Shown here: piece after piece, positions 1 through 64,000 of the stretch
Layout of the letters: every line of letters starts with the position of its first letter
Position numbering within the stretch: position 1 is the first letter of the stretch
Source: Candidatus Latescibacterota bacterium
GTDB lineage: Bacteria > Latescibacterota > UBA2968 > UBA8231
Length of the DNA: 64,000 bases
Assembly (NCBI GenBank): GCA_965197905.1
Contig: CBDAOB010000005.1
Location: forward strand, 192,001-256,000
Direction of reading: 5' to 3'
The notes under the pieces: model-generated
Seen by the model: only the letters and a program-made list of their open reading frames with translations
Told to the model about the DNA's origin: nothing
The model's database searches: none
Translations under genes and position numbers: made by a program

Positions 1-1
1 G

Positions 2-2317
2 GGCCGCGTGTGGGTCGGCACGGACGGTGGCGGTGTGAGCATTTTCGATGGCAAGACGTGGACGACGTACACGGAGAAAGACGGCGTGGCACACGGGGAA
101 GTTGAAGCGATCCTTCAGGATCGGGAGGGCGCCCTCTGGTTCGGCACCGACGGTGGGGGTGTCAACCATTTCGACGGTGAGGACTGGACTACATACACGA
201 CAGCTGATGGCTTGGCGCACAACGAAGTGAAAGCGATCCTGCAGGATTGGGATGGAACGATGTGGTTCGGCACGCAAGGTAAAGGAGTGAGCCGGTATGA
301 CGGCGAGACATGGACCCACCTGACCGCGGACGACGGTTTGGCGCACGACGACGTACGGGACATCTATCAGGACACGGAGGGCGTTCTCTGGTTTGCCACG
401 CGCCGTGGTGTGAGCCGTTTCGACGGTGAGCGCTGGACCACCTACACCGTCGCTGACGGACTGGCGCACGACGAAGTCGAGCAGATACTGCAAGACCGGA
501 ACGGCCACTTCTGGTTTACCACCGACGGCGGCGGAGTCAGCCACTTCGACGGTGAGCTATGGGCCACCACGACATCCAAGGAGGGCCTGGCAGGTGGAGC
601 AGTAAAGGGGATACTGCAGGATAGCAACGGCTTTTTCTGGTTCTCCACTGACAGCGGCGTGACTCGCTTGCCGTCTCCGGAGAGTACCGAACCCCAGGTA
701 TTCATCGATGCGGTCATCGCCGACGAACGTCACGAAGGAGTGTCCAGGCTTTCGGTACCGGCAGGCTCGGGAATTGTCGCCTTCGAGTTTCATGGAGTAA
801 GCCGCAGGGGCAACCAGAAAGGGATGAGGTACAAGCACCGGCTGCGGGGCTACGACGACCGATGGCAGATCGCCTCCAACAGACGTGCAGAATATCCCAG
901 GCTCCAGCGGGGAGCGTACACATTTGAAGTGATCGCCGTCGACCGCAATCTAGCCCAATCCGCGGCGGCCGTCGTGGCCCTCGACGTGCATCTGCCAGGT
1001 GTGTGGGTTGGCGGCTTCATCGCTCTGGGCTTTCTGGGTCTAGTCATCGCTGTACAGACAGCGCGTGTATTTCGCAGAGAGAGCACGCTGCAAACACTCC
1101 ACGTGGAATTGCAGGAATCTCACGATGAACTAGAACACAGGGTCGAGGAGCGAACTGCCGAGCTACAAAATGAGATCACCGAGCGCAAGCGTATGGAGCA
1201 GGAGCTGATCAGACTGGAGCGCATGCGCGTGCGCGGTGAGATGGTCCAAGGTATCAACCACAACCTCAACAACCTGCTCTGTGCCGTGCTCCTGCCGGCG
1301 CAACTGCTCAAGGACAACCTGGAAGATCCACGAGACCGCCAACGGGCAGAGCTGATTGAGACCGCGGCGGAAAAAGCTGCGGAACTGGTGCGGCGTCTCA
1401 ATCGTGCCGCAAAAGGGCAAGATGAGAAACCGGAGTCTGTAGCCCTTTCTTCTCGGGTTATGGAGGCCGTGGAGAGCACTCGATCGCGATGGCAAACCGA
1501 ACCAGAGGGCCGCGGGATCGCCATTGACCTGGTCACCAAGCTGGAGGATGTACCCCCTATTCGTGGCACGGCCTCGGAAGTGAACGACATACTCGTCAAT
1601 CTGATCTTCAACGCCGTCGATGCGATGCCTGAAGGGGGCACGATCACCATTGGCACCCGAGCGATGGGAGATCAAGTGCACCTCTTTGTGAGCGATACCG
1701 GTATCGGTATGGATGAGGAGACGCAAAGACGCATCTTTGAACCGTTGTTCACCACCAAGTTCGATACCGGCAGCGGCTTGGGCCTCTACTCGGTCCATAC
1801 GGCGGTGAGTAACTGGGGCGGCGATATCACGGTGAATAGCACGCTCGGCAACGGCACGACGTTCACGCTGCGGTTGCCTAGGTGGCGAGAGACGCGGGCA
1901 GTTCAGGACAATGACAAAGAAGAGGGAACAACGACGACGACGGTGAAAATGCTACTGGTCGAGGACGACGAGACGACGGCGCAGACCCTGGCGGATTATC
2001 TGTCCGCCACCTACGACGTGGAGACCATAACGGATGGGCAGACGGTGGTGGAGGCTTTTACCGCGGGACGCTATGAGGTAGCCCTGATCGATCTGGGGAT
2101 ACCAGGGATTCCCGGGGATCAGGTGGCGCAGCAGATGCGCGAGGTAGATCCTGCGATCGCGACCGTCTTGATCACCGGGTTTGACCTGGCCGAGGACGAT
2201 CGGCGCTTAGCGGTGTTTGATTTGTGGTATAAGAAACCGCTGTCGGTGAAGCAGCTAGACGAGATGATGGAGCAGGCGGTCTCGCTCCACCAAAGCCGAA
2301 TGAAAGGGAATAGTTGA
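2..2317 (+). CDS. Hybrid sensor histidine kinase/response regulator with two-component-regulator beta-propeller repeats and Y_Y_Y domain (5' end outside window)
   Basis: Repeats [22 protein letters not shown]; YxYxL..Y.FEV (Y_Y_Y); one TM helix; H-box INHNLNN; N/G1/F/G2 boxes (NAVDAM, DTGIG, FTTK, GSGLGL); receiver LLVEDD..D..KP. Frame is open from position 2. Confidence 0.9.
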   Translation, partial: GRVWVGTDGGGVSIFDGKTWTTYTEKDGVAHGEVEAILQDREGALWFGTDGGGVNHFDGEDWTTYTTADGLAHNEVKAILQDWDGTMWFGTQGKGVSRYDGETWTHLTADDGLAHDDVRDIYQDTEGVLWFATRRGVSRFDGERWTTYTVADGLAHDEVEQILQDRNGHFWFTTDGGGVSHFDGELWATTTSKEGLAGGAVKGILQDSNGFFWFSTDSGVTRLPSPESTEPQVFIDAVIADERHEGVSRLSVPAGSGIVAFEFHGVSRRGNQKGMRYKHRLRGYDDRWQIASNRRAEYPRLQRGAYTFEVIAVDRNLAQSAAAVVALDVHLPGVWVGGFIALGFLGLVIAVQTARVFRRESTLQTLHVELQESHDELEHRVEERTAELQNEITERKRMEQELIRLERMRVRGEMVQGINHNLNNLLCAVLLPAQLLKDNLEDPRDRQRAELIETAAEKAAELVRRLNRAAKGQDEKPESVALSSRVMEAVESTRSRWQTEPEGRGIAIDLVTKLEDVPPIRGTASEVNDILVNLIFNAVDAMPEGGTITIGTRAMGDQVHLFVSDTGIGMDEETQRRIFEPLFTTKFDTGSGLGLYSVHTAVSNWGGDITVNSTLGNGTTFTLRLPRWRETRAVQDNDKEEGTTTTTVKMLLVEDDETTAQTLADYLSATYDVETITDGQTVVEAFTAGRYEVALIDLGIPGIPGDQVAQQMREVDPAIATVLITGFDLAEDDRRLAVFDLWYKKPLSVKQLDEMMEQAVSLHQSRMKGNS

Positions 2318-2529
2318 GTTGCTAATACGGCGGAATCATCTACTCAACTCCCGCTGGCGACTCATGCGGAGATATGTTCACTTCGAAAGGGAGACCGTCG
2401 ATACCACCCGCTAGGGAGAAGGGTTTGTCGCCCGCTGTGTCCCGCTAATTCATCGCCCCTGCTGGAAGGGCCGCTACATCCCAGGGATGCCGGGCGAAGA
2501 AGTATCGAATCCGCAGAGACAGCACGCCT

Positions 2530-3597
2530 TCAACCACCGCAGGCTGGATCTAGGCCAAGGCCCGCCAACACCCGATCCCAGTCGAACGCGCCGACGCCCT
2601 TATCTCGATGTGTGGCGTAAAAGGCACCCCCGCTGAACCTGTCGAACGATCGCTGTGTCAGCGCGACGCCGTCGGTTTCAGCAGTGACCTGCCCTGCAAA
2701 CGCGCCGACGTAGGTGAAGTCCTCGCGGCGGAACACCAAGAAGCGGCTGTCGGTGGAAGCCTGGTCGGCCACGACCCAGTAGCCGCCTCCGTCGGGGCAG
2801 CGGTGCAGAGCGATACCTTCGGGCTCGTGCATGATGATCCCAGCGCCCGCGCGCTTCCTGAAGCGGCCATCCGTACCGTAGATCTTCAGCACCCGTTCCT
2901 GTTCTGCGGCGATTACGAGCCATTGCCGCAACGGGTCGACAGCTATTGACTCGACTCTGCGCAGACAACCGTCCCCCAGGGTATCGCCAAACGCCTCACC
3001 CACTGACGCATGTACGCGTTGACCGTCGAGGAACAGCGTGAAAGAACGCACGCGCGCACCCAGCTTGCTCTTGGGAGGTAAGGCTCCCGAATCAGTCAGA
3101 TAGTTGTCGGTAACGTAGACCTTGTACGAACTGTCCGCCGTGTCGGCAGCCAATGCGATGCCGTACGGCCGACGAAGCACATCAGCACCGAATTCGCCGG
3201 CAGGAGAAAAGTCAGGCAGCGCAAAAGCCTGGACGCGATGGTTGTCCCGTTCAACAACCAGAAGCATGTTTTCGACGACGGCCACTCCATTAGGTCGCAT
3301 CAGGCGTCCAGACCCGGTGCCGGCCCCGCCGACGCGCCGCAACAGGCGACCATCACCAGCATCATACACAACAAGCTGATGTGTGCTCTTTGCCGTGGCG
3401 ATTATCCAATGTTGACCAGCGGAGCCATGCCAGACCGCAGGGGAATCGATGTTGTCTTCCTCCGACCATTCCGAAACCCAACTCTCCTCGAGCACTGTCG
3501 GGGTTTCAGACAGGCCCGCTCTGAATGGAAAGCATCCCGATAGAATTAGAATCAGCACCGCGGCACTCCAGGATCCGTAGAATTCGCGCAGTCCCAT
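2530..3597 (-). CDS. Beta-propeller phytase (3-phytase), probable lipoprotein
   Basis: Lipobox LSGC; DSPAVW, TAKS..LVVYD, PNGVAV, EPEGIAL and ETDGV motifs; directly downstream of a TonB receptor, the usual phytase context. Confidence 0.75.
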   Translation of the reverse strand: MGLREFYGSWSAAVLILILSGCFPFRAGLSETPTVLEESWVSEWSEEDNIDSPAVWHGSAGQHWIIATAKSTHQLVVYDAGDGRLLRRVGGAGTGSGRLMRPNGVAVVENMLLVVERDNHRVQAFALPDFSPAGEFGADVLRRPYGIALAADTADSSYKVYVTDNYLTDSGALPPKSKLGARVRSFTLFLDGQRVHASVGEAFGDTLGDGCLRRVESIAVDPLRQWLVIAAEQERVLKIYGTDGRFRKRAGAGIIMHEPEGIALHRCPDGGGYWVVADQASTDSRFLVFRREDFTYVGAFAGQVTAETDGVALTQRSFDRFSGGAFYATHRDKGVGAFDWDRVLAGLGLDPACGG

Positions 3598-3612
3598 GCT
3601 TCGGAGCTACTC

Positions 3613-6439
3613 CTACAGGTCGAATTTCAGGCCGAGGCTGAACCGCCTGTCGTAGTACTCGGCCTGCAAGGTCCGTTCGTCGATACCCTGGTACAGACGA
3701 AGGGGCTGGTTGGTTAGATTGTTGAACTCGAGGAACAGGCGGACCTGCCCCGTCAGGCGCACCGAGCCGTTTAGATCTACGTGCGTGGCAGAGTCGAAGT
3801 AGCGATCGGTGAAGGGTTCATCGCTGAACTCACCCGCTCCGGCGTCGATGTGGGAGCTGGTGTAATTGACCGACAGCCGCCCCGAGACGCGGCTACTCTC
3901 GTATGACAGCGATCCGTTGAAGGAGTGTTTGACAGTTCCCGGTAACGGCAGCGTATCGTTCTCGCGACCTTCGATCGGCAACTCATCGATCTCGGAGTCG
4001 ATATATGTGTAGTTGGTGTACACACCCACTGGCCGCAGTGCCGGCACGAAATCGAGCTGGCGATATAGAGCCAACTCGACGCCTCGAAGTGACGCGCCCT
4101 TGCCGTTGCGCGGCTGTACGTACTGATCGAACGTCTGCCCAGTTACGGGGTCTGGGTAATCCTCTTCGAGAAAGAAAAAGATGAAGTCGTTGATGCTCTT
4201 GGCGAACACCCCTGCTGAAACGAGTCCTACCGACTCAAGGTAGCGCTCGCCCACGACGTCGAAGTTCATCGAGGTGGTCGGGTCGAGAGTGGGGTTGCCC
4301 TCGGCCAGCTCGGCATCTTCGATGATGATTTCACGGTAGGGCACGAGGTCGTAGTAGTTGGGGCGCGCGAGTGGGGCGCGCGAGCGTATTCGTCCATGCG
4401 AAGCGCAGGACGGTGGTTGGGTCGAACTGGTAACGCGCATGCACTCCAGGCAACACGTGGGTGTACGATTCTTTACCGGCGACCGGTGTAATTGTGAACT
4501 CCTCGTCAGCATCCGGGTCGATATAGAGCTCGTTGCCGGTGTAATTGATGCTGGTTGCCTCGAGGCGGGTCCCCAGGATGAAGCTCCAGTTCGCACCGTA
4601 GTCCTGCTCAAGCATCACGTACCCGCCTCTCACTGTCTCAGTGGCCTCATAGTTGCCAGGCACGTATTCGTCTAGCTTGTCTTCCGCTTCGAACTGCGCG
4701 GGATCGGTCAGATCCAAGTCGCCGAGAAACTGGTCGGTGGGGAAAAAGCCGGCTTCGTAATCGCCTGCGAGAAAGTCGGAATCCGTCACATCCTTGGTGG
4801 GTATTTCGGCAAGAGACGCAATGGCCTCTTCGTCTAGCGGCGAGTACTCGAAGAAGCGATTATCTCGCATCTTGTCTTTGCCGCGGTATCGCAGGCCAAC
4901 GACGACGCGGTTACTGTGGGGACCTGAGAACCACGGAATCTCGATGTCGATGCGGCCGTTGCGGTCGGTCTCTTCGGTGAGCTGGTGCTCCTGTGTGAGC
5001 TCGTTGAGCTCGAATTCGCCCACGGAGACCTCGCCCGGTTCCAGGAATGTGAACGTCGGCTTTTCTGGATCGGAGAGATCGGCGCGCATGCCAATGCCCA
5101 CGTCTCCGTCGTCACCATCGCGCTCTACGACGTACTCTATGTGGCGCTCGACGGGCCGCTCCTCCGAAGCCTTCGAGTAGGACGCCGTCCAGCGTACCTC
5201 GACGTCTCGGCCAAGCTGGTGAAAACCACCCAGTGTGGTGCTCGAGGCTCGCTGGTCTTCGAGGCGGCCGCCGTCGTTGGCGCTGCTGCCACCCTTTACA
5301 TCGCGCACCACTTCCCAGCTCTGCGTCTGACCCCCTGCAGGTAAACCCAGGTCCTTGATCTTCAGGCGGTAGCGATTCTCGAAGTCGTCCCGGTGGTTCC
5401 ATATGGAGCGCAGGGAGAGAGAGTTGCGATCGTCGAGCTCGAAATCAACGGAGCCGCTGATGCTCCTGCGAATACGGTGGATGTCGTAGTCGCGGATCTG
5501 CATTTCTTCGACGAAAGCCTGCCCATCCTCCTCGCCCCATTCCGGCTCGATGTTGTCGGAGCCGAGGTGATGATTGTGGTAGGAGGCGCTGACCAGTAGA
5601 CCCAGCCTGCCATCGAGATAGCGATCTCCCGCCACTAACGAGCTGATGCCGAGAGGCTTCCCAGACAGGAAGTTGTAGCCGCTGCCCAGCGTACCGGAGA
5701 GGCGCAGCCCCTCGGGGGCTGACCGAGTCACCAGATTGACCGACCCCCCGATGGCATCGGCGTCCATGTCCGGTGTAAGTGTCTTGTTGACCTCCACCGC
5801 CTGAACCATGTCGGCAGGAATCAGGTCGAGCTGCACCGCGCGGATCTCACCTTCCGCTGAAGGCAGCCGCTCGCCGTTGAGCATCACCGAATTCATGCGC
5901 GCCTCGGTGCCGCGGATCATCCCGAAGCGAGGTTCGCCCTGATCGTAATCGACGACGATGCCGGGGATGCGCTTCATGGCGTCGCCGACGTTGGCGTCCG
6001 GAAAACGGCCGATCTGATCGGCGGCGACGATGTTGGTGATATGAGTGTTGGCTCGCTGCTGATTGATGGCTCTTGCCTGGCCTTGCAGCCGTTGGCCGAT
6101 CACGAGAATCTCGTCGGCGATGATGACCCCGGTTTCAAGGGCAAAGTCGAGGATCGTCACGCGTTCTCCGGCAAGGCTCGCCGCGGCCGACGCCGACTGG
6201 TATCCGATGTAGGTCACGGTGACGGTGTGTGAGCCAGCGGGAATCCCGCTCAGGCGGTAGTTACCGTCGCGGTCGCTCACCGTTGCCAAGGGAGCTCTAT
6301 CGATGACGACAATGGCCCCCGCCAGGGGTATCCCGGCCAGCTTGTCGGTGACGCGACCCGCGATCGAGGCAGAGTAACATGTGGATACAGCCACCAGGAT
6401 CACAATACTGATGGCGCCGGTGCATGAACAGTAACGCAT
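3613..6439 (-). pseudogene. TonB-dependent receptor (phytase-associated type), frameshifted by a 13-bp duplication
   Basis: N-terminal part (carboxypeptidase-regulatory-like domain, plug ADQIGRFPDANV..RIPG, DADAIGG) is in ORF 4331..6586; C-terminal barrel ending LGLKFDL is in ORF 3613..4611. The two join as TLARP/NYYDL if one repeat unit at 4359-4384 is removed. Likely start ATG 6439. Confidence 0.85.
4359..4384. repeat. Exact tandem duplication of 13 bp (TGGGGCGCGCGAG x2)
   Basis: Read directly: 4359-4371 and 4372-4384 are identical. Confidence 0.95.
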
Positions 6440-6619
6440 CGCTGACCCCATTACGTAGAACTTCGGTTGTCGTTCTGGTTGTGTGTCAAGGATACCAAAC
6501 AGCGATGAGGATTGTAACCTCTTGACGCACCGAGCGCCAGAGCAATTATGCGTCCTCCTGGTCGAGCAATCCGGCGCCGTTTTCAAGCAACTCCATCAGC
6601 GTCGCCGCAGCAGACTAGG

Positions 6620-7020
6620 GCGGACACATATTGTGCCCTCGGGGAACGGATCGAGCAACTCGGGGATCCGCTGTTGGCCTACGACGCAATTCGAGACGGA
6701 ACCGAGCGCCACCCTCGCGAGTTGCGCCTGCGGCAGCTACTGGCTCTAGCATTGGCCCGGAGTGGATCCGTTCTTCGTGCCAACTTGATCTTACAGAAGC
6801 GGGCACCCGAACCCGGCATCTCAACAAGCCTGCGAGATCTATCGCACCGCCTATGATGACGCTTCCAAGGCCGGCGATTTGGAGGCTGGTTGCTACAACG
6901 GAATCAACGCCGCCACAATGGCCCTCCTTCTTGGTCGCCTCGACCTGGCCAAACATCTTGCTCAGGCGGTAGTAGATCTTGTTGCGACCTACCTGAAGAC
7001 GAGTGGCGAAGACCTCTTGC
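6620..7020 (+). pseudogene. Remnant of a TPR-like DUF4071 (MAP3K TRAFs-binding) domain gene
   Basis: Frame A gives LGDPLLAYD..LRQLLALALARSGS..RAN; a second frame gives IYRTAY..YNGINAATMALLLG..AKHLAQAV. The middle of the domain and any downstream catalytic domain are absent. Confidence 0.6.
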
Positions 7021-7102
7021 TGCCGTAGCCGTGACGTTTGCGCAACTCCACCTTGCCAATCGTCCCTGCAATTACGATCCTCGTGGCTACGGTGATATTG
7101 AG

Positions 7103-10100
7103 ATGAGTAGACTACGTTTCTTCCCGTCGCCCTTCGGCATCCAGTTTACTCTATCCATGGTGGTCTGTCTTACCTCCGCTATTGCAGATCAAGCCGCCGT
7201 AAACTTTCCGGATCGCTGGACCACGTTCACCACTGACGACGGCCTCGTACGCGATGAAATAAAATCCTTGTTCGAGGACCGTGAGGGCCAACTCTGGGTC
7301 GGTACCAACGGATCGGGGGTCAGCCGTTTCGATGGCCACACCTGGACAGGTTTTGCGTCGGCACACGGGCTGGCTGACGACGACGTCGAGGTCGTTCTCC
7401 AGGATCGCGAAGGTTTCATCTGGTTCGGTACCAAGGGCGGGGCCAGCCGCTTCGATGGCCGGCACTGGGAGACCTTTACCTCCGCCGATGGACTTGCCGA
7501 CGACGAGATCGAATGCGGGTTTCTGGACGTGGACGGCAGCATCTGGTTCGGCACGAAGAAAGGTGCCAGCAGGTTTGACGGGAGTGACTGGAGCCGCTCT
7601 CCCGGAAGACATCTTGCCGGCATGGAAGTGGACGTGATACTGCGGGGCCCGAACGACGACCTGTGGTTCGGTACAGGCAGCAACGGGATTCATCGCTTCG
7701 ACGATGGGAAGTGGACAAACTACACCGCGTCGGACGAGCTAACCTCGAACCAGATCCTCGATGCCCTGCTAGACCAGTCGGGCGATTTGTGGTTTGCCAC
7801 CGACGGTGGTGGACTCAACAGATTCGATGGATTCGAATGGTCGAGTCACACCGCGGCCGACGGCATGCCAGGCAATGCCGTGGAGGTCATGATGCTGGAT
7901 CGATCCGGCAACATCTGGATCGGCACCGACGGCGAAGAGTGGACCTCGTTCGACATGACCGACGGTCTCGCCTCCAACATCGTGGAGGACCTGCTGGAAG
8001 ATCGCCATGGCTACATCTGGTTCGGCACCGACGGCGGCGGCCTGAGTCGTTTCGAAGATAAGGATTGGTTCTCCTACACCACCGCCAACGGTCTCGGATT
8101 CAACAAGGTCAAGGACCTGCTGCAGGACGATGACGGGACCATGTGGTTCGCCACCGACGGCGGCGGCGTGAGTCACCTGGGACGCGACGGGTGGGCGACT
8201 CTTACCACCGCCGACGGCCTCACGCACAACGAAGTCGAAATGCTCATGCGGGACAGCCGTGGCCACTTCTGGTTCGGCACCGAGGGAGGCGGCGCCAGCA
8301 GATTTGACGGGGAGACCTGGACGACCTACTCCGAGGAACAGGGACTGTCCCATGACGAGGTCGAGTGGATAATCGAGGACCGAGAAGGCAACATGTACTT
8401 CGCCACCGACGGCGGCGGCATCTGCCGTTTCGACGGCCACGAGTTTACCAACTTTACCACGTCGGACGGTCTTGCCCACAACGAAGTGAAAGCCATGATC
8501 CAGGATCGCCACGGCCTGTTCTGGATCGCTACCGAAAATGGTGTCAGTCGTTTCGACGGCGAGAAATTTCTCGAAAACTTTACTGTCGATGACGGTCTCC
8601 TGCGCCATCGCATCGAGATTGTCTTCGAAGACGAGGCCGGCGGCATCTGGTGCGGTTCTCAGGGCGGACTCATGCAGTTCGACGGTGAGCGCTGGACGAC
8701 CTTCACTACTGCTGACGGTCTGATCAGCAACGAGGTAAGGGGCATCTACCAGGATCGCGAAGGCCATCTTTGGTTCGGCACCACCCTCGGCGCAAGCCGG
8801 TTCGACGGAGATACTTGGACCAGTTACACAACCGCGGACGGTTTGGTGAACAGCGGGGTGCGCAAGACCTATCAGGACCGGGACGGTCGCTTCTGGTTTG
8901 CCACCCTCAACGGGGTGAGCCGCTTCACGCCGCGCCCTTCCCCGTCACCACCGATCTCCGTAGATGCCGTGATCGTGGACCGCCGCTACGAGGGTGTAAC
9001 CGATCTCGAGATCGCCGACGACCAGGGTCTGGTGACCTTCGAATTCAGTTCGAGAACCGCGATGCCTGCTGCCCGCACCATCGGGTATCGCTATCGCCTG
9101 GTGGGCCTTGACGAAGACTGGCGGGGCACCCCTTCCGGTCGTGCGGAGTATCCGGATTTACCCCGCGGGACTTACACCTTTGAGGTCATAGCCGTAGACC
9201 GCGACCTGGTGCAATCGGTCGCCCCGGCAACCGTCGGCCTGCTCGTGCGCTTCAACTACCTGTCGATATCCGCCTGGAGTCTGCTTGTAGCAGGGTTGAT
9301 CGCCTTCCTGGTTCAGACCATTCGGGTGTTTCACCGCGAACGCTCTCTGCGAACATTGAACGATGAGTTGGAGCGTTCCCACGCGGATCTGGAGCATCTT
9401 GTAGAGGAACGCACCGCTGAACTGAGGTCCGTGAATGAACGACTTGAGAGCGAAATGTCGAACCGCAAACGGATGGAGGATGGCATGCGCCAGGCCCAGA
9501 AGATGGACGCCATCGGCCAGCTCGCCGCGGGAGTCGCTCACAACTTCAACAACATGCTCCAGATTATCACCGGTAACATCGAACTGGCCGAAGAGATAAC
9601 GGACGAGCAACCCGGCGGGCCCGGGACGGTGGCCTCCTATCTGAGCGAGGCGCGGAGGGCCACCGAACGCGCGGCCGACGTGGTCCGCCAGCTCATGCTG
9701 GTTGCCCGCAGCGACGAAGATTCCGCCGATCATGTGGCGGTCGACCTGCGCCAGGTGGTGGTCAACACTATTGCCCTTTGCCGCCGTACGTTCGACCGAA
9801 AGATCGATCTGCAACATCACTGGTCCGAAGTGCTGCTCTCTATCAACGGGGATGAAGGGAAATTGGAGCAGGTGCTGCTGAACATGTGCCTGAATTCGCG
9901 CGATGCTTTTGGCGGGGTCGAACACAACGAGTGGCGCGTCGTTGTGGGGCTGGAGACTCTAATTCTCGCCCGTGATCAGTTGCCGGGATACCCGGACATC
10001 GAACCCGGCACCTACGGCTGCCTCCGCGTCGAGGATAACGGGATGGGAATGGACGAGGAAACGCGGGAGCGAATCTTCGAGCCGTTTTTCACTACCAAGG

Positions 10101-10633
10101 AGATTGGTCGTGGGACCGGATTGGGATTGTCGAACGCCTATGGCATCGTGCGGGAACACGGAGGCTGGATAGAATGCGAGAGCGACGTCGGGGTCGGCAC
10201 AGCGTTTTCAGTATATCTGCCGGCGGTTGCCCACCAGGGAGAACTGTCTCCCTCAACCGCCATTCATCCTTCGGTTGGCGGGGAGGAAAAAATCATGGTG
10301 GTCGACGACGAAATGGCGATTCGCACCATCGTGGCGCAGCACCTGGTCGAATTCGGCTACGACGTAAGTGAGGCGGAGGACGGGTTCCAGTGCCTGGCGC
10401 AACTACGGCAAAAGACGGTTGATCTGGTATTGCTCGACCTCTCCATGCCCGGATTGTGTGGAATTGACGTCCTGGCGATCTTGCGTTCAGACTACCCGGA
10501 GGTGCTGGTGATTCTTTTCACCGGCTATGCCGCGAAACTTCAGGACGGCGCCGGTGCCGACGATGTGGTGCAGAAACCTGTGAATATGCAGGAACTGGTC
10601 AGTAGAGTGCGTGCCGTGCTCGACGGCTCCTGA
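7103..10633 (+). CDS. Hybrid sensor histidine kinase/response regulator with beta-propeller repeats and Y_Y_Y domain
   Basis: Signal-like N-terminus from ATG 7103; many Reg_prop repeats; TM helix; [20 protein letters not shown]-box; [16 protein letters not shown]; receiver VVDDE..LLDLSMP..KP. Confidence 0.92.
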
Positions 10634-10699
10634 CGGGTCGCCACTTATTTTAGCCCCACATTCGGCGAACACCTCCATCTGCACGACTGAACGCTCCCG

Positions 10700-11181
10700 T
10701 CTTAAGGTCCACCAGCCTCGGCGCGGTCTCCGCCAGGGCTTCGAGGTCGTAGGTGCGCCATAGGTATCCGCTGGCGTAGGTCGGCACGCGCCGCCGATAG
10801 CCACCCAGCAGCTTCCACACCGGCTGTCCCAATGCCTTACCCTTGATGTCCCAGAGCGCAACGTCGATCGCAGACACCGAGCGTGTCACCAGTCCGGCGG
10901 GCGCGCCTCCACCCCCGGCGGCGAGAAGTCGCTGCTGGATGGACTCGACCATCATCGGGTCCCTCGCCAACGGTCAGTCCCGCAAGAGCGTCAACGGTCT
11001 CCTTCAGAGCCTTGACGACCATGTTGCTGGCGAATCCGGCGTACCCGATCCCTTCAATCCCATCGTCTGTGTGCATCTTAAGGGTGACAAACGTCGCGAC
11101 GTTGTCGCCCGGCCTGCCACCCAACGACCCTTCGGCTCTGGGAACGCTGACAACCCTGGTATCAAATCCCGCAATTTTCAT
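10700..11181 (-). pseudogene. Mandelate racemase/muconate lactonizing enzyme (enolase superfamily), N-terminal fragment, frameshifted and truncated
   Basis: MKIAGFDT..TDDGIEGIGY then, after a frameshift near 10960, SAIDVALWDIKGKALGQPVWKLLGG..VPTYAS. Similarity ends near 10710 and there is no catalytic barrel. Confidence 0.85.
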
Positions 11182-11325
11182 TGTCGCTCCTCGTGCGCAC
11201 TGTTGGAGTGCCCCAGCACTGGCGAGGTCAGACCCAGTGCCTCTGCTGCCTGGACCCAAACGAATATCTGCCCCGCTAACCGCCTGGATTGTCGAGCTTT
11301 CCCGGAGGGCTGCTGATTTTTTTCC

Positions 11326-11504
11326 TCATCCAAACGCCCTGCTCGTCAGGAACTTCCGCCGCTCTTTCTCCGGCATCTTCAGGAACTCCTGCAACACAAT
11401 CCGCATTACCCGGGAGCGGCTGTACTGTCCCACAGTCAGCTGATCTGTGCCCCCACCTCTTCTTGGGTCAAGCGCACCGTGACCATTATCTCTTTGTTGT
11501 CCAT
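11326..11504 (-). pseudogene. Small ribbon-helix-helix (CopG-like) protein, frameshifted
   Basis: AAGGAG RBS, then MDNKEIMVTVRLTQEEVGA; a shifted frame continues DQLTVGQYSRSRVMRIVLQEFLKMPEKERRKFL. This gives the beta-helix-SRS-helix pattern. Not in the ORF track. Confidence 0.55.
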
Positions 11505-11742
11505 AGAATAGCTCCTTGATTCGGCTCGACCCAGGGAATTTGTGGAGCCGAAGGCGGGCGTTCTTAAAGGGTGTCTACACAGGCCCTCCTAAGTGCTTGA
11601 TTCCGTTACTTGATTCACTCCTGCGGCAAAGTACTCTTCGATCCTGCCGACCTTGAAGAACTCAAACGCGCACACAAATCCGTCCGCAACGCGCAATGAA
11701 AGACGACGATTGGGGCCTTTATCAATTCTTCGGTACACCAAC

Positions 11743-11779
11743 CAAAAATAGGCGCCTACCTTGCACGGAGTAAGCGCCT
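11743..11779 (-). terminator. Rho-independent terminator downstream of tRNA-Phe
   Basis: Minus strand AGGCGCTTAC-loop-GTAGGCGCCT followed by ATTTTT. Confidence 0.7.
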
Positions 11780-11807
11780 GTATATATTCAAGTAACGAAA
11801 ATTAAAA

Positions 11808-11883
11808 TGGTGGCTCCTCGCGGAATCGAACCGCGGACACAGGGATTTTCAGTCCCCTGCTCTACCTACTGAGCTAAAGAGCC
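11808..11883 (-). tRNA. tRNA-Phe(GAA)
   Basis: 76 nt GGCTCTTTAGCTCAGTAGGTAGAGCAGGGGACTGAAAATCCCTGTGTCCGCGGTTCGATTCCGCGAGGAGCCACCA; cloverleaf, GAA anticodon, TTCGA T-loop, encoded CCA. Confidence 0.97.
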
Positions 11884-11898
11884 ACCATCGAATTTCTA

Positions 11899-11927
11899 AT
11901 TTTATAGACCCCCCTTACCAAAGTCAA
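11899..11927 (-). promoter_or_regulatory. Sigma70-type promoter of tRNA-Phe
   Basis: TTGACT-17 nt-TAAAAT on the minus strand just upstream of the tRNA. Confidence 0.7.
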
Positions 11928-11937
11928 GCGAGTTACA

Positions 11938-12513
11938 ATGGCCGTTTCTATCATACCGTTCAAGATGCCCGAACCGATGGAGATTCCCGAACACATCGTC
12001 TCCATGCTGCGCGAATTGCCCAAGCATGACGCCGTCTCCAAGGCGATGGAACTGCTCATCGAGATCGACGCCGCGCACACCGCGATCTACGAAGCGGTGG
12101 ACGACGACGGCAATCTCCACCTCAAGGAAATCCTGTCCACGGAAAGCGCTAGCGCCAGCACGTTGAAGCAACAATTGGAGTCGGGAGACATCTACGGAAA
12201 ACGCTTGACGCAGATGGAGGCGGACTCGCTGGCCGCCCAGGCGTTCGCGCAGGAGTCTTCTCTGTTGGTAATGGGGCAGATTGACGGGGGTACACAGAGC
12301 GCCCTGCCAGCGGATCTGCAGAAACATCTACTGGCAGGGGCAGATTCGGGAAACGTTGGGTATATCTACGTACTGCTGTTCAGTGGCGCGAACAATCGCC
12401 CACTGGGGGCAATCACCTTGATTCGCCCGTTTGCGGAGGGGCCGCTCAATCACGAGCAACCCAACGTAACGGAACGGGTCCGTCAGGAACTCTGTTCTAT
12501 TCTTGATTCCTGA
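11938..12513 (+). CDS. Hypothetical protein, possibly GAF-like fold
   Basis: 191-aa ORF with ordinary codon usage; C-terminal YIYVLLF..LGAITLIR pattern resembles GAF strands. Confidence 0.6.
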   Translation: MAVSIIPFKMPEPMEIPEHIVSMLRELPKHDAVSKAMELLIEIDAAHTAIYEAVDDDGNLHLKEILSTESASASTLKQQLESGDIYGKRLTQMEADSLAAQAFAQESSLLVMGQIDGGTQSALPADLQKHLLAGADSGNVGYIYVLLFSGANNRPLGAITLIRPFAEGPLNHEQPNVTERVRQELCSILDS

Positions 12514-12516
12514 GGT

Positions 12517-12786
12517 TTACGCGGTGGCCGACTCGACGACGCCGTTTTCCAGCAGCCAGGACTCAACCTCGTTGCCATCTACATCGGCCAGCATTTGACC
12601 GTTGACCTCAACGCATGGCGACAAGGGCTGGCCGCTCTTCTGCACCATCTCGGCATAATTCTCGGGCACGTTGATGATGTCCTTGTCCTCGTATTGCAGG
12701 CCGTATTTGCCCAGCGCCTCACGAACGCTGTTGCTCCAACCGCACACGGGTTTCAGGTAAGCTACGATGGTCGGTGCGTCTGCCAT
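12517..12786 (-). CDS. Glutaredoxin family protein (monothiol CGWS)
   Basis: YLKPVCGWS, SGQPLSPCVEVNG; AAGGAG RBS. Confidence 0.85.
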   Translation of the reverse strand: MADAPTIVAYLKPVCGWSNSVREALGKYGLQYEDKDIINVPENYAEMVQKSGQPLSPCVEVNGQMLADVDGNEVESWLLENGVVESATA

Positions 12787-12833
12787 GACATCTCCTTCAC
12801 GGTAACGTAGGCGTTAGATATTCACTGCCGGCG

Positions 12834-12918
12834 AATATAGAGAAGAGCCGGTATCTGTCAAGTCTTCAACCTCTTACACGCTTTTTCGTTTGACGATTGA
12901 GGGACCCACTAGTACATT
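12834..12918. promoter_or_regulatory. Divergent sigma70-type promoters (glutaredoxin / murA)
   Basis: Minus strand TTGACA(12861-12856)-16 nt-TATATT; plus strand TTGACG(12890)-17 nt-TACATT(12913-12918). Confidence 0.55.
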
Positions 12919-12995
12919 CAACTGGCCCCGGATACCAGCACAACCCACGTCTTACCCGCAACACCCCTTTTCCGTATTGCAAATCAGGATACTAC

Positions 12996-14267
12996 ATGTC
13001 ATCTGAGGAAATGCTGCACATCGATGGTGGCACCCGTCTGCGCGGCGAAGTCACGGTTCAAGGATCCAAGAACGCCGTTCTGCCGATGCTTGCGGCTTCG
13101 CTGCTGGCTGAAACGGGAGAGACGGTACTGCATCGTGTGCCGCCCGTAAAAGATGTGCTGGTGGGCATTGAGATGTTGCGGCGGTTGGGTGCCAAGGTGC
13201 AATACACCCCGGAAGAAGGGGTCGTTGTAATCGATGCCACTACTGTGACTCGTACCGATCTGCCGGACGAACTGAGCAACCGGTTCCGCGCCTCGATCCT
13301 ATTTGTCGGTCCCTTGTTGAGTCGGTTTCGCGAGGCGGCCATCAAGGAAGTAGGTGGATGCAGCATCGGTCACCGGCCTTGGGATTACCACGAACGCGGT
13401 TTCGCTCGTTTGGGGGCCAAGGTGTGTGGCACGCCGGGAGGCGGTTTCTCGATCAGCGCCGAGGCGCTGAAGGGATCGTTTATGTACTGCGATGTACCCA
13501 GTCACACCGGGGTCGAGAACATGATCATGGCGGCTAGCATGGCACGGGGAGAATCACTGATTGAAAACGCCGCTTCGGATCCGGAGATCGTCGATTTCGT
13601 CGAGCTGCTTACCAAGATGGGAGCTAAGGTGGAAGGCGCCGGATCCCGCACCGTACGGATAACAGGAGTCAAGAAGCTGCGCGGCGCCGAGCACACGGTG
13701 ATGCACGATCGGCTCGATGCGGGCATGTTGATGATGGCAAGCGCCATCACCGCTGGCGATGTTCGTCTTCGCGGTGTTGGCTGTACCCACCTGCGGGTAT
13801 TCGAAGCCAAGCTCCATCAGATGGGGGTCACCACCAAGGAGAACTGTGAGTCCACCCGAATTCGCGCGCCCAAGAAGCTTTCGCCGATCAATGTAGTGAC
13901 GACCTACTATCCCGGGTTCCCGACCGATCTGCAGCCCGGCATCATGGCATTGGCCTGCGTGGCCGACGGGGACAGCTTCATCCGCGAGACGGTGTTCGAG
14001 GACCGGCTGGGACATGTGAAGAGCTTGCGTGCTTTCGGTGCTCGCCTCTCCCCGGAAAAGGACCGCCTGGTCATCGTGCACGGTCCGGCGAAACTCACGG
14101 GAACGCGGGTCAAGGCGCTGGATATTCGCGCCGGTGTCGCCTGCGTCCTGGCTGGTCTAGGGGCGGAGGGCACCACGAGTATCCACAACCTCTATCAGCT
14201 CGATCGGGGCCACGCTTTTCTGGAAGAGCGTCTCGGCGCTCTCGGTGCCAAGATGCAGCGTTTGTAG
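12996..14267 (+). CDS. murA: UDP-N-acetylglucosamine 1-carboxyvinyltransferase
   Basis: GSKNAVLP, RAS, GGCSIGHRP (active-site Cys), PGFPTDLQ, FEDR, DIRAG, LDRG. Confidence 0.92.
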   Translation: MSSEEMLHIDGGTRLRGEVTVQGSKNAVLPMLAASLLAETGETVLHRVPPVKDVLVGIEMLRRLGAKVQYTPEEGVVVIDATTVTRTDLPDELSNRFRASILFVGPLLSRFREAAIKEVGGCSIGHRPWDYHERGFARLGAKVCGTPGGGFSISAEALKGSFMYCDVPSHTGVENMIMAASMARGESLIENAASDPEIVDFVELLTKMGAKVEGAGSRTVRITGVKKLRGAEHTVMHDRLDAGMLMMASAITAGDVRLRGVGCTHLRVFEAKLHQMGVTTKENCESTRIRAPKKLSPINVVTTYYPGFPTDLQPGIMALACVADGDSFIRETVFEDRLGHVKSLRAFGARLSPEKDRLVIVHGPAKLTGTRVKALDIRAGVACVLAGLGAEGTTSIHNLYQLDRGHAFLEERLGALGAKMQRL

Positions 14268-14374
14268 GTCGCACCCGGACCGCTCGAAACTCCGAGTCTA
14301 CATACACTTACGCACATAACGTCGCATTCTGGATTCTTGACTGCTCCGTCTCGCGAGAGCATTTTCAGAATCCC

Positions 14375-14710
14375 ATGACTGCCCCTACCCTCGCTGATTA
14401 CCAGAAGGACGTCGACGATTGGATTCACACGGTCGGCGTGCGCTATTTCTCCGAGCTGACCAACATGGCGGTGCTCACCGAGGAGGTGGGCGAGTTGGCG
14501 CGTTTGATGGCCCGGCAATTCGGGGACCAGAGCTTCAAGGCAGGCGAGGAAGAGTCGGATCTGGGCATGGAGATGGCAGATGTTCTGTTTGTGATTATCT
14601 GCCTCGCCAATCAGACGGGGGTCGATCTCGAGGACGCCTTCGCTCGCGCCATGGAGAAGAAGACCCGTCGCGATCGCACCCGCCACGCCAATAATCCCAA
14701 ACTCAAATAG
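14375..14710 (+). CDS. MazG-like nucleotide pyrophosphohydrolase
   Basis: LTEEVGELAR..EMADVLFV..LANQTGVDL. Confidence 0.9.
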   Translation: MTAPTLADYQKDVDDWIHTVGVRYFSELTNMAVLTEEVGELARLMARQFGDQSFKAGEEESDLGMEMADVLFVIICLANQTGVDLEDAFARAMEKKTRRDRTRHANNPKLK

Positions 14711-14712
14711 AG

Positions 14713-16071
14713 ATGCTGCGTCGACCAAAGTTGCGCTTGTGGGGCCTGATTCTGGTATTCGCCGCCGGTGGCGGATGCGGCGTCGGTGGTCCTCCCGCGG
14801 CAGAAAGCTTCCAGGCGCGGAGTGTTGCCCAGGGACCGCTGACGATCGGGGTCTGGCTGCCGGCCGGTCTCGACGAGTTCCGCTTCGACGCGGCCGATCA
14901 GGATCGCCTGCTGGCGCTGGGCATCAACCAGGTGGAGTGGTTACAAAGAGCTTCGGTTGGCGGATCGACGGCGGAAGAGCTGGCGATGGAGTTCTGCACG
15001 CGGAACGGTCTTTCCATGCCGGTCTACTACGAACCCAAAGGGTTCTCACCGTACGAGAAGCTGCGCAACTGGACCACCCGGGCGAAGGTGGGAGCCAGCT
15101 TCCAGAGCGACGTGCGCGCCCGGGTGCGCGCCCTGAAAGAGCAGTGGGGTGATGAATCCGGGTTTTCCGGCTACCTCGTCGGGCATGAGGATTACCGCGA
15201 AGCGTATTATCCGGCACTGAGCCAGACAGTGGACGTGCTGCGCCAGGAGGATCCCGGTCGGCCGGCATTCACCGTGGGCCGGCTCGAGAGTTTTCCTTCA
15301 AAGAGCCGATTCCTGAACGCTTTTTTTTCTGAGGCCGGCCCCACCAATCTGTTTCAGCAGGAACAGTACATATTCCGCGGCAACATGCCTCAGACCGGGA
15401 AGAAGCTGCGGCAGAAGCTCCGCGAGCTGGTGAAAGAATACAACAGTGTCGCCCGCAACCTGAAGGGTCGCAACGCGCGATGGCATGCCATTCTTCAAGC
15501 ACACGCGGAGGAGCGGGAACAGGAGGGTGGCTCGGAACAGTACTATCGCAAGCCGACCGGCCCGGAGCTGGCGGTGCAGGCGGGCGCGGCGCTGGCGCGG
15601 GGGGCCTCCGGTATCATCTACTTCCTTTATAGTTCGGGGATCGAGAAGGTGCGAGACGGTTCTGGAGAGGTTGTCCAAACCCGCCACTACGAGGGACTCG
15701 TGGATCGAAGCGGGGAACCCACTCCCGCCTACGAAGCGGCGCGGGAATTGAACGTTCGGCTGGACCAGATCGGACGGGAGCTAGCCCCGCTCTATTTCCG
15801 CGGCGGGTATTCGGCGCGGGCGCTGCCGAAAGAGGACCTGGTAGCGGCGCTGGACGAGGAGGACATCGAGCTTGGATTTTTTGGCGACAGCACGGGCACG
15901 ACCCACCTGCTGCTGGTGAATATGCGAACGTCTGAAGAGCGAGAGGTGTCACTGAAACTGAACACCCTGCGTCTGCGCGACCACGCCGGAGGCAATGAGA
16001 TGGTCTCGCAGGACGGCTGGTTCAGCCTGCGACTGGAGCCGGCGGATATCCGGCTCCTGGAGGTCGACTGA
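14713..16071 (+). CDS. Hypothetical exported protein / lipoprotein, possibly glycoside-hydrolase-like barrel
   Basis: Hydrophobic N-terminus with Cys; ALARGASGIIYF resembles a late barrel strand of GH-like proteins; starts 2 nt after the MazG gene. Confidence 0.6.
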   Translation: MLRRPKLRLWGLILVFAAGGGCGVGGPPAAESFQARSVAQGPLTIGVWLPAGLDEFRFDAADQDRLLALGINQVEWLQRASVGGSTAEELAMEFCTRNGLSMPVYYEPKGFSPYEKLRNWTTRAKVGASFQSDVRARVRALKEQWGDESGFSGYLVGHEDYREAYYPALSQTVDVLRQEDPGRPAFTVGRLESFPSKSRFLNAFFSEAGPTNLFQQEQYIFRGNMPQTGKKLRQKLRELVKEYNSVARNLKGRNARWHAILQAHAEEREQEGGSEQYYRKPTGPELAVQAGAALARGASGIIYFLYSSGIEKVRDGSGEVVQTRHYEGLVDRSGEPTPAYEAARELNVRLDQIGRELAPLYFRGGYSARALPKEDLVAALDEEDIELGFFGDSTGTTHLLLVNMRTSEEREVSLKLNTLRLRDHAGGNEMVSQDGWFSLRLEPADIRLLEVD

Positions 16072-16146
16072 CGATCTCCGGTCGCGGAACTCGACTGAGG
16101 TCTACACAGCCGAAAATGCGGCGACGCGAGCATCAAAGGAGAACAC

Positions 16147-16878
16147 ATGGGCAAGCTAGATGACAAGGTAGCGTTGGTAACCGGAGGCAATCGGGGCATC
16201 GGCAAAGCAATCGCCGCGGGACTGGCGAAGGAGGGGGCCAAAGTGGCGATCGCCGCGCGCGATCAAATGCTGTTGAAGAAGGCGGCGGTAGAGCTGTCTC
16301 GCGATGGAAACCAGGTTCTGGGGGTTCCCGCGGATATCTCCGACGAGGAGCAGGTCAAGGCGCTCTATGCCCAGATCCTGGAATGTTTCGGCACCGTCGA
16401 CATCCTCATCAACAATGCCGGCGCCTTCGATGGCGGTCCGGTGGAAGAGGTGTCGCTGGAGGAGTGGAATCGGGTTATCGGTGCCTGTCTGACGGGTCCG
16501 TTCCTTTGCACCCGCGAGGCGTTTCGCATCATGAAACCGAAGGGGGGTGGCCGCATAATCAACATCGGCAGTATTTCCGCGCAGCGAACACGAGACCAGA
16601 GCTCGCCCTACACCAGCGCCAAGCACGGGGTGTGGGGTCTGACCCAGGCCACAGCTCTGGAAGGCCGGGCTCACGGTATCGTCGTAAGCGCCCTGCACCC
16701 GGGCAATACGCTGGTGGAACGCCGCATGAACAGCGATAAGGCCAGCGACACCGAGCCGATGATGACGGCCCAGGAGCTGGCCGAGGTCGCCGTCCAGATG
16801 GCCTCGATGCCGCCGCACATCAATTTCCTCGAGGCGATCGTGTTGCCCACCACGCAGGATTACATCGGCCGAGGTTGA
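16147..16878 (+). CDS. Short-chain dehydrogenase/reductase
   Basis: TGGNRGIG, NNAG, YTSAK; AAGGAG RBS. Confidence 0.92.
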   Translation: MGKLDDKVALVTGGNRGIGKAIAAGLAKEGAKVAIAARDQMLLKKAAVELSRDGNQVLGVPADISDEEQVKALYAQILECFGTVDILINNAGAFDGGPVEEVSLEEWNRVIGACLTGPFLCTREAFRIMKPKGGGRIINIGSISAQRTRDQSSPYTSAKHGVWGLTQATALEGRAHGIVVSALHPGNTLVERRMNSDKASDTEPMMTAQELAEVAVQMASMPPHINFLEAIVLPTTQDYIGRG

Positions 16879-18857
16879 TCTTGAAGTCCTTGTGGAATGA
16901 GCAGGAAGCGGCCCGCTTCGGTGCCGACGCGCTGAGTCAACGCGTCTACACTTCCAGGCTGTTGGGGCGTGACCCGAGTCTGGTTCTGCACGGGGGCGGC
17001 AACACCTCCGTGAAGGATCAGGCGACCAACCTCTTCGGGGATCGGGAAGAGGTGATCTACATAAAGGGAAGTGGGTGGGATCTGGAAACGATCGAACCCG
17101 CCGGTTTCGCCCCGGTGAAGTTGGATGTGCTTCTGCGCATGGCCGCGCTCGAGAGCCTGGCCGACGTCGAGATGGTGAAAGGTCAGCGCGCGGCGATGAT
17201 CGATCCGTCCGCGCCCAATCCTTCGGTGGAGGCGATTCTGCACGGATTGATTCCGTTGAAGTTCGTCGACCACACCCACGCCGATGCGATTCTCGCCATC
17301 ACCAATACGGCCGACGGTGAAGAGCGGATTCGCGACCTGCTCGGCGACAACATCCTCGTCGTGCCCTACGTCATGCCCGGTTTCAAGCTGGCGCGGAAGG
17401 TCTACGAGCTCAGCCGCGAGGTGGACTGGCAGCGGCTCGAATGCATGATCCTGCTGAACCACGGCATCTTCACCTTTGCCGACAGCGCCAGGGATTCCTA
17501 CGAGAAGATGATTGCGGTGGTGCATCGGGCCGAGGAGTACGTTCGCGGGAAAGCAGCGAAGAAGCCGGGCATCGACTCAGCCGGGGTCAAAGAGGTGAAC
17601 CTGCTGGAGCTGGCACGGCTGCGGAGTGCTACCTCCAGAGCTCGCGGTTGTCCGGTGCTGGCCAATCTGCACCAGGATCTGGAGAGCCTCGGGTTTGTCC
17701 AGCGAGCGGGTCTGCAGGAGATCGCCTCGCGTGGACCGCAGACCCCCGATCATGCATCCCGCAGCAAAGGAACCCCGCTGGTCGTGAACGGCGATCTGGA
17801 GCAGTGCGTGCAGCAGTATGCCGAGGCCTACATGGCCTACTTCCAGCGGCGGAACCCGGGTGGGTTGACCCCGCTCGACCCGGCGCCGCGCTGGGCACTC
17901 TGGCCCGGCCAGGGTATGGTCTCGCTCGGCCGCACCCTGAAGGAGAACCGGGTGATCGGCGATATCGCGGCGCACACTATGCAGACCATCGGGTGGGCCG
18001 AAGGGTTGGGTGGTTGGCGCGCATTGCCGGAGAGCTCGGTCTTCGACGTGGAGTACTGGGATCTGCAGCAAGCCAAAGCGAAACTCCAGCCCCAACCCCT
18101 GCCTCTGCAGGGTCGCGTGGCGCTGGTGACCGGCGCCGCCAGCGGCATAGGCCGTGCCTGCGCCCAATCGTTGTGCGAACAGGGTGCGGTGGTGTCGGCC
18201 CTGGATATCCGCGAGGACATCGCCGCCTGCTTCGACCAGGAGGAGATTTTCGGGCAGGTCTGTGACGTCACCCGGAACGATCAGCTCAAAGGCTGCGTTG
18301 CGGCGACGGTCCGCCGCTTCGGGGGGCTGGACATTCTGGTCTGCAACGCCGGACTCTTTCCGTCCAGTCAACGAATCGCCGACCTCACGGAGGAGAACTG
18401 GGAACGCAGCCTCTCGGTGAATCTGTCCAGCAATCGGGCTCTGCTCACCGCCGCGGTTCCGTACCTGGAACTGGGTCTGGATCCGGCCGTGGTGATCATC
18501 GCCTCCAAGAACGTCCCGGCACCTGGCCCCGGAGCCGCCGCGTATTCCGTCGCCAAAGCCGGCCTCACCCAGCTGGCTCGCGTGGCCGCCCTCGAATTCG
18601 CGGATCAGGGTATCCGGGTGAACATTCTCCATCCCAATGCGGTCTTCGACACTGCCCTGTGGACCGAAGAGCTGCTAAAGAGCCGGGCCGCCCACTACGG
18701 CATGACGGTGGAGGAGTACAAGACCAACAATCTGTTGCACAAAGAGGTAACCTCGCGCGATGTGGCGGCTCTGGCCTGCGCCATGGCCGGAGCGCTGTTC
18801 GCCAAAACGACCGGAGCACAGGTTCCCATCGACGGCGGCAACGAGCGGGTCGTCTGA
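16875..18857 (+). CDS. Bifunctional class II aldolase / short-chain dehydrogenase (RhaD/RhaEW-like)
   Basis: HGGGNTSVK, KGSGWDL, PSVEAILH, DHTHAD, NHGIF, followed by SDR motifs TGAASGIG, YSVAK, DGGN. Confidence 0.9.
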   Translation: MILKSLWNEQEAARFGADALSQRVYTSRLLGRDPSLVLHGGGNTSVKDQATNLFGDREEVIYIKGSGWDLETIEPAGFAPVKLDVLLRMAALESLADVEMVKGQRAAMIDPSAPNPSVEAILHGLIPLKFVDHTHADAILAITNTADGEERIRDLLGDNILVVPYVMPGFKLARKVYELSREVDWQRLECMILLNHGIFTFADSARDSYEKMIAVVHRAEEYVRGKAAKKPGIDSAGVKEVNLLELARLRSATSRARGCPVLANLHQDLESLGFVQRAGLQEIASRGPQTPDHASRSKGTPLVVNGDLEQCVQQYAEAYMAYFQRRNPGGLTPLDPAPRWALWPGQGMVSLGRTLKENRVIGDIAAHTMQTIGWAEGLGGWRALPESSVFDVEYWDLQQAKAKLQPQPLPLQGRVALVTGAASGIGRACAQSLCEQGAVVSALDIREDIAACFDQEEIFGQVCDVTRNDQLKGCVAATVRRFGGLDILVCNAGLFPSSQRIADLTEENWERSLSVNLSSNRALLTAAVPYLELGLDPAVVIIASKNVPAPGPGAAAYSVAKAGLTQLARVAALEFADQGIRVNILHPNAVFDTALWTEELLKSRAAHYGMTVEEYKTNNLLHKEVTSRDVAALACAMAGALFAKTTGAQVPIDGGNERVV

Positions 18858-18885
18858 ACGATTCTCCCGAGAGGTGGGTCTGCCC

Positions 18886-20550
18886 ATGAGATTTCGAGAC
18901 GCCAAGCTGGCGACCAAGCAGAGCATCGGACTGGGTTTGATCTTCGCCATATTGGCGTTGGGGAATTTCTACTCCCTGCGCAAAATGGCGACCATTGAGA
19001 GCGAGATCGATGAAGTGACCTCCAATCGCCTGCCCCGCGCGATCGCCGTTTCCGATATCAGTCTCAGCACCTCCAATCTGCGCACCGCCCAGCTGCAGTA
19101 CGCGCTGACCCGCGACCCAGATCGAAAACGGGAGCAAGCCGCCGCCATGCTCGCTTTGTTGGAGCGTATCGATGACGACCGCGATCGCTACGAGCGGTTG
19201 AAGCGGGCCTCGGAAATGCGCGATCTCTATTCCGACCGCGAGCGGGCGTTGTACGAACAGAGCTTCGAGCCCAAGTGGGAGCGCTATCTGGACCTTTCCT
19301 ACGAGCTCGTGCAGATAGCAGCGCAAGAGGACAACCGCGCGGCTGTCGACCTCTTGGTGGGAGAGGGACGCCGGGTCTTCGAGGATTTTGGGCGGGATCT
19401 GGAAGGGCTGGTGGACGCGAACAAGACCGATTCCTACGAGGCTGGTGCGCGGGCGGAGTTCGCATTTCACGCGGCCCGCAGATTTAATCTGACCCTGCTG
19501 GTAGTTACGCTGCTGGTCTCCGCCCTGGTGGCTGTGGCTCTCGTGCGGCTCATCACCGTGCCGGTGCAGCAGCTGGAACGGGCAGCCGAGCAGGTGGCCG
19601 CTGGCCATCTGGAGACGCGGGTGGATATCGACCGCGGGGACGAGATCGGCAGTCTCGGCAATTCGTTTGATCAAATGACCCGGTCGTTGCAGGAAACCCG
19701 AGAACGAACGCGCCAGCAAGCGGAGGAGCTGCGGGTTCAGCACGAGACGGTGCAGGCGAAGAACCGCGATCTGGAGCAGGCGATGCAGCAGCTGCGGGAA
19801 AGCCAGGAGCAGCTGGTGATGCGGGAAAAGATGGCGGCGCTGGGCGATCTGGTTGCGGGGGTCGCCCACGAAATCAACAGTCCGATCGGCACCGTTACCA
19901 GTTCGACCGATGTCTCGCAACGCTGTTTGCAGCGCGTCGGGTCGGCGGTCGAGGAGGCGGCCACTCTCGGGGGGCTTCGCGATGATCGCTCGTTCCGCCA
20001 GGCCATGGAGCTTTTGGGAGCAAATACCACTAACATCGCCACCGCGAGTACGCGCATCACGACCCTGGTGGATAGCCTCAAGAACTTCGCGCGCCTGGAC
20101 GAAGCGGAGCGTCAGCAGGTAGATATCACCGAAGGTATCGAGAGCAGCCTCACTCTGATGGAGCACGAGTTCCGGGGCCGCGCCTCCGTGGAGACGGAGT
20201 TCGGCGATTTGCCGGAGATTCAGTGTTACCCGGGCCAGCTGAATCAGGTTTTTATTAGTTTACTGAAGAACGCCGCCCAATCGATCGAGAGTTCGGGCAC
20301 CATACGGATCCGCAGCTGGAGCGAGAACGACAAGGTGGTGGTCAGGATCTCGGATACGGGGTCCGGGATTCCTCGCGAAAAACTGGATCGCATCTTCGAT
20401 TTCGGCTTCAGCGCCGGGGGCACGCGGGTAAAGCTGGCCTCCGGACTTTCAACCGCTTACAACATCGTGCAGAACCACAATGGATCCATCGATATCGAAA
20501 GCGAGGTCGGCAGTGGCACCACGGTTTCATTAACTCTGCCCATCACATGA
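18886..20550 (+). CDS. Sensor histidine kinase (four-helix-bundle sensor, HAMP, HisKA, HATPase)
   Basis: Two TM helices, HAMP DEIGSLGNSF, EKMAALGDLVAGVAHEINSP, NAAQ, DTGSG; G2 box degenerate. Confidence 0.9.
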   Translation: MRFRDAKLATKQSIGLGLIFAILALGNFYSLRKMATIESEIDEVTSNRLPRAIAVSDISLSTSNLRTAQLQYALTRDPDRKREQAAAMLALLERIDDDRDRYERLKRASEMRDLYSDRERALYEQSFEPKWERYLDLSYELVQIAAQEDNRAAVDLLVGEGRRVFEDFGRDLEGLVDANKTDSYEAGARAEFAFHAARRFNLTLLVVTLLVSALVAVALVRLITVPVQQLERAAEQVAAGHLETRVDIDRGDEIGSLGNSFDQMTRSLQETRERTRQQAEELRVQHETVQAKNRDLEQAMQQLRESQEQLVMREKMAALGDLVAGVAHEINSPIGTVTSSTDVSQRCLQRVGSAVEEAATLGGLRDDRSFRQAMELLGANTTNIATASTRITTLVDSLKNFARLDEAERQQVDITEGIESSLTLMEHEFRGRASVETEFGDLPEIQCYPGQLNQVFISLLKNAAQSIESSGTIRIRSWSENDKVVVRISDTGSGIPREKLDRIFDFGFSAGGTRVKLASGLSTAYNIVQNHNGSIDIESEVGSGTTVSLTLPIT

Positions 20551-21269
20551 TTGTCGGACAAGGTGAAGCGATGACGAGCAACCACAGTTTCGGTAGATCT
20601 GGGAGGATGATCGCCAGACCTACGCCAGCCACGCTAGCCCGCGTTGTGATCTGCACCCTCGTTGTGCTGTGTGTTAGCGGCACTGACGCCGAAACGGTGG
20701 TCGAATCGCAGCTGAAGAAGCGTGATATGGAGCCAGGTGAACGCTGCCTCGTCTGCGGAACCGAACTCAGCGGGAAAAACGGTCTCGCTTTCTACTACCG
20801 CGGGCGTCCTATCGCTATCACTGCCGCCCACCTCCAGACCTTCCTGCAGAATCCCGACCGCTACTTCAAACATCTCGAAGTCCGCGGCGCGCTTTTCCAG
20901 GAAGGGTCGGCTCGGCAGATCGGCAGCGAATGGTTGCTATTGGGCGTGTGGGTGCTGCTCGGTCTGGTGGGCGCAGCGGTCTGCACCGGAGTAGCGCTGC
21001 GCAAAGGGCTGTCTCCGTTGACCTGGTTCGCCGCGGGGTTGATCGTCAATATCGTGGCTGTGGTACTCGTGCTGGCGCGGTCGTCTGTCCAAAAAGTAGA
21101 TCTTCCCCCTAGGCTGGCCAAGATTCCGAACACGCTTCCGCCCGACGTGTGCCCCAAGTGCGGCGGGCGCAATCATCCCACGGCGCGCCGCTGCAGCGAA
21201 TGCGGTGCAGCTCTGGAACCAGCCGCCGATTCCGATGTCGACCGGGTCGGACTGCGGACGGGGGAGTGA
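20547..21269 (+). CDS. Membrane protein with YHS-like domain and C-terminal zinc ribbon
   Basis: Signal-like segment, CLVC..YRGR..FLQNPDRY, two TM helices, CPKC..N..CSECG. Exact start uncertain. Confidence 0.7.
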   Translation: MIVGQGEAMTSNHSFGRSGRMIARPTPATLARVVICTLVVLCVSGTDAETVVESQLKKRDMEPGERCLVCGTELSGKNGLAFYYRGRPIAITAAHLQTFLQNPDRYFKHLEVRGALFQEGSARQIGSEWLLLGVWVLLGLVGAAVCTGVALRKGLSPLTWFAAGLIVNIVAVVLVLARSSVQKVDLPPRLAKIPNTLPPDVCPKCGGRNHPTARRCSECGAALEPAADSDVDRVGLRTGE

Positions 21270-21272
21270 AGC

Positions 21273-23540
21273 ATGTTTAATTCCGTGCAGACCTGGTTCG
21301 AAGAGAATCTGTTCGCTTCCGCCGACGGGCCCAACCGTCGACCACAACTCTCCGCCCACAATGAAAGCAATATCCCGGGGCTGTTCGTGGTGGGGGATCT
21401 CGCCGGTGCTCCGGTGATCAAGCTGGCGATGGAGCAGGGTTACAACGTCATCGAGCATATCTCCTCCCTCAAGTCTCCCAGCTCCGCTACGGGCGAGGAT
21501 CTGTTGGACGTGCTGGTGGTGGGGGCCGGCGCCGCCGGTCTCAACGCGACCCTCGCCGCCAAGGACAAAGGACTCTCCTGCGTGCTGCTGGAGAAAGCGA
21601 AGATCGCCAATACCATCGAGAACTTCCCCGAAGGAAAGTGGGTCTACGCCGAGCCCGACAAAACGCCGCCGAAGGGCAAGCTGTGGTTGGACGGTGCGCA
21701 AAAGGAAGACCTGATCCATCGCTGGAATCAGATCGTCGAGGAGAACCAGCTGGACGTACGGGTGGAAGAGCCGCTGACGGCGGTCGCCAAGAAGGACGTT
21801 TTTTTCGAGGCGACAACGCCGAAAGAGACCTACCGCGCGCGCTGGATCGTGCTGGCTACCGGTCAGCGGGGCAATCCGCGAAAGCTGGATGTCGACGGTG
21901 AGGAACAGGAGCATGTCTATCACCGGCTTTACAGTCCGAAGGCGTACAAGGACGAAGACATCCTGGTTGTGGGGGGTGGGAACAGCGCTATCGAAGCGGC
22001 CCTGACCCTGTCCGCACAAAACAGGGTCGTGCTCTCCTATCGCAGCGCCGAGTTCTCCCGTCTGTTCAAAGACAATCGGCAGATGCTGGACGAAGCGGTG
22101 GCGGCGGGCAAGATCCGCGTTCTGTTCAGCTCGAACGTACAGCGCTTCGACTCCGACAAGGCGGTGCTGTCGGTAGGTGAAGGAGCCGAAACGGAGTCGA
22201 TTCCGCTACATCACGCCTTCGTGCTGGTCGGCTCGGAGGTCCCGGTCCGCTTCTTGAAAACCCTCGGCATCAAGCTGGAGAACGAGTGGAGCGGCTCGCT
22301 GTCGCGCAGCTTCCTGCTTTCTTTGGTGGCGCTGGCCGGCCTGTGGATCTTCGGCGGACAAACCGGATGGCCGAGCCTCGATCAGGGATCGCTCTCGTGG
22401 GGAGGCGGTGCCGTGGCCCTGGCGGCGGTGGTTGCCTTGATCCAACTCGGTCGCGGCGGCGATCGCTGGGCATGGCTGGGTATCTCGTTCATGGTCTGGT
22501 ATGCCATCTACGGCATCAAGGTGGGCACCGGCGAGGAGTTCTGGCCGTTCAAGAACTGGGGCTACGCCGCCCTTTCGTTCCTCGATCGTCCGTGGAGCTT
22601 TTGGTACACCGTCATCTACACGGTGTTGATGACGGCATTCGGCGTGCAGGCGCTGAAACGCTGGGGCCTGGACCGCAAGGACCGATTTCAGATCTGGCGC
22701 TTCGTCAGCCTGCTGGGGTTTCAATGGCTGTTCTTCTTCGTCATTCCCGAGTTTCTCTTCCAGTGGGCGGTGAACTACCAGTGGGTGGGGGAGCTGGCGA
22801 ACGATCCGGTGTTCGCCGACCAGTCGTGGCGCAGCTACGGCATCGTCTACGCCTGGCCCCTCTTCTTCTACACCTTCTTCTACAATCCTCACCACATCTG
22901 GGTGATATGGGGCGTGCTGCTGACCTTCGGAATCATTCCGCTGTTCGTGCTTTTCAACGGCAAGCGCTACTGCTCCTGGATATGCGGGTGCGGCGGTCTC
23001 GCCGAAACCTTCGGCGATCGCTGGCGCCACCTGGCACCGAAAGGCAAGACCGCCATACGCTGGGAGAAGATGAACCTGGTGATCTTGGTGTTCGCCACGC
23101 TCGTAACGATCGTGATGCTGTCGCGGGATCTGTGGGGACTGTTTGGCGGCGGAACGGCGGACCTCTCCATGGCTGTCTACCGCATCTCGGTCGACGTGTG
23201 GCTCATCGGTATTCTTCCGGTTACGCTTTATCCCTTTCTCGGCGGTAAGGTCTGGTGCCGCTACTGGTGCCCATTGGCCAAACTCATGGACATCATGTCG
23301 AAGATCTACGTGAGGTTTGGCGTCAGCCGCTACCACATCCAGTCGAACGACAAATGCATCTCCTGCTACGAGTGCTCGCGCAACTGCCTCGTGGGCATCG
23401 ACGTGATGTCATACGCCATGAAGCAGGAGACCTTGAACAACAGCAACAGCTCGTGCATCGGTTGTGGAGTCTGCGTCACCGTCTGTCCCATGGACGTTTT
23501 GGTCTTCGAACCGAAACCAAAGCAGCTTGCGGTTTCCTGA
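21273..23540 (+). CDS. FAD/NAD(P)H oxidoreductase fused to a polytopic 4Fe-4S (NapH-like) membrane domain
   Basis: GAGAAG, ATG, GGGNSA; many TM helices; YCSWICGCG and WCRYWCP; CISCYECSRNC and CIGCGVCVTVCP. Confidence 0.85.
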   Translation: MFNSVQTWFEENLFASADGPNRRPQLSAHNESNIPGLFVVGDLAGAPVIKLAMEQGYNVIEHISSLKSPSSATGEDLLDVLVVGAGAAGLNATLAAKDKGLSCVLLEKAKIANTIENFPEGKWVYAEPDKTPPKGKLWLDGAQKEDLIHRWNQIVEENQLDVRVEEPLTAVAKKDVFFEATTPKETYRARWIVLATGQRGNPRKLDVDGEEQEHVYHRLYSPKAYKDEDILVVGGGNSAIEAALTLSAQNRVVLSYRSAEFSRLFKDNRQMLDEAVAAGKIRVLFSSNVQRFDSDKAVLSVGEGAETESIPLHHAFVLVGSEVPVRFLKTLGIKLENEWSGSLSRSFLLSLVALAGLWIFGGQTGWPSLDQGSLSWGGGAVALAAVVALIQLGRGGDRWAWLGISFMVWYAIYGIKVGTGEEFWPFKNWGYAALSFLDRPWSFWYTVIYTVLMTAFGVQALKRWGLDRKDRFQIWRFVSLLGFQWLFFFVIPEFLFQWAVNYQWVGELANDPVFADQSWRSYGIVYAWPLFFYTFFYNPHHIWVIWGVLLTFGIIPLFVLFNGKRYCSWICGCGGLAETFGDRWRHLAPKGKTAIRWEKMNLVILVFATLVTIVMLSRDLWGLFGGGTADLSMAVYRISVDVWLIGILPVTLYPFLGGKVWCRYWCPLAKLMDIMSKIYVRFGVSRYHIQSNDKCISCYECSRNCLVGIDVMSYAMKQETLNNSNSSCIGCGVCVTVCPMDVLVFEPKPKQLAVS

Positions 23541-23724
23541 TATATCCTTGCGTTAGGCGCGTCCCGACGACGTTATTAGAGTGTAGATGCTCGACGCCGG
23601 ACGGCGATTTGTCACCGGACTAGGACAACAACATCTCCCCAGCTCCCCCCAGTTTCTCTTCCAGGAAAACGGCGCCACCCGCGTGGCTGGCTCCAGTAAC
23701 GGACGCAACGATTCTCGAGGATAG

Positions 23725-25356
23725 ATGGCAAAGAGCAAGACCACCAAGGTTTCCAAGGCCAAACGATCGAGTGTGAGCGCGGCCAAGAAACCTGCGCCGT
23801 TGTCAAACGGCCGGGCCAACGCCCAGACCATGGCGACACAGCAGCGCGAGATCTCCATCTCCGAATTCTTCAGTCGCAACCGCCACCTGTTGGGGTTCGA
23901 CAATCCTCGCCGCGCGCTGCTCACCGGAGTCAAAGAGGCGGTAGACAACAGTCTGGACGCCTGCGAAGAAGCGGGCATTCTCCCCGAAATCATGGTGGCG
24001 ATAGAGCAGATCTCCGAGGACCGTTACGTGATGCGGGTACAGGACAACGGTCCTGGCATCGTCAAGAATCAGATTCCCAACATCTTCGGCAAGCTGCTCT
24101 ACGGCTCGAAGTTCCACCGCTTGAAGATGTCCCGCGGACAGCAGGGCATCGGTATCTCCGCCGCCAGCATGTACGGACAGCTCACGACCGGCAAACCGAC
24201 TCGAATCATCTCGCGCACCGGCCCGGGAAAAACGGCCCATCTCTACGAGATCCAGATCGATACGACCCGCAACAAACCGACCATCGTCAGGGATTTGGAG
24301 GAGGAGTGGGATGTGTTGCGGGGAACGGCGGTGGAGATCGAGATGGAAGCGCGGTATCTGCGCGGACGGCAGTCGGTGGACGAGTATCTGCGACAGACCT
24401 CCCTTGCCAACCCCCACTTGAGTTTGATCTACCGGTCGCCAGACGGTCGCGAAATCAAATACGAGAACAGTGCCACCGAGCTTCCTCCGGAGCCGGTAGA
24501 GGTGAAACCTCATCCGCACGGGGTCGAGCTGGGAATGTTGATGAAGATGATGCAGGGATCCAAACATCGGTCCGTGCAGGCTTTTCTGACCCAGGAGTTC
24601 TCGCGCGTGTCCAGCCGCGCGGCCAAGGAGATCTGCGAGCGAGCACAACTGAAACCGAAGGCCAGACCGAAGAGCATCGCTCGCGAAGAGAGTGATCGCC
24701 TGTTCAAGGCGATCAACGACACCAAGCTGATGAAACCACCCACCAACTGCATCGTTCCGATCGGTGAAGAGCTACTGGAGCGCAGTCTGAAACAGAGCGT
24801 GGAGGCGGAGCTCTATGCTAGCGTGGCGCGGCCGCCGGCGGTCTATCGCGGCAATCCGTTCCAGGTAGAGGTGGCGATGGCGTATGGCGGCGATATCGAC
24901 CCGGAAGGTGCGGTCACCTTGATGCGTTTCGCCAACCGCGTGCCGTTGCTGTACCAGCAGGCGGCCTGTGTCATCACCAAGAGTGTGATGGATGTGGACT
25001 GGCGCAACTACCGGATGAGCCAGAGTTCCGGAGCCCTTCCCACGGGGCCGTTGATCATCATCGTACACGTGGGGTCGGTTTGGGTGCCGTTCACCTCGGA
25101 GAGCAAGGAGGCGGTGGCGCACTATCCCGAGCTCGTGCGCGAGATCCGTTTGGGCTTGCAGGAGTGCGGCCGCAAGGTGAGCGATTTTATAGGCCGCGCC
25201 CGACGCGACGCGGAGGCGGCCCGGAAGAAGTCCTACATCCAGCAATACATCGGGCATATCGCCGACGCGTTGCAGGAGCTGAACGGCGACAGCGATCGCC
25301 GCCGCAAAACCGTAGAAACCAACCTGCGTGATCTGTTGGAAAGGAGCCGGTCGTGA
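23725..25356 (+). CDS. top6B: DNA topoisomerase VI subunit B
   Basis: EFFSRNRHLLGF, KEAVDNSLDA, DNGPG, LLYGSKFH..SRGQQGIGIS, KPHPHG, RFANRVPL, VPFTSESKEA. Confidence 0.95.
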   Translation: MAKSKTTKVSKAKRSSVSAAKKPAPLSNGRANAQTMATQQREISISEFFSRNRHLLGFDNPRRALLTGVKEAVDNSLDACEEAGILPEIMVAIEQISEDRYVMRVQDNGPGIVKNQIPNIFGKLLYGSKFHRLKMSRGQQGIGISAASMYGQLTTGKPTRIISRTGPGKTAHLYEIQIDTTRNKPTIVRDLEEEWDVLRGTAVEIEMEARYLRGRQSVDEYLRQTSLANPHLSLIYRSPDGREIKYENSATELPPEPVEVKPHPHGVELGMLMKMMQGSKHRSVQAFLTQEFSRVSSRAAKEICERAQLKPKARPKSIAREESDRLFKAINDTKLMKPPTNCIVPIGEELLERSLKQSVEAELYASVARPPAVYRGNPFQVEVAMAYGGDIDPEGAVTLMRFANRVPLLYQQAACVITKSVMDVDWRNYRMSQSSGALPTGPLIIIVHVGSVWVPFTSESKEAVAHYPELVREIRLGLQECGRKVSDFIGRARRDAEAARKKSYIQQYIGHIADALQELNGDSDRRRKTVETNLRDLLERSRS

Positions 25357-26438
25357 GCAAACTGGTAAAACAGCTGGAGAGGGAAGGCAAACGGATCCGC
25401 GACAAGATTCTCAAACGGCAGAAGCCGGCCATGAAGTTTCCATTGCGGGCCCTGAGCAACGTGCGTTTCGATCCCCGGGCCGGTTACTTCGAGATGGGAC
25501 GCAAAACGAAAGAACGCACGCTAACGGTGTCCACCGTGAAAACCTTCGCGCAGTCATTAAAGATGATCGTACTCTCGAAGATGTTGATCGAGACCGACGA
25601 CATCGCCACCAAGCGCGAAGCGTATTACGTCGCCAAGGGGTGGGATGAGGAGATTCGTTTCGCGGAGCAGGGTGAGTCGGACACTGTGTTGGACGATGTG
25701 GAGGCTCTTTTCCTGGTAAACCGGGAACAGCTGGGTTTCGTACCGGAAGAGAAGGGGGGGGAGGTGGCCGGCAACCTGGTCGTCATCGACAGCGACCGCG
25801 ACACCGGCGAAGAGCTGGAGATCGATTGCACCAAGTTCGGCTCCGGGGCGTATTCGATTCCGATTTCGGTGGAGGATCTGCGCTTTCGCTCAGACGCCAA
25901 ATTCGTTCTGGCGATCGAAACGGCGGGCATGTTTCAGCGGCTGGTCAAGCACAACTACTGGCGCACGGCCGACTGTATCCTCGTTTCCATGGGAGGCGTG
26001 CCCACTCGCGCCACTCGTCGTTTTATCCGCAGGTTGTCGGATGATCTGGATATTCCGGTGTACGCCTTTGTGGACTGCGATCCATACGGCATCTGCAACA
26101 TCTACCGGACCCTGAAGGTGGGCTCCGGCAACGCCGCCCACATCAACGAGTTCTTTTGTGTGCCCAAAGCCCGGTTTCTGGGCGTAACCCCCGACGACAT
26201 CGAATCCTACGGGCTGCCCACCCATAAGATGACCGAGGTGGACATCAAACGGATCGACGACGCTATCAAGAACGATCCGTTCGTGCAGCACTACAAGAAA
26301 TGGCAGCAGGCGTTACTGAAGTTGAAGGAATCGGGCTACCGCGCCGAGCAACAGGCGTTCGCCGTGCACAATCTGAACCATGTGATTTCTACCTACCTCC
26401 CGGAGAAGCTGGAGAACACCCGCGCTTTCCTTCCGTGA
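25353..26438 (+). CDS. top6A: DNA topoisomerase VI subunit A (Spo11-like)
   Basis: TKREAYY (catalytic Tyr), Q.ESD..D, TOPRIM IE..F.RL, GVPTRATRRF, DCDPYG..I; GTGA overlap with top6B. Confidence 0.95.
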   Translation: MSKLVKQLEREGKRIRDKILKRQKPAMKFPLRALSNVRFDPRAGYFEMGRKTKERTLTVSTVKTFAQSLKMIVLSKMLIETDDIATKREAYYVAKGWDEEIRFAEQGESDTVLDDVEALFLVNREQLGFVPEEKGGEVAGNLVVIDSDRDTGEELEIDCTKFGSGAYSIPISVEDLRFRSDAKFVLAIETAGMFQRLVKHNYWRTADCILVSMGGVPTRATRRFIRRLSDDLDIPVYAFVDCDPYGICNIYRTLKVGSGNAAHINEFFCVPKARFLGVTPDDIESYGLPTHKMTEVDIKRIDDAIKNDPFVQHYKKWQQALLKLKESGYRAEQQAFAVHNLNHVISTYLPEKLENTRAFLP

Positions 26439-26496
26439 GCTCGAGGCAGAGGGAGTCGCCCTGAAGCTCGGCGACCGAGGTCGCCAGTCCCGCTTC

Positions 26497-27024
26497 TCAC
26501 CGAGATTCCTCTAGTTCTCGCATGGTTTTGCCGGTGGCGCGTACCAGCTCGTCCTGCATCTTGAGGATGGTGGTGATATTCTCTTCCCTGAGGCGATTCG
26601 CGTTCACCAACCGGCTGCTGAGAATCGCCACGAGGTTTTTCAGCACCCTGATGTAGAGATCAGGATTCACCTCCAGCAGCTTTCCCAGTTCCGCTTTGGT
26701 AATGGCGATCCCTCTGGAGTTTTCGGCGGCGACGATGTCGGCCGAACGCGGCTCGCCGGTGAAAACACCCATCTCGCCGACCGAGGCACCGGGTGTGATC
26801 TCGGCAAGCAGCTCTCCTGTATTGCCGACCACGTTGATGCCTCCGGTAAGGAGAATCAGCATCTCGCGGCTCTGACTGCCCGCCGCGTAGACCTCATCGC
26901 CAGTCTCGAAATCCTTAAAGTGGCAGATCGGGAGCAGGCGTTGGACCTGCTCGGCGGCCAGCCCCTTGAAGAGCTCCAGTTTCTGGATAACTCTTACGAC
27001 CTGGTACTGTTTCTCGTTTACCAT
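26497..27024 (-). CDS. Cyclic-nucleotide-binding domain protein
   Basis: LFKGL, GEMGVFTGEPRSADIVA. Confidence 0.85.
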   Translation of the reverse strand: MVNEKQYQVVRVIQKLELFKGLAAEQVQRLLPICHFKDFETGDEVYAAGSQSREMLILLTGGINVVGNTGELLAEITPGASVGEMGVFTGEPRSADIVAAENSRGIAITKAELGKLLEVNPDLYIRVLKNLVAILSSRLVNANRLREENITTILKMQDELVRATGKTMRELEESR

Positions 27025-27065
27025 AAGTGCTTTGTGTATATGCCGTAGTTCGTGTCGGCAGTCCG

Positions 27066-27731
27066 TTAGTTGCCGAGGAGGATCGCTGCATCGCCCTCCT
27101 CCCGTTGGATACAGAGCAACAGGTCTCCCTCGTCCACCAGAATTTCCACCGGGTCGGCGATCACTTCGTTAGATACGCCGTCCCGAAGGCCGTGGCCGAG
27201 AGCTTCGGAACACAGCGGAAACTTGAGCCCGCTGGTTGTTACACCCTCCACAGGTGCCGACAATGGCGACAGCGAGAGCTTCAGACCGAGCCGGGCGGAG
27301 AAGCGGATTTTATCTCGAATAAGCCGAATTTCGTTGTAGTCGTCCACAATGCGCAACTCCAACCGGGCAGCATAGGTTCTGAGCAACCCGAGGTTCCACA
27401 AGGTGTGGTCGGTACGACCGCCGGTCACGCCGGTAAGCACGGCTGTTTCGACCCTCAGCGCCAGGGCATGATTCAGAACCTTCTGCAGGTCGGTTCCGGT
27501 GTCGTCGGCATCGACGCGAATCAGGCGGACCGGGGAAACGCGCTCCACGACCTCCGGCTTCACTGAATCGAGATCCCCCACCACGAAGTCGGGGATTCGA
27601 CCGCAAGCTACGGCGTAATTCGCACCCCCGTCGGCGCACAACAGCAGGGTATTCTCGGCCGCCAGGCGCAGGAACAGCTGCTTCGATGGAGGAGGTCCGT
27701 TGCCGACGATGAGGGCGGTTGGCTGGCTCAC
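27066..27731 (-). CDS. thiN: Thiamine diphosphokinase
   Basis: CADGGAN, GDLDS, TDLQK, GGRTDH, GLKFPL, GVSN. Confidence 0.92.
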   Translation of the reverse strand: MSQPTALIVGNGPPPSKQLFLRLAAENTLLLCADGGANYAVACGRIPDFVVGDLDSVKPEVVERVSPVRLIRVDADDTGTDLQKVLNHALALRVETAVLTGVTGGRTDHTLWNLGLLRTYAARLELRIVDDYNEIRLIRDKIRFSARLGLKLSLSPLSAPVEGVTTSGLKFPLCSEALGHGLRDGVSNEVIADPVEILVDEGDLLLCIQREEGDAAILLGN

Positions 27732-30076
27732 AGACTGACCCGAAGCGAGAGGAGGAAGTTGCGCTCTGCCGCCGGGATCCAGGTCGGCGTTCCAAAGAAT
27801 AGACCGCCCCAGTTTTCGTATTTGGCATTCAACAGGTTGTTGATTTCGAAGCTGGGTTCGATAACCCTGGCGTCCAGCCGGTGCTGAAGGCGGTATGAGG
27901 TCCTCAGGTTCAGGGTCGAGTAGGCGTCCACCTCGTTTGCGGCACTGTTCTGCAGGTCGAAATAGTAGCTGCCCACGTGGCGCAGGCGCGCTGAAATCCA
28001 GAACCCATGAGCGGAATAGGAGACCCGCAGGTTGGCGAGACGGTTAGGGAAGTTAGGGATTTCGTTTCCCTGCAGGCGGCGCTCCGAAAAGCGCTCGAGG
28101 GTGTTGTCGCTGAAGGCCACGTCGCCGCTAACGGTTACGCGCTCTGTCGGTCTGACGGTGGCGGACAGCTCGATACCTTGATGGGTGGAACGCCCGGCAT
28201 TTCGGTGTTCGAAGCCACCGGTGTTGAGCACCGTGCCGGTCGCGACGATCTCGTCGTCGAAGTCCATGCGGTAGAGGTTGGCTTTGGCCAGAAGCCATGG
28301 TTTCACGTATCCCGCTCCGAGCTCCCAGTTGTTCAGCTTCTCCGCGTCCAATCGCGGATCGCTCAGCGTGTTGTTCGTGGAGTCGTATTTCAAGAATCCC
28401 TGGCGCCGATCCGGGTCGCCAAAAAAGAAGGCGGGATCGAAGATGTTGGTCAACGCCGGTTCACGTCGACCCATCGAAAAGCTGCCGAACAGGTTCATCT
28501 CATCGGTAAGATTGTAGTTGGCTCCCACACGGGGCATGAAGAAGAGATAGTCGAAGTTGCTGATCTCTTCTGCCGCTACTATGCGATCGTCGCCGATCTC
28601 GAAGAAGTGTCCCAACAAGCTGAGATCGGCGTTCAGGCTCAACCGATCGCTGACGCGGTATACCTCCTTGGCGAACAGGCCGGCGGTGATTTTGTCGGCG
28701 TCGTAGTCATAGAGCCGCGGCGAACGCACCGAGCCATCTTCGCTCCCGGCGACTGTCGCCGATCCCAGGACCTCCCCCCAATGGCGGGTGGAATTGGTCC
28801 GCAGCTCGCCACCCGCGGTCAAGGAGCCTCCCTGATGATCCCAGGCCACTCGCGGCAGCCATCCGTAGTGGGAGATATCGAGGTGGTCCAGGCGCACGTG
28901 GTCGGGATTGCTGAAGTCCTGATCCTTGAAGAAACCGTCACCCTTGATGTAATAGAATGTGTTGGTGAGCAGGAGTTGATCCGACGCTTTCCAGGTGTGC
29001 CTCAACTGATAGTGGGGTTGGGTGAAATCGTCCTTTGCTTCTTCGTAGGGGCTGAACGGATTGGCGCGCCGATTCGCTGCCAGCTGCTCCTTCGTGGCGC
29101 CGAAGAAAGCGAAGTGGGTCTTTTCGTTGCCGCCGAAGAAGTCGAAACGCAAGGTGCTGTCGCGGCCGTGACGGACCGCCCCAAAATAGTACGAGCGGAG
29201 ATCGGACCAGGATTGGTCCCGGTAACCATCGCTGGTTACCCGGGATAGACGTGCGTACATCTGGTAGCGCTCACCCACCCATCCCGAATTGAACTCAGCG
29301 GAAAATTTTCTCGTGTCGTAGCTGCCCAAAACGCTGGAGACGGAAATCCCCGCGACCTGATTGAAGGTGCCGGTGACTAGGTTTACCGATCCGCCGATTG
29401 CGGAGGCACCGTAGACCGAGCTGCCGACTCCCCGCTGCACCTGGATGTCCTCCACCGATTCCATCAGGTCGGGCATGTTCACCCAGTAGACCTGGTGGGT
29501 CTCCGGATCGTTCAGCGGCACGCCGTTGATCATCACCGCGATTCGCTCCTGTTGGAAGCCGCGTATGCTCAGATAGGAGTAGCCAATGCCGTTCCCCGCC
29601 AGCGACCAGGTGTGCACATTGGGGACCTCGCTCAGCATCGTGGGCACGTCAGCCGTCGTCAGCGTACGCTCTATGTGGCCGCGATCGATGTTGGTGAAGG
29701 CGACGGGGGTCTCGCGTTCCCGTGCCCGGGTCGCCAGCACCGTCACCGTCTTCGTTTGCAACACGGTCGGGGTGAGGACTATGTCGACCGGGGTAGCGAT
29801 GTCCGAAACAGCAATCCGTTTTTGCGGCAGGTAGCCGATGCGGCTCGCGCTGAGCTGGTAGTCGCCCGGGGTGAGACTCTCGATCCGGTACTCGCCGTTG
29901 GCATCGGAGATGGCACCATGAGCGGTGTCCTCGATGCGAAGGTTCACCCCTTCCAGGGGTTGGCCGCTACGGGCATCGACGACGCGGCCGGAGAGGGTGT
30001 GCTGGGCGTCGGCTGTCTGAACGAATACGGCAACAAGCAAAGTTAGAGTGACGAGCGCGTGCATTCGAAGCTCCAT
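27728..30076 (-). CDS. TonB-dependent receptor, probable thiamine transporter
   Basis: Plug GNGIGYSYLSIRG..NGVPLNDPE..VYWVNMPD, QRGVGSS; under a TPP riboswitch and overlapping thiN. Confidence 0.88.
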   Translation of the reverse strand: MELRMHALVTLTLLVAVFVQTADAQHTLSGRVVDARSGQPLEGVNLRIEDTAHGAISDANGEYRIESLTPGDYQLSASRIGYLPQKRIAVSDIATPVDIVLTPTVLQTKTVTVLATRARERETPVAFTNIDRGHIERTLTTADVPTMLSEVPNVHTWSLAGNGIGYSYLSIRGFQQERIAVMINGVPLNDPETHQVYWVNMPDLMESVEDIQVQRGVGSSVYGASAIGGSVNLVTGTFNQVAGISVSSVLGSYDTRKFSAEFNSGWVGERYQMYARLSRVTSDGYRDQSWSDLRSYYFGAVRHGRDSTLRFDFFGGNEKTHFAFFGATKEQLAANRRANPFSPYEEAKDDFTQPHYQLRHTWKASDQLLLTNTFYYIKGDGFFKDQDFSNPDHVRLDHLDISHYGWLPRVAWDHQGGSLTAGGELRTNSTRHWGEVLGSATVAGSEDGSVRSPRLYDYDADKITAGLFAKEVYRVSDRLSLNADLSLLGHFFEIGDDRIVAAEEISNFDYLFFMPRVGANYNLTDEMNLFGSFSMGRREPALTNIFDPAFFFGDPDRRQGFLKYDSTNNTLSDPRLDAEKLNNWELGAGYVKPWLLAKANLYRMDFDDEIVATGTVLNTGGFEHRNAGRSTHQGIELSATVRPTERVTVSGDVAFSDNTLERFSERRLQGNEIPNFPNRLANLRVSYSAHGFWISARLRHVGSYYFDLQNSAANEVDAYSTLNLRTSYRLQHRLDARVIEPSFEINNLLNAKYENWGGLFFGTPTWIPAAERNFLLSLRVSL

Positions 30077-30077
30077 C

Positions 30078-30112
30078 AAAAAAGCCGTTTCCTCGGCTGA
30101 GAGAAAACGGCT
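30078..30112 (-). terminator. Riboswitch expression-platform hairpin with U-tract, overlapping the RBS
   Basis: Minus strand AGCCGTTTTCTC-loop-GAGGAAACGGCT-TTTTT directly before GATG. Confidence 0.7.
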
Positions 30113-30135
30113 CCACGAACAACGCTTGTTGCGGA

Positions 30136-30220
30136 TTCCGTTTTCCCTACGCTGGCATGATCCAGTTCAGGTTCGAAGGGTTTGTTCTCTCAGGCTCTTA
30201 ACGAGCCGCCCCTAACGGAT
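30136..30220 (-). ncRNA. TPP riboswitch
   Basis: Minus strand TAGGGG..CTGAGA..ACCCTTCGAACCTGAACTGGATCATGCCAGCGTAGGGAA; P1 TCCGTT/AACGGA. Confidence 0.93.
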
Positions 30221-30282
30221 ACCAATCTTCAGGAATATAGCGTGCTCAGGACGGCGAGGCAACGGCTGGGGAGGTCGCGGGA

Positions 30283-30870
30283 TCAAAGCGTGAAGAGGAG
30301 CAGGGCGAAAAGCGCGACCCAAACCACGTCAAGGAAGTGCCAGTAGATGGCGCACAGGTGTATGGAGGGCTGAAGGTGGCGACCGACGCCGCTACGCCAG
30401 GTGCTGGCAAACAGCCATCCCAGGGGCAGCATACCCCCCAGCACATGGGCGGCGTGGATGCCGATCACGGCGAAGCTTATGCCGTAGAGGTTGAACGAGT
30501 GTTGGGCGAGGGATGCCCTGTGGATGCCGAGGAACGCCACGAGGGACGGGGTCTGAATGCCGACAAAGAGAACGCTCAACACGAAGGTGGCTCCCAAATA
30601 GCGCCGCAACCAAGCATTCTCGTTGTTGCGCGCATGGCGGTTGGCCTGATGGATCGTCCAGCCGGAGGCGAGCAGCACCGCGGTGGAGACCCACAGGCCG
30701 CTGGGTAGTGCGATCTCCTCAGCTGGCTCAGGGACGTGGACCTGTGCCCGAATGATCAGGTAGCCGACCACGCCGGCGATGAACAGGACGCTCAGGGAGG
30801 CGAGGAACAGCCCCATGCCGAAGCGAACCATCGGGTTGAGGCCGGGAAGCTGTTGCGGAGACGATTCCAA
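30283..30870 (-). CDS. Heme-copper oxidase subunit III family protein
   Basis: GMGLFLASLSVLF, STAVLLASG, GIHAAHVLGG, YWHFLDVVW. Confidence 0.88.
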   Translation of the reverse strand: MESSPQQLPGLNPMVRFGMGLFLASLSVLFIAGVVGYLIIRAQVHVPEPAEEIALPSGLWVSTAVLLASGWTIHQANRHARNNENAWLRRYLGATFVLSVLFVGIQTPSLVAFLGIHRASLAQHSFNLYGISFAVIGIHAAHVLGGMLPLGWLFASTWRSGVGRHLQPSIHLCAIYWHFLDVVWVALFALLLFTL

Positions 30871-30880
30871 CGCGGGTTTC

Positions 30881-32065
30881 CTAGGTCATGAACTCGGCGT
30901 GGACGGCGGCGAACTGCTCCAGTGCAAAATCCAGGTCGTCACGGGTGTGGGCGGCGGAGATCTGCACGCGAATGCGCGCCTGGCCCTGGGGAACCACCGG
31001 ATAAAAGAAACCTATGACGTAGACCCCCAGCTCCAGCAACCGAGCCGACATCTCTTGCGACAGAGCGGCGTCACCGAGCATGATCGGTACGATCGGATGG
31101 CTGCCCCGTTTGATCTCGAAGCCGATCTGGGCGATCCGCTCGCGAAAATGTCGAGTATTCTGGTGCAACTTTTCGCGCAGGTCGCCAGACGAGCGGATGA
31201 GGTCCAGCGCCTTTATGGAGGCGGCGACGATGCTGGGGGCGACCGTGTTGGAAAAGAGGTATGGGCGCGACCGCTGCCGCAAGAGGTCGATGATCGGCTG
31301 CCGTCCGCTGCTGTAGCCGCCGCTGGCGCCACCGAGCGCTTTTCCCAACGTGCCGGTTATCAGGTCGATGCGCTCCACGACATCGCAGTATTCGTGAGTG
31401 CCGCGTCCGCCCGCTCCCATAAATCCCACCGCGTGCGAATCGTCGATCATGACCAGAGCGTCGTGTTTGTCCGCCAGGTCACAGATCTCATCCAGCTTGG
31501 CGATGAATCCATCCATGGAAAAAACGCCGTCGGTGGCGATGAGCCGGTTGCGGCAGCCGGCGGCTTCTTCCAGCTTGTGCGCCAGGTCGGACATATTGCT
31601 GTTCTTGTAACGCAGCCGCTTTGCTTTGCACAGACGAATACCGTCGATAATGCTGGCGTGGTTGAGCTCGTCGCTGATGACGGCATCCTCCTCGCCCAGC
31701 AGGGTTTCGAAGAGCCCGCCGTTGGCGTCGAAACAGGAGGTGTAGAGGATCGTGTCCTCGGTGCCGAGGAAGGCGGACAGCTGCTGCTCCAGCTCCTTGT
31801 GCACCTCTTGAGTACCGCAGATGAATCGCACCGAAGACAATCCGTATCCCCAGCGGTCGAGCCCCTCTTTGGCGGCGGCGACGATTTCGGGGTGGTCTGC
31901 CAGGCCCAGGTAGTTGTTGGCGCACATGTTGAGGACCGACTGCCCGCCCTGCACTTCGATGCGCGCGCGTTGGTGCGAAGTCATCACCCGCTCGGTCTTG
32001 TAGAGCCCGCTCTCCCGAATCTCGCCGAGGACGCCCGTCAGCTGGGATTTCACCCTTTCAAGCAT
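30881..32065 (-). CDS. kbl: Glycine C-acetyltransferase (2-amino-3-ketobutyrate CoA ligase)
   Basis: [39 protein letters not shown]. Confidence 0.97.
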
Positions 32066-32091
32066 GAGTCACTCCTGGATGCAATTTGCGT

Positions 32092-33132
32092 CTACGCCTG
32101 GTCCCAGTTCAACACCACCTTGCCGGATCTACCCGATCGCATCAGATCGAAACCCTCTTGAAACGATTCGAATTCGAAGCGGTGGGTGATGACTGCCGAG
32201 ATGTCCAATCCCGTCTGCAGCATGCTGGTCATTTTGTACCACGTTTCGTACATCTCGCGTCCGTAGATGCCCTTGATGTGCAATCCGTTGAAGATCACCT
32301 GGTTCCAATCAATGGACATCTCGTTTTCCGGTATGCCCAACAACGCGATCTTGCCGCCATGGCACATGGTGTTCAGCATGTCCTTGAACGCCGATTCGTT
32401 GCCCGACATCTCCAACCCCACGTCGAACCCCTCCTTCATGCCCAGCTCGCCCACCACATCCTGGAGCTTCTCCTTGCTCACATCCACTGCGCGAGTAGCG
32501 CCCATCCTTGCCGCCAGCTCGAGCCGGTACGGATTGACGTCGGTGATCACCACCAGCCGGGCGCCGGCGTGCCGCACGATCGCCGTGGCCATGATACCGA
32601 TAGGTCCTGCCCCCGTAATGAGCACGTCTTCGCCGAGAAGATCAAAGGAGAGGGCGGTGTGAGTGGCGTTTCCCAGCGGATCGAAGCAGGAAAGGATGTC
32701 CGTAGGAATGCTGGGGTCGCAGTACCAGACGTTGGTGACCGGTATGCTCAGGTACTTCGCAAAGGCGCCGTCTCGATTGACCCCCACGCCGCTGGTGTTG
32801 GCGCACAGATGCCGGCGGCCCGCCAGGCAGTTGCGGCAGCGGCCGCAGACGATATGCCCCTCGCCGCTCACCAGATCACCCTCCTTGAAGTCGTGTACGT
32901 TGGCGCCGATCTCCGTGACGCGGCCCACGAACTCGTGACCGATTACCATGGGGACCGGAATGGTCTGCTGGGCCCAGTGGTCCCAGTTGTAGATGTGCAC
33001 ATCCGAGCCGCAGATGGAGGTTTTCTCGACCTTGATGAGCACCTCGTTGACGCCGGTTTCCGGGACCGGCACCTCCTCGAGCCACAGGCCGACCTCCGAC
33101 TTTCGTTTCACCAGCGCGGGCATCTCTTTCAT
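32092..33132 (-). CDS. tdh: L-threonine 3-dehydrogenase
   Basis: [41 protein letters not shown]. Confidence 0.96.
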
Positions 33133-33169
33133 GAACAATCCGATCGGCCCGTTACAGCTTTGGGAGATA

Positions 33170-33931
33170 TCATATCATGAGGTCGCCGCCGTTGATGTCT
33201 ACGGCGGCTCCGGTAATGTAGTCGGCATCGGCGACCAGAAAAAGCACCAGCTGTGCCACCTCCTGCGGAGCGCCAAGGCGAGAGATGGGGAAACTCTTTT
33301 CGTACGCTTGAACGCGTTCGGGGGTACAATTCGCACCGACCATGCCGGTGTCGATCAGGCCGGGACAAACGGAATTCGAGGTGATACCAAAGGGAGCCAT
33401 CTCCTTGGCCAGCGCCCGCGTAAAACCGAGGATCCCCGCCTTGGCCGCGGTGTAATGGGCGCCACCAAGAGTGCTCACGCTGCGACCGGCAGACGAGGAC
33501 ATGTTGACGATGCGGCCGTATCCCTTGCTTTTCATGATCGGGAGTACGGCGCGGGAGCAGACGAAGGTGCTCTTGAGGTTGCCGTCTACTACGAGATCCC
33601 ATTCCTCGACCGAGATCTCTTCGATCCTCGTTGGCCGCAGCACACCGGCGTTGTTGACTAGAATATCGACGCTGCCGAAACAGTCGACAGCGGCGGCGAT
33701 CATCGCGTTCGCCTCTTCCTCCGAAGTCGCATCGGCGCCGAAGCTGGAAACCCTGGAGGTTTCCCCCTCCATTCTTGCGGCGGCAGCCTGGGCCCCGGCG
33801 ACATCGATATCCGCGAGCAGAACGGAGGCGCCTGCGGCCAACAGTTGCTGAGCGATCGCGGCTCCCATATCGCCGGCGGCGCCGGTGACAATGGCTACCC
33901 TGTCTTCGAGTTTACCAATGGGGGTGGTCAT
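33170..33931 (-). CDS. Short-chain dehydrogenase/reductase (FabG-like)
   Basis: [22 protein letters not shown]. Confidence 0.92.
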
Positions 33932-33981
33932 AGTGTTGGAGAAATATGGACGCCCCGTCGCCCAGCGTCCAGACGGCCGCC

Positions 33982-34094
33982 GCTTGCGGCGTTACCTTCG
34001 CTCGCCGTACTTCCAGTACAGGCTCGCTCAGGTGCCTTGCAAGCTGCTTTGCTCGGCAGCCGTATGTACACGCTCGCGCTAGCGCCTTGTGAGC
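33982..34094. repeat. Intergenic imperfect hairpin element with GTAC-loop-GTAC core, plus a degenerate second copy
   Basis: GCTTGC-GGC..ACCT..GCC-GTAC-ttcca-GTAC-aGGC..AGGT-GCC-tt-GCAAGC (33982-34044), followed by a similar unit ending GCGCCTTG. Confidence 0.5.
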
Positions 34095-34129
34095 TGCACA
34101 CGTCGGCAGCCGTACCAACTCGCCCGGTA

Positions 34130-34753
34130 CTAGCTGGTCAGGGCGGAAAACACCAGATCGGCAAGCAGCTGGTTTCCCAGCTCTGACATGTGGCAACCAT
34201 CGGCGAACAACTCGACCGGTCGGTCAGCGCCGGCATTGTATTCCAACATGTTTTCGAAGGGCGTCTTCACGTCCACGAAGTGATTGCCGAACTCGTCGCA
34301 GAGGCGATCGACAATCCGATCGTAGGTCGCCAACATCTGGTTCTTCTGATCTTCGCCCGGGTGCGGCGTGGTCGACAGTTGCAGGACCGCTATCTTTGCG
34401 TCGAGCAATATATCCAGGACCTGGCTCAGGTTTGTCTCGAACTCATCCGCACTGTATTTCTTGGCGTCGTTTTGTCCCATGAAAAGTACGGCACACGTCG
34501 CTTCGAACTGCTCCAGATGGACGGGCAAGCTCTGCAGCAGGTGGGGAAGCATGATGCCTCCGACTCCGGCGTTGAAGATCTGAAGCCCCAGCTGCGGGAA
34601 GTGCACCAGCAGACGCTTGGCCAGGATGTCTACGTAGCTCCCAAGATACGCGTGGCCGTAACGTGCCGCCGGAATCGTGCTGGTCAGCAGACCGGTGCGT
34701 TGGGTCAGGCTGTCACCGAGAAAGATGAGACGATCGTTTGTCTGTAGCAGCAT
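34130..34753 (-). CDS. SGNH/GDSL hydrolase
   Basis: FLGDSLT, NAGVGG, GQND, DGCH. Confidence 0.88.
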   Translation of the reverse strand: MLLQTNDRLIFLGDSLTQRTGLLTSTIPAARYGHAYLGSYVDILAKRLLVHFPQLGLQIFNAGVGGIMLPHLLQSLPVHLEQFEATCAVLFMGQNDAKKYSADEFETNLSQVLDILLDAKIAVLQLSTTPHPGEDQKNQMLATYDRIVDRLCDEFGNHFVDVKTPFENMLEYNAGADRPVELFADGCHMSELGNQLLADLVFSALTS

Positions 34754-35877
34754 CAGGCGCTGAAACGGTCTCCGATTCGAAAGATCTTTCCGAGAGGGTT
34801 TTCCCGGGCTTCAACTACATCTGCAACCAACGGACCGATCGATCCGCCAAACTTGAAACCGTGTCCGCTGCCGCCGCCAGCGACCACCGTGTGCTGGCAT
34901 CCGGGCGCGCGGTCGATGATGAAATGGTGGTCGGGGGTGTTGGTGTAGAGGCAACAGCGGCTGCCAACGAGCTCTCCCTGCGCCAGGCCGGGTATCCTGG
35001 CGGCGACCATCCGGCGGACGTCCTCGAGAAACTCGGGCGTCGCGATCCGCTCCACGTCTGCATCCACCTGGTTCACCCGATTGCCCATCGCCGCCTTCAC
35101 AAACCCTTCGTGGAGCAGAGGGAACCCGTACCAGCCATCATCGTAAGGGGCGAAGGACCAGACCGGAGTCACCTCTCGGCGAAAGCTATCTGGATTGCTG
35201 GGTTTGCAGAACGCCATCTCCTGCCGGGTAATAAGAAGATGTTCGGCCAACGCGGGGAGGAGGCGGCCGACCCAGGGACCGCCGCAGATGACGGCCCCGT
35301 CGAAGCCGCTGGTGCCACCACCGTGGCGAATCCGAACGGACCTGAGATCCTCGACCAGCTCCAGCACCGTGGTGTCGGGCAGGACCTGCACCCCCTCTTC
35401 CTGGGCGATGTCGGCCAACCCCGCGAGCGCCGCCCCGCTGCGCACGTATCCCGTCCATTCGTCGTGAATGATGACGTCGTCGTCGTGAAAGACGAACTGG
35501 GGAAAACGCTTCTCCGCTTCCTGCCGCGACAGCATGCGGCTGCCCATCGGCTCATTCTTGAAGCGTTCCCAGGAGATATGGGCCAGGGTCTCCGGTTCGA
35601 AATGCCCGGTCACGTGCAGCTTGCCAACACGAAAGTAGATCTCGCTAATCTGCTCGTTCCAGCGTTCCCATTGCAATGCAGAGCGCTCTGCCAGCTCGAC
35701 ATATTCGGATACACGGCCGTAGCCGTCGCGGCGAATCGCCTTGCTGTTGTCGGTGGAGCTGGCATGGGGGTTTGGTACGCTGCCCTGCTCGAAGAGGCAG
35801 ACTTCATGGCTGCGAGCACGCAGCTCCAGGCTCGTGGCAAGCCCGAAGATACCAGCGCCAACGACCGCGATCCTCAT
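34753..35877 (-). CDS. FAD-dependent oxidase, sarcosine/fructosyl-amine oxidase family
   Basis: VVGAGIFG, SSTDNSKAIR, CLYTNTPD, GSGHGFKF. Confidence 0.85.
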   Translation of the reverse strand: MRIAVVGAGIFGLATSLELRARSHEVCLFEQGSVPNPHASSTDNSKAIRRDGYGRVSEYVELAERSALQWERWNEQISEIYFRVGKLHVTGHFEPETLAHISWERFKNEPMGSRMLSRQEAEKRFPQFVFHDDDVIIHDEWTGYVRSGAALAGLADIAQEEGVQVLPDTTVLELVEDLRSVRIRHGGGTSGFDGAVICGGPWVGRLLPALAEHLLITRQEMAFCKPSNPDSFRREVTPVWSFAPYDDGWYGFPLLHEGFVKAAMGNRVNQVDADVERIATPEFLEDVRRMVAARIPGLAQGELVGSRCCLYTNTPDHHFIIDRAPGCQHTVVAGGGSGHGFKFGGSIGPLVADVVEARENPLGKIFRIGDRFSA

Positions 35878-36857
35878 GCCGTTGCGGACTCCCCTAGAAC
35901 CTCGGTGCGCAGCTTTTCGTCCACGTTGGATCCGGAGACCAGCAGACAGACCTTTCTCCCTGCGAGCTTATCCTGGAGCTGCAGCGCCCCGGCCAGCGCC
36001 GCCGCGCCCGCCCCTTCAGGCAGATGCCCGGTGGTTTCGAAAAACAATCGCATAGCCTGTTTCATGTCGGCCTCGCTCACCAAAAGCATCTCATCAACCA
36101 CCTCCCGTAGCAAACGCAATGCGTGGGGGGAAGCGACACCTACGGCGATGCCGGACGCGAAGGTGTCGCAAAGATTGGAGCTCACCTGCTGGCCGGCCAG
36201 GAAGGAACGGTACATAGACGGGGCACGCTCGGCCTGCACGCCTATCAGCTCAACCTCCTTCAGACGTTCTTTCAACGCGGTTCCCAGACCGCCGATCAGG
36301 GCGCCGCCGCCGACGGGAACGAGAACCACCTCCACATCCGGCAGCTGCTCCGCTATCTCCAGTCCGATCGAGGAGGTGCCCGCGTTGATCTCCGGGCAGA
36401 CCCCGTCGTGTACGAAGTGGTGTCCCGGCTCAAACTCCCGCGTCAACATATACTCCAGAGCCTCGTCATAATCGCTGCCGTGGAAGATCAGCTCAGGTCC
36501 ATGCGCCTCGATAAGCGCCACCTTGCTGGCATCGCAGTCGCGCGGCACTCCAACCGTGAGCGGCACTCCGTACTTGCTGCAGACAAACGCCATGGCCGCC
36601 CCATGGTTGCCGGTGGAAACCGTAACGAGTCCCTTAGCGCCGCGTTCGTTGACCAGGGTGTCTACCAGATAAAGGGCGCCCCGAAGCTTGAACGATTGCA
36701 CCGGATTGAAGATCTCGTATTTGGCGTAGGTCTGGGTGCCCAATCGGGCGCTCAGCTCAGGTTCCAGCTGCATCGGACCTGGGTCGAACTGACGGCGATA
36801 GATCTCGGAAGCGGCCGCGGTGCGGCCGGCGTCGGGGCGCAGTGAATCAATTTCCAC
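35874..36857 (-). CDS. PLP-dependent threonine/serine dehydratase family protein
   Basis: SFKLRGA, STGNHG, PVGGGAL, EGAGA, SGSN. Confidence 0.88.
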   Translation of the reverse strand: MEIDSLRPDAGRTAAASEIYRRQFDPGPMQLEPELSARLGTQTYAKYEIFNPVQSFKLRGALYLVDTLVNERGAKGLVTVSTGNHGAAMAFVCSKYGVPLTVGVPRDCDASKVALIEAHGPELIFHGSDYDEALEYMLTREFEPGHHFVHDGVCPEINAGTSSIGLEIAEQLPDVEVVLVPVGGGALIGGLGTALKERLKEVELIGVQAERAPSMYRSFLAGQQVSSNLCDTFASGIAVGVASPHALRLLREVVDEMLLVSEADMKQAMRLFFETTGHLPEGAGAAALAGALQLQDKLAGRKVCLLVSGSNVDEKLRTEVLGESATA

Positions 36858-36868
36858 AGGCGTTTCCT

Positions 36869-37615
36869 CTACAGGCGCAAGAGCCGCCGGGCATTGGCGC
36901 CCAGAACCTCAACTTTGGCGGCAGCGGATATGGCGGCGGTGAGGATCTTGCCGATCTGTGGCCGTGGATCCATGAGCGGCTGATCCGAACCGAAGAGAAC
37001 TCGATCGGCGCCGGCCCCTTCCACCAGCTCCTCGATCGCACCCGGCGTGCGGAAGGTGGAGCAGGTTTCGAGAAAGATGTTCGGGTTGTTGTTGGCGGCG
37101 ATGATCGCATCCCGCCTTTCGGGGGCGACGTTACCCGAGTGTCCCGCAACAAAGTTGGCGTGGGGAAAGCGCGGGGCAATCTCCCCGAGGAATCTTGGGT
37201 GTGCGTGGGGTTCCGATCCCGTATGGAAGATGACCGCCAGGTTCCGTTCATCCGCGAACCGGTAGATGTCGAACCAGTGGCTGTTGTTGAGCGGCCACGG
37301 CGCGCGCGGTGGATACAGCTTGATCGCCACGCAAAACAGCTTGTCCACCGCCTCTTCCAGCTGCTTCACTGCGTTTTTTCCGAGAATGGGGGAGGTGAAT
37401 GCAAACGGAATAAATCGATTCGGGTTCGCCTCGGCGTATCGCGCTGCCAGCTCGTTGCCGCTGCCATCCAAACGGCCAGTGTGAAAGACGCACGCCCGGT
37501 CGATGCCGGCCACGTCCATCGCATGGGTGACCCGGGTGGCGTCGGCAAGCATGCGCAAACGATCGTTGCGATTGACGTGACCGTGGAAGTCGATCACTTC
37601 TACGCCGTCGATCAC
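36869..37615 (-). CDS. Amidohydrolase family 2 protein
   Basis: IDFHGH, IKLYP, FHTG, GHSG, VLFGSDQP. Confidence 0.88.
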   Translation of the reverse strand: MIDGVEVIDFHGHVNRNDRLRMLADATRVTHAMDVAGIDRACVFHTGRLDGSGNELAARYAEANPNRFIPFAFTSPILGKNAVKQLEEAVDKLFCVAIKLYPPRAPWPLNNSHWFDIYRFADERNLAVIFHTGSEPHAHPRFLGEIAPRFPHANFVAGHSGNVAPERRDAIIAANNNPNIFLETCSTFRTPGAIEELVEGAGADRVLFGSDQPLMDPRPQIGKILTAAISAAAKVEVLGANARRLLRL

Positions 37616-38970
37616 GCTTCGGTCTCCCGCGCCACTTCCACCACCAGATTCGCCATCGTGCGGATACCCGCGAAGTAATTCTCCACGGCAAACGACTCGT
37701 CGGGCGAGTGATTGCGCTCGTCGTGCTGTGCGTACGGCACCAGAAAAATTGCGGCTCCGGGAATCTGCTTGAACCAGGCCATGGGAAGACTACCGCCGAC
37801 CCCCGGTACGAGAAACGGAGGCGCTCCAAAGCCCGCTTCCACCGCCCGCAGCACCGGTCGGGCGGCCGGGTGGTCGATAGGGGTGCGCCAGGGAGGCATG
37901 CGACCGTACACCTTCACTTCCAGCTCATCCATTCCGATCTCCGTCAAATACTTCTCGAGGAGTTCCTGAATCTCCTCGGGCGTCTGATGTTCCACCAGGC
38001 GCATGTCGATCTTCATCGTCGCCGAGTTCGGGATGATGGTTTTCATGCCCTCGCCCGTGTAGCCACCGCCGAAACCGTTCACGTTCAAGGTAGGCTGCAG
38101 TACCCGCTTCACCAGAAAGTGGGTATTCGGATCGCCGGCGATCCTATCCGTGCCGAGGTCTCTCATCACCTGCGCCTCGGTCAGCGGCAGCGCCTGGAAC
38201 GCTTGCAGGTCCTGTTCGGTCGGATTTGCAACCTTGTCGTAGAAGCCCGGAATCAGGACGTGATTCGTCTCGTCTTTCAACAGGGTCACGAGCCGGGCAA
38301 GCCTCTCGTTGGGACTGTCCACGAGCCCGCCAAAGTTCCCGGAGTGCATGTCGACGCTGGGACCTCTGGCGGTGAGCTCCACGTAGAATATGCCGCGTAC
38401 CCCGAACACCACCTCCGGCCGCTCGCCATAAGAGTGATGGCCATCCGAGCAGTAAACCAGGTCGCAGGCCAGCAGATCGAGGTGTTCGCGGACAAACGCC
38501 CCGATGTTCGGGCTGCCCACTTCCTCCTCACCCTCGAAGAGGAACTTGACGTTGACCGGAAGCTCTCCCAGGCATTCGAGAACGGCCTGAACTCCTTTTA
38601 CCTGGGCGTAGAGCTGTCCCTTGTTGTCGCCGGCGCCGCGAGCGTAGATCTTGCCGTCGCGGATCGTCGGTCGAAATGGTGGGGATGTCCACCGTTCGAC
38701 CGGGTCAGGGGGTTGCACGTCGTAGTGGCCGTAGACCAACACGGTGCGTTGGGCCGACGCCGACGTCCTTTCGGCAAACAAGAAAGGCTCGCCGGGGCTT
38801 TCGAACTGCTGCATCTTGAGACCGGACGACTCCAGCAACTGGGAGAGCAGGGTCACGCTCTCGGCCATTCCTTCGCCCGTGGTGCTGATGCTCGGCTGCG
38901 CGATCAGTTCGAAGAGCTCCTGCAACCAGGGTTCGCGCCGGCTGTCGATGTAGGAATGGACCTCCCGCAC
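37612..38970 (-). CDS. M20/M25/M40 family metallopeptidase (dipeptidase-like)
   Basis: YGHYDVQP, RGAGDNKGQ, EGEEE, HSGNFGG, HSPDE. Confidence 0.92.
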   Translation of the reverse strand: MREVHSYIDSRREPWLQELFELIAQPSISTTGEGMAESVTLLSQLLESSGLKMQQFESPGEPFLFAERTSASAQRTVLVYGHYDVQPPDPVERWTSPPFRPTIRDGKIYARGAGDNKGQLYAQVKGVQAVLECLGELPVNVKFLFEGEEEVGSPNIGAFVREHLDLLACDLVYCSDGHHSYGERPEVVFGVRGIFYVELTARGPSVDMHSGNFGGLVDSPNERLARLVTLLKDETNHVLIPGFYDKVANPTEQDLQAFQALPLTEAQVMRDLGTDRIAGDPNTHFLVKRVLQPTLNVNGFGGGYTGEGMKTIIPNSATMKIDMRLVEHQTPEEIQELLEKYLTEIGMDELEVKVYGRMPPWRTPIDHPAARPVLRAVEAGFGAPPFLVPGVGGSLPMAWFKQIPGAAIFLVPYAQHDERNHSPDESFAVENYFAGIRTMANLVVEVARETEA

Positions 38971-38973
38971 AGC

Positions 38974-39357
38974 TCAGGTCACCGCGGCGATGACGTCGAA
39001 GGCGACCTTGTATCCCCCGGGGTACTCGTTGATATGGATGGTCGTCCGCGCCGGACGGTGGTCGCCGAAAGCCAGGATATAGGCCTCGTTCATCTCACCG
39101 AAGGAGTCCATGTCGGCAAGGTAGACATTGACCTTGATCACCTGCGACAACTCGGTACCCGCCGCCATGAGTATCTCTCGAATGCTATCGAACGCCCGCG
39201 TTGTCTGCAGCCCGACCGATCCTGGCTCTTCTCCTTCCGGCGGCATGCCGGTCTGGGAAGAGACGTATGCCGTGTCGCCGTGGATAACCGCATGGGAATA
39301 CGGGCCAGGGGCGTTCGCCTTATCGGCTATGATCAGCTCCAACTCCGAACTTGCCAT
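38974..39357 (-). CDS. RidA/YjgF family imine deaminase
   Basis: GPYSHA, KVNVYL..F..MN..Y..PARTT; CAGGAG RBS before ATG 39357. Confidence 0.88.
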   Translation of the reverse strand: MASSELELIIADKANAPGPYSHAVIHGDTAYVSSQTGMPPEGEEPGSVGLQTTRAFDSIREILMAAGTELSQVIKVNVYLADMDSFGEMNEAYILAFGDHRPARTTIHINEYPGGYKVAFDVIAAVT

Positions 39358-39418
39358 GATCTTCTCCTGTTGACTACTCAACTGATCTGTTTCGTGCCGG
39401 TCGCAGGCCGGCATCGAA

Positions 39419-41014
39419 TCAACGAAAGGTGGGCGCGGCCGCGGCTTCGATCTCAACGTTGATGCATGCGGGTAAGCCGGAGTCCAGCGCTCGTTCGAGG
39501 GCGGGCCTCAATTCGTCCGGGTGTTGGACGAACTCCCCGTATCCGCCCAGGGCCGCCGCAACCCTGTCGTACCGGGTACCGAGCAGATCACAGCCTACCA
39601 CGCGGTCGGCGCCGTACTGCTTGATCTGCAGCTGAAGCTCCGCATTCCAGCCGCTGTCATTGCCGACGACGACCACCAGGGGCAACTGGTGACGTAAAGC
39701 GGTGTCCAGATCGAGAAGGTGGTAACCAGCCGTGCCATCGCCGCACAAAACAAACACGCGTTTTTGCGGATGGGCGAGCTGTGCCGCCATGCCCAGCCCG
39801 ATCGAGCTGCCAATCGAGCCCGATGGGCCGTTGATCAATCGATATCTGGGGTCCAGACCCGTCTGCATCCATTGTCCGACCTCGCCCCCGTCACTCACAA
39901 CGACCGCGTTGTCGTCCACAACACCGTCTAACGCTTCGCACAGGGCCAGCGGATGCATCGGCAGAACGCAGTTCGAACCCAAAGCTTTCCACCCGTCCGG
40001 AACACGGGCACGCTCTGCTTCGATCTCCTCCCTCCATGCCGAGCCATTCCAGGTTCTTCCGTCGCAGCCCGCCTCCAGCGCCTTGACGGCTGCTGCCGGG
40101 TCCCCCGCGAAACTCCCGACCAGCGATTCGTGGTGCCTCAGCTCACTCCCATCGGCATCTATCTGCATCAGTTCGCAGGTCGGGTCGAAGATCGGAGCCG
40201 CGGTGGTGCCGAGGGTGAAGTCGAATCGTTTGCCCAGAAGAAGCACCAGGTCGGCCCTGTCGAGACAGTTTGTCGCCCCGTGCAGCCATGGATCGTTGAT
40301 GCCACGCGGACTCTCCATCGGCACCGCCGGTACCGACGTCAGCTGTGAGAAGGCGCAGACCTCTTGCCACCTCTCGTTTCTGGACATGGCCGGGCCGCAG
40401 AGAATAAGCGGCCGTTGGGCGGCGCCAAGCGCGTCGAGTATCTGGTCGACCTGTCGTGTTTCGAGGCGATGCCCCTTGCCCACCTCGCCGGCTGCCGAAC
40501 TGGCCGGTGCGACCGCGACTTCCAGCAGGTCCTGGGGAAGGCTGATGTGTACCGGCCCCGGCCTGCCCGAACGGCAGATCTCCAGAGCTCTGCGAACATC
40601 GTTGCCGATGTTGCCGGCGTCGTTAACCTCCCAGGCTTCCTTGCACAGCGGCGCAGCGATTCCGACTTGGTCGATGTCCTGAAAAACCCCGAGGCCAGCC
40701 TTCCCGGCGGGACTACTGCCGCTCAGCAACAGCAGGGGAGACTCGGCCATGCGCGCGGTGTAGAGAGCCGACACCCCGTTGCAATGGCCCGGCCCTGCCG
40801 TCAACAGTGCAACGCCCGGTTGTTCGGTCAGCCGGCCCCACCCGTCCGCCATGTGTACGGCGGTGGCTTCGTGGCGGGTGTGCACCAGCTCGATGTCGCG
40901 GCCGATGGTGGCGTCGAACACCGGAAGAATCTGATTGCCGGACAGGGTGAACAGGTAGGGGACTCGTGCCTCTACAAGAGTCTCAACCAGGACATTGGCG
41001 CCGCGCTTTGGCAT
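39419..41014 (-). CDS. Thiamine-pyrophosphate-dependent enzyme (acetolactate synthase-like family)
   Basis: RHEATA..MADG, TAGPG, GRPGPV, GDG..NDSGW TPP motif. Confidence 0.9.
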   Translation of the reverse strand: MPKRGANVLVETLVEARVPYLFTLSGNQILPVFDATIGRDIELVHTRHEATAVHMADGWGRLTEQPGVALLTAGPGHCNGVSALYTARMAESPLLLLSGSSPAGKAGLGVFQDIDQVGIAAPLCKEAWEVNDAGNIGNDVRRALEICRSGRPGPVHISLPQDLLEVAVAPASSAAGEVGKGHRLETRQVDQILDALGAAQRPLILCGPAMSRNERWQEVCAFSQLTSVPAVPMESPRGINDPWLHGATNCLDRADLVLLLGKRFDFTLGTTAAPIFDPTCELMQIDADGSELRHHESLVGSFAGDPAAAVKALEAGCDGRTWNGSAWREEIEAERARVPDGWKALGSNCVLPMHPLALCEALDGVVDDNAVVVSDGGEVGQWMQTGLDPRYRLINGPSGSIGSSIGLGMAAQLAHPQKRVFVLCGDGTAGYHLLDLDTALRHQLPLVVVVGNDSGWNAELQLQIKQYGADRVVGCDLLGTRYDRVAAALGGYGEFVQHPDELRPALERALDSGLPACINVEIEAAAAPTFR

Positions 41015-41017
41015 GTC

Positions 41018-41416
41018 TCAATCTTTGACGATGATACCCAGCAGAACCCCAGCCAGGGTCGTCTGGACCACCGCTCCCCAGAACCAGCCCGCCGCGAGCA
41101 CGTAGGGGATCGGCATTACCGTATACGTGCCGTATCCCATGCTCATGCCGACGCTGATCCCGTAGACGATGCCGTACTTCACCGCCGAGCTCATCTGTTT
41201 CTCGGCGAAAAACCGGGCATAGATGTAGACGAAGACGAGGGCCGACACCAACACGGTCAGGTGCATGATCCACATCTTGCCCATCATCTCCTCCATCGGC
41301 CGCCAGAGAGAGGGGGTTGCTTCGTAGGTGGACATGAGTATCTGGTTATGCAGGATGAAATCGAGAATCGTCCAGAGGACGAAAATTGCTGCCACTGCGA
41401 TCAGAGATCTCTTCAC
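41018..41416 (-). CDS. Small four-TM membrane protein
   Basis: AAGGAGG RBS and GTG; four hydrophobic segments; LWRP motif. Confidence 0.7.
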   Translation of the reverse strand: MKRSLIAVAAIFVLWTILDFILHNQILMSTYEATPSLWRPMEEMMGKMWIMHLTVLVSALVFVYIYARFFAEKQMSSAVKYGIVYGISVGMSMGYGTYTVMPIPYVLAAGWFWGAVVQTTLAGVLLGIIVKD

Positions 41417-41456
41417 GATCTTCCTCCTTTTGATGTGTCGCCCAAAAAAGTCGGGC

Positions 41457-41825
41457 TCAGCCGTACCCGTACTGCTCGAGGGTCTCGTCATCGAAACCCA
41501 TGAAATGGGCGATCTCGTGCACCAGGGTGATTTCGATTTCGCGGGCGAGATCGTCCGGATCGGGAAAGTCCTCCTCGAGTGGACCGCGGAACAGGTGGAT
41601 CACGTCGGGCAGCTCGCCGGAAGCGTGAACCGAGCGTTCGGCGATGGGGGTTCCGGTGAACAATCCGTAGAGAAGCTCCCCGCGTTCGCCCGTCGCTTCC
41701 TCCACCAGGTCCGGATCCGGCCATTCGTCGACAACGATCGCGACGTTCTCCATCGCCTCCCGAATGCGGGGCGGGATCTTGGTCATGGCCCGCTTTACCT
41801 GGAGGTCGAACTCCGAGCCGCTCAC
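41457..41825 (-). CDS. Zincin-like metallopeptidase (Zincin_1 family)
   Basis: LYGLFTG.P, PDVIHLFR.P, TLVHEIAHFMG. Confidence 0.85.
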   Translation of the reverse strand: MSGSEFDLQVKRAMTKIPPRIREAMENVAIVVDEWPDPDLVEEATGERGELLYGLFTGTPIAERSVHASGELPDVIHLFRGPLEEDFPDPDDLAREIEITLVHEIAHFMGFDDETLEQYGYG

Positions 41826-41827
41826 GT

Positions 41828-42901
41828 TCAGACGATCCGCTGCGCCTGTTCCTGCGCTTCCAGACAAAGCTGGGCTGCCATAAAGGTGTGTTCCTGGGTC
41901 ATCGCCTTTTCGGTGCCGTTGAGACAGTCGAGAATCAGCTGGCCGAAGTACGGGAATCCCACCTTGCCGGTGACCGGGAAATGCTGCTCTGACTCCCCAT
42001 TCACCAGAAAGACCTGATTGCCCTCCGGGTCGCGTGCTACGTCCAGATACTTGCGCATCTCGATATATCCTTCGGTGCCGAGAACGAAGGTGCGCCCATC
42101 TCCCCAAGCAGCAAGGCCTTCCGGCGTGAACCAGTCGACGCGGAAGTAGCAGGTTGCTCCGTTATCGGCAACGAGGTTGGCCTCGCCGAAATCCTCCAGC
42201 TCCGGATAGTCGGGGTTGTTGTAGTTCGCCACCTGACTATGCACCACACGAGCGCTTTTGGCGCCGGCGTAAGACAGGAACTGCTCCGCCTGGTGGCTGC
42301 CGATATCGCACAGGATGCCGCCGTAGTCTTCCCGTTGGAAAAACCAGGGTGGGCGGGTGTCGGCACGCAGCCTGTGGGGCCCGGTGCCGAGCACCTGAAG
42401 CACACGACCGATGGCTCCCGCCTCGATCAGCTGCCCGGCAAACACCGCCGCTTCGTTCTGCAGTCGTTCGCTGTAGCAAACCGCCCAGATCAATCCGGTG
42501 CCGGCTACCTTGTCGCGGGCATCGGCCAGCTGTTGCAGCGTCGTAAAGGGCGCCTTGTCGCTGAAGTAATGTTTCCCGTGGTCCATCACCCGCAAGCCCA
42601 ATGGGCCCCGCTGCGAGGTTACCGCCGCGCTGGCCACCAGCTGAATCGAGTTGTCATCAAATATCTCACGTTCAGACGCGGCAATCTGCGCCGTCGGAAA
42701 ACTGCGGCGGAAGGATTCGATTTTCTCCGGGTCGGGATCGTAGACCGCAACGATTTCGGCGCCCGCATCCTCCAGACCGCCACACATGCCATTGATATGC
42801 CCGTGGTCCAGCCCAATGGCAGCACAGCGAAAATCTCCGTTCGCACACACCGGTTTTGGTTTCGCGCGTGGGGCGTAGTTCATGCCATCGCTGGCGTTCA
42901 A
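41828..42901 (-). CDS. Gfo/Idh/MocA family oxidoreductase
   Basis: GLDHGHI, DKAP, YSER, GGILCDIGSHQ, RVDWFTP.GL..WGDGR. Confidence 0.9.
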   Translation of the reverse strand: MNASDGMNYAPRAKPKPVCANGDFRCAAIGLDHGHINGMCGGLEDAGAEIVAVYDPDPEKIESFRRSFPTAQIAASEREIFDDNSIQLVASAAVTSQRGPLGLRVMDHGKHYFSDKAPFTTLQQLADARDKVAGTGLIWAVCYSERLQNEAAVFAGQLIEAGAIGRVLQVLGTGPHRLRADTRPPWFFQREDYGGILCDIGSHQAEQFLSYAGAKSARVVHSQVANYNNPDYPELEDFGEANLVADNGATCYFRVDWFTPEGLAAWGDGRTFVLGTEGYIEMRKYLDVARDPEGNQVFLVNGESEQHFPVTGKVGFPYFGQLILDCLNGTEKAMTQEHTFMAAQLCLEAQEQAQRIV

Positions 42902-42944
42902 CTATCTGCCCCTCGACCATCGGGATCGGTAAGCAGCTGAGCAA

Positions 42945-44507
42945 TCAGGCAACATAAACGGCGTAGAGCCTGGCGTCCTCCGGCCGGACGCCGTTCCAAT
43001 TGACCCGTACCCGCACCGGGTGATCGAAGTGACCGATCGTGTCGCCTTGCTTCCATACAACCCGCTGTCGCAGGCCGTCCTCACTGACGAGGACACAGTC
43101 GTTTCCGGAGTAACCCGATATGGGGCGGAATTCCAGGTCGAGAAGTTCGACCCGCAGCTGGCTATACTCCCCCAGGCCGTCGACGTTCACGAACACTCCG
43201 GCATCTTCCTTGCCGGCATGCACCGGACAAGAGATGGTGTGGGGTTCCACCGGGATGTCCTTGTAGCCCTGTCCCTGAAAAATCGGTCTCGAAACGGCGG
43301 AGAAGAAACCGAGCCGGTCCCGGGGCCAGGTGGCGATGCGCACCATGCCGCGGGGGGGATACTCCCAGCTGGTGTAAAAATGCAGCGTGCGCTCGCCGAC
43401 ATTCGCCGTGGCGGCTTGCATGATCTTCGACCCGGCGCCCAGCCCGGGATTCAACAGAGGGGACTCCTCGAAGCAGGGCACGATCTTGAAGTCGGGGATC
43501 GGCTCGCGGTAATGCATCGCATCGTGGCTCACCAACAACCCCAGGTCCATGGTGGCGTAGAGGCGATCGTTGCTCTCGTTGTGGTACATGCCGTAGATGC
43601 CGAGGATCACGTTCCCGCGGTTCCACAGGGCGGCACCTTGGTGCACCTGTTCTCCCCGATGCCACTCGAAATCGGGAATCGCGCGTGGCGGAACAGGATC
43701 GCGCCGAAAGCTCGGCACCGCCGCCTGGGTCCACGTTTCGAAATCGTAACTCGCCCAGGTGATCATCTCGCGTTTGGAAGCCCCGTCCACCGGATGCGGG
43801 ATGGTCTTGTTGAACGGTCCGGGTCCGCCCTGTCCGTTGAGATACCAGCAGCCTTTGAACTTGATCGGTGGCGCGGGCTCGACGCCGTGTCCCACCACCT
43901 TTCCCTTGGTCCAGCTCACCCCATCGGCGCTGAAATGGACCCTCAAGCGCATCAACTCTCCCATGCTGATCATCTTGAACCGCTTGGATGGATCCGGGTC
44001 CTCCGGGTCGTAGGCGACGTACCAGCCATTCTCCCCATCCACATCCACAAGATTGTTCTCCTTGTTGCCGTTGTATTCCACCAAGCCCAGCTTCGGTTTT
44101 TCCCAGTTGATGCCGTCCTTGCTGGTGGCATAGGCGAGTCGTCGCGTGGGATCTACCGGATCGCCACCACCCCAGTATGGAGGCGCCGCGCCCGGGTCCT
44201 TGTTGCCGCGGGCGTAATACCATATCTGATATTCCCCCTCGACCTCCAGCACCGTCGGAAAGACGATCTCCTTGCTGTCGCAATCGTCCTCGCCACCCAC
44301 CTGCACCACCGGATCGCCCGGATGATCCGGGTCGTAGCTGGCGCCTTCGCGATAGTCGTGAGGTTTCCGGCTTCCTGGGATCAGGTTTAACAGCACGTCC
44401 TTGCGGAAAGGGAGGCTGTAGTCGTCGAACGGAAACAGGACCGCCTCTTCCACCTCGAAAGATGAGGAACTGGACTCTACGACGATGAGCGGGTGCGTGG
44501 GTGGCAT
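42945..44507 (-). CDS. Hypothetical beta-propeller glycosidase-like protein (GH32/43-like)
   Basis: YATSKDGINWEKP.LG, DPDPSKRFKM, Asp-box-like SADG..W, C-terminal VELLD..PI.GY. Confidence 0.6.
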   Translation of the reverse strand: MPPTHPLIVVESSSSSFEVEEAVLFPFDDYSLPFRKDVLLNLIPGSRKPHDYREGASYDPDHPGDPVVQVGGEDDCDSKEIVFPTVLEVEGEYQIWYYARGNKDPGAAPPYWGGGDPVDPTRRLAYATSKDGINWEKPKLGLVEYNGNKENNLVDVDGENGWYVAYDPEDPDPSKRFKMISMGELMRLRVHFSADGVSWTKGKVVGHGVEPAPPIKFKGCWYLNGQGGPGPFNKTIPHPVDGASKREMITWASYDFETWTQAAVPSFRRDPVPPRAIPDFEWHRGEQVHQGAALWNRGNVILGIYGMYHNESNDRLYATMDLGLLVSHDAMHYREPIPDFKIVPCFEESPLLNPGLGAGSKIMQAATANVGERTLHFYTSWEYPPRGMVRIATWPRDRLGFFSAVSRPIFQGQGYKDIPVEPHTISCPVHAGKEDAGVFVNVDGLGEYSQLRVELLDLEFRPISGYSGNDCVLVSEDGLRQRVVWKQGDTIGHFDHPVRVRVNWNGVRPEDARLYAVYVA

Positions 44508-44592
44508 TGGGTGGATCCTTTCTAATATCCCTTGCGAGGGAGCATACGGGCTGCGTCGACGGCTGTCATAACGGGCTCTCGCGGATCTGCAT

Positions 44593-47169
44593 TTACAGGT
44601 TTTCCACCAGATTCACTTCGCGACAAGAGAGTTGTCCACGGTTTTTCGTTAACCTCAAGCTCTTTAACCCGTAGGCGCCAATCGTGGTTTTGATCCGCTT
44701 GCGAAATCCGTGAACCCTTACACCGATTTCGGTAGCGCGTCCGTCCACCTCCTGCAGGCGGACGATCAAACCATTGCCCTTTTCGGCCTTCTTCAATGCC
44801 GTGATCTGCACGTTGCTGCGGTCGAGCTGCACCGTGTGCGCGATGTTGCGCAACGCCGCCGCCCGCTGGGTGCGGCCATCGGGATAGAACACCTGATAGT
44901 AGGGGGCTGAGTTGAACGCGGTCGCCGCCTGGGATACCTCGTGCTCTACGAATCGGCGGCCGAAGAGGAACCGGAAGCCGACCTCATGCTCGCCCTGGTC
45001 GTGTCGGGGCAGAAACCGGTGGTCACCCCAGACATCTCCCGGGGTGATACGCATGGATGCGTACGCCGGGGAGCGCAAAATGTTCAGGCAAAGATGGCTC
45101 TGGGTCAGATTGTGGGCGCAGCTTCCCGTGGTCAGCGCGGCGACATACCCATCGACGCCCCGTGCCACGACCCAGCGCTGATTCGTGTGTTCCTCGTAGC
45201 GTCGCGTCGGTTTGCGTCGAACGGCGCTGTACGGCGCTTCGGAAATCGATTCGCTTGGCGCGAATCCCAGCGGTATGTCGAGCTTCAGCATCTGGTCCTT
45301 GTGGTTGAACAGGACCCGGTCCCTGATTTCGAAGGAACCCGCCTTCTTACCGAACACGTAGTTGCGCACGATAACAGAAGGGCCGCAGACAAACATCGCT
45401 TCTACTACGGTGCAAATGGGGCCGTCTTCCACAATACGCAGCGGAAGCGCGGCGGTGGTCCGGTTTCCCAGCCACTTGTCGGTGGCCAGAGGTGAGATCT
45501 CCGCCGCTTCCTTCGCTGTGGCCAGACGAAAACGTGCCGCAGGTTTGGTCCAGGCCGGCGCCTGCGACCAGACCCCTCGGGGTTCGATGTTGTCGATCTG
45601 GTCCGGATCGCCGCAGGTCCAGCTGTGGTCTAGGTCGTTGAAGAGCACCGGGCGAAAAGCGCCGGGTTTTACGAGCGACTTTCGCGACCCGATATCTACA
45701 TGGTCCACGAGTCCGGTTTTGGGGTTGAGCTGAATCGTCAGTTTTCCGGATTGAAGACGAAGAGCGCGGCGGGTCGGCTGCGGCCGCCGCGGTTTGGGCA
45801 GCCGCTCGACGACGCGATAGCTCGCGTCGAGCCGCAGCATTTCCCACGGCGCGAGGTCGACCTGCACCGCTAGGCGAGTGCGCCACTGGCGCCCAATGTT
45901 GTTCTCGGCTTTGATCACCTGGAACGGATATCTCCTGCCGTTTCTGCGCAGGATGATTTCGCCCGCCGCGCTGAAGCTCTGGGCCAGGTTGTATTCGAAC
46001 TCGACCACCGACTTTACCCGGAAGCCGTGGGGATTGGCGATGAATACGGGGACTTCGCCTTCACCGGCTTTGGCGTCGAGCTTGAGAATCTGCAGCATGG
46101 TTTCGAGTCGGGTGCGCCGCAGCTTCTCCTGGGCATGACCCATCATCATCAGGGTGTCTTTCTCGGCGGCGGGCACACACGAACCGGGAAGTATGTCGTG
46201 GAACTCGCAGAATAGGATATCTCTCCAGGCCACATCGAGATAGGGTGCCGGGTAGGGCGCCAACCCCTGCCACCACGCCAGGGCGCAGAGGTTTTCCGTA
46301 CTTCGCATCAGGCTCTCGGCCGCGCGGTGAGCGCGTTTGACGCGGCTCATCGAGGTATAGCAACCGGGGAAGCTGTGCTCGATCTCGCCGTTGACGACGG
46401 GCAGTTTCGCCGTTCTCTTACGCACCTCGGTAAAGAATTGCTCCGGGGTGGAATGCAACCACTGGTACTCCGGATGCTCCTTCATGTAACGCTGAAGATC
46501 GACGAACTCCTCCCGCGACACCCCGCCACCGTGGTTACCCACCCCCCATAGGATCATCGTCTCCGGTTCGAGCTCGTAGTGCGGCAGCCATCTGTCGAGG
46601 ATGTCGCGAATCCCGGAGTTACTCAGATAGTGATCGTCGCTACGACGGGTGACGATTTCGGCGCCGGAGCGATCACGCCAGCGGAAGGCGCCAAGGGGTA
46701 GGTCGTGGGTGCCGTAATCGGGCCGGCAAAAGATGTAGGAGTTCATGCCGCAGCCGTTGAGGATCTGCGCGAACCCTTCCGGGTGTCCAAACGGATCGAA
46801 GTTGTACGCGGTTCGCGGCCTGGCTCCGAACTTCTCCTTGAAATAGCTCAAGCCTAGCAGGAATTGCCGAATGTGGCTCTCGCCGTGGGGATTGTTGACG
46901 TCGGGCTGCAGGTACGCGCCTCCTGAAATGTGCCAGCGACCCGCGGCAACAAGATCCCGTATGCGGTCAAACAGGGGCGGATCGTGCTGCTCGATCCAAC
47001 GGTAGAGCAAGGCTTCGTTGTGGTTGAAGACAAAACCACGATGCGACTCACAGAAATCAGCGGCGATGCGAAAGGTCGATATCGCTTCGGTCAGACCATC
47101 CTCCCAGTGCCACAGCCAGACCGGATCGAGATGAGCGTTACAAACGAGATGGATCTTCTTCTTGGGCAT
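44593..47169 (-). CDS. Alpha-mannosidase, glycoside hydrolase family 38
   Basis: NAHLDPVWLW, DPFGH, GVGNHGGG, FHDILPG, ALKKAE..LIVRL.E. Confidence 0.92.
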   Translation of the reverse strand: MPKKKIHLVCNAHLDPVWLWHWEDGLTEAISTFRIAADFCESHRGFVFNHNEALLYRWIEQHDPPLFDRIRDLVAAGRWHISGGAYLQPDVNNPHGESHIRQFLLGLSYFKEKFGARPRTAYNFDPFGHPEGFAQILNGCGMNSYIFCRPDYGTHDLPLGAFRWRDRSGAEIVTRRSDDHYLSNSGIRDILDRWLPHYELEPETMILWGVGNHGGGVSREEFVDLQRYMKEHPEYQWLHSTPEQFFTEVRKRTAKLPVVNGEIEHSFPGCYTSMSRVKRAHRAAESLMRSTENLCALAWWQGLAPYPAPYLDVAWRDILFCEFHDILPGSCVPAAEKDTLMMMGHAQEKLRRTRLETMLQILKLDAKAGEGEVPVFIANPHGFRVKSVVEFEYNLAQSFSAAGEIILRRNGRRYPFQVIKAENNIGRQWRTRLAVQVDLAPWEMLRLDASYRVVERLPKPRRPQPTRRALRLQSGKLTIQLNPKTGLVDHVDIGSRKSLVKPGAFRPVLFNDLDHSWTCGDPDQIDNIEPRGVWSQAPAWTKPAARFRLATAKEAAEISPLATDKWLGNRTTAALPLRIVEDGPICTVVEAMFVCGPSVIVRNYVFGKKAGSFEIRDRVLFNHKDQMLKLDIPLGFAPSESISEAPYSAVRRKPTRRYEEHTNQRWVVARGVDGYVAALTTGSCAHNLTQSHLCLNILRSPAYASMRITPGDVWGDHRFLPRHDQGEHEVGFRFLFGRRFVEHEVSQAATAFNSAPYYQVFYPDGRTQRAAALRNIAHTVQLDRSNVQITALKKAEKGNGLIVRLQEVDGRATEIGVRVHGFRKRIKTTIGAYGLKSLRLTKNRGQLSCREVNLVENL

Positions 47170-47295
47170 GACTTTTCGTTGCGGTTGGGGTGAGACGAGA
47201 GTTGGCGGCACCTATAGTACGCGGGCCGCGACCCGGCTGCAAGCGGCGGTATTTACTTGAAAAAAGCGTCCAAACCGCATTCAATTATAGAGTCA

Positions 47296-47321
47296 GCTAT
47301 AGCGACAGCTGTCGCTATAGC
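47296..47321. repeat. Perfect 26-bp palindrome in a divergent promoter region
   Basis: GCTATAGCGACAGCTGTCGCTATAGC equals its own reverse complement. Confidence 0.9.
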
Positions 47322-47369
47322 CGGGATTACACAGGGCTCAAATTATTTGGTCTGAGGCCGACGAAAATT

Positions 47370-50300
47370 ATGATGCGTACTGTTGCGACATTGCTGCTGA
47401 TCCTCGCGGTCTCCAGCTCGGGGGTCAGTGCCTCCGACCTGTTCGAGATCGGGTCTGCCGAAACGGTTGCCGGAGGCGGGACCGGCACCGGCGGGCCCGC
47501 CCGGGCGGCGAGCCTTCTGCCGCTGGGCGTGGCGGCTGGTCCAGGCGACGAAGCCGATCGTCTCTACATCGCCGATTCCGGGAACGGGCGTATTCGCAGA
47601 TTGGACGCCGACGGCCGAATGCACACGGTTGCCGGCAACGGCTCGACCTTTCCTCTCGACGCAGGTGGGCCGGCGCTGGACACGGCACTCTTGATGCCGG
47701 TAGAGGTGAAGATCGATCACCGCGGCCGCTTGCTGATCGCCGACGGCGAGGCCAATCGGATATTCCGCATGGGCGAGGATGGTTTCCTGTCGGTGGTAGC
47801 CGGGAACGGATCGCGAGGCGCGGCCCAGGATGGCAGCCTCGCCGACGCAGCCGAACTGGGCCGGCCACTCGGCTTCGTGCCGGATGGCTCCGGCGGCGTG
47901 TTTATCTCGGACACCGAGAACCATCGGCTGCTGCATGCGGATCGAGAGGGGATTCTGCGGGTGCTGGCTTCGGGGTTCGTGCGTCCCGCACGTCTTTTCC
48001 TGGATGCGGACGGCGCGCTGCTGGTGGCCGAAGCGGGCCGCAACGAGATCAAACGCCTCACCGTCGATCGCCTGGTAGAACCGCCCCGCGAACGTGTAAC
48101 TGTTCCGCAAGGTTACGTGGTTCGCACTCTTGCCGCGCTGCCGGTTCCCAAGCTACTCGAAGTGGTATATCATCGGGATGAGGGGCGCATATACATCACC
48201 CATGCCCGCGGCATCGAATGGATGCAGGACGGGGGTCGGCGCAACGCGTTTGCAGAATTCCTTGTCCCCAGATACAGCAGCACGTCTGCCAGGTCCGGTC
48301 TGATTGTGGGCACCGCTTCCTTCATCGATTGGCCGCAACCGCTGACCAACATTCGCCCGGACGGGGAATTGAATCCGTTGTATCTGCCGGTGCCTCTGTC
48401 CTTTGCCGGCGCCGACGCGATCACCCGAGGGCAAGGAGGCAACCTCGGGAACGATCTTTTCGTCCACCACGTCCGCGGCGAGGTTACCAGGGTCGCCGAG
48501 AACGAGATCGCGGCGTGGCCCTTTGCGCTGATCGAGCCGGGGACCGCAAAGATCCAGGCAATACCAGACGGCAGTCTCTACGCCGTTCTGAGCCGATCCC
48601 GGAGCCTGTGGAGGCTGACCGATCAGGATGGCGACGGCGAGATTCTGGGGCGAGAGGCACGGGTAGTAGCCGCGTTCGACCGTGAACCGGTGGCGCTGGC
48701 TTACGACAACGGACTCTTTGCCGCCACCGGGGACGGCCGCATCTACCAGATCACCGAAGGTGGAGAGATCTCCCTCTTCGCCTCGGGGTTTGCGGAGGCA
48801 GTCATCGATATCAGTCCGGCCCCGGGCGGTGGGCTGCTGGTTCTGGAGGGTGACGCCCTTGCCGGCCGCCTGCTGCTCCTCTCTCCCCCGCAGCCGGTGG
48901 TGGCGAGCTGGCCCAGCCAGGTCGATTACGGCCGCGTTCAACTCGGGAATCCCGTCGCCGCCTCCCTCATCCTTCGCAACGAGGGAGACCGCGGTGTGGA
49001 GTTGACGGCTAGTCCAGGTCCTGGAGTGCACGTTGGTTCCGAGCGTATCGTGCTTGCCGCGGGGGAACACCGCTCCGTCACCGCCGAGCTTGCGCCCTGG
49101 ATCAAAGGGCCCAACGCCAGCTACCTGGAATTCTCCGACGGCGAGGGCCAGCTGTTGCTATCGGTGCCACTGCTCGCCGAGGGCATCGCCCCGCGCTTGA
49201 GGGTGACCCCCCGCGTCGACTTCGGCACGGTTCTCCTGGGATCCAGAGTGCGACGATCCCTGGTGCTGCACAACGATGGCGAAGCGGGACTGCTCGTACG
49301 GCTGCAGCTGGCACCCGACCACGGTTTCCAGACCGGTGCCGCCGAGTACCCCGAGATTCCTCCTGGATCCTCTCTGACCGTCGACATCAGCTGGTTGCCC
49401 GAGCAGCGTCGCGCACCCACCGGTCAGCTACTGATCTCGAGCAACGATCCGGATCATCCCACCAGGACAGTCGAGCTCTCCGGCTTCGGTGGGATTCCAC
49501 AGCTCCGGGGACTCCCTGAATCGATTCAACTCGGTGCGGTTAAGGTCGGGGAGACCGAGCGCCAGAAACTGGAGTTGAAGAACGAAGGCGAGATGGATCT
49601 GTGGATCACCCAGATCCTGACCGGGGAGCGCGAGCTGAGGGTATCCCCGAGTCATCTGCAGATACCGCCGGGTGAAACCCGGTTGTTAGAGCTCACCTAT
49701 CGGCCCCGCGCTCACGGTGCGCTGGCGGGTGAGTTCTTTCTGCGCACCACCGACCCGAAGCATCGCGAGGTTCGCGTCGATTACGCCGGGCGGGGGTTGA
49801 GCTCCTTCCTGGCGTTGCCGGCAGGACCTCTGCTGTTCGCCGCCACGGCGTTGGGCCAGGTCAGCGAGCTTTCGTTCCCAATATCCAATGAGAGTTCCGC
49901 AGCCATCGCGATCCGGCAGGTCCAGACCAACAGCACTCAGTACCGGGTCACCGGTTTTCCGTCACGTCTTGAACCGGGAGCCGCTGGGTCGGTCGATGTC
50001 GAGTTTCGACCCGTGCGCCTGGGAGATGTCAGCGGGGAATTGACCCTGACTACGGAAGGTGCCGCCACCGAAAACCTGCGTATCGATCTGCAGGGCCGCA
50101 GTCATCCCGGTTCGCAACTCTTCCTCGAATGGGAGGGACCGTCGGTGGCTCCTGGATCCGAGTTCGAGGTAGTTTTGACCCTCGCCCATGCGTATCGGCT
50201 GGTGGGCATGGTGATCGAGCTCTCCTTGCCTCTCGAGCAGGTAGAGTTTCTAGGGGTGCGGTGGCCACGCAACGGACTCTTCGGAGACGAGGAACCGCCA

Positions 50301-51011
50301 CTGGTGATTCACCAGCAGACAGGACCCGACCGGGTCGAGTTCGGATTCTCCCAGACCGGCGTATCAGCCTTCGACGGAGTCAGCGGCGGTGGCGAGCTGG
50401 GGCGCCTGCGATTTCGGCTGCGCCCGGGCGCGCATGGAAAAATCGAGATTCGGGTCCCAAGGGCCGTCTACCGCTCGTCACAGGGCCGCGCCGACGATCT
50501 GCCCCAGGACGCCCGCGTCTCCGTGCCCGTGTTGCGGACCGGCGATTTCGATGCGGACGGCCGCGTGGATTTCGATGACTTCCTGGTGCTGATGGACAAC
50601 CTGGGCACCGACTCGTTGCCAGGGATACAGATCTACGACCTGAACGGTGACGGACAGGTATCGTTGGACGACGTCTTCGTACTCTTCGCCAACATGGAAT
50701 CGGCCGCCAAGGCGCTGGCGCGGGAACAGTTGCCGCTGAGCTTCGGTCTGAACGCCTATCCCAATCCATTCAATGCCGAACTCGCGCTCGAGTATCGGCT
50801 GCCGGGTGAACAACAGGTTCAGCTGGTGATCTTCAACACCCTCGGCCAGCGAGTCCGTCACCTGGAATCGGGGCGGCGGCAGCGCGGCATTCACCAGGTC
50901 ACCTGGGACGGCCGTGACGACTCGGGACGGGAGGTAACCTCCGGTCTTTACATCGCCACCCTCCGCGGCACCCGGGAACGCATCAGCAGGCGGCTGCTTC
51001 TCGTTCGCTGA
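47370..51011 (+). CDS. Large secreted modular protein: NHL-type propellers, tandem Ig-like (choice-of-anchor D-type) domains, cohesin-like domain, EF-hand/dockerin-like pair, FlgD-Ig C-terminal domain
   Basis: Signal peptide; YIADSGNGRIR, TVAGNG; repeated DFG.V..L.N.G...L..SNDP; GDFDADGRVDFDDF and YDLNGDGQV; YPNPFN..WDGRDDSG..SGLY. Confidence 0.8.
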   Translation: MMRTVATLLLILAVSSSGVSASDLFEIGSAETVAGGGTGTGGPARAASLLPLGVAAGPGDEADRLYIADSGNGRIRRLDADGRMHTVAGNGSTFPLDAGGPALDTALLMPVEVKIDHRGRLLIADGEANRIFRMGEDGFLSVVAGNGSRGAAQDGSLADAAELGRPLGFVPDGSGGVFISDTENHRLLHADREGILRVLASGFVRPARLFLDADGALLVAEAGRNEIKRLTVDRLVEPPRERVTVPQGYVVRTLAALPVPKLLEVVYHRDEGRIYITHARGIEWMQDGGRRNAFAEFLVPRYSSTSARSGLIVGTASFIDWPQPLTNIRPDGELNPLYLPVPLSFAGADAITRGQGGNLGNDLFVHHVRGEVTRVAENEIAAWPFALIEPGTAKIQAIPDGSLYAVLSRSRSLWRLTDQDGDGEILGREARVVAAFDREPVALAYDNGLFAATGDGRIYQITEGGEISLFASGFAEAVIDISPAPGGGLLVLEGDALAGRLLLLSPPQPVVASWPSQVDYGRVQLGNPVAASLILRNEGDRGVELTASPGPGVHVGSERIVLAAGEHRSVTAELAPWIKGPNASYLEFSDGEGQLLLSVPLLAEGIAPRLRVTPRVDFGTVLLGSRVRRSLVLHNDGEAGLLVRLQLAPDHGFQTGAAEYPEIPPGSSLTVDISWLPEQRRAPTGQLLISSNDPDHPTRTVELSGFGGIPQLRGLPESIQLGAVKVGETERQKLELKNEGEMDLWITQILTGERELRVSPSHLQIPPGETRLLELTYRPRAHGALAGEFFLRTTDPKHREVRVDYAGRGLSSFLALPAGPLLFAATALGQVSELSFPISNESSAAIAIRQVQTNSTQYRVTGFPSRLEPGAAGSVDVEFRPVRLGDVSGELTLTTEGAATENLRIDLQGRSHPGSQLFLEWEGPSVAPGSEFEVVLTLAHAYRLVGMVIELSLPLEQVEFLGVRWPRNGLFGDEEPPLVIHQQTGPDRVEFGFSQTGVSAFDGVSGGGELGRLRFRLRPGAHGKIEIRVPRAVYRSSQGRADDLPQDARVSVPVLRTGDFDADGRVDFDDFLVLMDNLGTDSLPGIQIYDLNGDGQVSLDDVFVLFANMESAAKALAREQLPLSFGLNAYPNPFNAELALEYRLPGEQQVQLVIFNTLGQRVRHLESGRRQRGIHQVTWDGRDDSGREVTSGLYIATLRGTRERISRRLLLVR

Positions 51012-51017
51012 CGGCGC

Positions 51018-52175
51018 ATGCTTCGCACCATACCTATTCTGCTGCTGAGCGGACTCTGGTACACAGCCTGCAGTCCGGGGGGTTCCACCATCCAGACGGA
51101 ACACCTCGCGCCAGGTGTAGATCACCACGAGATCCATCTGCTCGCCGGCCCGTGGTGGATTCATGTCATCGAAGTCGACCTGAAACGGGCACTGCGCGAG
51201 GGCATTCGCCTGGAGACGGCAAAAGCCGATTATCGGCACGGCGGCTTTCAACGGACCAGCAGCATGGCCGCAGCGGCAATTGCCGCGGTCAACGGCGACT
51301 ACTTCTATCAGCGGGGCCGGCCGCTCGGGTTGCAGATACGCCGGGGGGAGCTGCTGCAGGAGCCCCACCGCTTTTCATCGGCCCTGGCCTTGAGTGCCGC
51401 CGGTGAACCCCTGGTTGCCGTGTTCAAGCTGCGGGCAGGTCTGATAACACCTCGCGGCCAGGTCGTCACTATTTCCGGATTGAACCGCGAGCCAGCCGCT
51501 GACGGATTGACCCTTTACAATCGTTTCGGCAAGGCGTGGCAAGATTCGGTGCGGGCCGAGCTCGGTTTCCAGATGCAGCAGACCGGATCCGGGTCACCTA
51601 TCAACGATACCCTGTCGCTGCGGGTTACCCAGGTGCGCAGGAAGGGCTGGCCCCTCCGACTGGAATCCGGGCAATGGTTGCTCGCCGCCGGCGCCGATCA
51701 CGGCATCGGCGAAATCATGGCTCCCGGAGATACCATCCAATTGTTCTGCAACCTGCCTCCCGCCGACGAGAGATTGGGCGAAGCGATCGGTGGAGGTCCG
51801 AGAATCATTCGCGATGGTTCGGTCTCCATCGAATACGTCGCCGAACATCTGGATCAAACCTTCGCAACGGCGCGGCATCCGCGGACCGCCGTCGCCTACT
51901 CCAGGTTGGGGCGCACCCTGTTTCTGGTGACCGTCGACGGACGTCAGCCCGGGTACAGCGTGGGAATGAGTCTGGAAGAGCTGGCTGATTTCCTGCGCCA
52001 TCGGCTAGCCGAGTTCACCAGCTCCCGATCGAACGCACACCAGGCTTTAAATCTCGACGGAGGGGGTGCGACGACGGTGGTCGTCAACGGGCAGGTGGCG
52101 AATCGACCCTCCGATCCTACCGGAGAACGTCCCGTAGCCAACGCACTGCTTATCGTCCGCGAATCGGAACTATGA
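51018..52175 (+). CDS. Phosphodiester glycosidase (NAGPA-like) family lipoprotein
   Basis: AVNGDYF, GGGP, RHPRTA, VDGRQ..S.G, NLDGGG. Confidence 0.88.
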   Translation: MLRTIPILLLSGLWYTACSPGGSTIQTEHLAPGVDHHEIHLLAGPWWIHVIEVDLKRALREGIRLETAKADYRHGGFQRTSSMAAAAIAAVNGDYFYQRGRPLGLQIRRGELLQEPHRFSSALALSAAGEPLVAVFKLRAGLITPRGQVVTISGLNREPAADGLTLYNRFGKAWQDSVRAELGFQMQQTGSGSPINDTLSLRVTQVRRKGWPLRLESGQWLLAAGADHGIGEIMAPGDTIQLFCNLPPADERLGEAIGGGPRIIRDGSVSIEYVAEHLDQTFATARHPRTAVAYSRLGRTLFLVTVDGRQPGYSVGMSLEELADFLRHRLAEFTSSRSNAHQALNLDGGGATTVVVNGQVANRPSDPTGERPVANALLIVRESEL

Positions 52176-52207
52176 AGAAACGCCCCACTTGATTCTGCGA
52201 CAGCTGA

Positions 52208-52690
52208 TTAGTGCAGGCTGTCCTGCACCTGTCGCAGAGAGGTCTCGAAAACGCGGGAGGCAGAATCTGCTTCGACCTGTTTGTGGTAGAATGAGGTAAA
52301 CAGCTCCGGACGGTTCTCTCTGGCACCTTGCAGAACCAGGTCGTACGCCCTTATCCTGAGTCCGAGATAGGCCAGAAGCTTGCTGTTGGTCGCCAGCAGT
52401 TCCGCCGTAGTCGGAAGCTGTTGAGCCCGCTCGCGCAGCTGCTTCAGCTGAGGGAGGAACTGCTCTTCGATGAGTGGTACGATGACATGGCTTTTCACGT
52501 TGTCGGCGGGTACCGCTTCCTCAATCTGCCGCTCGAGCAGCCGCAGATCCTGAAGTATGGGTTTCACTGCCTCCAGGTAGAGACCAACCGTGTTGGAACC
52601 TCCAAACTCGGTATCTCTGGACGGAGCCCCGCAGGAAAGAGCGGCCAGGCAGCCGACTGCGGTCGCATACCTCACGCTTCCCAATGACAT
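52208..52690 (-). CDS. Hypothetical helical lipoprotein
   Basis: Lipobox-like ALSC; follows the MBL gene by 2 nt. Confidence 0.6.
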   Translation of the reverse strand: MSLGSVRYATAVGCLAALSCGAPSRDTEFGGSNTVGLYLEAVKPILQDLRLLERQIEEAVPADNVKSHVIVPLIEEQFLPQLKQLRERAQQLPTTAELLATNSKLLAYLGLRIRAYDLVLQGARENRPELFTSFYHKQVEADSASRVFETSLRQVQDSLH

Positions 52691-52692
52691 GG

Positions 52693-53541
52693 TCAGACAG
52701 AGCCGTTGAAGGTTATCTCCGAGCCTTCTCTGGCGGCCTCAACTTGGAAGCTCTCCGAGCGATAGCGCCCAACGATTTCGTCGATACCGGCGTCGGTGCG
52801 GTTGGGGTGATGATGGAACAACAGCAGGTGGCGGACCTCCGCTTCCCGGGCAACCTCCACCGCATGGTGATCGGAGGAATGTCCCCAACCTCGATGGGTT
52901 TCGTACTCAGCACTGCTGAAATGGGCGTCGTGGAGCAGCAGGTCCGCCTGCCGCGCAAGGGCCAGGGCGGGTTCCCGGTGATCGTCCTCCAGATATTCAA
53001 CGTCGGGTAGGTAGGCGATGGCAACACCTCCACTCTCGATCCTGAACCCCAGACAAACCGTCCCGGCGGCGTGGTTGACCTCGCGCGACTCCACCTGGAA
53101 GTCCCCTATCCGCATCGATTCCGACTGGACCTCCTTCGCACCGACCTTCGCTCCTGTGTCGTCCTCGAAGAAATCCGGGACCGGGCAGTAGACCGCGGTC
53201 ATCTGCACCCGCAGCAAGTCGCCGATCGAACGTCCGGTGCTGCCCTTGCCCCAAAGCGTGAAGCGGTTGCCGGCAATCAAGAACGGCTTGAAGAATGGCA
53301 ACCCTTGAATATGACCCCAGTGGGTGTGACTGACCAGGACGTGGCCGCTGCCACCGCCGTCACCAAACGGGGAATCGATCAGGGCGTCGCCCAGAGCGGG
53401 CAATCCCGTACCGCCGTCGAGGATCAGGACGGATGTCGGATCCAGCTCGATCAGGACGCAAGGCGTATTGCCTCCGTACACGCCATGAAGAGAGGATGGG
53501 GTAGGAATCGAACCCCTCGTACCCCACAACCTTATCTTCAA
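52693..53541 (-). CDS. MBL-fold metallo-hydrolase (phosphodiesterase-like), variant metal motif
   Basis: WGTRGS, YGGNTPC, DGGTG, HTHWGHIQG, HDA, WGHS, LFHH. Confidence 0.88.
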   Translation of the reverse strand: MKIRLWGTRGSIPTPSSLHGVYGGNTPCVLIELDPTSVLILDGGTGLPALGDALIDSPFGDGGGSGHVLVSHTHWGHIQGLPFFKPFLIAGNRFTLWGKGSTGRSIGDLLRVQMTAVYCPVPDFFEDDTGAKVGAKEVQSESMRIGDFQVESREVNHAAGTVCLGFRIESGGVAIAYLPDVEYLEDDHREPALALARQADLLLHDAHFSSAEYETHRGWGHSSDHHAVEVAREAEVRHLLLFHHHPNRTDAGIDEIVGRYRSESFQVEAAREGSEITFNGSV

Positions 53542-53554
53542 TATCGGCTCTCTT

Positions 53555-54424
53555 TCACAGGTTCACTTCCAACCCTTCCATCGCCGCAACCAGCTCCAGC
53601 TGATTCGGAGATTCGGCTTTGTATCGGGCCAGGATCTCATCAATCGAGTCATCGCTGCGATCGGGCCGGTGGTGAAACAAGGCGACCCGCTTGGCGGCTG
53701 ATTCGACGCCAAGACGCAGGGCGTCTTCCGGCGTGCTGTGGCCAAAATCCGAGCGATACTCATCGGTAAGGAAATAAGTATCGCATACCATGAGATCAGA
53801 ACTGTGAGCTAGATCACGTGCGCCGCGACGTAGTTCCTCGATTCGTGACGATTTTTCCGGATCATCCGCCGGCATGTCGTCCCCCAGGAGCGTGTCGGTG
53901 TAGAGATCGGCGTCCGAAACATAGGAGAAGACCGAGTTACCGTTCTCGACTCGAAAACCGCCCGCAACCCCCGGGTGATTCAGGCGTTTACAGGTTACCC
54001 GGGTGGCGCCGACCTGGATGGTTTCTCCATCGGTGAGCTCGATAAACTCGAGCCGGGCTTTGACCTGATCGAGGGGTAGCGGAAAAAAGGGGGACTCCTG
54101 TTGAGCGCAGAAGATCTCCTTAAGGCTTTTCTGGCTGCGTCTCAGCGAGTAAACGTAGATCTGCGCAGAGGAGTCGAGCAGCGGACCGAAATGGGGGAAC
54201 CCCTGGATGTGATCCCAGTGGGTGTGACTGACCAACAAGTGTATGGTTGAAATCTTGCGACTCTGGAGGGACTTCCCAGCGGCGTATATCCCGGTTCCAG
54301 CATCGACGAGCAGGGTAGTGCCGTCGGCCTCGACTTCGAGACACGGGGTGTTGCCGCCGTACCGCAAGCAGTAGTCTGCCGCTACCGGATAGGAGCCGCG
54401 CACCCCCCAAAAGGTTACTTTCAT
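53555..54424 (-). CDS. MBL-fold metallo-hydrolase (phosphodiesterase-like)
   Basis: FWGVRGS, YGGNTPC, DAGTG, HTHWDHIQG, NHPG, FGHS, LFHH. Confidence 0.9.
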   Translation of the reverse strand: MKVTFWGVRGSYPVAADYCLRYGGNTPCLEVEADGTTLLVDAGTGIYAAGKSLQSRKISTIHLLVSHTHWDHIQGFPHFGPLLDSSAQIYVYSLRRSQKSLKEIFCAQQESPFFPLPLDQVKARLEFIELTDGETIQVGATRVTCKRLNHPGVAGGFRVENGNSVFSYVSDADLYTDTLLGDDMPADDPEKSSRIEELRRGARDLAHSSDLMVCDTYFLTDEYRSDFGHSTPEDALRLGVESAAKRVALFHHRPDRSDDSIDEILARYKAESPNQLELVAAMEGLEVNL

Positions 54425-54673
54425 GGTTGAATTTTGGGCGCGTGAAGGGGTCGAAAATAGTTCGTTATTTTCGTTATTATATGAAGGATGTTTAAAAACC
54501 ACAAGCATTTAGTTACATTTTTGGAGGTCTTTGAATCGGGCTAAAATAGGCAGTTTTGGAGGCGCGGAATGATGGGTTCCGCCGTCTGCGCAGATTTCAC
54601 ATAAGGTGGGATTTCCGTATATTTATTCCTCACCGAAAACCGAATCTACCGCACACCTGAACACAACCAGTGG

Positions 54674-55471
54674 GTGGCTACTATTTCGAAGAAAAAAAAA
54701 CCGAGAATTCGCGAAAAGAAACCACTGGGCGAGGAATCGAAGGACGGGGAGGCCGACCTCGACGAGTCAAGCAGCGGGCAACCGAAAACCGGCGTCCGCC
54801 AGTACCTCTCTTCGATTCTGATCGCCGTTGGCCTGGCGTTGCTCATCCGTACAACCGTCGTTCAGGCGTTTTTTATTCCTTCGGGCTCCATGGAGGACAC
54901 CCTCTATATCGGCGACTACCTGTTGGCTAACAAATTCGTCTATGGCGCACCGATCGACATCATCGGCACGAGTATCACTTTGTTTCGTTTGCCCGGGCTG
55001 CGCGACCCTAGTCCCGGGGATATCGTCATTTTTAGGTCTCCCATCGAGGAGGACAAGGACCTGATCAAGCGGTGCGTCGCCGTCGGGGGGCAACGGGTGG
55101 AGGTCGTCGGCAAGGAACTCTACGTCAACGGCAAGCGGTTTCCCGATCCACCCGGTGCGAAGTTCGTCAAAGGGGGCATGGACAGCTACGGCCCTATCGT
55201 CGTGCCGCAAGACCACTATTTCATGATGGGAGACAACCGCGACAACAGCCTCGACAGTCGCGTATTCGGTCCCGTTCCCAACGGACTGGTCAAGGGCAAA
55301 GCGATGAACGTTTATTGGTCTATAAAGCCGGACAAATGCACCCGCTTCAACAGGAACGATTGCACACCAAACTATTCCGGACTGTCTTCGCTGCCTAAGG
55401 TAGTTGGAAAGTTTCTCTGGCGCTTGCCTGGCCGCGTTCGCTATAGCCACCTGGGAGATGTCATCCTGTAA
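54674..55471 (+). CDS. lepB: Signal peptidase I
   Basis: TM helix then IPSGSM..TL..GD, IKR, GDNRDNSLDSR. Confidence 0.93.
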   Translation: MATISKKKKPRIREKKPLGEESKDGEADLDESSSGQPKTGVRQYLSSILIAVGLALLIRTTVVQAFFIPSGSMEDTLYIGDYLLANKFVYGAPIDIIGTSITLFRLPGLRDPSPGDIVIFRSPIEEDKDLIKRCVAVGGQRVEVVGKELYVNGKRFPDPPGAKFVKGGMDSYGPIVVPQDHYFMMGDNRDNSLDSRVFGPVPNGLVKGKAMNVYWSIKPDKCTRFNRNDCTPNYSGLSSLPKVVGKFLWRLPGRVRYSHLGDVIL

Positions 55472-55481
55472 CGGTACGATT

Positions 55482-57218
55482 ATGGAGAGAGACGACCTAC
55501 ACCACGATCCCGACGAAGAGCTCGAGGAGTACGACGACTACAGGGAGTACGAGGAAGATAACAGCCTGCAGGAGGAGTTCGACGCCGAGCCGTTGCGGTT
55601 GGTGGACAAGCTTCTGTCGCTGGCCCCCGAGAAGGATCCGGCTCGCCCCCTGCTGTACGGGTTGCGGCGCCAGCTCATGGAGCGCGAGATCACCTTCCAG
55701 GAGGCCCGTCGCAGCCTCGTGGAGCTGGAAGCAGCGCTGGAAAAGGTGACCTCCCCCTCCAATCGCGTCGGTATCTACCTTGGTTCGCCGAGAGACGAAA
55801 TCGCCACGGTTTTCGTGGGCGGTGCAGAATATTACGCCAACATCGATCCACGGGTGGATGTCGCCGACCTGGAGGTGGGGACGCGGATCTTGATCAACGA
55901 AGCGTACGCCGTCGTCGGCGTTCTAGGTTTCAATCCCGCCGGCCCGATCGCCAAGATCGGCGATCTCTTCGACGACGGACGACTGCGCCTTACTCAGGAA
56001 CACGGCTCCCAGGATCTGGTGGTGGAGCGCTCAGCTTCCCTGGCCGATGCGGATCTCAAGAAGGGAGACGAGGTCCGCGTGGATCCTGGATTCAAGGTGG
56101 CCCTCGAACGCATTGCCGCCGGCGATGGCAAGGAATACTTCCTCGAGAATGTGCCGGTCATGGACTGGTCCAGCATTGGCGGTCAGGAAGAGGCGATCCA
56201 GGCGATCCGCGACACCATCGAGCTGCCGGCGTTGCATCCGGAGCTGTTCGAGCGCTTCCAATACAGCACCCCGAAGGGGTTTCTGCTCTACGGCCCCCCC
56301 GGCTGCGGCAAGACCCTCATCGGCAAAGCGACCGCCTACAATCTGGTGCGCCACATCCGCGAGGCAGAAGGTGAGGATGTAAAAGAGTATTTCATGCACA
56401 TCAAGGGCCCCGAAATCCTCAACATGTGGCTCGGAGAAACCGAACGCATGGTGCGGGAGATCTTTGCCCAGGCCCGGGAGAAACGGAAGGAGGGGTTTCT
56501 ACCTTTCGTCTTCATCGACGAGGCGGAGTCAATTCTAGGCATCCGGCGCTCCATGAGGTCGCACCACATCGCCAACACTGTGGTGCCCATGTTCTGCACC
56601 GAAATGGACGGCATCGAGTCGTTACACGATGTCGTGATCATTCTCGCCTCCAACCGCCACGACCTGATCGATCCCGCCATTCTTCGGCCGGGCCGAATCG
56701 ACCGCAAGATCAAGGTGGAGCGTCCGGACAGGGACGCCTCAAGGGCGATTCTGGAAATCTACCTCACGTCCAATCTGCCTCTAGATCTCGAGGAATCGAA
56801 GGCGTTCGAGAACCCCGAGGCGGCCCGCCAGGCGTTGATCGACGCGACGGTCGATCATTTCTTCGCGCGGGACGAAGAGACCAAGTTTCTCGAGGTCACG
56901 CTGCGCAGCGGCCGAGTAGAGGTCCTGAACTTTTGCGATCTCTCAAGCGGGGCCATCATCGACTCGATGGTGCAGCGCGCCAAGGAAACCGCGGTCAAAC
57001 GGGCCATCGCCAGCAAGGATGCCGACGCCGGTTTGCGCCGCGAGGATCTCATGCAGGCGGTGCGTGCCGAATTCCGCGAAAGCGAAGTATTCCCCCCCAC
57101 GGACACGGTCGAAGACTGGCTCAAGCTACTCGACTACGATCCGGACAATGTGGTACGGGTCCTGCCCGTACGATCCCAGGAAAAGACAGCGGACACCCCA
57201 GCCAGCAAGGTCATCTGA
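55482..57218 (+). CDS. arc: Proteasome-associated AAA+ ATPase (ARC/Mpa family)
   Basis: Coiled coil and OB domains; GPPGCGKT, IKGPEILNMWLGETER, FIDE, SNR.DLIDPAILRPGRIDRKI; SGAII; operon context. Confidence 0.92.
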   Translation: MERDDLHHDPDEELEEYDDYREYEEDNSLQEEFDAEPLRLVDKLLSLAPEKDPARPLLYGLRRQLMEREITFQEARRSLVELEAALEKVTSPSNRVGIYLGSPRDEIATVFVGGAEYYANIDPRVDVADLEVGTRILINEAYAVVGVLGFNPAGPIAKIGDLFDDGRLRLTQEHGSQDLVVERSASLADADLKKGDEVRVDPGFKVALERIAAGDGKEYFLENVPVMDWSSIGGQEEAIQAIRDTIELPALHPELFERFQYSTPKGFLLYGPPGCGKTLIGKATAYNLVRHIREAEGEDVKEYFMHIKGPEILNMWLGETERMVREIFAQAREKRKEGFLPFVFIDEAESILGIRRSMRSHHIANTVVPMFCTEMDGIESLHDVVIILASNRHDLIDPAILRPGRIDRKIKVERPDRDASRAILEIYLTSNLPLDLEESKAFENPEAARQALIDATVDHFFARDEETKFLEVTLRSGRVEVLNFCDLSSGAIIDSMVQRAKETAVKRAIASKDADAGLRREDLMQAVRAEFRESEVFPPTDTVEDWLKLLDYDPDNVVRVLPVRSQEKTADTPASKVI

Positions 57219-57232
57219 GCTCTGAGCGTTCG

Positions 57233-58759
57233 ATGAACCGACTCGTGGGGCTGGAAACCGAATACGGCATCCAGGTGGATGACGTGGAGGAGATGGACGT
57301 GGTGGTGGAGTCCATGGAGCTGATCCGCTGTTTCCTCCACGAGGAATTCGTCGCCCGCTGGGACTACGCCCGTGAGAATCCGCGCCAGGACATGCGTGGG
57401 TTCGAGGTAGACGAGCTGCTCAATGACGTGGATGAGACCGTCCATCTCCAGCGCGATCGCAAACGGCAGATTCCGCTGAAAGAGCTCAAGAGCGACCTCA
57501 TTATTCGCAACGGGGCGCGGCTCTACAACGATCACACTCACCCCGAATACTCAACCCCCGAGTGCCTGTCGCTGATCGATCTAGCCACCTACGACCGCGC
57601 CGGCGAACAGATCCTGAACGGGTGTGCCAAACAACGCACCGCAACCCGGGATGGGGGAGTGGTCCGGCTCTACAAGAACAACACCGACTTCGAGGGACAT
57701 AGCTACGGGTGTCACGAAAACTACCTGATCGGGCGGGCGATCCCCTTCCAGCAGGTCATCGACGGCTTGCTGCCGTTCGTGGTTACCCGTCCGATCTTTG
57801 CCGGCGCCGGCAAGGTGGGCGTCGAAAACGTTACCGGCGGCTCGCTGCAGCCCTACCAGCTGTCCCAGCGCGCCGATTTCTTCGAGACGATCGCCAGTGT
57901 CGACACCATGCACCGACGTCCGCTGGTGAATACCCGCGATGAACCCCACGCCGACCGAAACCGTTACCGCCGCCTGCATATGATCACCGGCGATGCCAAC
58001 ATGTCCGAGTACATCACCGCTCTGAAGGTGGGAACGATGGGGTTGGTTCTGGAGCTGTTGGAGGCCGGAAAGTTGCCGTCCTACGAGCTCGCGGATCCGA
58101 TCGGGGCGCACAAGGAGATCTCCCGCGATCTCTCTAGGGCTTGGCCGGTCCAGCTCACCGATCGCTCTTTTACCACCGCCCTGGAGATTCAGCACGCCTT
58201 GCAGAAAGCGGCTCTCTCGTGCTTCGCGGGCAGGGACGAGGAGACCGATTGGGCCCTGGCTCAGTGGGGGCAGGTGCTGGACGATCTCGGGGGCGATCTT
58301 GCACCGCTGATCGGCCGCTGTGACTGGGTGACCAAGAAGTGGCTGCTCGACGCTTTCGTCGAGGCGGAGGGTTTGGACTGGGGGAACCCCGATCACCGGA
58401 CCTGGCTGCAAAGCCAGGACCTGGAATACCATAATATCGATCCGGAAGAAGGCCTCTTCCTCATGCTGGAACAACAGGGAGAGGTTGTTCGCCTGACGGA
58501 AGAAGGAGGTATCCTCAGGGCGACTGTGGAACCGCCGGCAGGTACCCGGGCCTATTTTCGCGGTGTCTGCCTCACCCGATTTGCGGAAAAAATCACCGCC
58601 TTGAACTGGGACAGCATCGAATTCGACCTGGACGCCGGTCGCTGGGTGCTCGATCTGAAAGATTGCGTGGATGCGGAAACGGCGGCTTATTATAATGAGA
58701 GTTTGGACCAGGTAGACAGCGTCGAGGCATTAAGGTCCAAACTCGAGCGTGCCGATTAA
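57233..58759 (+). CDS. dop: Deamidase/depupylase Dop-like (PafA2 family)
   Basis: GLETEYGI, WDY..ENP..D.RGF, NGARLYNDHTHPEYSTPEC, KNNTD..SYGCHENY, NTRDEPHAD, DLEYH. Confidence 0.88.
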   Translation: MNRLVGLETEYGIQVDDVEEMDVVVESMELIRCFLHEEFVARWDYARENPRQDMRGFEVDELLNDVDETVHLQRDRKRQIPLKELKSDLIIRNGARLYNDHTHPEYSTPECLSLIDLATYDRAGEQILNGCAKQRTATRDGGVVRLYKNNTDFEGHSYGCHENYLIGRAIPFQQVIDGLLPFVVTRPIFAGAGKVGVENVTGGSLQPYQLSQRADFFETIASVDTMHRRPLVNTRDEPHADRNRYRRLHMITGDANMSEYITALKVGTMGLVLELLEAGKLPSYELADPIGAHKEISRDLSRAWPVQLTDRSFTTALEIQHALQKAALSCFAGRDEETDWALAQWGQVLDDLGGDLAPLIGRCDWVTKKWLLDAFVEAEGLDWGNPDHRTWLQSQDLEYHNIDPEEGLFLMLEQQGEVVRLTEEGGILRATVEPPAGTRAYFRGVCLTRFAEKITALNWDSIEFDLDAGRWVLDLKDCVDAETAAYYNESLDQVDSVEALRSKLERAD

Positions 58760-58776
58760 CTAGATAGGAGGGCGCT

Positions 58777-58974
58777 ATGATAGACAAAAACATAGAGTTA
58801 CGGGATCGCGCTCCGCGGCCGACGAAACCACTCGGCGGTGGTGACGACGCCGACCAGGACGACGGTCCCCGACGGCCCAAGGTCGAACGCCCGCAAACCG
58901 ATGACATCTTGCGCCGTATGCGGCGAGTGGATCCGAATCAGGCCAGACGGTATCGCCAGCGAACCGGTCAGTAG
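58777..58974 (+). CDS. ubact: Ubiquitin-like modifier UBact
   Basis: 65-aa disordered-looking protein, AGGAGG RBS, C-terminus LRRMRRVDPNQARRYRQRTGQ; sits between dop and prcB. Confidence 0.9.
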   Translation: MIDKNIELRDRAPRPTKPLGGGDDADQDDGPRRPKVERPQTDDILRRMRRVDPNQARRYRQRTGQ

Positions 58975-58975
58975 C

Positions 58976-59752
58976 GTGGAGAGTTGCGATTTTCTGTCTC
59001 TGCTCAAAGAGCAGGGACATCTTCCCCGCGATCCAGTCCCCGCGGGGCCCCACGGAGCCGAGTTCGACACCACCGAAGGCACGACGATCCTGGCGATCAG
59101 ATACCGAGAGGGAGTTCTCATAGCCGGAGATCGCAGAGCCACCATGGGCAATACCGTCGTCTATGACCGGGCCGACAAGGTCCTGTCCATCGACGACGAC
59201 GCGGTGATGGCGCTCGCCGGGTCGCCGGCAATCGCCTACGAAATGGCGCGTCTCCTCGAAATCTCCTTTCAACATTATCGCCGAAGTCAGCTCCAGGTTC
59301 TCAGCCTCGATGGCAAACTGCGCATCCTGTCCCGCCTGCTGCGTGACAATCTTTCGCTGGCGCTGCAGGGCATTGGCGCCGTGGTTCCCATTTTCGCGGC
59401 GTTCGACATCCACGCAAACGAAGGCAAGATCTATTTCTACGATGTGCTCGGGGCGCAGTTCGAATCGGTGGATTTCTGCACCATCGGGTCCGGATCCCCC
59501 ATCATCCGCGGCGCCCTCTACCATCATAACCGCTGGCAGGATCGTCTGGCGGAGATGGACGAATCCGCCTCTCTGGAACTGGTGTTGAAGATGCTGGAAA
59601 CCGCCGCCGAGTTCGACACAGCCACCGGCGGACTGAACACCCGGTCCCGCATCTTTCCGCAAGTTCGGCGCATCACCGCCGCCGGTATCGAGACCGTTGC
59701 CGAAGACGTTCTCGAGTCCCTGTACCACTCTGAACTCCAGCCTCAAACCTGA
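58976..59752 (+). CDS. prcB: 20S proteasome beta subunit
   Basis: Propeptide then EG/TTILA (Thr1 codon at 59081), AGDRRAT, K33-equivalent DK, GSGS, D.ATGG. Confidence 0.9.
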   Translation: MESCDFLSLLKEQGHLPRDPVPAGPHGAEFDTTEGTTILAIRYREGVLIAGDRRATMGNTVVYDRADKVLSIDDDAVMALAGSPAIAYEMARLLEISFQHYRRSQLQVLSLDGKLRILSRLLRDNLSLALQGIGAVVPIFAAFDIHANEGKIYFYDVLGAQFESVDFCTIGSGSPIIRGALYHHNRWQDRLAEMDESASLELVLKMLETAAEFDTATGGLNTRSRIFPQVRRITAAGIETVAEDVLESLYHSELQPQT

Positions 59753-59860
59753 CCTCGGGGTTCTCTGATGGGATCCAGCTCCTTATCCATGCCCGGGTCT
59801 CGCCCGGCGCCGGCGCCGGCGCCGCCGGCGACCCAATGCTAGCGAGCGCGCGGAGATATC

Positions 59861-60619
59861 ATGCTTGAAGAGCCCTACCGCTGGGTCGAAGCGATACAGA
59901 ATCGCCGCGAATATCTGGATGATCAGCTGCGGGGTGCCAGTCCGGTGGTCGGCCTTTCTTACGAGCATGGGATCCTGCTGCTGACCACCACACCCGGTCC
60001 ACGTAAGCTGTTCGAGGTCTACAACGACCTGAGCTTCGCCGCGATCGGCCATCCCGCCGATATCGAAAAGCTGCGCAAGGCGGTCATCGACATCGCCCAT
60101 CTGGAGGCGTTCAACTTCTCGGCCAAGGACGTCTCGCTTCAGCGGCTGGTAAGTTTCGGCATCGGCCCGCTGGTCAAAGCGGCCTTCGACGAGATCTTCC
60201 GCTCCCCGTTTACCGCCCGGGTGCTCATGGCGGAACTGGATCCCCAGACTGGCCGCGATCGGTTTTTCGTGATCGACGCGGATGGATCCTTCCTGGGTCA
60301 CGAGCAAGAGGCAGCGGTAGCCGGATCCGACGCCAGCGTGGACGCCATATTGGAATCACTAGGTAACGGGGGTGCTGCCGCGTGGTCGCGGACCGAGGCG
60401 CTGCATGCCGGTTTACAGGCATGGGCAGCCGGTCGCCTCAATCTCGAAAGCGAATCCACAACCCTCCCAGACCAGGGGGCGGTTGAAGCCTGTTTGCGTG
60501 AAGTGCTGGAATCCCAACGGATCGAAGTGGCGGTACTCGACCGTACCCGACCGGGCAAAAGCAAGTTCACGCTTCTATCCAACGAAGAAATCGACGCCGC
60601 CCTGGCGCCGTACCGGTAG
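59861..60619 (+). CDS. prcA: 20S proteasome alpha subunit
   Basis: EPY, RKLFEVYN, AIG..ADIE.LR, EVAVLDR; operon context. Confidence 0.88.
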   Translation: MLEEPYRWVEAIQNRREYLDDQLRGASPVVGLSYEHGILLLTTTPGPRKLFEVYNDLSFAAIGHPADIEKLRKAVIDIAHLEAFNFSAKDVSLQRLVSFGIGPLVKAAFDEIFRSPFTARVLMAELDPQTGRDRFFVIDADGSFLGHEQEAAVAGSDASVDAILESLGNGGAAAWSRTEALHAGLQAWAAGRLNLESESTTLPDQGAVEACLREVLESQRIEVAVLDRTRPGKSKFTLLSNEEIDAALAPYR

Positions 60620-60627
60620 CAGACAAG

Positions 60628-62049
60628 ATGGACGAGCGCATCTTCGGAATCGAAGTGGAATTCGGATGTCTACCGCCCGACGCCGACCCGTTTTTGAGCC
60701 CGGACTTCATCTCGGTCAAGGCGAAGGACTGCATCTTCTACCGCGAGGGATTGGGAATCGTTGATATTCATTACCGTGGAAGGGACGAACCCCCGGGCAA
60801 TGGAGGGTTTCTGTTCAACGGCGGGCGGATCTACATCGACATGGGGCACGTCGAATACGCCACGCCCGAATGCCAGGGTCTGTTCGATCTGGTAGCGGCA
60901 GATCGGGCCGGCGAAATCATCGTTCAACGGGCGCTTGAGCAACTCGGTCTCGCCGAAACGGCTTCCTTCTTCAAGAACAACATCGATCATTACACCGGCG
61001 CCACCTTCGGTTGTCACGAAAACTATCTTGTGCGCCGCGACGTGCCGTTTTCCCAGGTTCTGTTGCCCGCCATGCTGCCGTTTTTCGTTACCCGACAGAT
61101 TTTCGCGGGTGCCGGTCGCGTTGGTTGTCACACGGACATCTTCGAATATGGAGGCAATGAGGAGGAGGGGGTCGCGTATCAGCTTTCTCAGCGCGCCGAC
61201 CACATCGTAACCGAGATCTATCAGTGGATCCAGTTCAGTCGGGCGATCATAAACACCCGTGACGAGCCGCTGGCTGATTGGGGGCTCTACCGCCGACTGC
61301 ACCTTCTGGTTGGCGACTCGAACATGTCCGAGTACGCCACCGCGCTCAAGGTCGGCACAACGGCGCTGATTCTGCGGTTGATCGAGGAGCGGGTGGTTCC
61401 GCCCATATCCCTGTTGGACCCCGTCCAGGCCATTCGCGACATCTCCCGCGATCTCAACTTCCGCTGGGAGGTGCAGCTCGAGGACGGCAGCTACACGACG
61501 GCGACCGAGATTCAGCGCGCCTATCTGGATCTGGCTGAACGCTATCTGCGCGGCAAGGACCCCGAGGGCGACTGGGTCCTGGACGAATGGCGGTTCGTCG
61601 TCGACGGCCTCGATTTCGACCCCATGAGCCTCATCGACCGAGTGGACTGGGTTACCAAGAAGTGGCTGCTGGAATCCTTCATGCGTTCCGAGGACCTGGA
61701 GTGGAACGACCCGGCGATCCAGAGCCTCGATCTTGAATACCACAACCTCAATATGGACCGGGGTCTCTACTTCGACCTGCGGCGCCGCGGCATGACCAAA
61801 CGCGTGGTCGACGACGACCAGGTGAACATGGCGCTGGTCACGCCGCCGCAGGACACCCGGGCAAAGGCGCGGTCAGTGGTGATGCGCGAGCTCACCGGTC
61901 AGAAAGCCCGCTACGTGATCGATTGGGACTCGATTTACGTCGAAGATGAGAAGTATCTCAGCCTGGATGATCCTTTTCTGGTGTACGACATCGAAACCCG
62001 GGAGTTCATCGACGACTGCCGCAACGGGGCGCCCCCAGAGGCATATTAG
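60628..62049 (+). CDS. pafA: Pup/UBact-protein ligase PafA-like
   Basis: RIFGIEVEFG, FLFNGGRIYIDMGHVEYATPEC, GCHENY, SQRADH, RAIINTRDEP, GDSNMSE, PPQDTRA. Confidence 0.88.
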   Translation: MDERIFGIEVEFGCLPPDADPFLSPDFISVKAKDCIFYREGLGIVDIHYRGRDEPPGNGGFLFNGGRIYIDMGHVEYATPECQGLFDLVAADRAGEIIVQRALEQLGLAETASFFKNNIDHYTGATFGCHENYLVRRDVPFSQVLLPAMLPFFVTRQIFAGAGRVGCHTDIFEYGGNEEEGVAYQLSQRADHIVTEIYQWIQFSRAIINTRDEPLADWGLYRRLHLLVGDSNMSEYATALKVGTTALILRLIEERVVPPISLLDPVQAIRDISRDLNFRWEVQLEDGSYTTATEIQRAYLDLAERYLRGKDPEGDWVLDEWRFVVDGLDFDPMSLIDRVDWVTKKWLLESFMRSEDLEWNDPAIQSLDLEYHNLNMDRGLYFDLRRRGMTKRVVDDDQVNMALVTPPQDTRAKARSVVMRELTGQKARYVIDWDSIYVEDEKYLSLDDPFLVYDIETREFIDDCRNGAPPEAY

Positions 62050-62133
62050 GAACGCAACCACCGCGTCCCATTTTTTGGATATTTGCTCCGTCCCGATTAT
62101 ATTCAAACAGGTAACACCCCAAGGAGATAACAG

Positions 62134-62571
62134 ATGCCTCTGCCAATGGCGGCGGCCGGCAAGGATGTATATGCGCCGGCCGAGTCCCGCTTGCGCACTC
62201 AGTCCAAACCGGTCGGACTGGGCCCACAAAGGCTCAATAGCGGCGTGGGAATCGACCCGCTCAGGGCGACCTCAAGTCCGGTCACGAGCTCCCAATCGCT
62301 GCTGGCTGAACCCCCTCCCGCCGGGCAGCAACTCATCGATATGCTCCGCGGTTCCGCCCGCGACAGCAGCTCCTTTACGGCATCGCTGGGATCCGGCCCT
62401 GCAGGAACGACCTCCCTGGGGGTTCTGCAGGCACGGATTTCGAGAGCTCGAAGTCAGTGGCGCGAGATAGATAGCAAGGCCCGTTTCCTGCTGGCCAGTC
62501 GCGGAGATGTCCGCTCCAACGCCTGGTTCAAGGCGCCCATTCCGCAGGTAAAAATCGACTTGACCGGCTGA
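62134..62571 (+). CDS. Hypothetical protein (S/A/P-rich)
   Basis: AAGGAG RBS; fills the gap between pafA and the next gene; ends KIDLTG. Confidence 0.55.
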   Translation: MPLPMAAAGKDVYAPAESRLRTQSKPVGLGPQRLNSGVGIDPLRATSSPVTSSQSLLAEPPPAGQQLIDMLRGSARDSSSFTASLGSGPAGTTSLGVLQARISRARSQWREIDSKARFLLASRGDVRSNAWFKAPIPQVKIDLTG

Positions 62572-62583
62572 GGCCGCCCGCAT

Positions 62584-64000
62584 TTGTTCCAGGTTTCTCC
62601 GTCCGTAGTATCCCGCCCTACCTTCCTAGTCATTCTTGTTTTCCTGATTGTTTCTTTTGCCGTTGTCCGCGCCGATGAGTTTGTATGCGCCGGGACGTTG
62701 CCGGCGTCGGTGAAACCCCTGGCGCAATCCTCGGGTACCCTGAACGCCCTGGTTGTGTTCGCCAAGTTCCAGGGGGAAGCAGCCGGCGACGATGCGGCGC
62801 CGGCATGGGCCGTGGATCTCTTCAATCCCGGACTGCCGGGCAGTTTCGCCCATTTCTACGACGAGGCTTCCCGTGGCCTTCTGCTGGTCCGTGGCTCGGT
62901 AGTACCGAAACGCTACAGCTCACTGCGGCCGGCTTCCGACTACGTCGCTGAGCGCTCGGGAGTTCAGGGTCGCTTCGGTCAGTTCAACCTCGAAATCCTC
63001 GAGCAGATGGACCCCGATGTCGACCTCGGTCTGTTCGACAACGACGGTGGTGATGGGGTGCCGAATTCTGGGGACGATGATGGCTATGTGGACGTGGTCT
63101 TCGTCAATCTATTGACCGTGCCGCAGAATTTCTTCATCTCCGGCGCGACCGGTTTTGCCTCGCTGGGGCTGGATACCGATTTCATCAGCGACGATGCCGC
63201 CGCCGGCGGTGGACGGATTCGGATTCGCAGTCGTTTCAGCGGCTTCGGTGGCACCACCCAACGCGGTCATGTTTTCTCGGTCACCGCATCCACCATGTGT
63301 CACGAATTCGGCCACGTGCTCGGCTTGCCCGACCTGTTCGATCAGTCATCCGTCTCCATGGGCGATGAGCTCGATCCCGAGCAGGACAGCGCCGGCATCG
63401 GGAAATGGGGACTGATGGGTCTCGGTACGTTGGGATGGGGGATCGAGGACGGTCCAAACGCCTTCTCAGCCTGGTCGCTGGCGCAGTTGGGTTGGGTCGA
63501 GGTGGTGGAGATCAGCAGGAGTCGTCCTGGTCTGGTCATCGAAGACATCGATGCCGGCGGCGTGGTCTACAAGATCCCGATCGGATACGACGAGTACCTG
63601 CTGCTGGAGAATCGCCAAGCCTCGGAATCGTATTACAACCGCAATGTGCCGGGAACGGGGCTGCTGGTCTGGCATGTGGACGACCAGGCGGACAACGACG
63701 AGGAGCGCCACAAGCAGGTCGACCTGGTCTGCGCGGATGGTCTCTACAGCGATCGCGGTTTCCCGGGGTCGCTGCCCGATCCGCGGGCCGGCCGCGACAA
63801 CCTCGACTTCTGGTCCCGCGACACTGCTTACGCGGAGGCGCGCAACGGCAATCAAGGTGATGCAACGGATCCGTTCGACGGGGTGGAGCGGACCCGCCTT
63901 GCGTTCGACACCAATCCGGCGGTCGGTGCCCACACCGGATTCAGGCGCGATTTGCCGCTGGGCATTGTGCTGGAGAAGATTCGCTCGCAGGGCTCAAACC
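62584..64000 (+). CDS. M6 family (immune inhibitor A-like) secreted metalloprotease, 3' end outside window
   Basis: Open frame from TTG 62584 to the window end (absent from the ORF track): signal peptide, ALVVFAKF, FDNDG.DG.PNSGDDDGYVD, CHEFGHVLGLPDL, GIGKWGLMG, EYLLLENRQ, GLLVWHVD. Confidence 0.88.
   Translation, partial: MFQVSPSVVSRPTFLVILVFLIVSFAVVRADEFVCAGTLPASVKPLAQSSGTLNALVVFAKFQGEAAGDDAAPAWAVDLFNPGLPGSFAHFYDEASRGLLLVRGSVVPKRYSSLRPASDYVAERSGVQGRFGQFNLEILEQMDPDVDLGLFDNDGGDGVPNSGDDDGYVDVVFVNLLTVPQNFFISGATGFASLGLDTDFISDDAAAGGGRIRIRSRFSGFGGTTQRGHVFSVTASTMCHEFGHVLGLPDLFDQSSVSMGDELDPEQDSAGIGKWGLMGLGTLGWGIEDGPNAFSAWSLAQLGWVEVVEISRSRPGLVIEDIDAGGVVYKIPIGYDEYLLLENRQASESYYNRNVPGTGLLVWHVDDQADNDEERHKQVDLVCADGLYSDRGFPGSLPDPRAGRDNLDFWSRDTAYAEARNGNQGDATDPFDGVERTRLAFDTNPAVGAHTGFRRDLPLGIVLEKIRSQGSN

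What the first reader, a model, noticed from the sequence alone, without database searches (positions are those of the whole stretch)
55482..62049. Complete UBact-proteasome system in a diderm bacterium
Seen: arc, dop, a 65-aa modifier ending RYRQRTGQ, prcB with a G/TT autocleavage site, prcA and pafA in one run. Established: this parallels actinobacterial pupylation. UBact is a distinct modifier recognised bioinformatically in several Gram-negative and candidate phyla, so the system type is not new. To my knowledge its conjugation and substrates remain little tested, and this locus offers every part needed for reconstitution.
Basis: partly seen in the sequence, partly recalled or inferred. 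Interest (0 to 1): 0.72.

Follow-up and report, generated by a model that had tools for sequence, protein, structure and literature searches.

The report
UBact tag-and-proteasome operon, Latescibacterota
This is an intact copy of an already described six-gene bacterial cluster that likely tags proteins with a small protein (UBact) and destroys them in a proteasome; the cluster is ordinary, but its positively charged tag is predicted to bind a negatively charged groove on its ligase-like enzyme, the reverse of the well-studied Pup system.

Summary
Observation confirmed: arc-dop-ubact-prcB-prcA-pafA lie intact on the + strand at 55482-62049. The 65-aa modifier passes the UBact cut-offs (PF20513, NF033388) and has no Pup hit. 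The nearest relatives are Latescibacterota. UBact occurs in 125 of 131 other genomes of the class, and 71 of 80 related loci keep all six genes in order. The system type has been in print since 2008/2017, and this scan has reported it repeatedly on other DNA.

Differences from actinobacterial pupylation, tested here:
- ARC lacks the penultimate Tyr (0 of 71 relatives). PrcA keeps the pocket Lys but not the Arg26 equivalent.
- The tag is basic and the groove of both enzymes is acidic. A UBact-PafA complex model scored 0.86 against a best control of 0.00.
- The PafA-like enzyme belongs to a subfamily I did not find in the published Dop/PafA alignment.

An apparent independent origin of this ligase weakened on testing: the tree signal sits in the tag-binding groove. 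I found no experimental UBact study, and conjugation and expression are untested. Verdict: an ordinary new member of a known, biochemically untested system.

The parts
55482..57218 (+). arc/mpa: proteasomal AAA ATPase, 578 aa. N-terminal helices, two OB domains, Walker A GPPGCGKT, Walker B FIDE, pore loop NMWLG, beta-grasp hairpin LRSGR. Ends PASKVI with no GQYL/HbYX.
57233..58759 (+). dop: deamidase/depupylase-type enzyme, 508 aa. GLETE motif, full Dop-loop with W43, D100-H101 (Acidothermus D94-H95), TRAYFRG.
58777..58974 (+). ubact: 65-aa modifier, basic C-terminal half (net +5 over the last 26 aa), ends GQ.
58976..59752 (+). prcB: 20S beta subunit, 258 aa. GTG start, 35-aa propeptide, Thr1 = T36, Asp17 = D52, Lys33 = K68.
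59861..60619 (+). prcA: 20S alpha subunit, 252 aa. N-terminus EEPYRW; K49 (= Lys52 of the mycobacterial subunit) kept; Arg26 position is G25.
60628..62049 (+). pafA-like: predicted UBact ligase, 473 aa. GIEVE, D71, PafA-type F37/F61/A78/H192/S204/D432 and C-terminal DPF; short insert aligned to the start of the Dop-loop; alpha-loop VTEIYQWIQFSR without the two Thr; acidic tag groove.
54674..55471 (+). lepB signal peptidase I, 10 nt upstream of arc; likely a co-transcribed passenger, not a core part.
   Evidence: present in 51 of 80 related loci

Best explanation
The six genes form a UBact conjugation-proteasome operon that likely marks proteins with UBact and degrades them, working like actinobacterial pupylation with a re-tuned set of interfaces. 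Steps. (1) Dop would deamidate UBact-GQ to GE and remove the tag from substrates (inferred; catalytic residues shown). (2) The last gene would phosphorylate the terminal Glu side chain with ATP and join it to substrate lysines (inferred). UBact residues 40-65 are predicted to lie in the tag groove and reach the active site. The basic tag and acidic groove are shown in sequence. (3) ARC would capture the tag, unfold the substrate and feed the 20S particle (inferred). (4) PrcB would self-cleave at G/T36 to free Thr1 (motif shown). (5) ARC would dock through its free C-terminal carboxylate on PrcA K49 and an aliphatic V-I tail in a pocket without the Tyr-binding Arg, helped by a basic hairpin against the H0 helix (sequence shown, docking inferred). 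Substrates are not identifiable here; general regulated proteolysis alongside HslUV is the likeliest role.
For: UBact models pass their cut-offs; no Pup, Bpa or PAC2 match in the 91%-complete genome (the Bpa search had no positive control). One ubact, two Pup-ligase-family genes and one arc, all in this operon. Order kept in 71 of 80 loci. The terminal residue varies only between Q and E (29) in 76 tags, as expected of a deamidated donor. Active-site residues are near-invariant: PafA E9/E11/D71 79 of 80, H130/R211/R223/H225 80 of 80; Dop E8/E10/D100/H101 72 of 72; PrcB T36 and D52 77 of 77, K68 76 of 77. Complex model of PafA with UBact 26-65: score 0.86, best of 3 controls 0.00, runs agree in at least 93% of contacts, partner pLDDT at least 69; the mark was reached by 116 of 157 solved and 2 of 215 mismatched pairs, counts that hold only roughly with my own alignments. 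Net charge over the 18 predicted groove columns: -2 to -7 in 25 of 25 UBact-type enzymes, -1 to +3 in 15 of 15 actinobacterial-type enzymes. The last 26 residues of UBact are +2 to +6 in 105 of 105 tags, against -9 for the last 30 of one Pup. ARC penultimate Tyr in 0 of 71 and 0 of 14 metagenome operons, while the Nonomuraea control ends GQYL. PrcA K49 in 79 of 79 and 34 of 34.
Against: No biochemical or expression data. The complex pass may come from likeness to the solved PafA-Pup and Dop-Pup structures (4BJR and 7OXY rank 1-4). The ligase lacks the alpha-loop threonines whose loss slows PafA (PMC7947786, passage), has 3 Dop-type and only 6 PafA-type discriminating positions, and scores higher against Dop chains. 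Its model is low-confidence at the alpha-loop (pLDDT under 50 at 190-216). The ARC helices at 36-92 are near neutral in both systems, so charge inversion is not seen at the ATPase. PrcA position 24, next to the lost Arg, is Arg/Lys in 38 of 79 and 29 of 34 and might replace it. ARC-PrcA docking was not modelled. The Pup charge comparison rests on one Pup sequence.
Confidence: 0.82

Rival explanations
1. The UBact ligase arose separately from actinobacterial PafA, by an own duplication of Dop in the Latescibacterota/Verrucomicrobiota/Armatimonadota type of system, so ligase activity evolved twice.
For: On 36 proteins the UBact ligase and UBact Dop groups sit on one side of a branch with 100/99 support (FastTree on 82 rows agrees). 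AU test against orthology p = 0.046. The ligase keeps a conserved insert (DxHxRxx[DE]EP[PA]GN) aligned to the start of the Dop-loop.
Against: With 40 proteins and both termini included, the two topologies cannot be told apart (p-AU 0.27). Neither half alone rejects either topology. The 18 predicted groove columns carry +15.9 log-likelihood units of the signal (0 of 20000 random column sets as high), and without the 37 interface columns orthology is slightly preferred (p-AU 0.36 for the rival). The C-terminal domain is PafA-like. Rows were picked by likeness to the window's protein, and most 'actinobacterial-type' rows are unnamed and grouped by motif.
Confidence: 0.2
2. The last gene is not a protein ligase but a second hydrolase or an enzyme with a narrow acceptor, so UBact is not conjugated broadly, or acts as a non-covalent adaptor for ARC.
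For: It scores higher against Dop structures than PafA structures. The alpha-loop is unlike either enzyme and lacks the two Thr. It retains a Dop-loop-like stub. In at least 8 soil-metagenome loci a close homologue stands alone, without the other five genes.
Against: It lacks the full Dop-loop and the Dop His next to the catalytic Asp, and has PafA-type F37, F61, A78, H192, S204, D432 and DPF. R211, the counterpart of the substrate-recognition Arg (PMC10465538, passages), is in 80 of 80. It is the only other family member in the genome. The terminal G[QE] is strictly kept.
Confidence: 0.1
3. Tagging works but is uncoupled from the 20S particle: ARC, lacking the Tyr motif, only unfolds or disassembles tagged proteins, as in corynebacteria (recalled), and the proteasome is opened by something else.
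For: No GQYL/HbYX in 0 of 71 plus 0 of 14 ARC tails, and the tail is about 7 residues shorter than in Nonomuraea. The Tyr-Arg26 contact is needed for gate opening by PafE (bioRxiv 10.1101/249060, passages).
Against: arc and prcBA stay in one operon in 71 of 80 loci. The tail always ends in aliphatic residues. The carboxylate-binding Lys is invariant (113 of 113 PrcA rows over, with a few loci counted twice). No Bpa match was found (without a positive control).
Confidence: 0.12

Closest known systems
UBact conjugation-proteasome loci of Gram-negative and candidate phyla (Pfam PF20513, NCBIfam NF033388; Lehmann et al. 2017 BBRC 483:946, seen only as a reference-list entry in PMC12751074, content recalled; Iyer et al. 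2008, PMC2588565, passages)
   Same: The modifier passes both UBact models. Same gene set and order, G[QE] end, two Pup-ligase-family paralogues and linked proteasome genes. Iyer et al. already list such loci in verrucomicrobia and nitrospirae. By recollection, Handelsmanbacteria are among Lehmann's phyla; a record so titled is among the relatives (L091).
   Different: No difference in architecture. The groove charge, ligase alpha-loop, Dop-loop stub and Tyr-free tail were not found in the papers I could search, but the 2017 paper itself was not readable.
Actinobacterial Pup-proteasome system (Mpa/ARC, Dop, Pup, PrcB, PrcA, PafA; PDB 4BJR, 4B0R, 5LRT, 7PX9, 1Q5Q)
   Same: Same gene order as Nonomuraea. 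Homologous enzymes with the catalytic residues kept, the same fold, a Thr1 protease with propeptide, and the pocket Lys.
   Different: The tag is basic and has no Pup hit. The enzyme groove is acidic. ARC ends KVI rather than GQYL, and its hairpin is RSGR rather than ANGDK. PrcA lacks Arg26 and has a different N-terminus. The ligase alpha-loop lacks TT. All five proteins are below their NCBIfam cut-offs. No Bpa or PAC2 match.
Nitrospira/Leptospirillum PafA and Dop in the alignment of Hecht et al. 2021 (PMC7947786)
   Same: Non-actinobacterial Pup-ligase pairs.
   Different: Their PafA has the actinobacterial TT alpha-loop (supplement part 2). The supplement holds none of the motifs WIQF, WVQF, QFSR, QFNR, NDHT, NDHA or NDHG (a motif split by a gap or line end would be missed), so the window's enzyme pair seems not to be in that tree.

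Membership tests
UBact-proteasome system | Small modifier matching the UBact models and ending G[QE] | tested here: met
   PF20513 73.1/27.8 and NF033388 73.9/35; ends TGQ
UBact-proteasome system | Modifier gene between dop and prcB in an arc-dop-ubact-prcB-prcA-pafA locus | tested here: met
   71 of 80 relatives
UBact-proteasome system | Non-actinobacterial, Gram-negative-type host | tested here: met
   Nearest relatives (97% PafA identity) are titled Latescibacterota; envelope type from established knowledge
UBact-proteasome system | Covalent conjugation to lysines and proteasomal degradation | not testable with these tools
   No experiment possible; no such study found
Actinobacterial Pup-proteasome system | Modifier of the Pup family (PF05639), acidic, ending GG[QE] | tested here: not met
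   No Pup hit on the ORF or in the genome; control C. glutamicum passes; tag is basic and ends TGQ
Actinobacterial Pup-proteasome system | ATPase C-terminal GQYL motif with penultimate Tyr, and PrcA Arg26 | tested here: not met
   ARC ends KVI; Tyr in 0 of 71 and 0 of 14; PrcA G25, Arg in 0 of 79 and 2 of 34
Dop (deamidase/depupylase) | GhExE, catalytic Asp-His, Dop-loop with Trp, TRAYFRG | tested here: met
   TIGR03688 427 bits is below its 492 cut-off
PafA (Pup ligase) | No full Dop-loop, catalytic Asp, PafA-type C-terminal domain (xDW, DPF) | tested here: met
PafA (Pup ligase) | PafA-specific residues and alpha-loop (WEGVSSATTRSR); orthology with actinobacterial PafA | tested here: inconclusive
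   6 PafA-type, 3 Dop-type, the rest neither or shared (read by eye); trees undecided
20S proteasome beta subunit | Propeptide, Gly-1/Thr1, Asp17, Lys33, GSG | tested here: met

The most novel reading that the evidence does not exclude
UBact operons of the Latescibacterota/Verrucomicrobiota/Armatimonadota type are a second, Pup-orthogonal tagging machine: a basic tag read by an acidic groove, a ligase invented independently from Dop that still carries a Dop-loop stub and a Thr-free alpha-loop, and a proteasome opened by a tyrosine-free aliphatic tail. Orthogonality to Pup alone (about 0.6) and Tyr-free gating alone (about 0.65) are likelier than the full package with an independent ligase origin.
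Probability: 0.2. Interest if true: 0.62.

Novelty: new member of a known kind. Interest (0 to 1): 0.32.

Why it matters
As a locus it adds little: it is one of more than a hundred copies in its class and is already named by Pfam and NCBIfam. What stays open is the whole UBact class, for which I found no biochemical study in the searchable library. The comparisons here give that class testable predictions: tag and groove with reversed charge (so likely no cross-talk with Pup, which would make a second tag for PafA-based proximity labelling), gate opening without the HbYX/GQYL tyrosine, and a ligase subfamily with a different alpha-loop. Any UBact locus, including ones from cultured phyla, could serve for these tests.

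Tried and rejected
Independent origin of the ligase: strong in the first trees, borderline by AU, not significant in halves or with wider sampling, and reversed once interface columns were dropped. Kept only as a rival.

Charge inversion at the ARC coiled coil: not seen, residues 36-92 are near neutral.

Second modifier or accessory factors in the genome: no Pup, no PAC2 (97), no Bpa (44, nothing rang in the controls, so weak). A faint second UBact hit has two stops and is below cut-off. The third PF00227 hit is HslV beside HslU, read by eye.

Expression: no RNA holder listed.

Promoter and terminator scan: counts equal to shuffles.

AlphaFold model of the ligase: low confidence at the active-site loops, uninformative on the alpha-loop (81). 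Its fold search does not separate PafA from Dop.

The 2017 UBact paper is not held. Literature searches listed no experimental UBact paper, but subscription journals are mostly outside the library, and bioRxiv supplements were closed.

One search used an out-of-frame Dop query; one search corrected it.

lepB as a functional partner: not supported, since it is absent from the other families' loci.
Full report
OBSERVATION. On the + strand lie arc (55482-57218), dop (57233-58759), ubact (58777-58974), prcB (58976-59752), prcA (59861-60619) and pafA (60628-62049), with gaps of 14, 17, 1, 108 and 8 nt and no internal stops. The 65-aa ORF passes the UBact cut-offs of Pfam (73.1 vs 27.8 bits) and NCBIfam (73.9 vs 35) and has no Pup hit. 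The other five proteins match the Pup-ligase, proteasome and proteasomal-ATPase families but fall below the NCBIfam cut-offs. PrcB starts at a GTG one base after the ubact stop; relatives start in the same region with similar MESCDFL propeptides. T36 and D52 (Thr1, Asp17) are in 77 of 77 relatives and K68 (Lys33) in 76 of 77.

CONTEXT. The nearest relatives are titled Candidatus Latescibacterota. Pup-ligase genes occur in 128 of 131 other genomes of the class and UBact in 125 of 131; both occur in 2 of 36 genomes of other classes (kin are not independent). Of 80 related loci, 71 carry all six genes in order, and the other 9 are short upstream. The own genome (91% complete) has one ubact, two Pup-ligase genes and one arc, all here; no Pup or PAC2 match; no Bpa match (uncontrolled); and a separate HslVU. 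The tag ends RYRQRTGQ in 47 and RYRQRTGE in 29 of 76 loci.

THE TWO ENZYMES. The first has the Dop-loop with W43, D100-H101 and TRAYFRG, matching Acidothermus W47, D94 and H95 (PMC8599861, passages). The second lacks the full loop. Against the table of discriminating positions in Hecht et al. (PMC7947786, section 6), read by eye, it has six PafA-type residues (F37, F61, A78, H192, S204, D432), three Dop-type states (no Val insertion, P80, E196), one shared position, and neither type at the rest. Its alpha-loop VTEIYQWIQFSR lacks the two threonines (W200 and I201 in 80 of 80). It carries a conserved insert aligned to the start of the Dop-loop and a PafA-type C-terminal domain. Related ligases are named from Verrucomicrobiota and a related Dop from Armatimonadota. 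The Nitrospira and Leptospirillum PafA in Hecht's supplement are of the actinobacterial type, and the motifs of this subfamily were not found there.

TREES. From the 150 representatives I kept those of 420-620 aa and chose subsets by motif. UBact-type ligase and Dop joined against the actinobacterial-type pair in an 82-row FastTree and a 36-row mixture-model tree (100/99), with AU p = 0.046 against orthology. This did not hold up. The halves were undecided. A 40-row set with both termini gave p-AU 0.27, with residues 211-390 favouring the by-system grouping and the termini and alpha-loop favouring orthology. Only Nonomuraea is a named actinobacterial row.

TAG AND GROOVE. A complex prediction of the ligase with UBact 26-65 scored 0.86 (best of 3 controls 0.00; runs agree in at least 93% of contacts; partner pLDDT at least 69; mark reached by 116 of 157 solved and 2 of 215 mismatched pairs, roughly applicable with my alignments). 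It placed UBact 40-65 on ligase residues 347-387 and on the active site (11, 71-74, 120-128). Like complexes are solved (4BJR, 7OXY), so this shows likeness, not binding. The 18 groove columns carry +15.9 log-likelihood units of the by-system signal (0 of 20000 random sets as high), and dropping the 37 interface columns tips the trees slightly towards orthology. Those columns are net -2 to -7 in 25 of 25 UBact-type enzymes and -1 to +3 in 15 of 15 actinobacterial-type ones. The tag's last 26 residues are +2 to +6 in 105 of 105 (some loci counted twice), against -9 for the last 30 of one Pup. The simplest reading is co-adaptation of both enzymes to a basic tag. The same inversion was not seen in the ARC helices.

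DOCKING. In mycobacteria the activator's Tyr contacts PrcA R26 and its carboxylate K52 (bioRxiv 10.1101/249060, passages), and Mpa also uses an ANGDK hairpin on the H0 helices (PMC8755798, section 8). Here ARC ends KVI. The penultimate residue is Tyr in 0 of 71 related loci and 0 of 14 complete metagenome operons found with an alpha-loop pattern (one further terminus, from a broken arc, was set aside). Nonomuraea ends GQYL. PrcA keeps the Lys (79 of 79; 34 of 34) but has Arg at the 26-equivalent in 0 of 79 and 2 of 34. The neighbouring position is often basic and could compensate. The Glu119-equivalent is never acidic and the Asp144-equivalent is invariant; their roles are recalled, not read. 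The hairpin is RSGR. Tyr-free docking on the retained Lys is inferred, not modelled. Earlier scan notes (e1-9594527, e1-1434466) raised this on other DNA; I tested it again here.

WHAT IS KNOWN. Iyer et al. 2008 (PMC2588565, passages) reported such modifiers with two PafA paralogues and proteasome genes in verrucomicrobia and nitrospirae. Lehmann et al. 2017 named UBact; I saw only its citation (not held), and its phylum list is recalled. Searches (listings and abstract starts) showed no experimental UBact study. Also read as passages: PMC8142254, PMC10465538, PMC11354881, PMC8223512, PMC7203096 (no hit in the held part) and bioRxiv 10.1101/2023.01.18.524605. This scan has reported UBact operons on other DNA several times.

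VERDICT. A real, intact, ordinary member of the UBact-proteasome class that likely works like pupylation (confidence about 0.8) and fails membership of the actinobacterial Pup system on its tag and docking motif. The class-wide differences (reversed tag-groove charge, Tyr-free tail, distinct ligase subfamily) are worth testing but do not single out this locus. Interest 0.32.

Noticed in passing
window 54674-55471 (+): Signal peptidase I ends 10 nt before arc. It is present in 51 of 80 related loci but absent from the more distant (62-65% identity) group; a second lepB lies elsewhere in the genome.
   Followed up: partly
L131, L138, L171, L177, L179, L180, L188, L204: A close homologue of the UBact ligase (alpha-loop VNDIYQWVQFNR) stands alone with unrelated neighbours in metagenome contigs. 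An earlier scan note describes a split Udaeobacter-like system whose pafA was not found; these may be that gene.
   Followed up: partly
L121:5202-7094 and L122:5918-7810: Two genes that look like a DNA methyltransferase (SPPY motif, read by eye) and a partner are inserted between dop and ubact. L121 also has a partial second copy of the ubact 3' end.
   Followed up: no
L120 and L119: In L120 arc is split, and prcB is separated from prcA, by transposase-like ORFs. In the sister genome L119, two or three unrelated genes sit between prcA and pafA.
   Followed up: no
window 59483-59485 (PrcB residue 170): Ile before the GSG motif where 77 of 77 relatives have Thr. Contigs of runs X1 and X2 list no other letter there.
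   Followed up: partly
window 52693-54508 (-): Two tandem metallo-beta-lactamase-fold hydrolases, best matched to RNase Z and cyclic-nucleotide phosphodiesterase models below cut-off, divergent from lepB.
   Followed up: no
window 47190-52175 (+): A 1273-aa secreted-type protein (NHL, ASH/Ig, EF-hand, FlgD/T9SS-like tail) followed by a NAGPA-family phosphodiester glycosidase.
   Followed up: no
window 62134-64000 (+): An unexamined 145-aa ORF and an M6-family metalloprotease follow pafA.
   Followed up: no
window 59800-59830: A short run of CCGGCG repeats in the 108-nt gap between prcB and prcA.
   Followed up: no
G094, G109, G155: Three genomes of the same family, 90-98% complete, lack both Pup-ligase and UBact matches, which may be losses or assembly gaps.
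   Followed up: no
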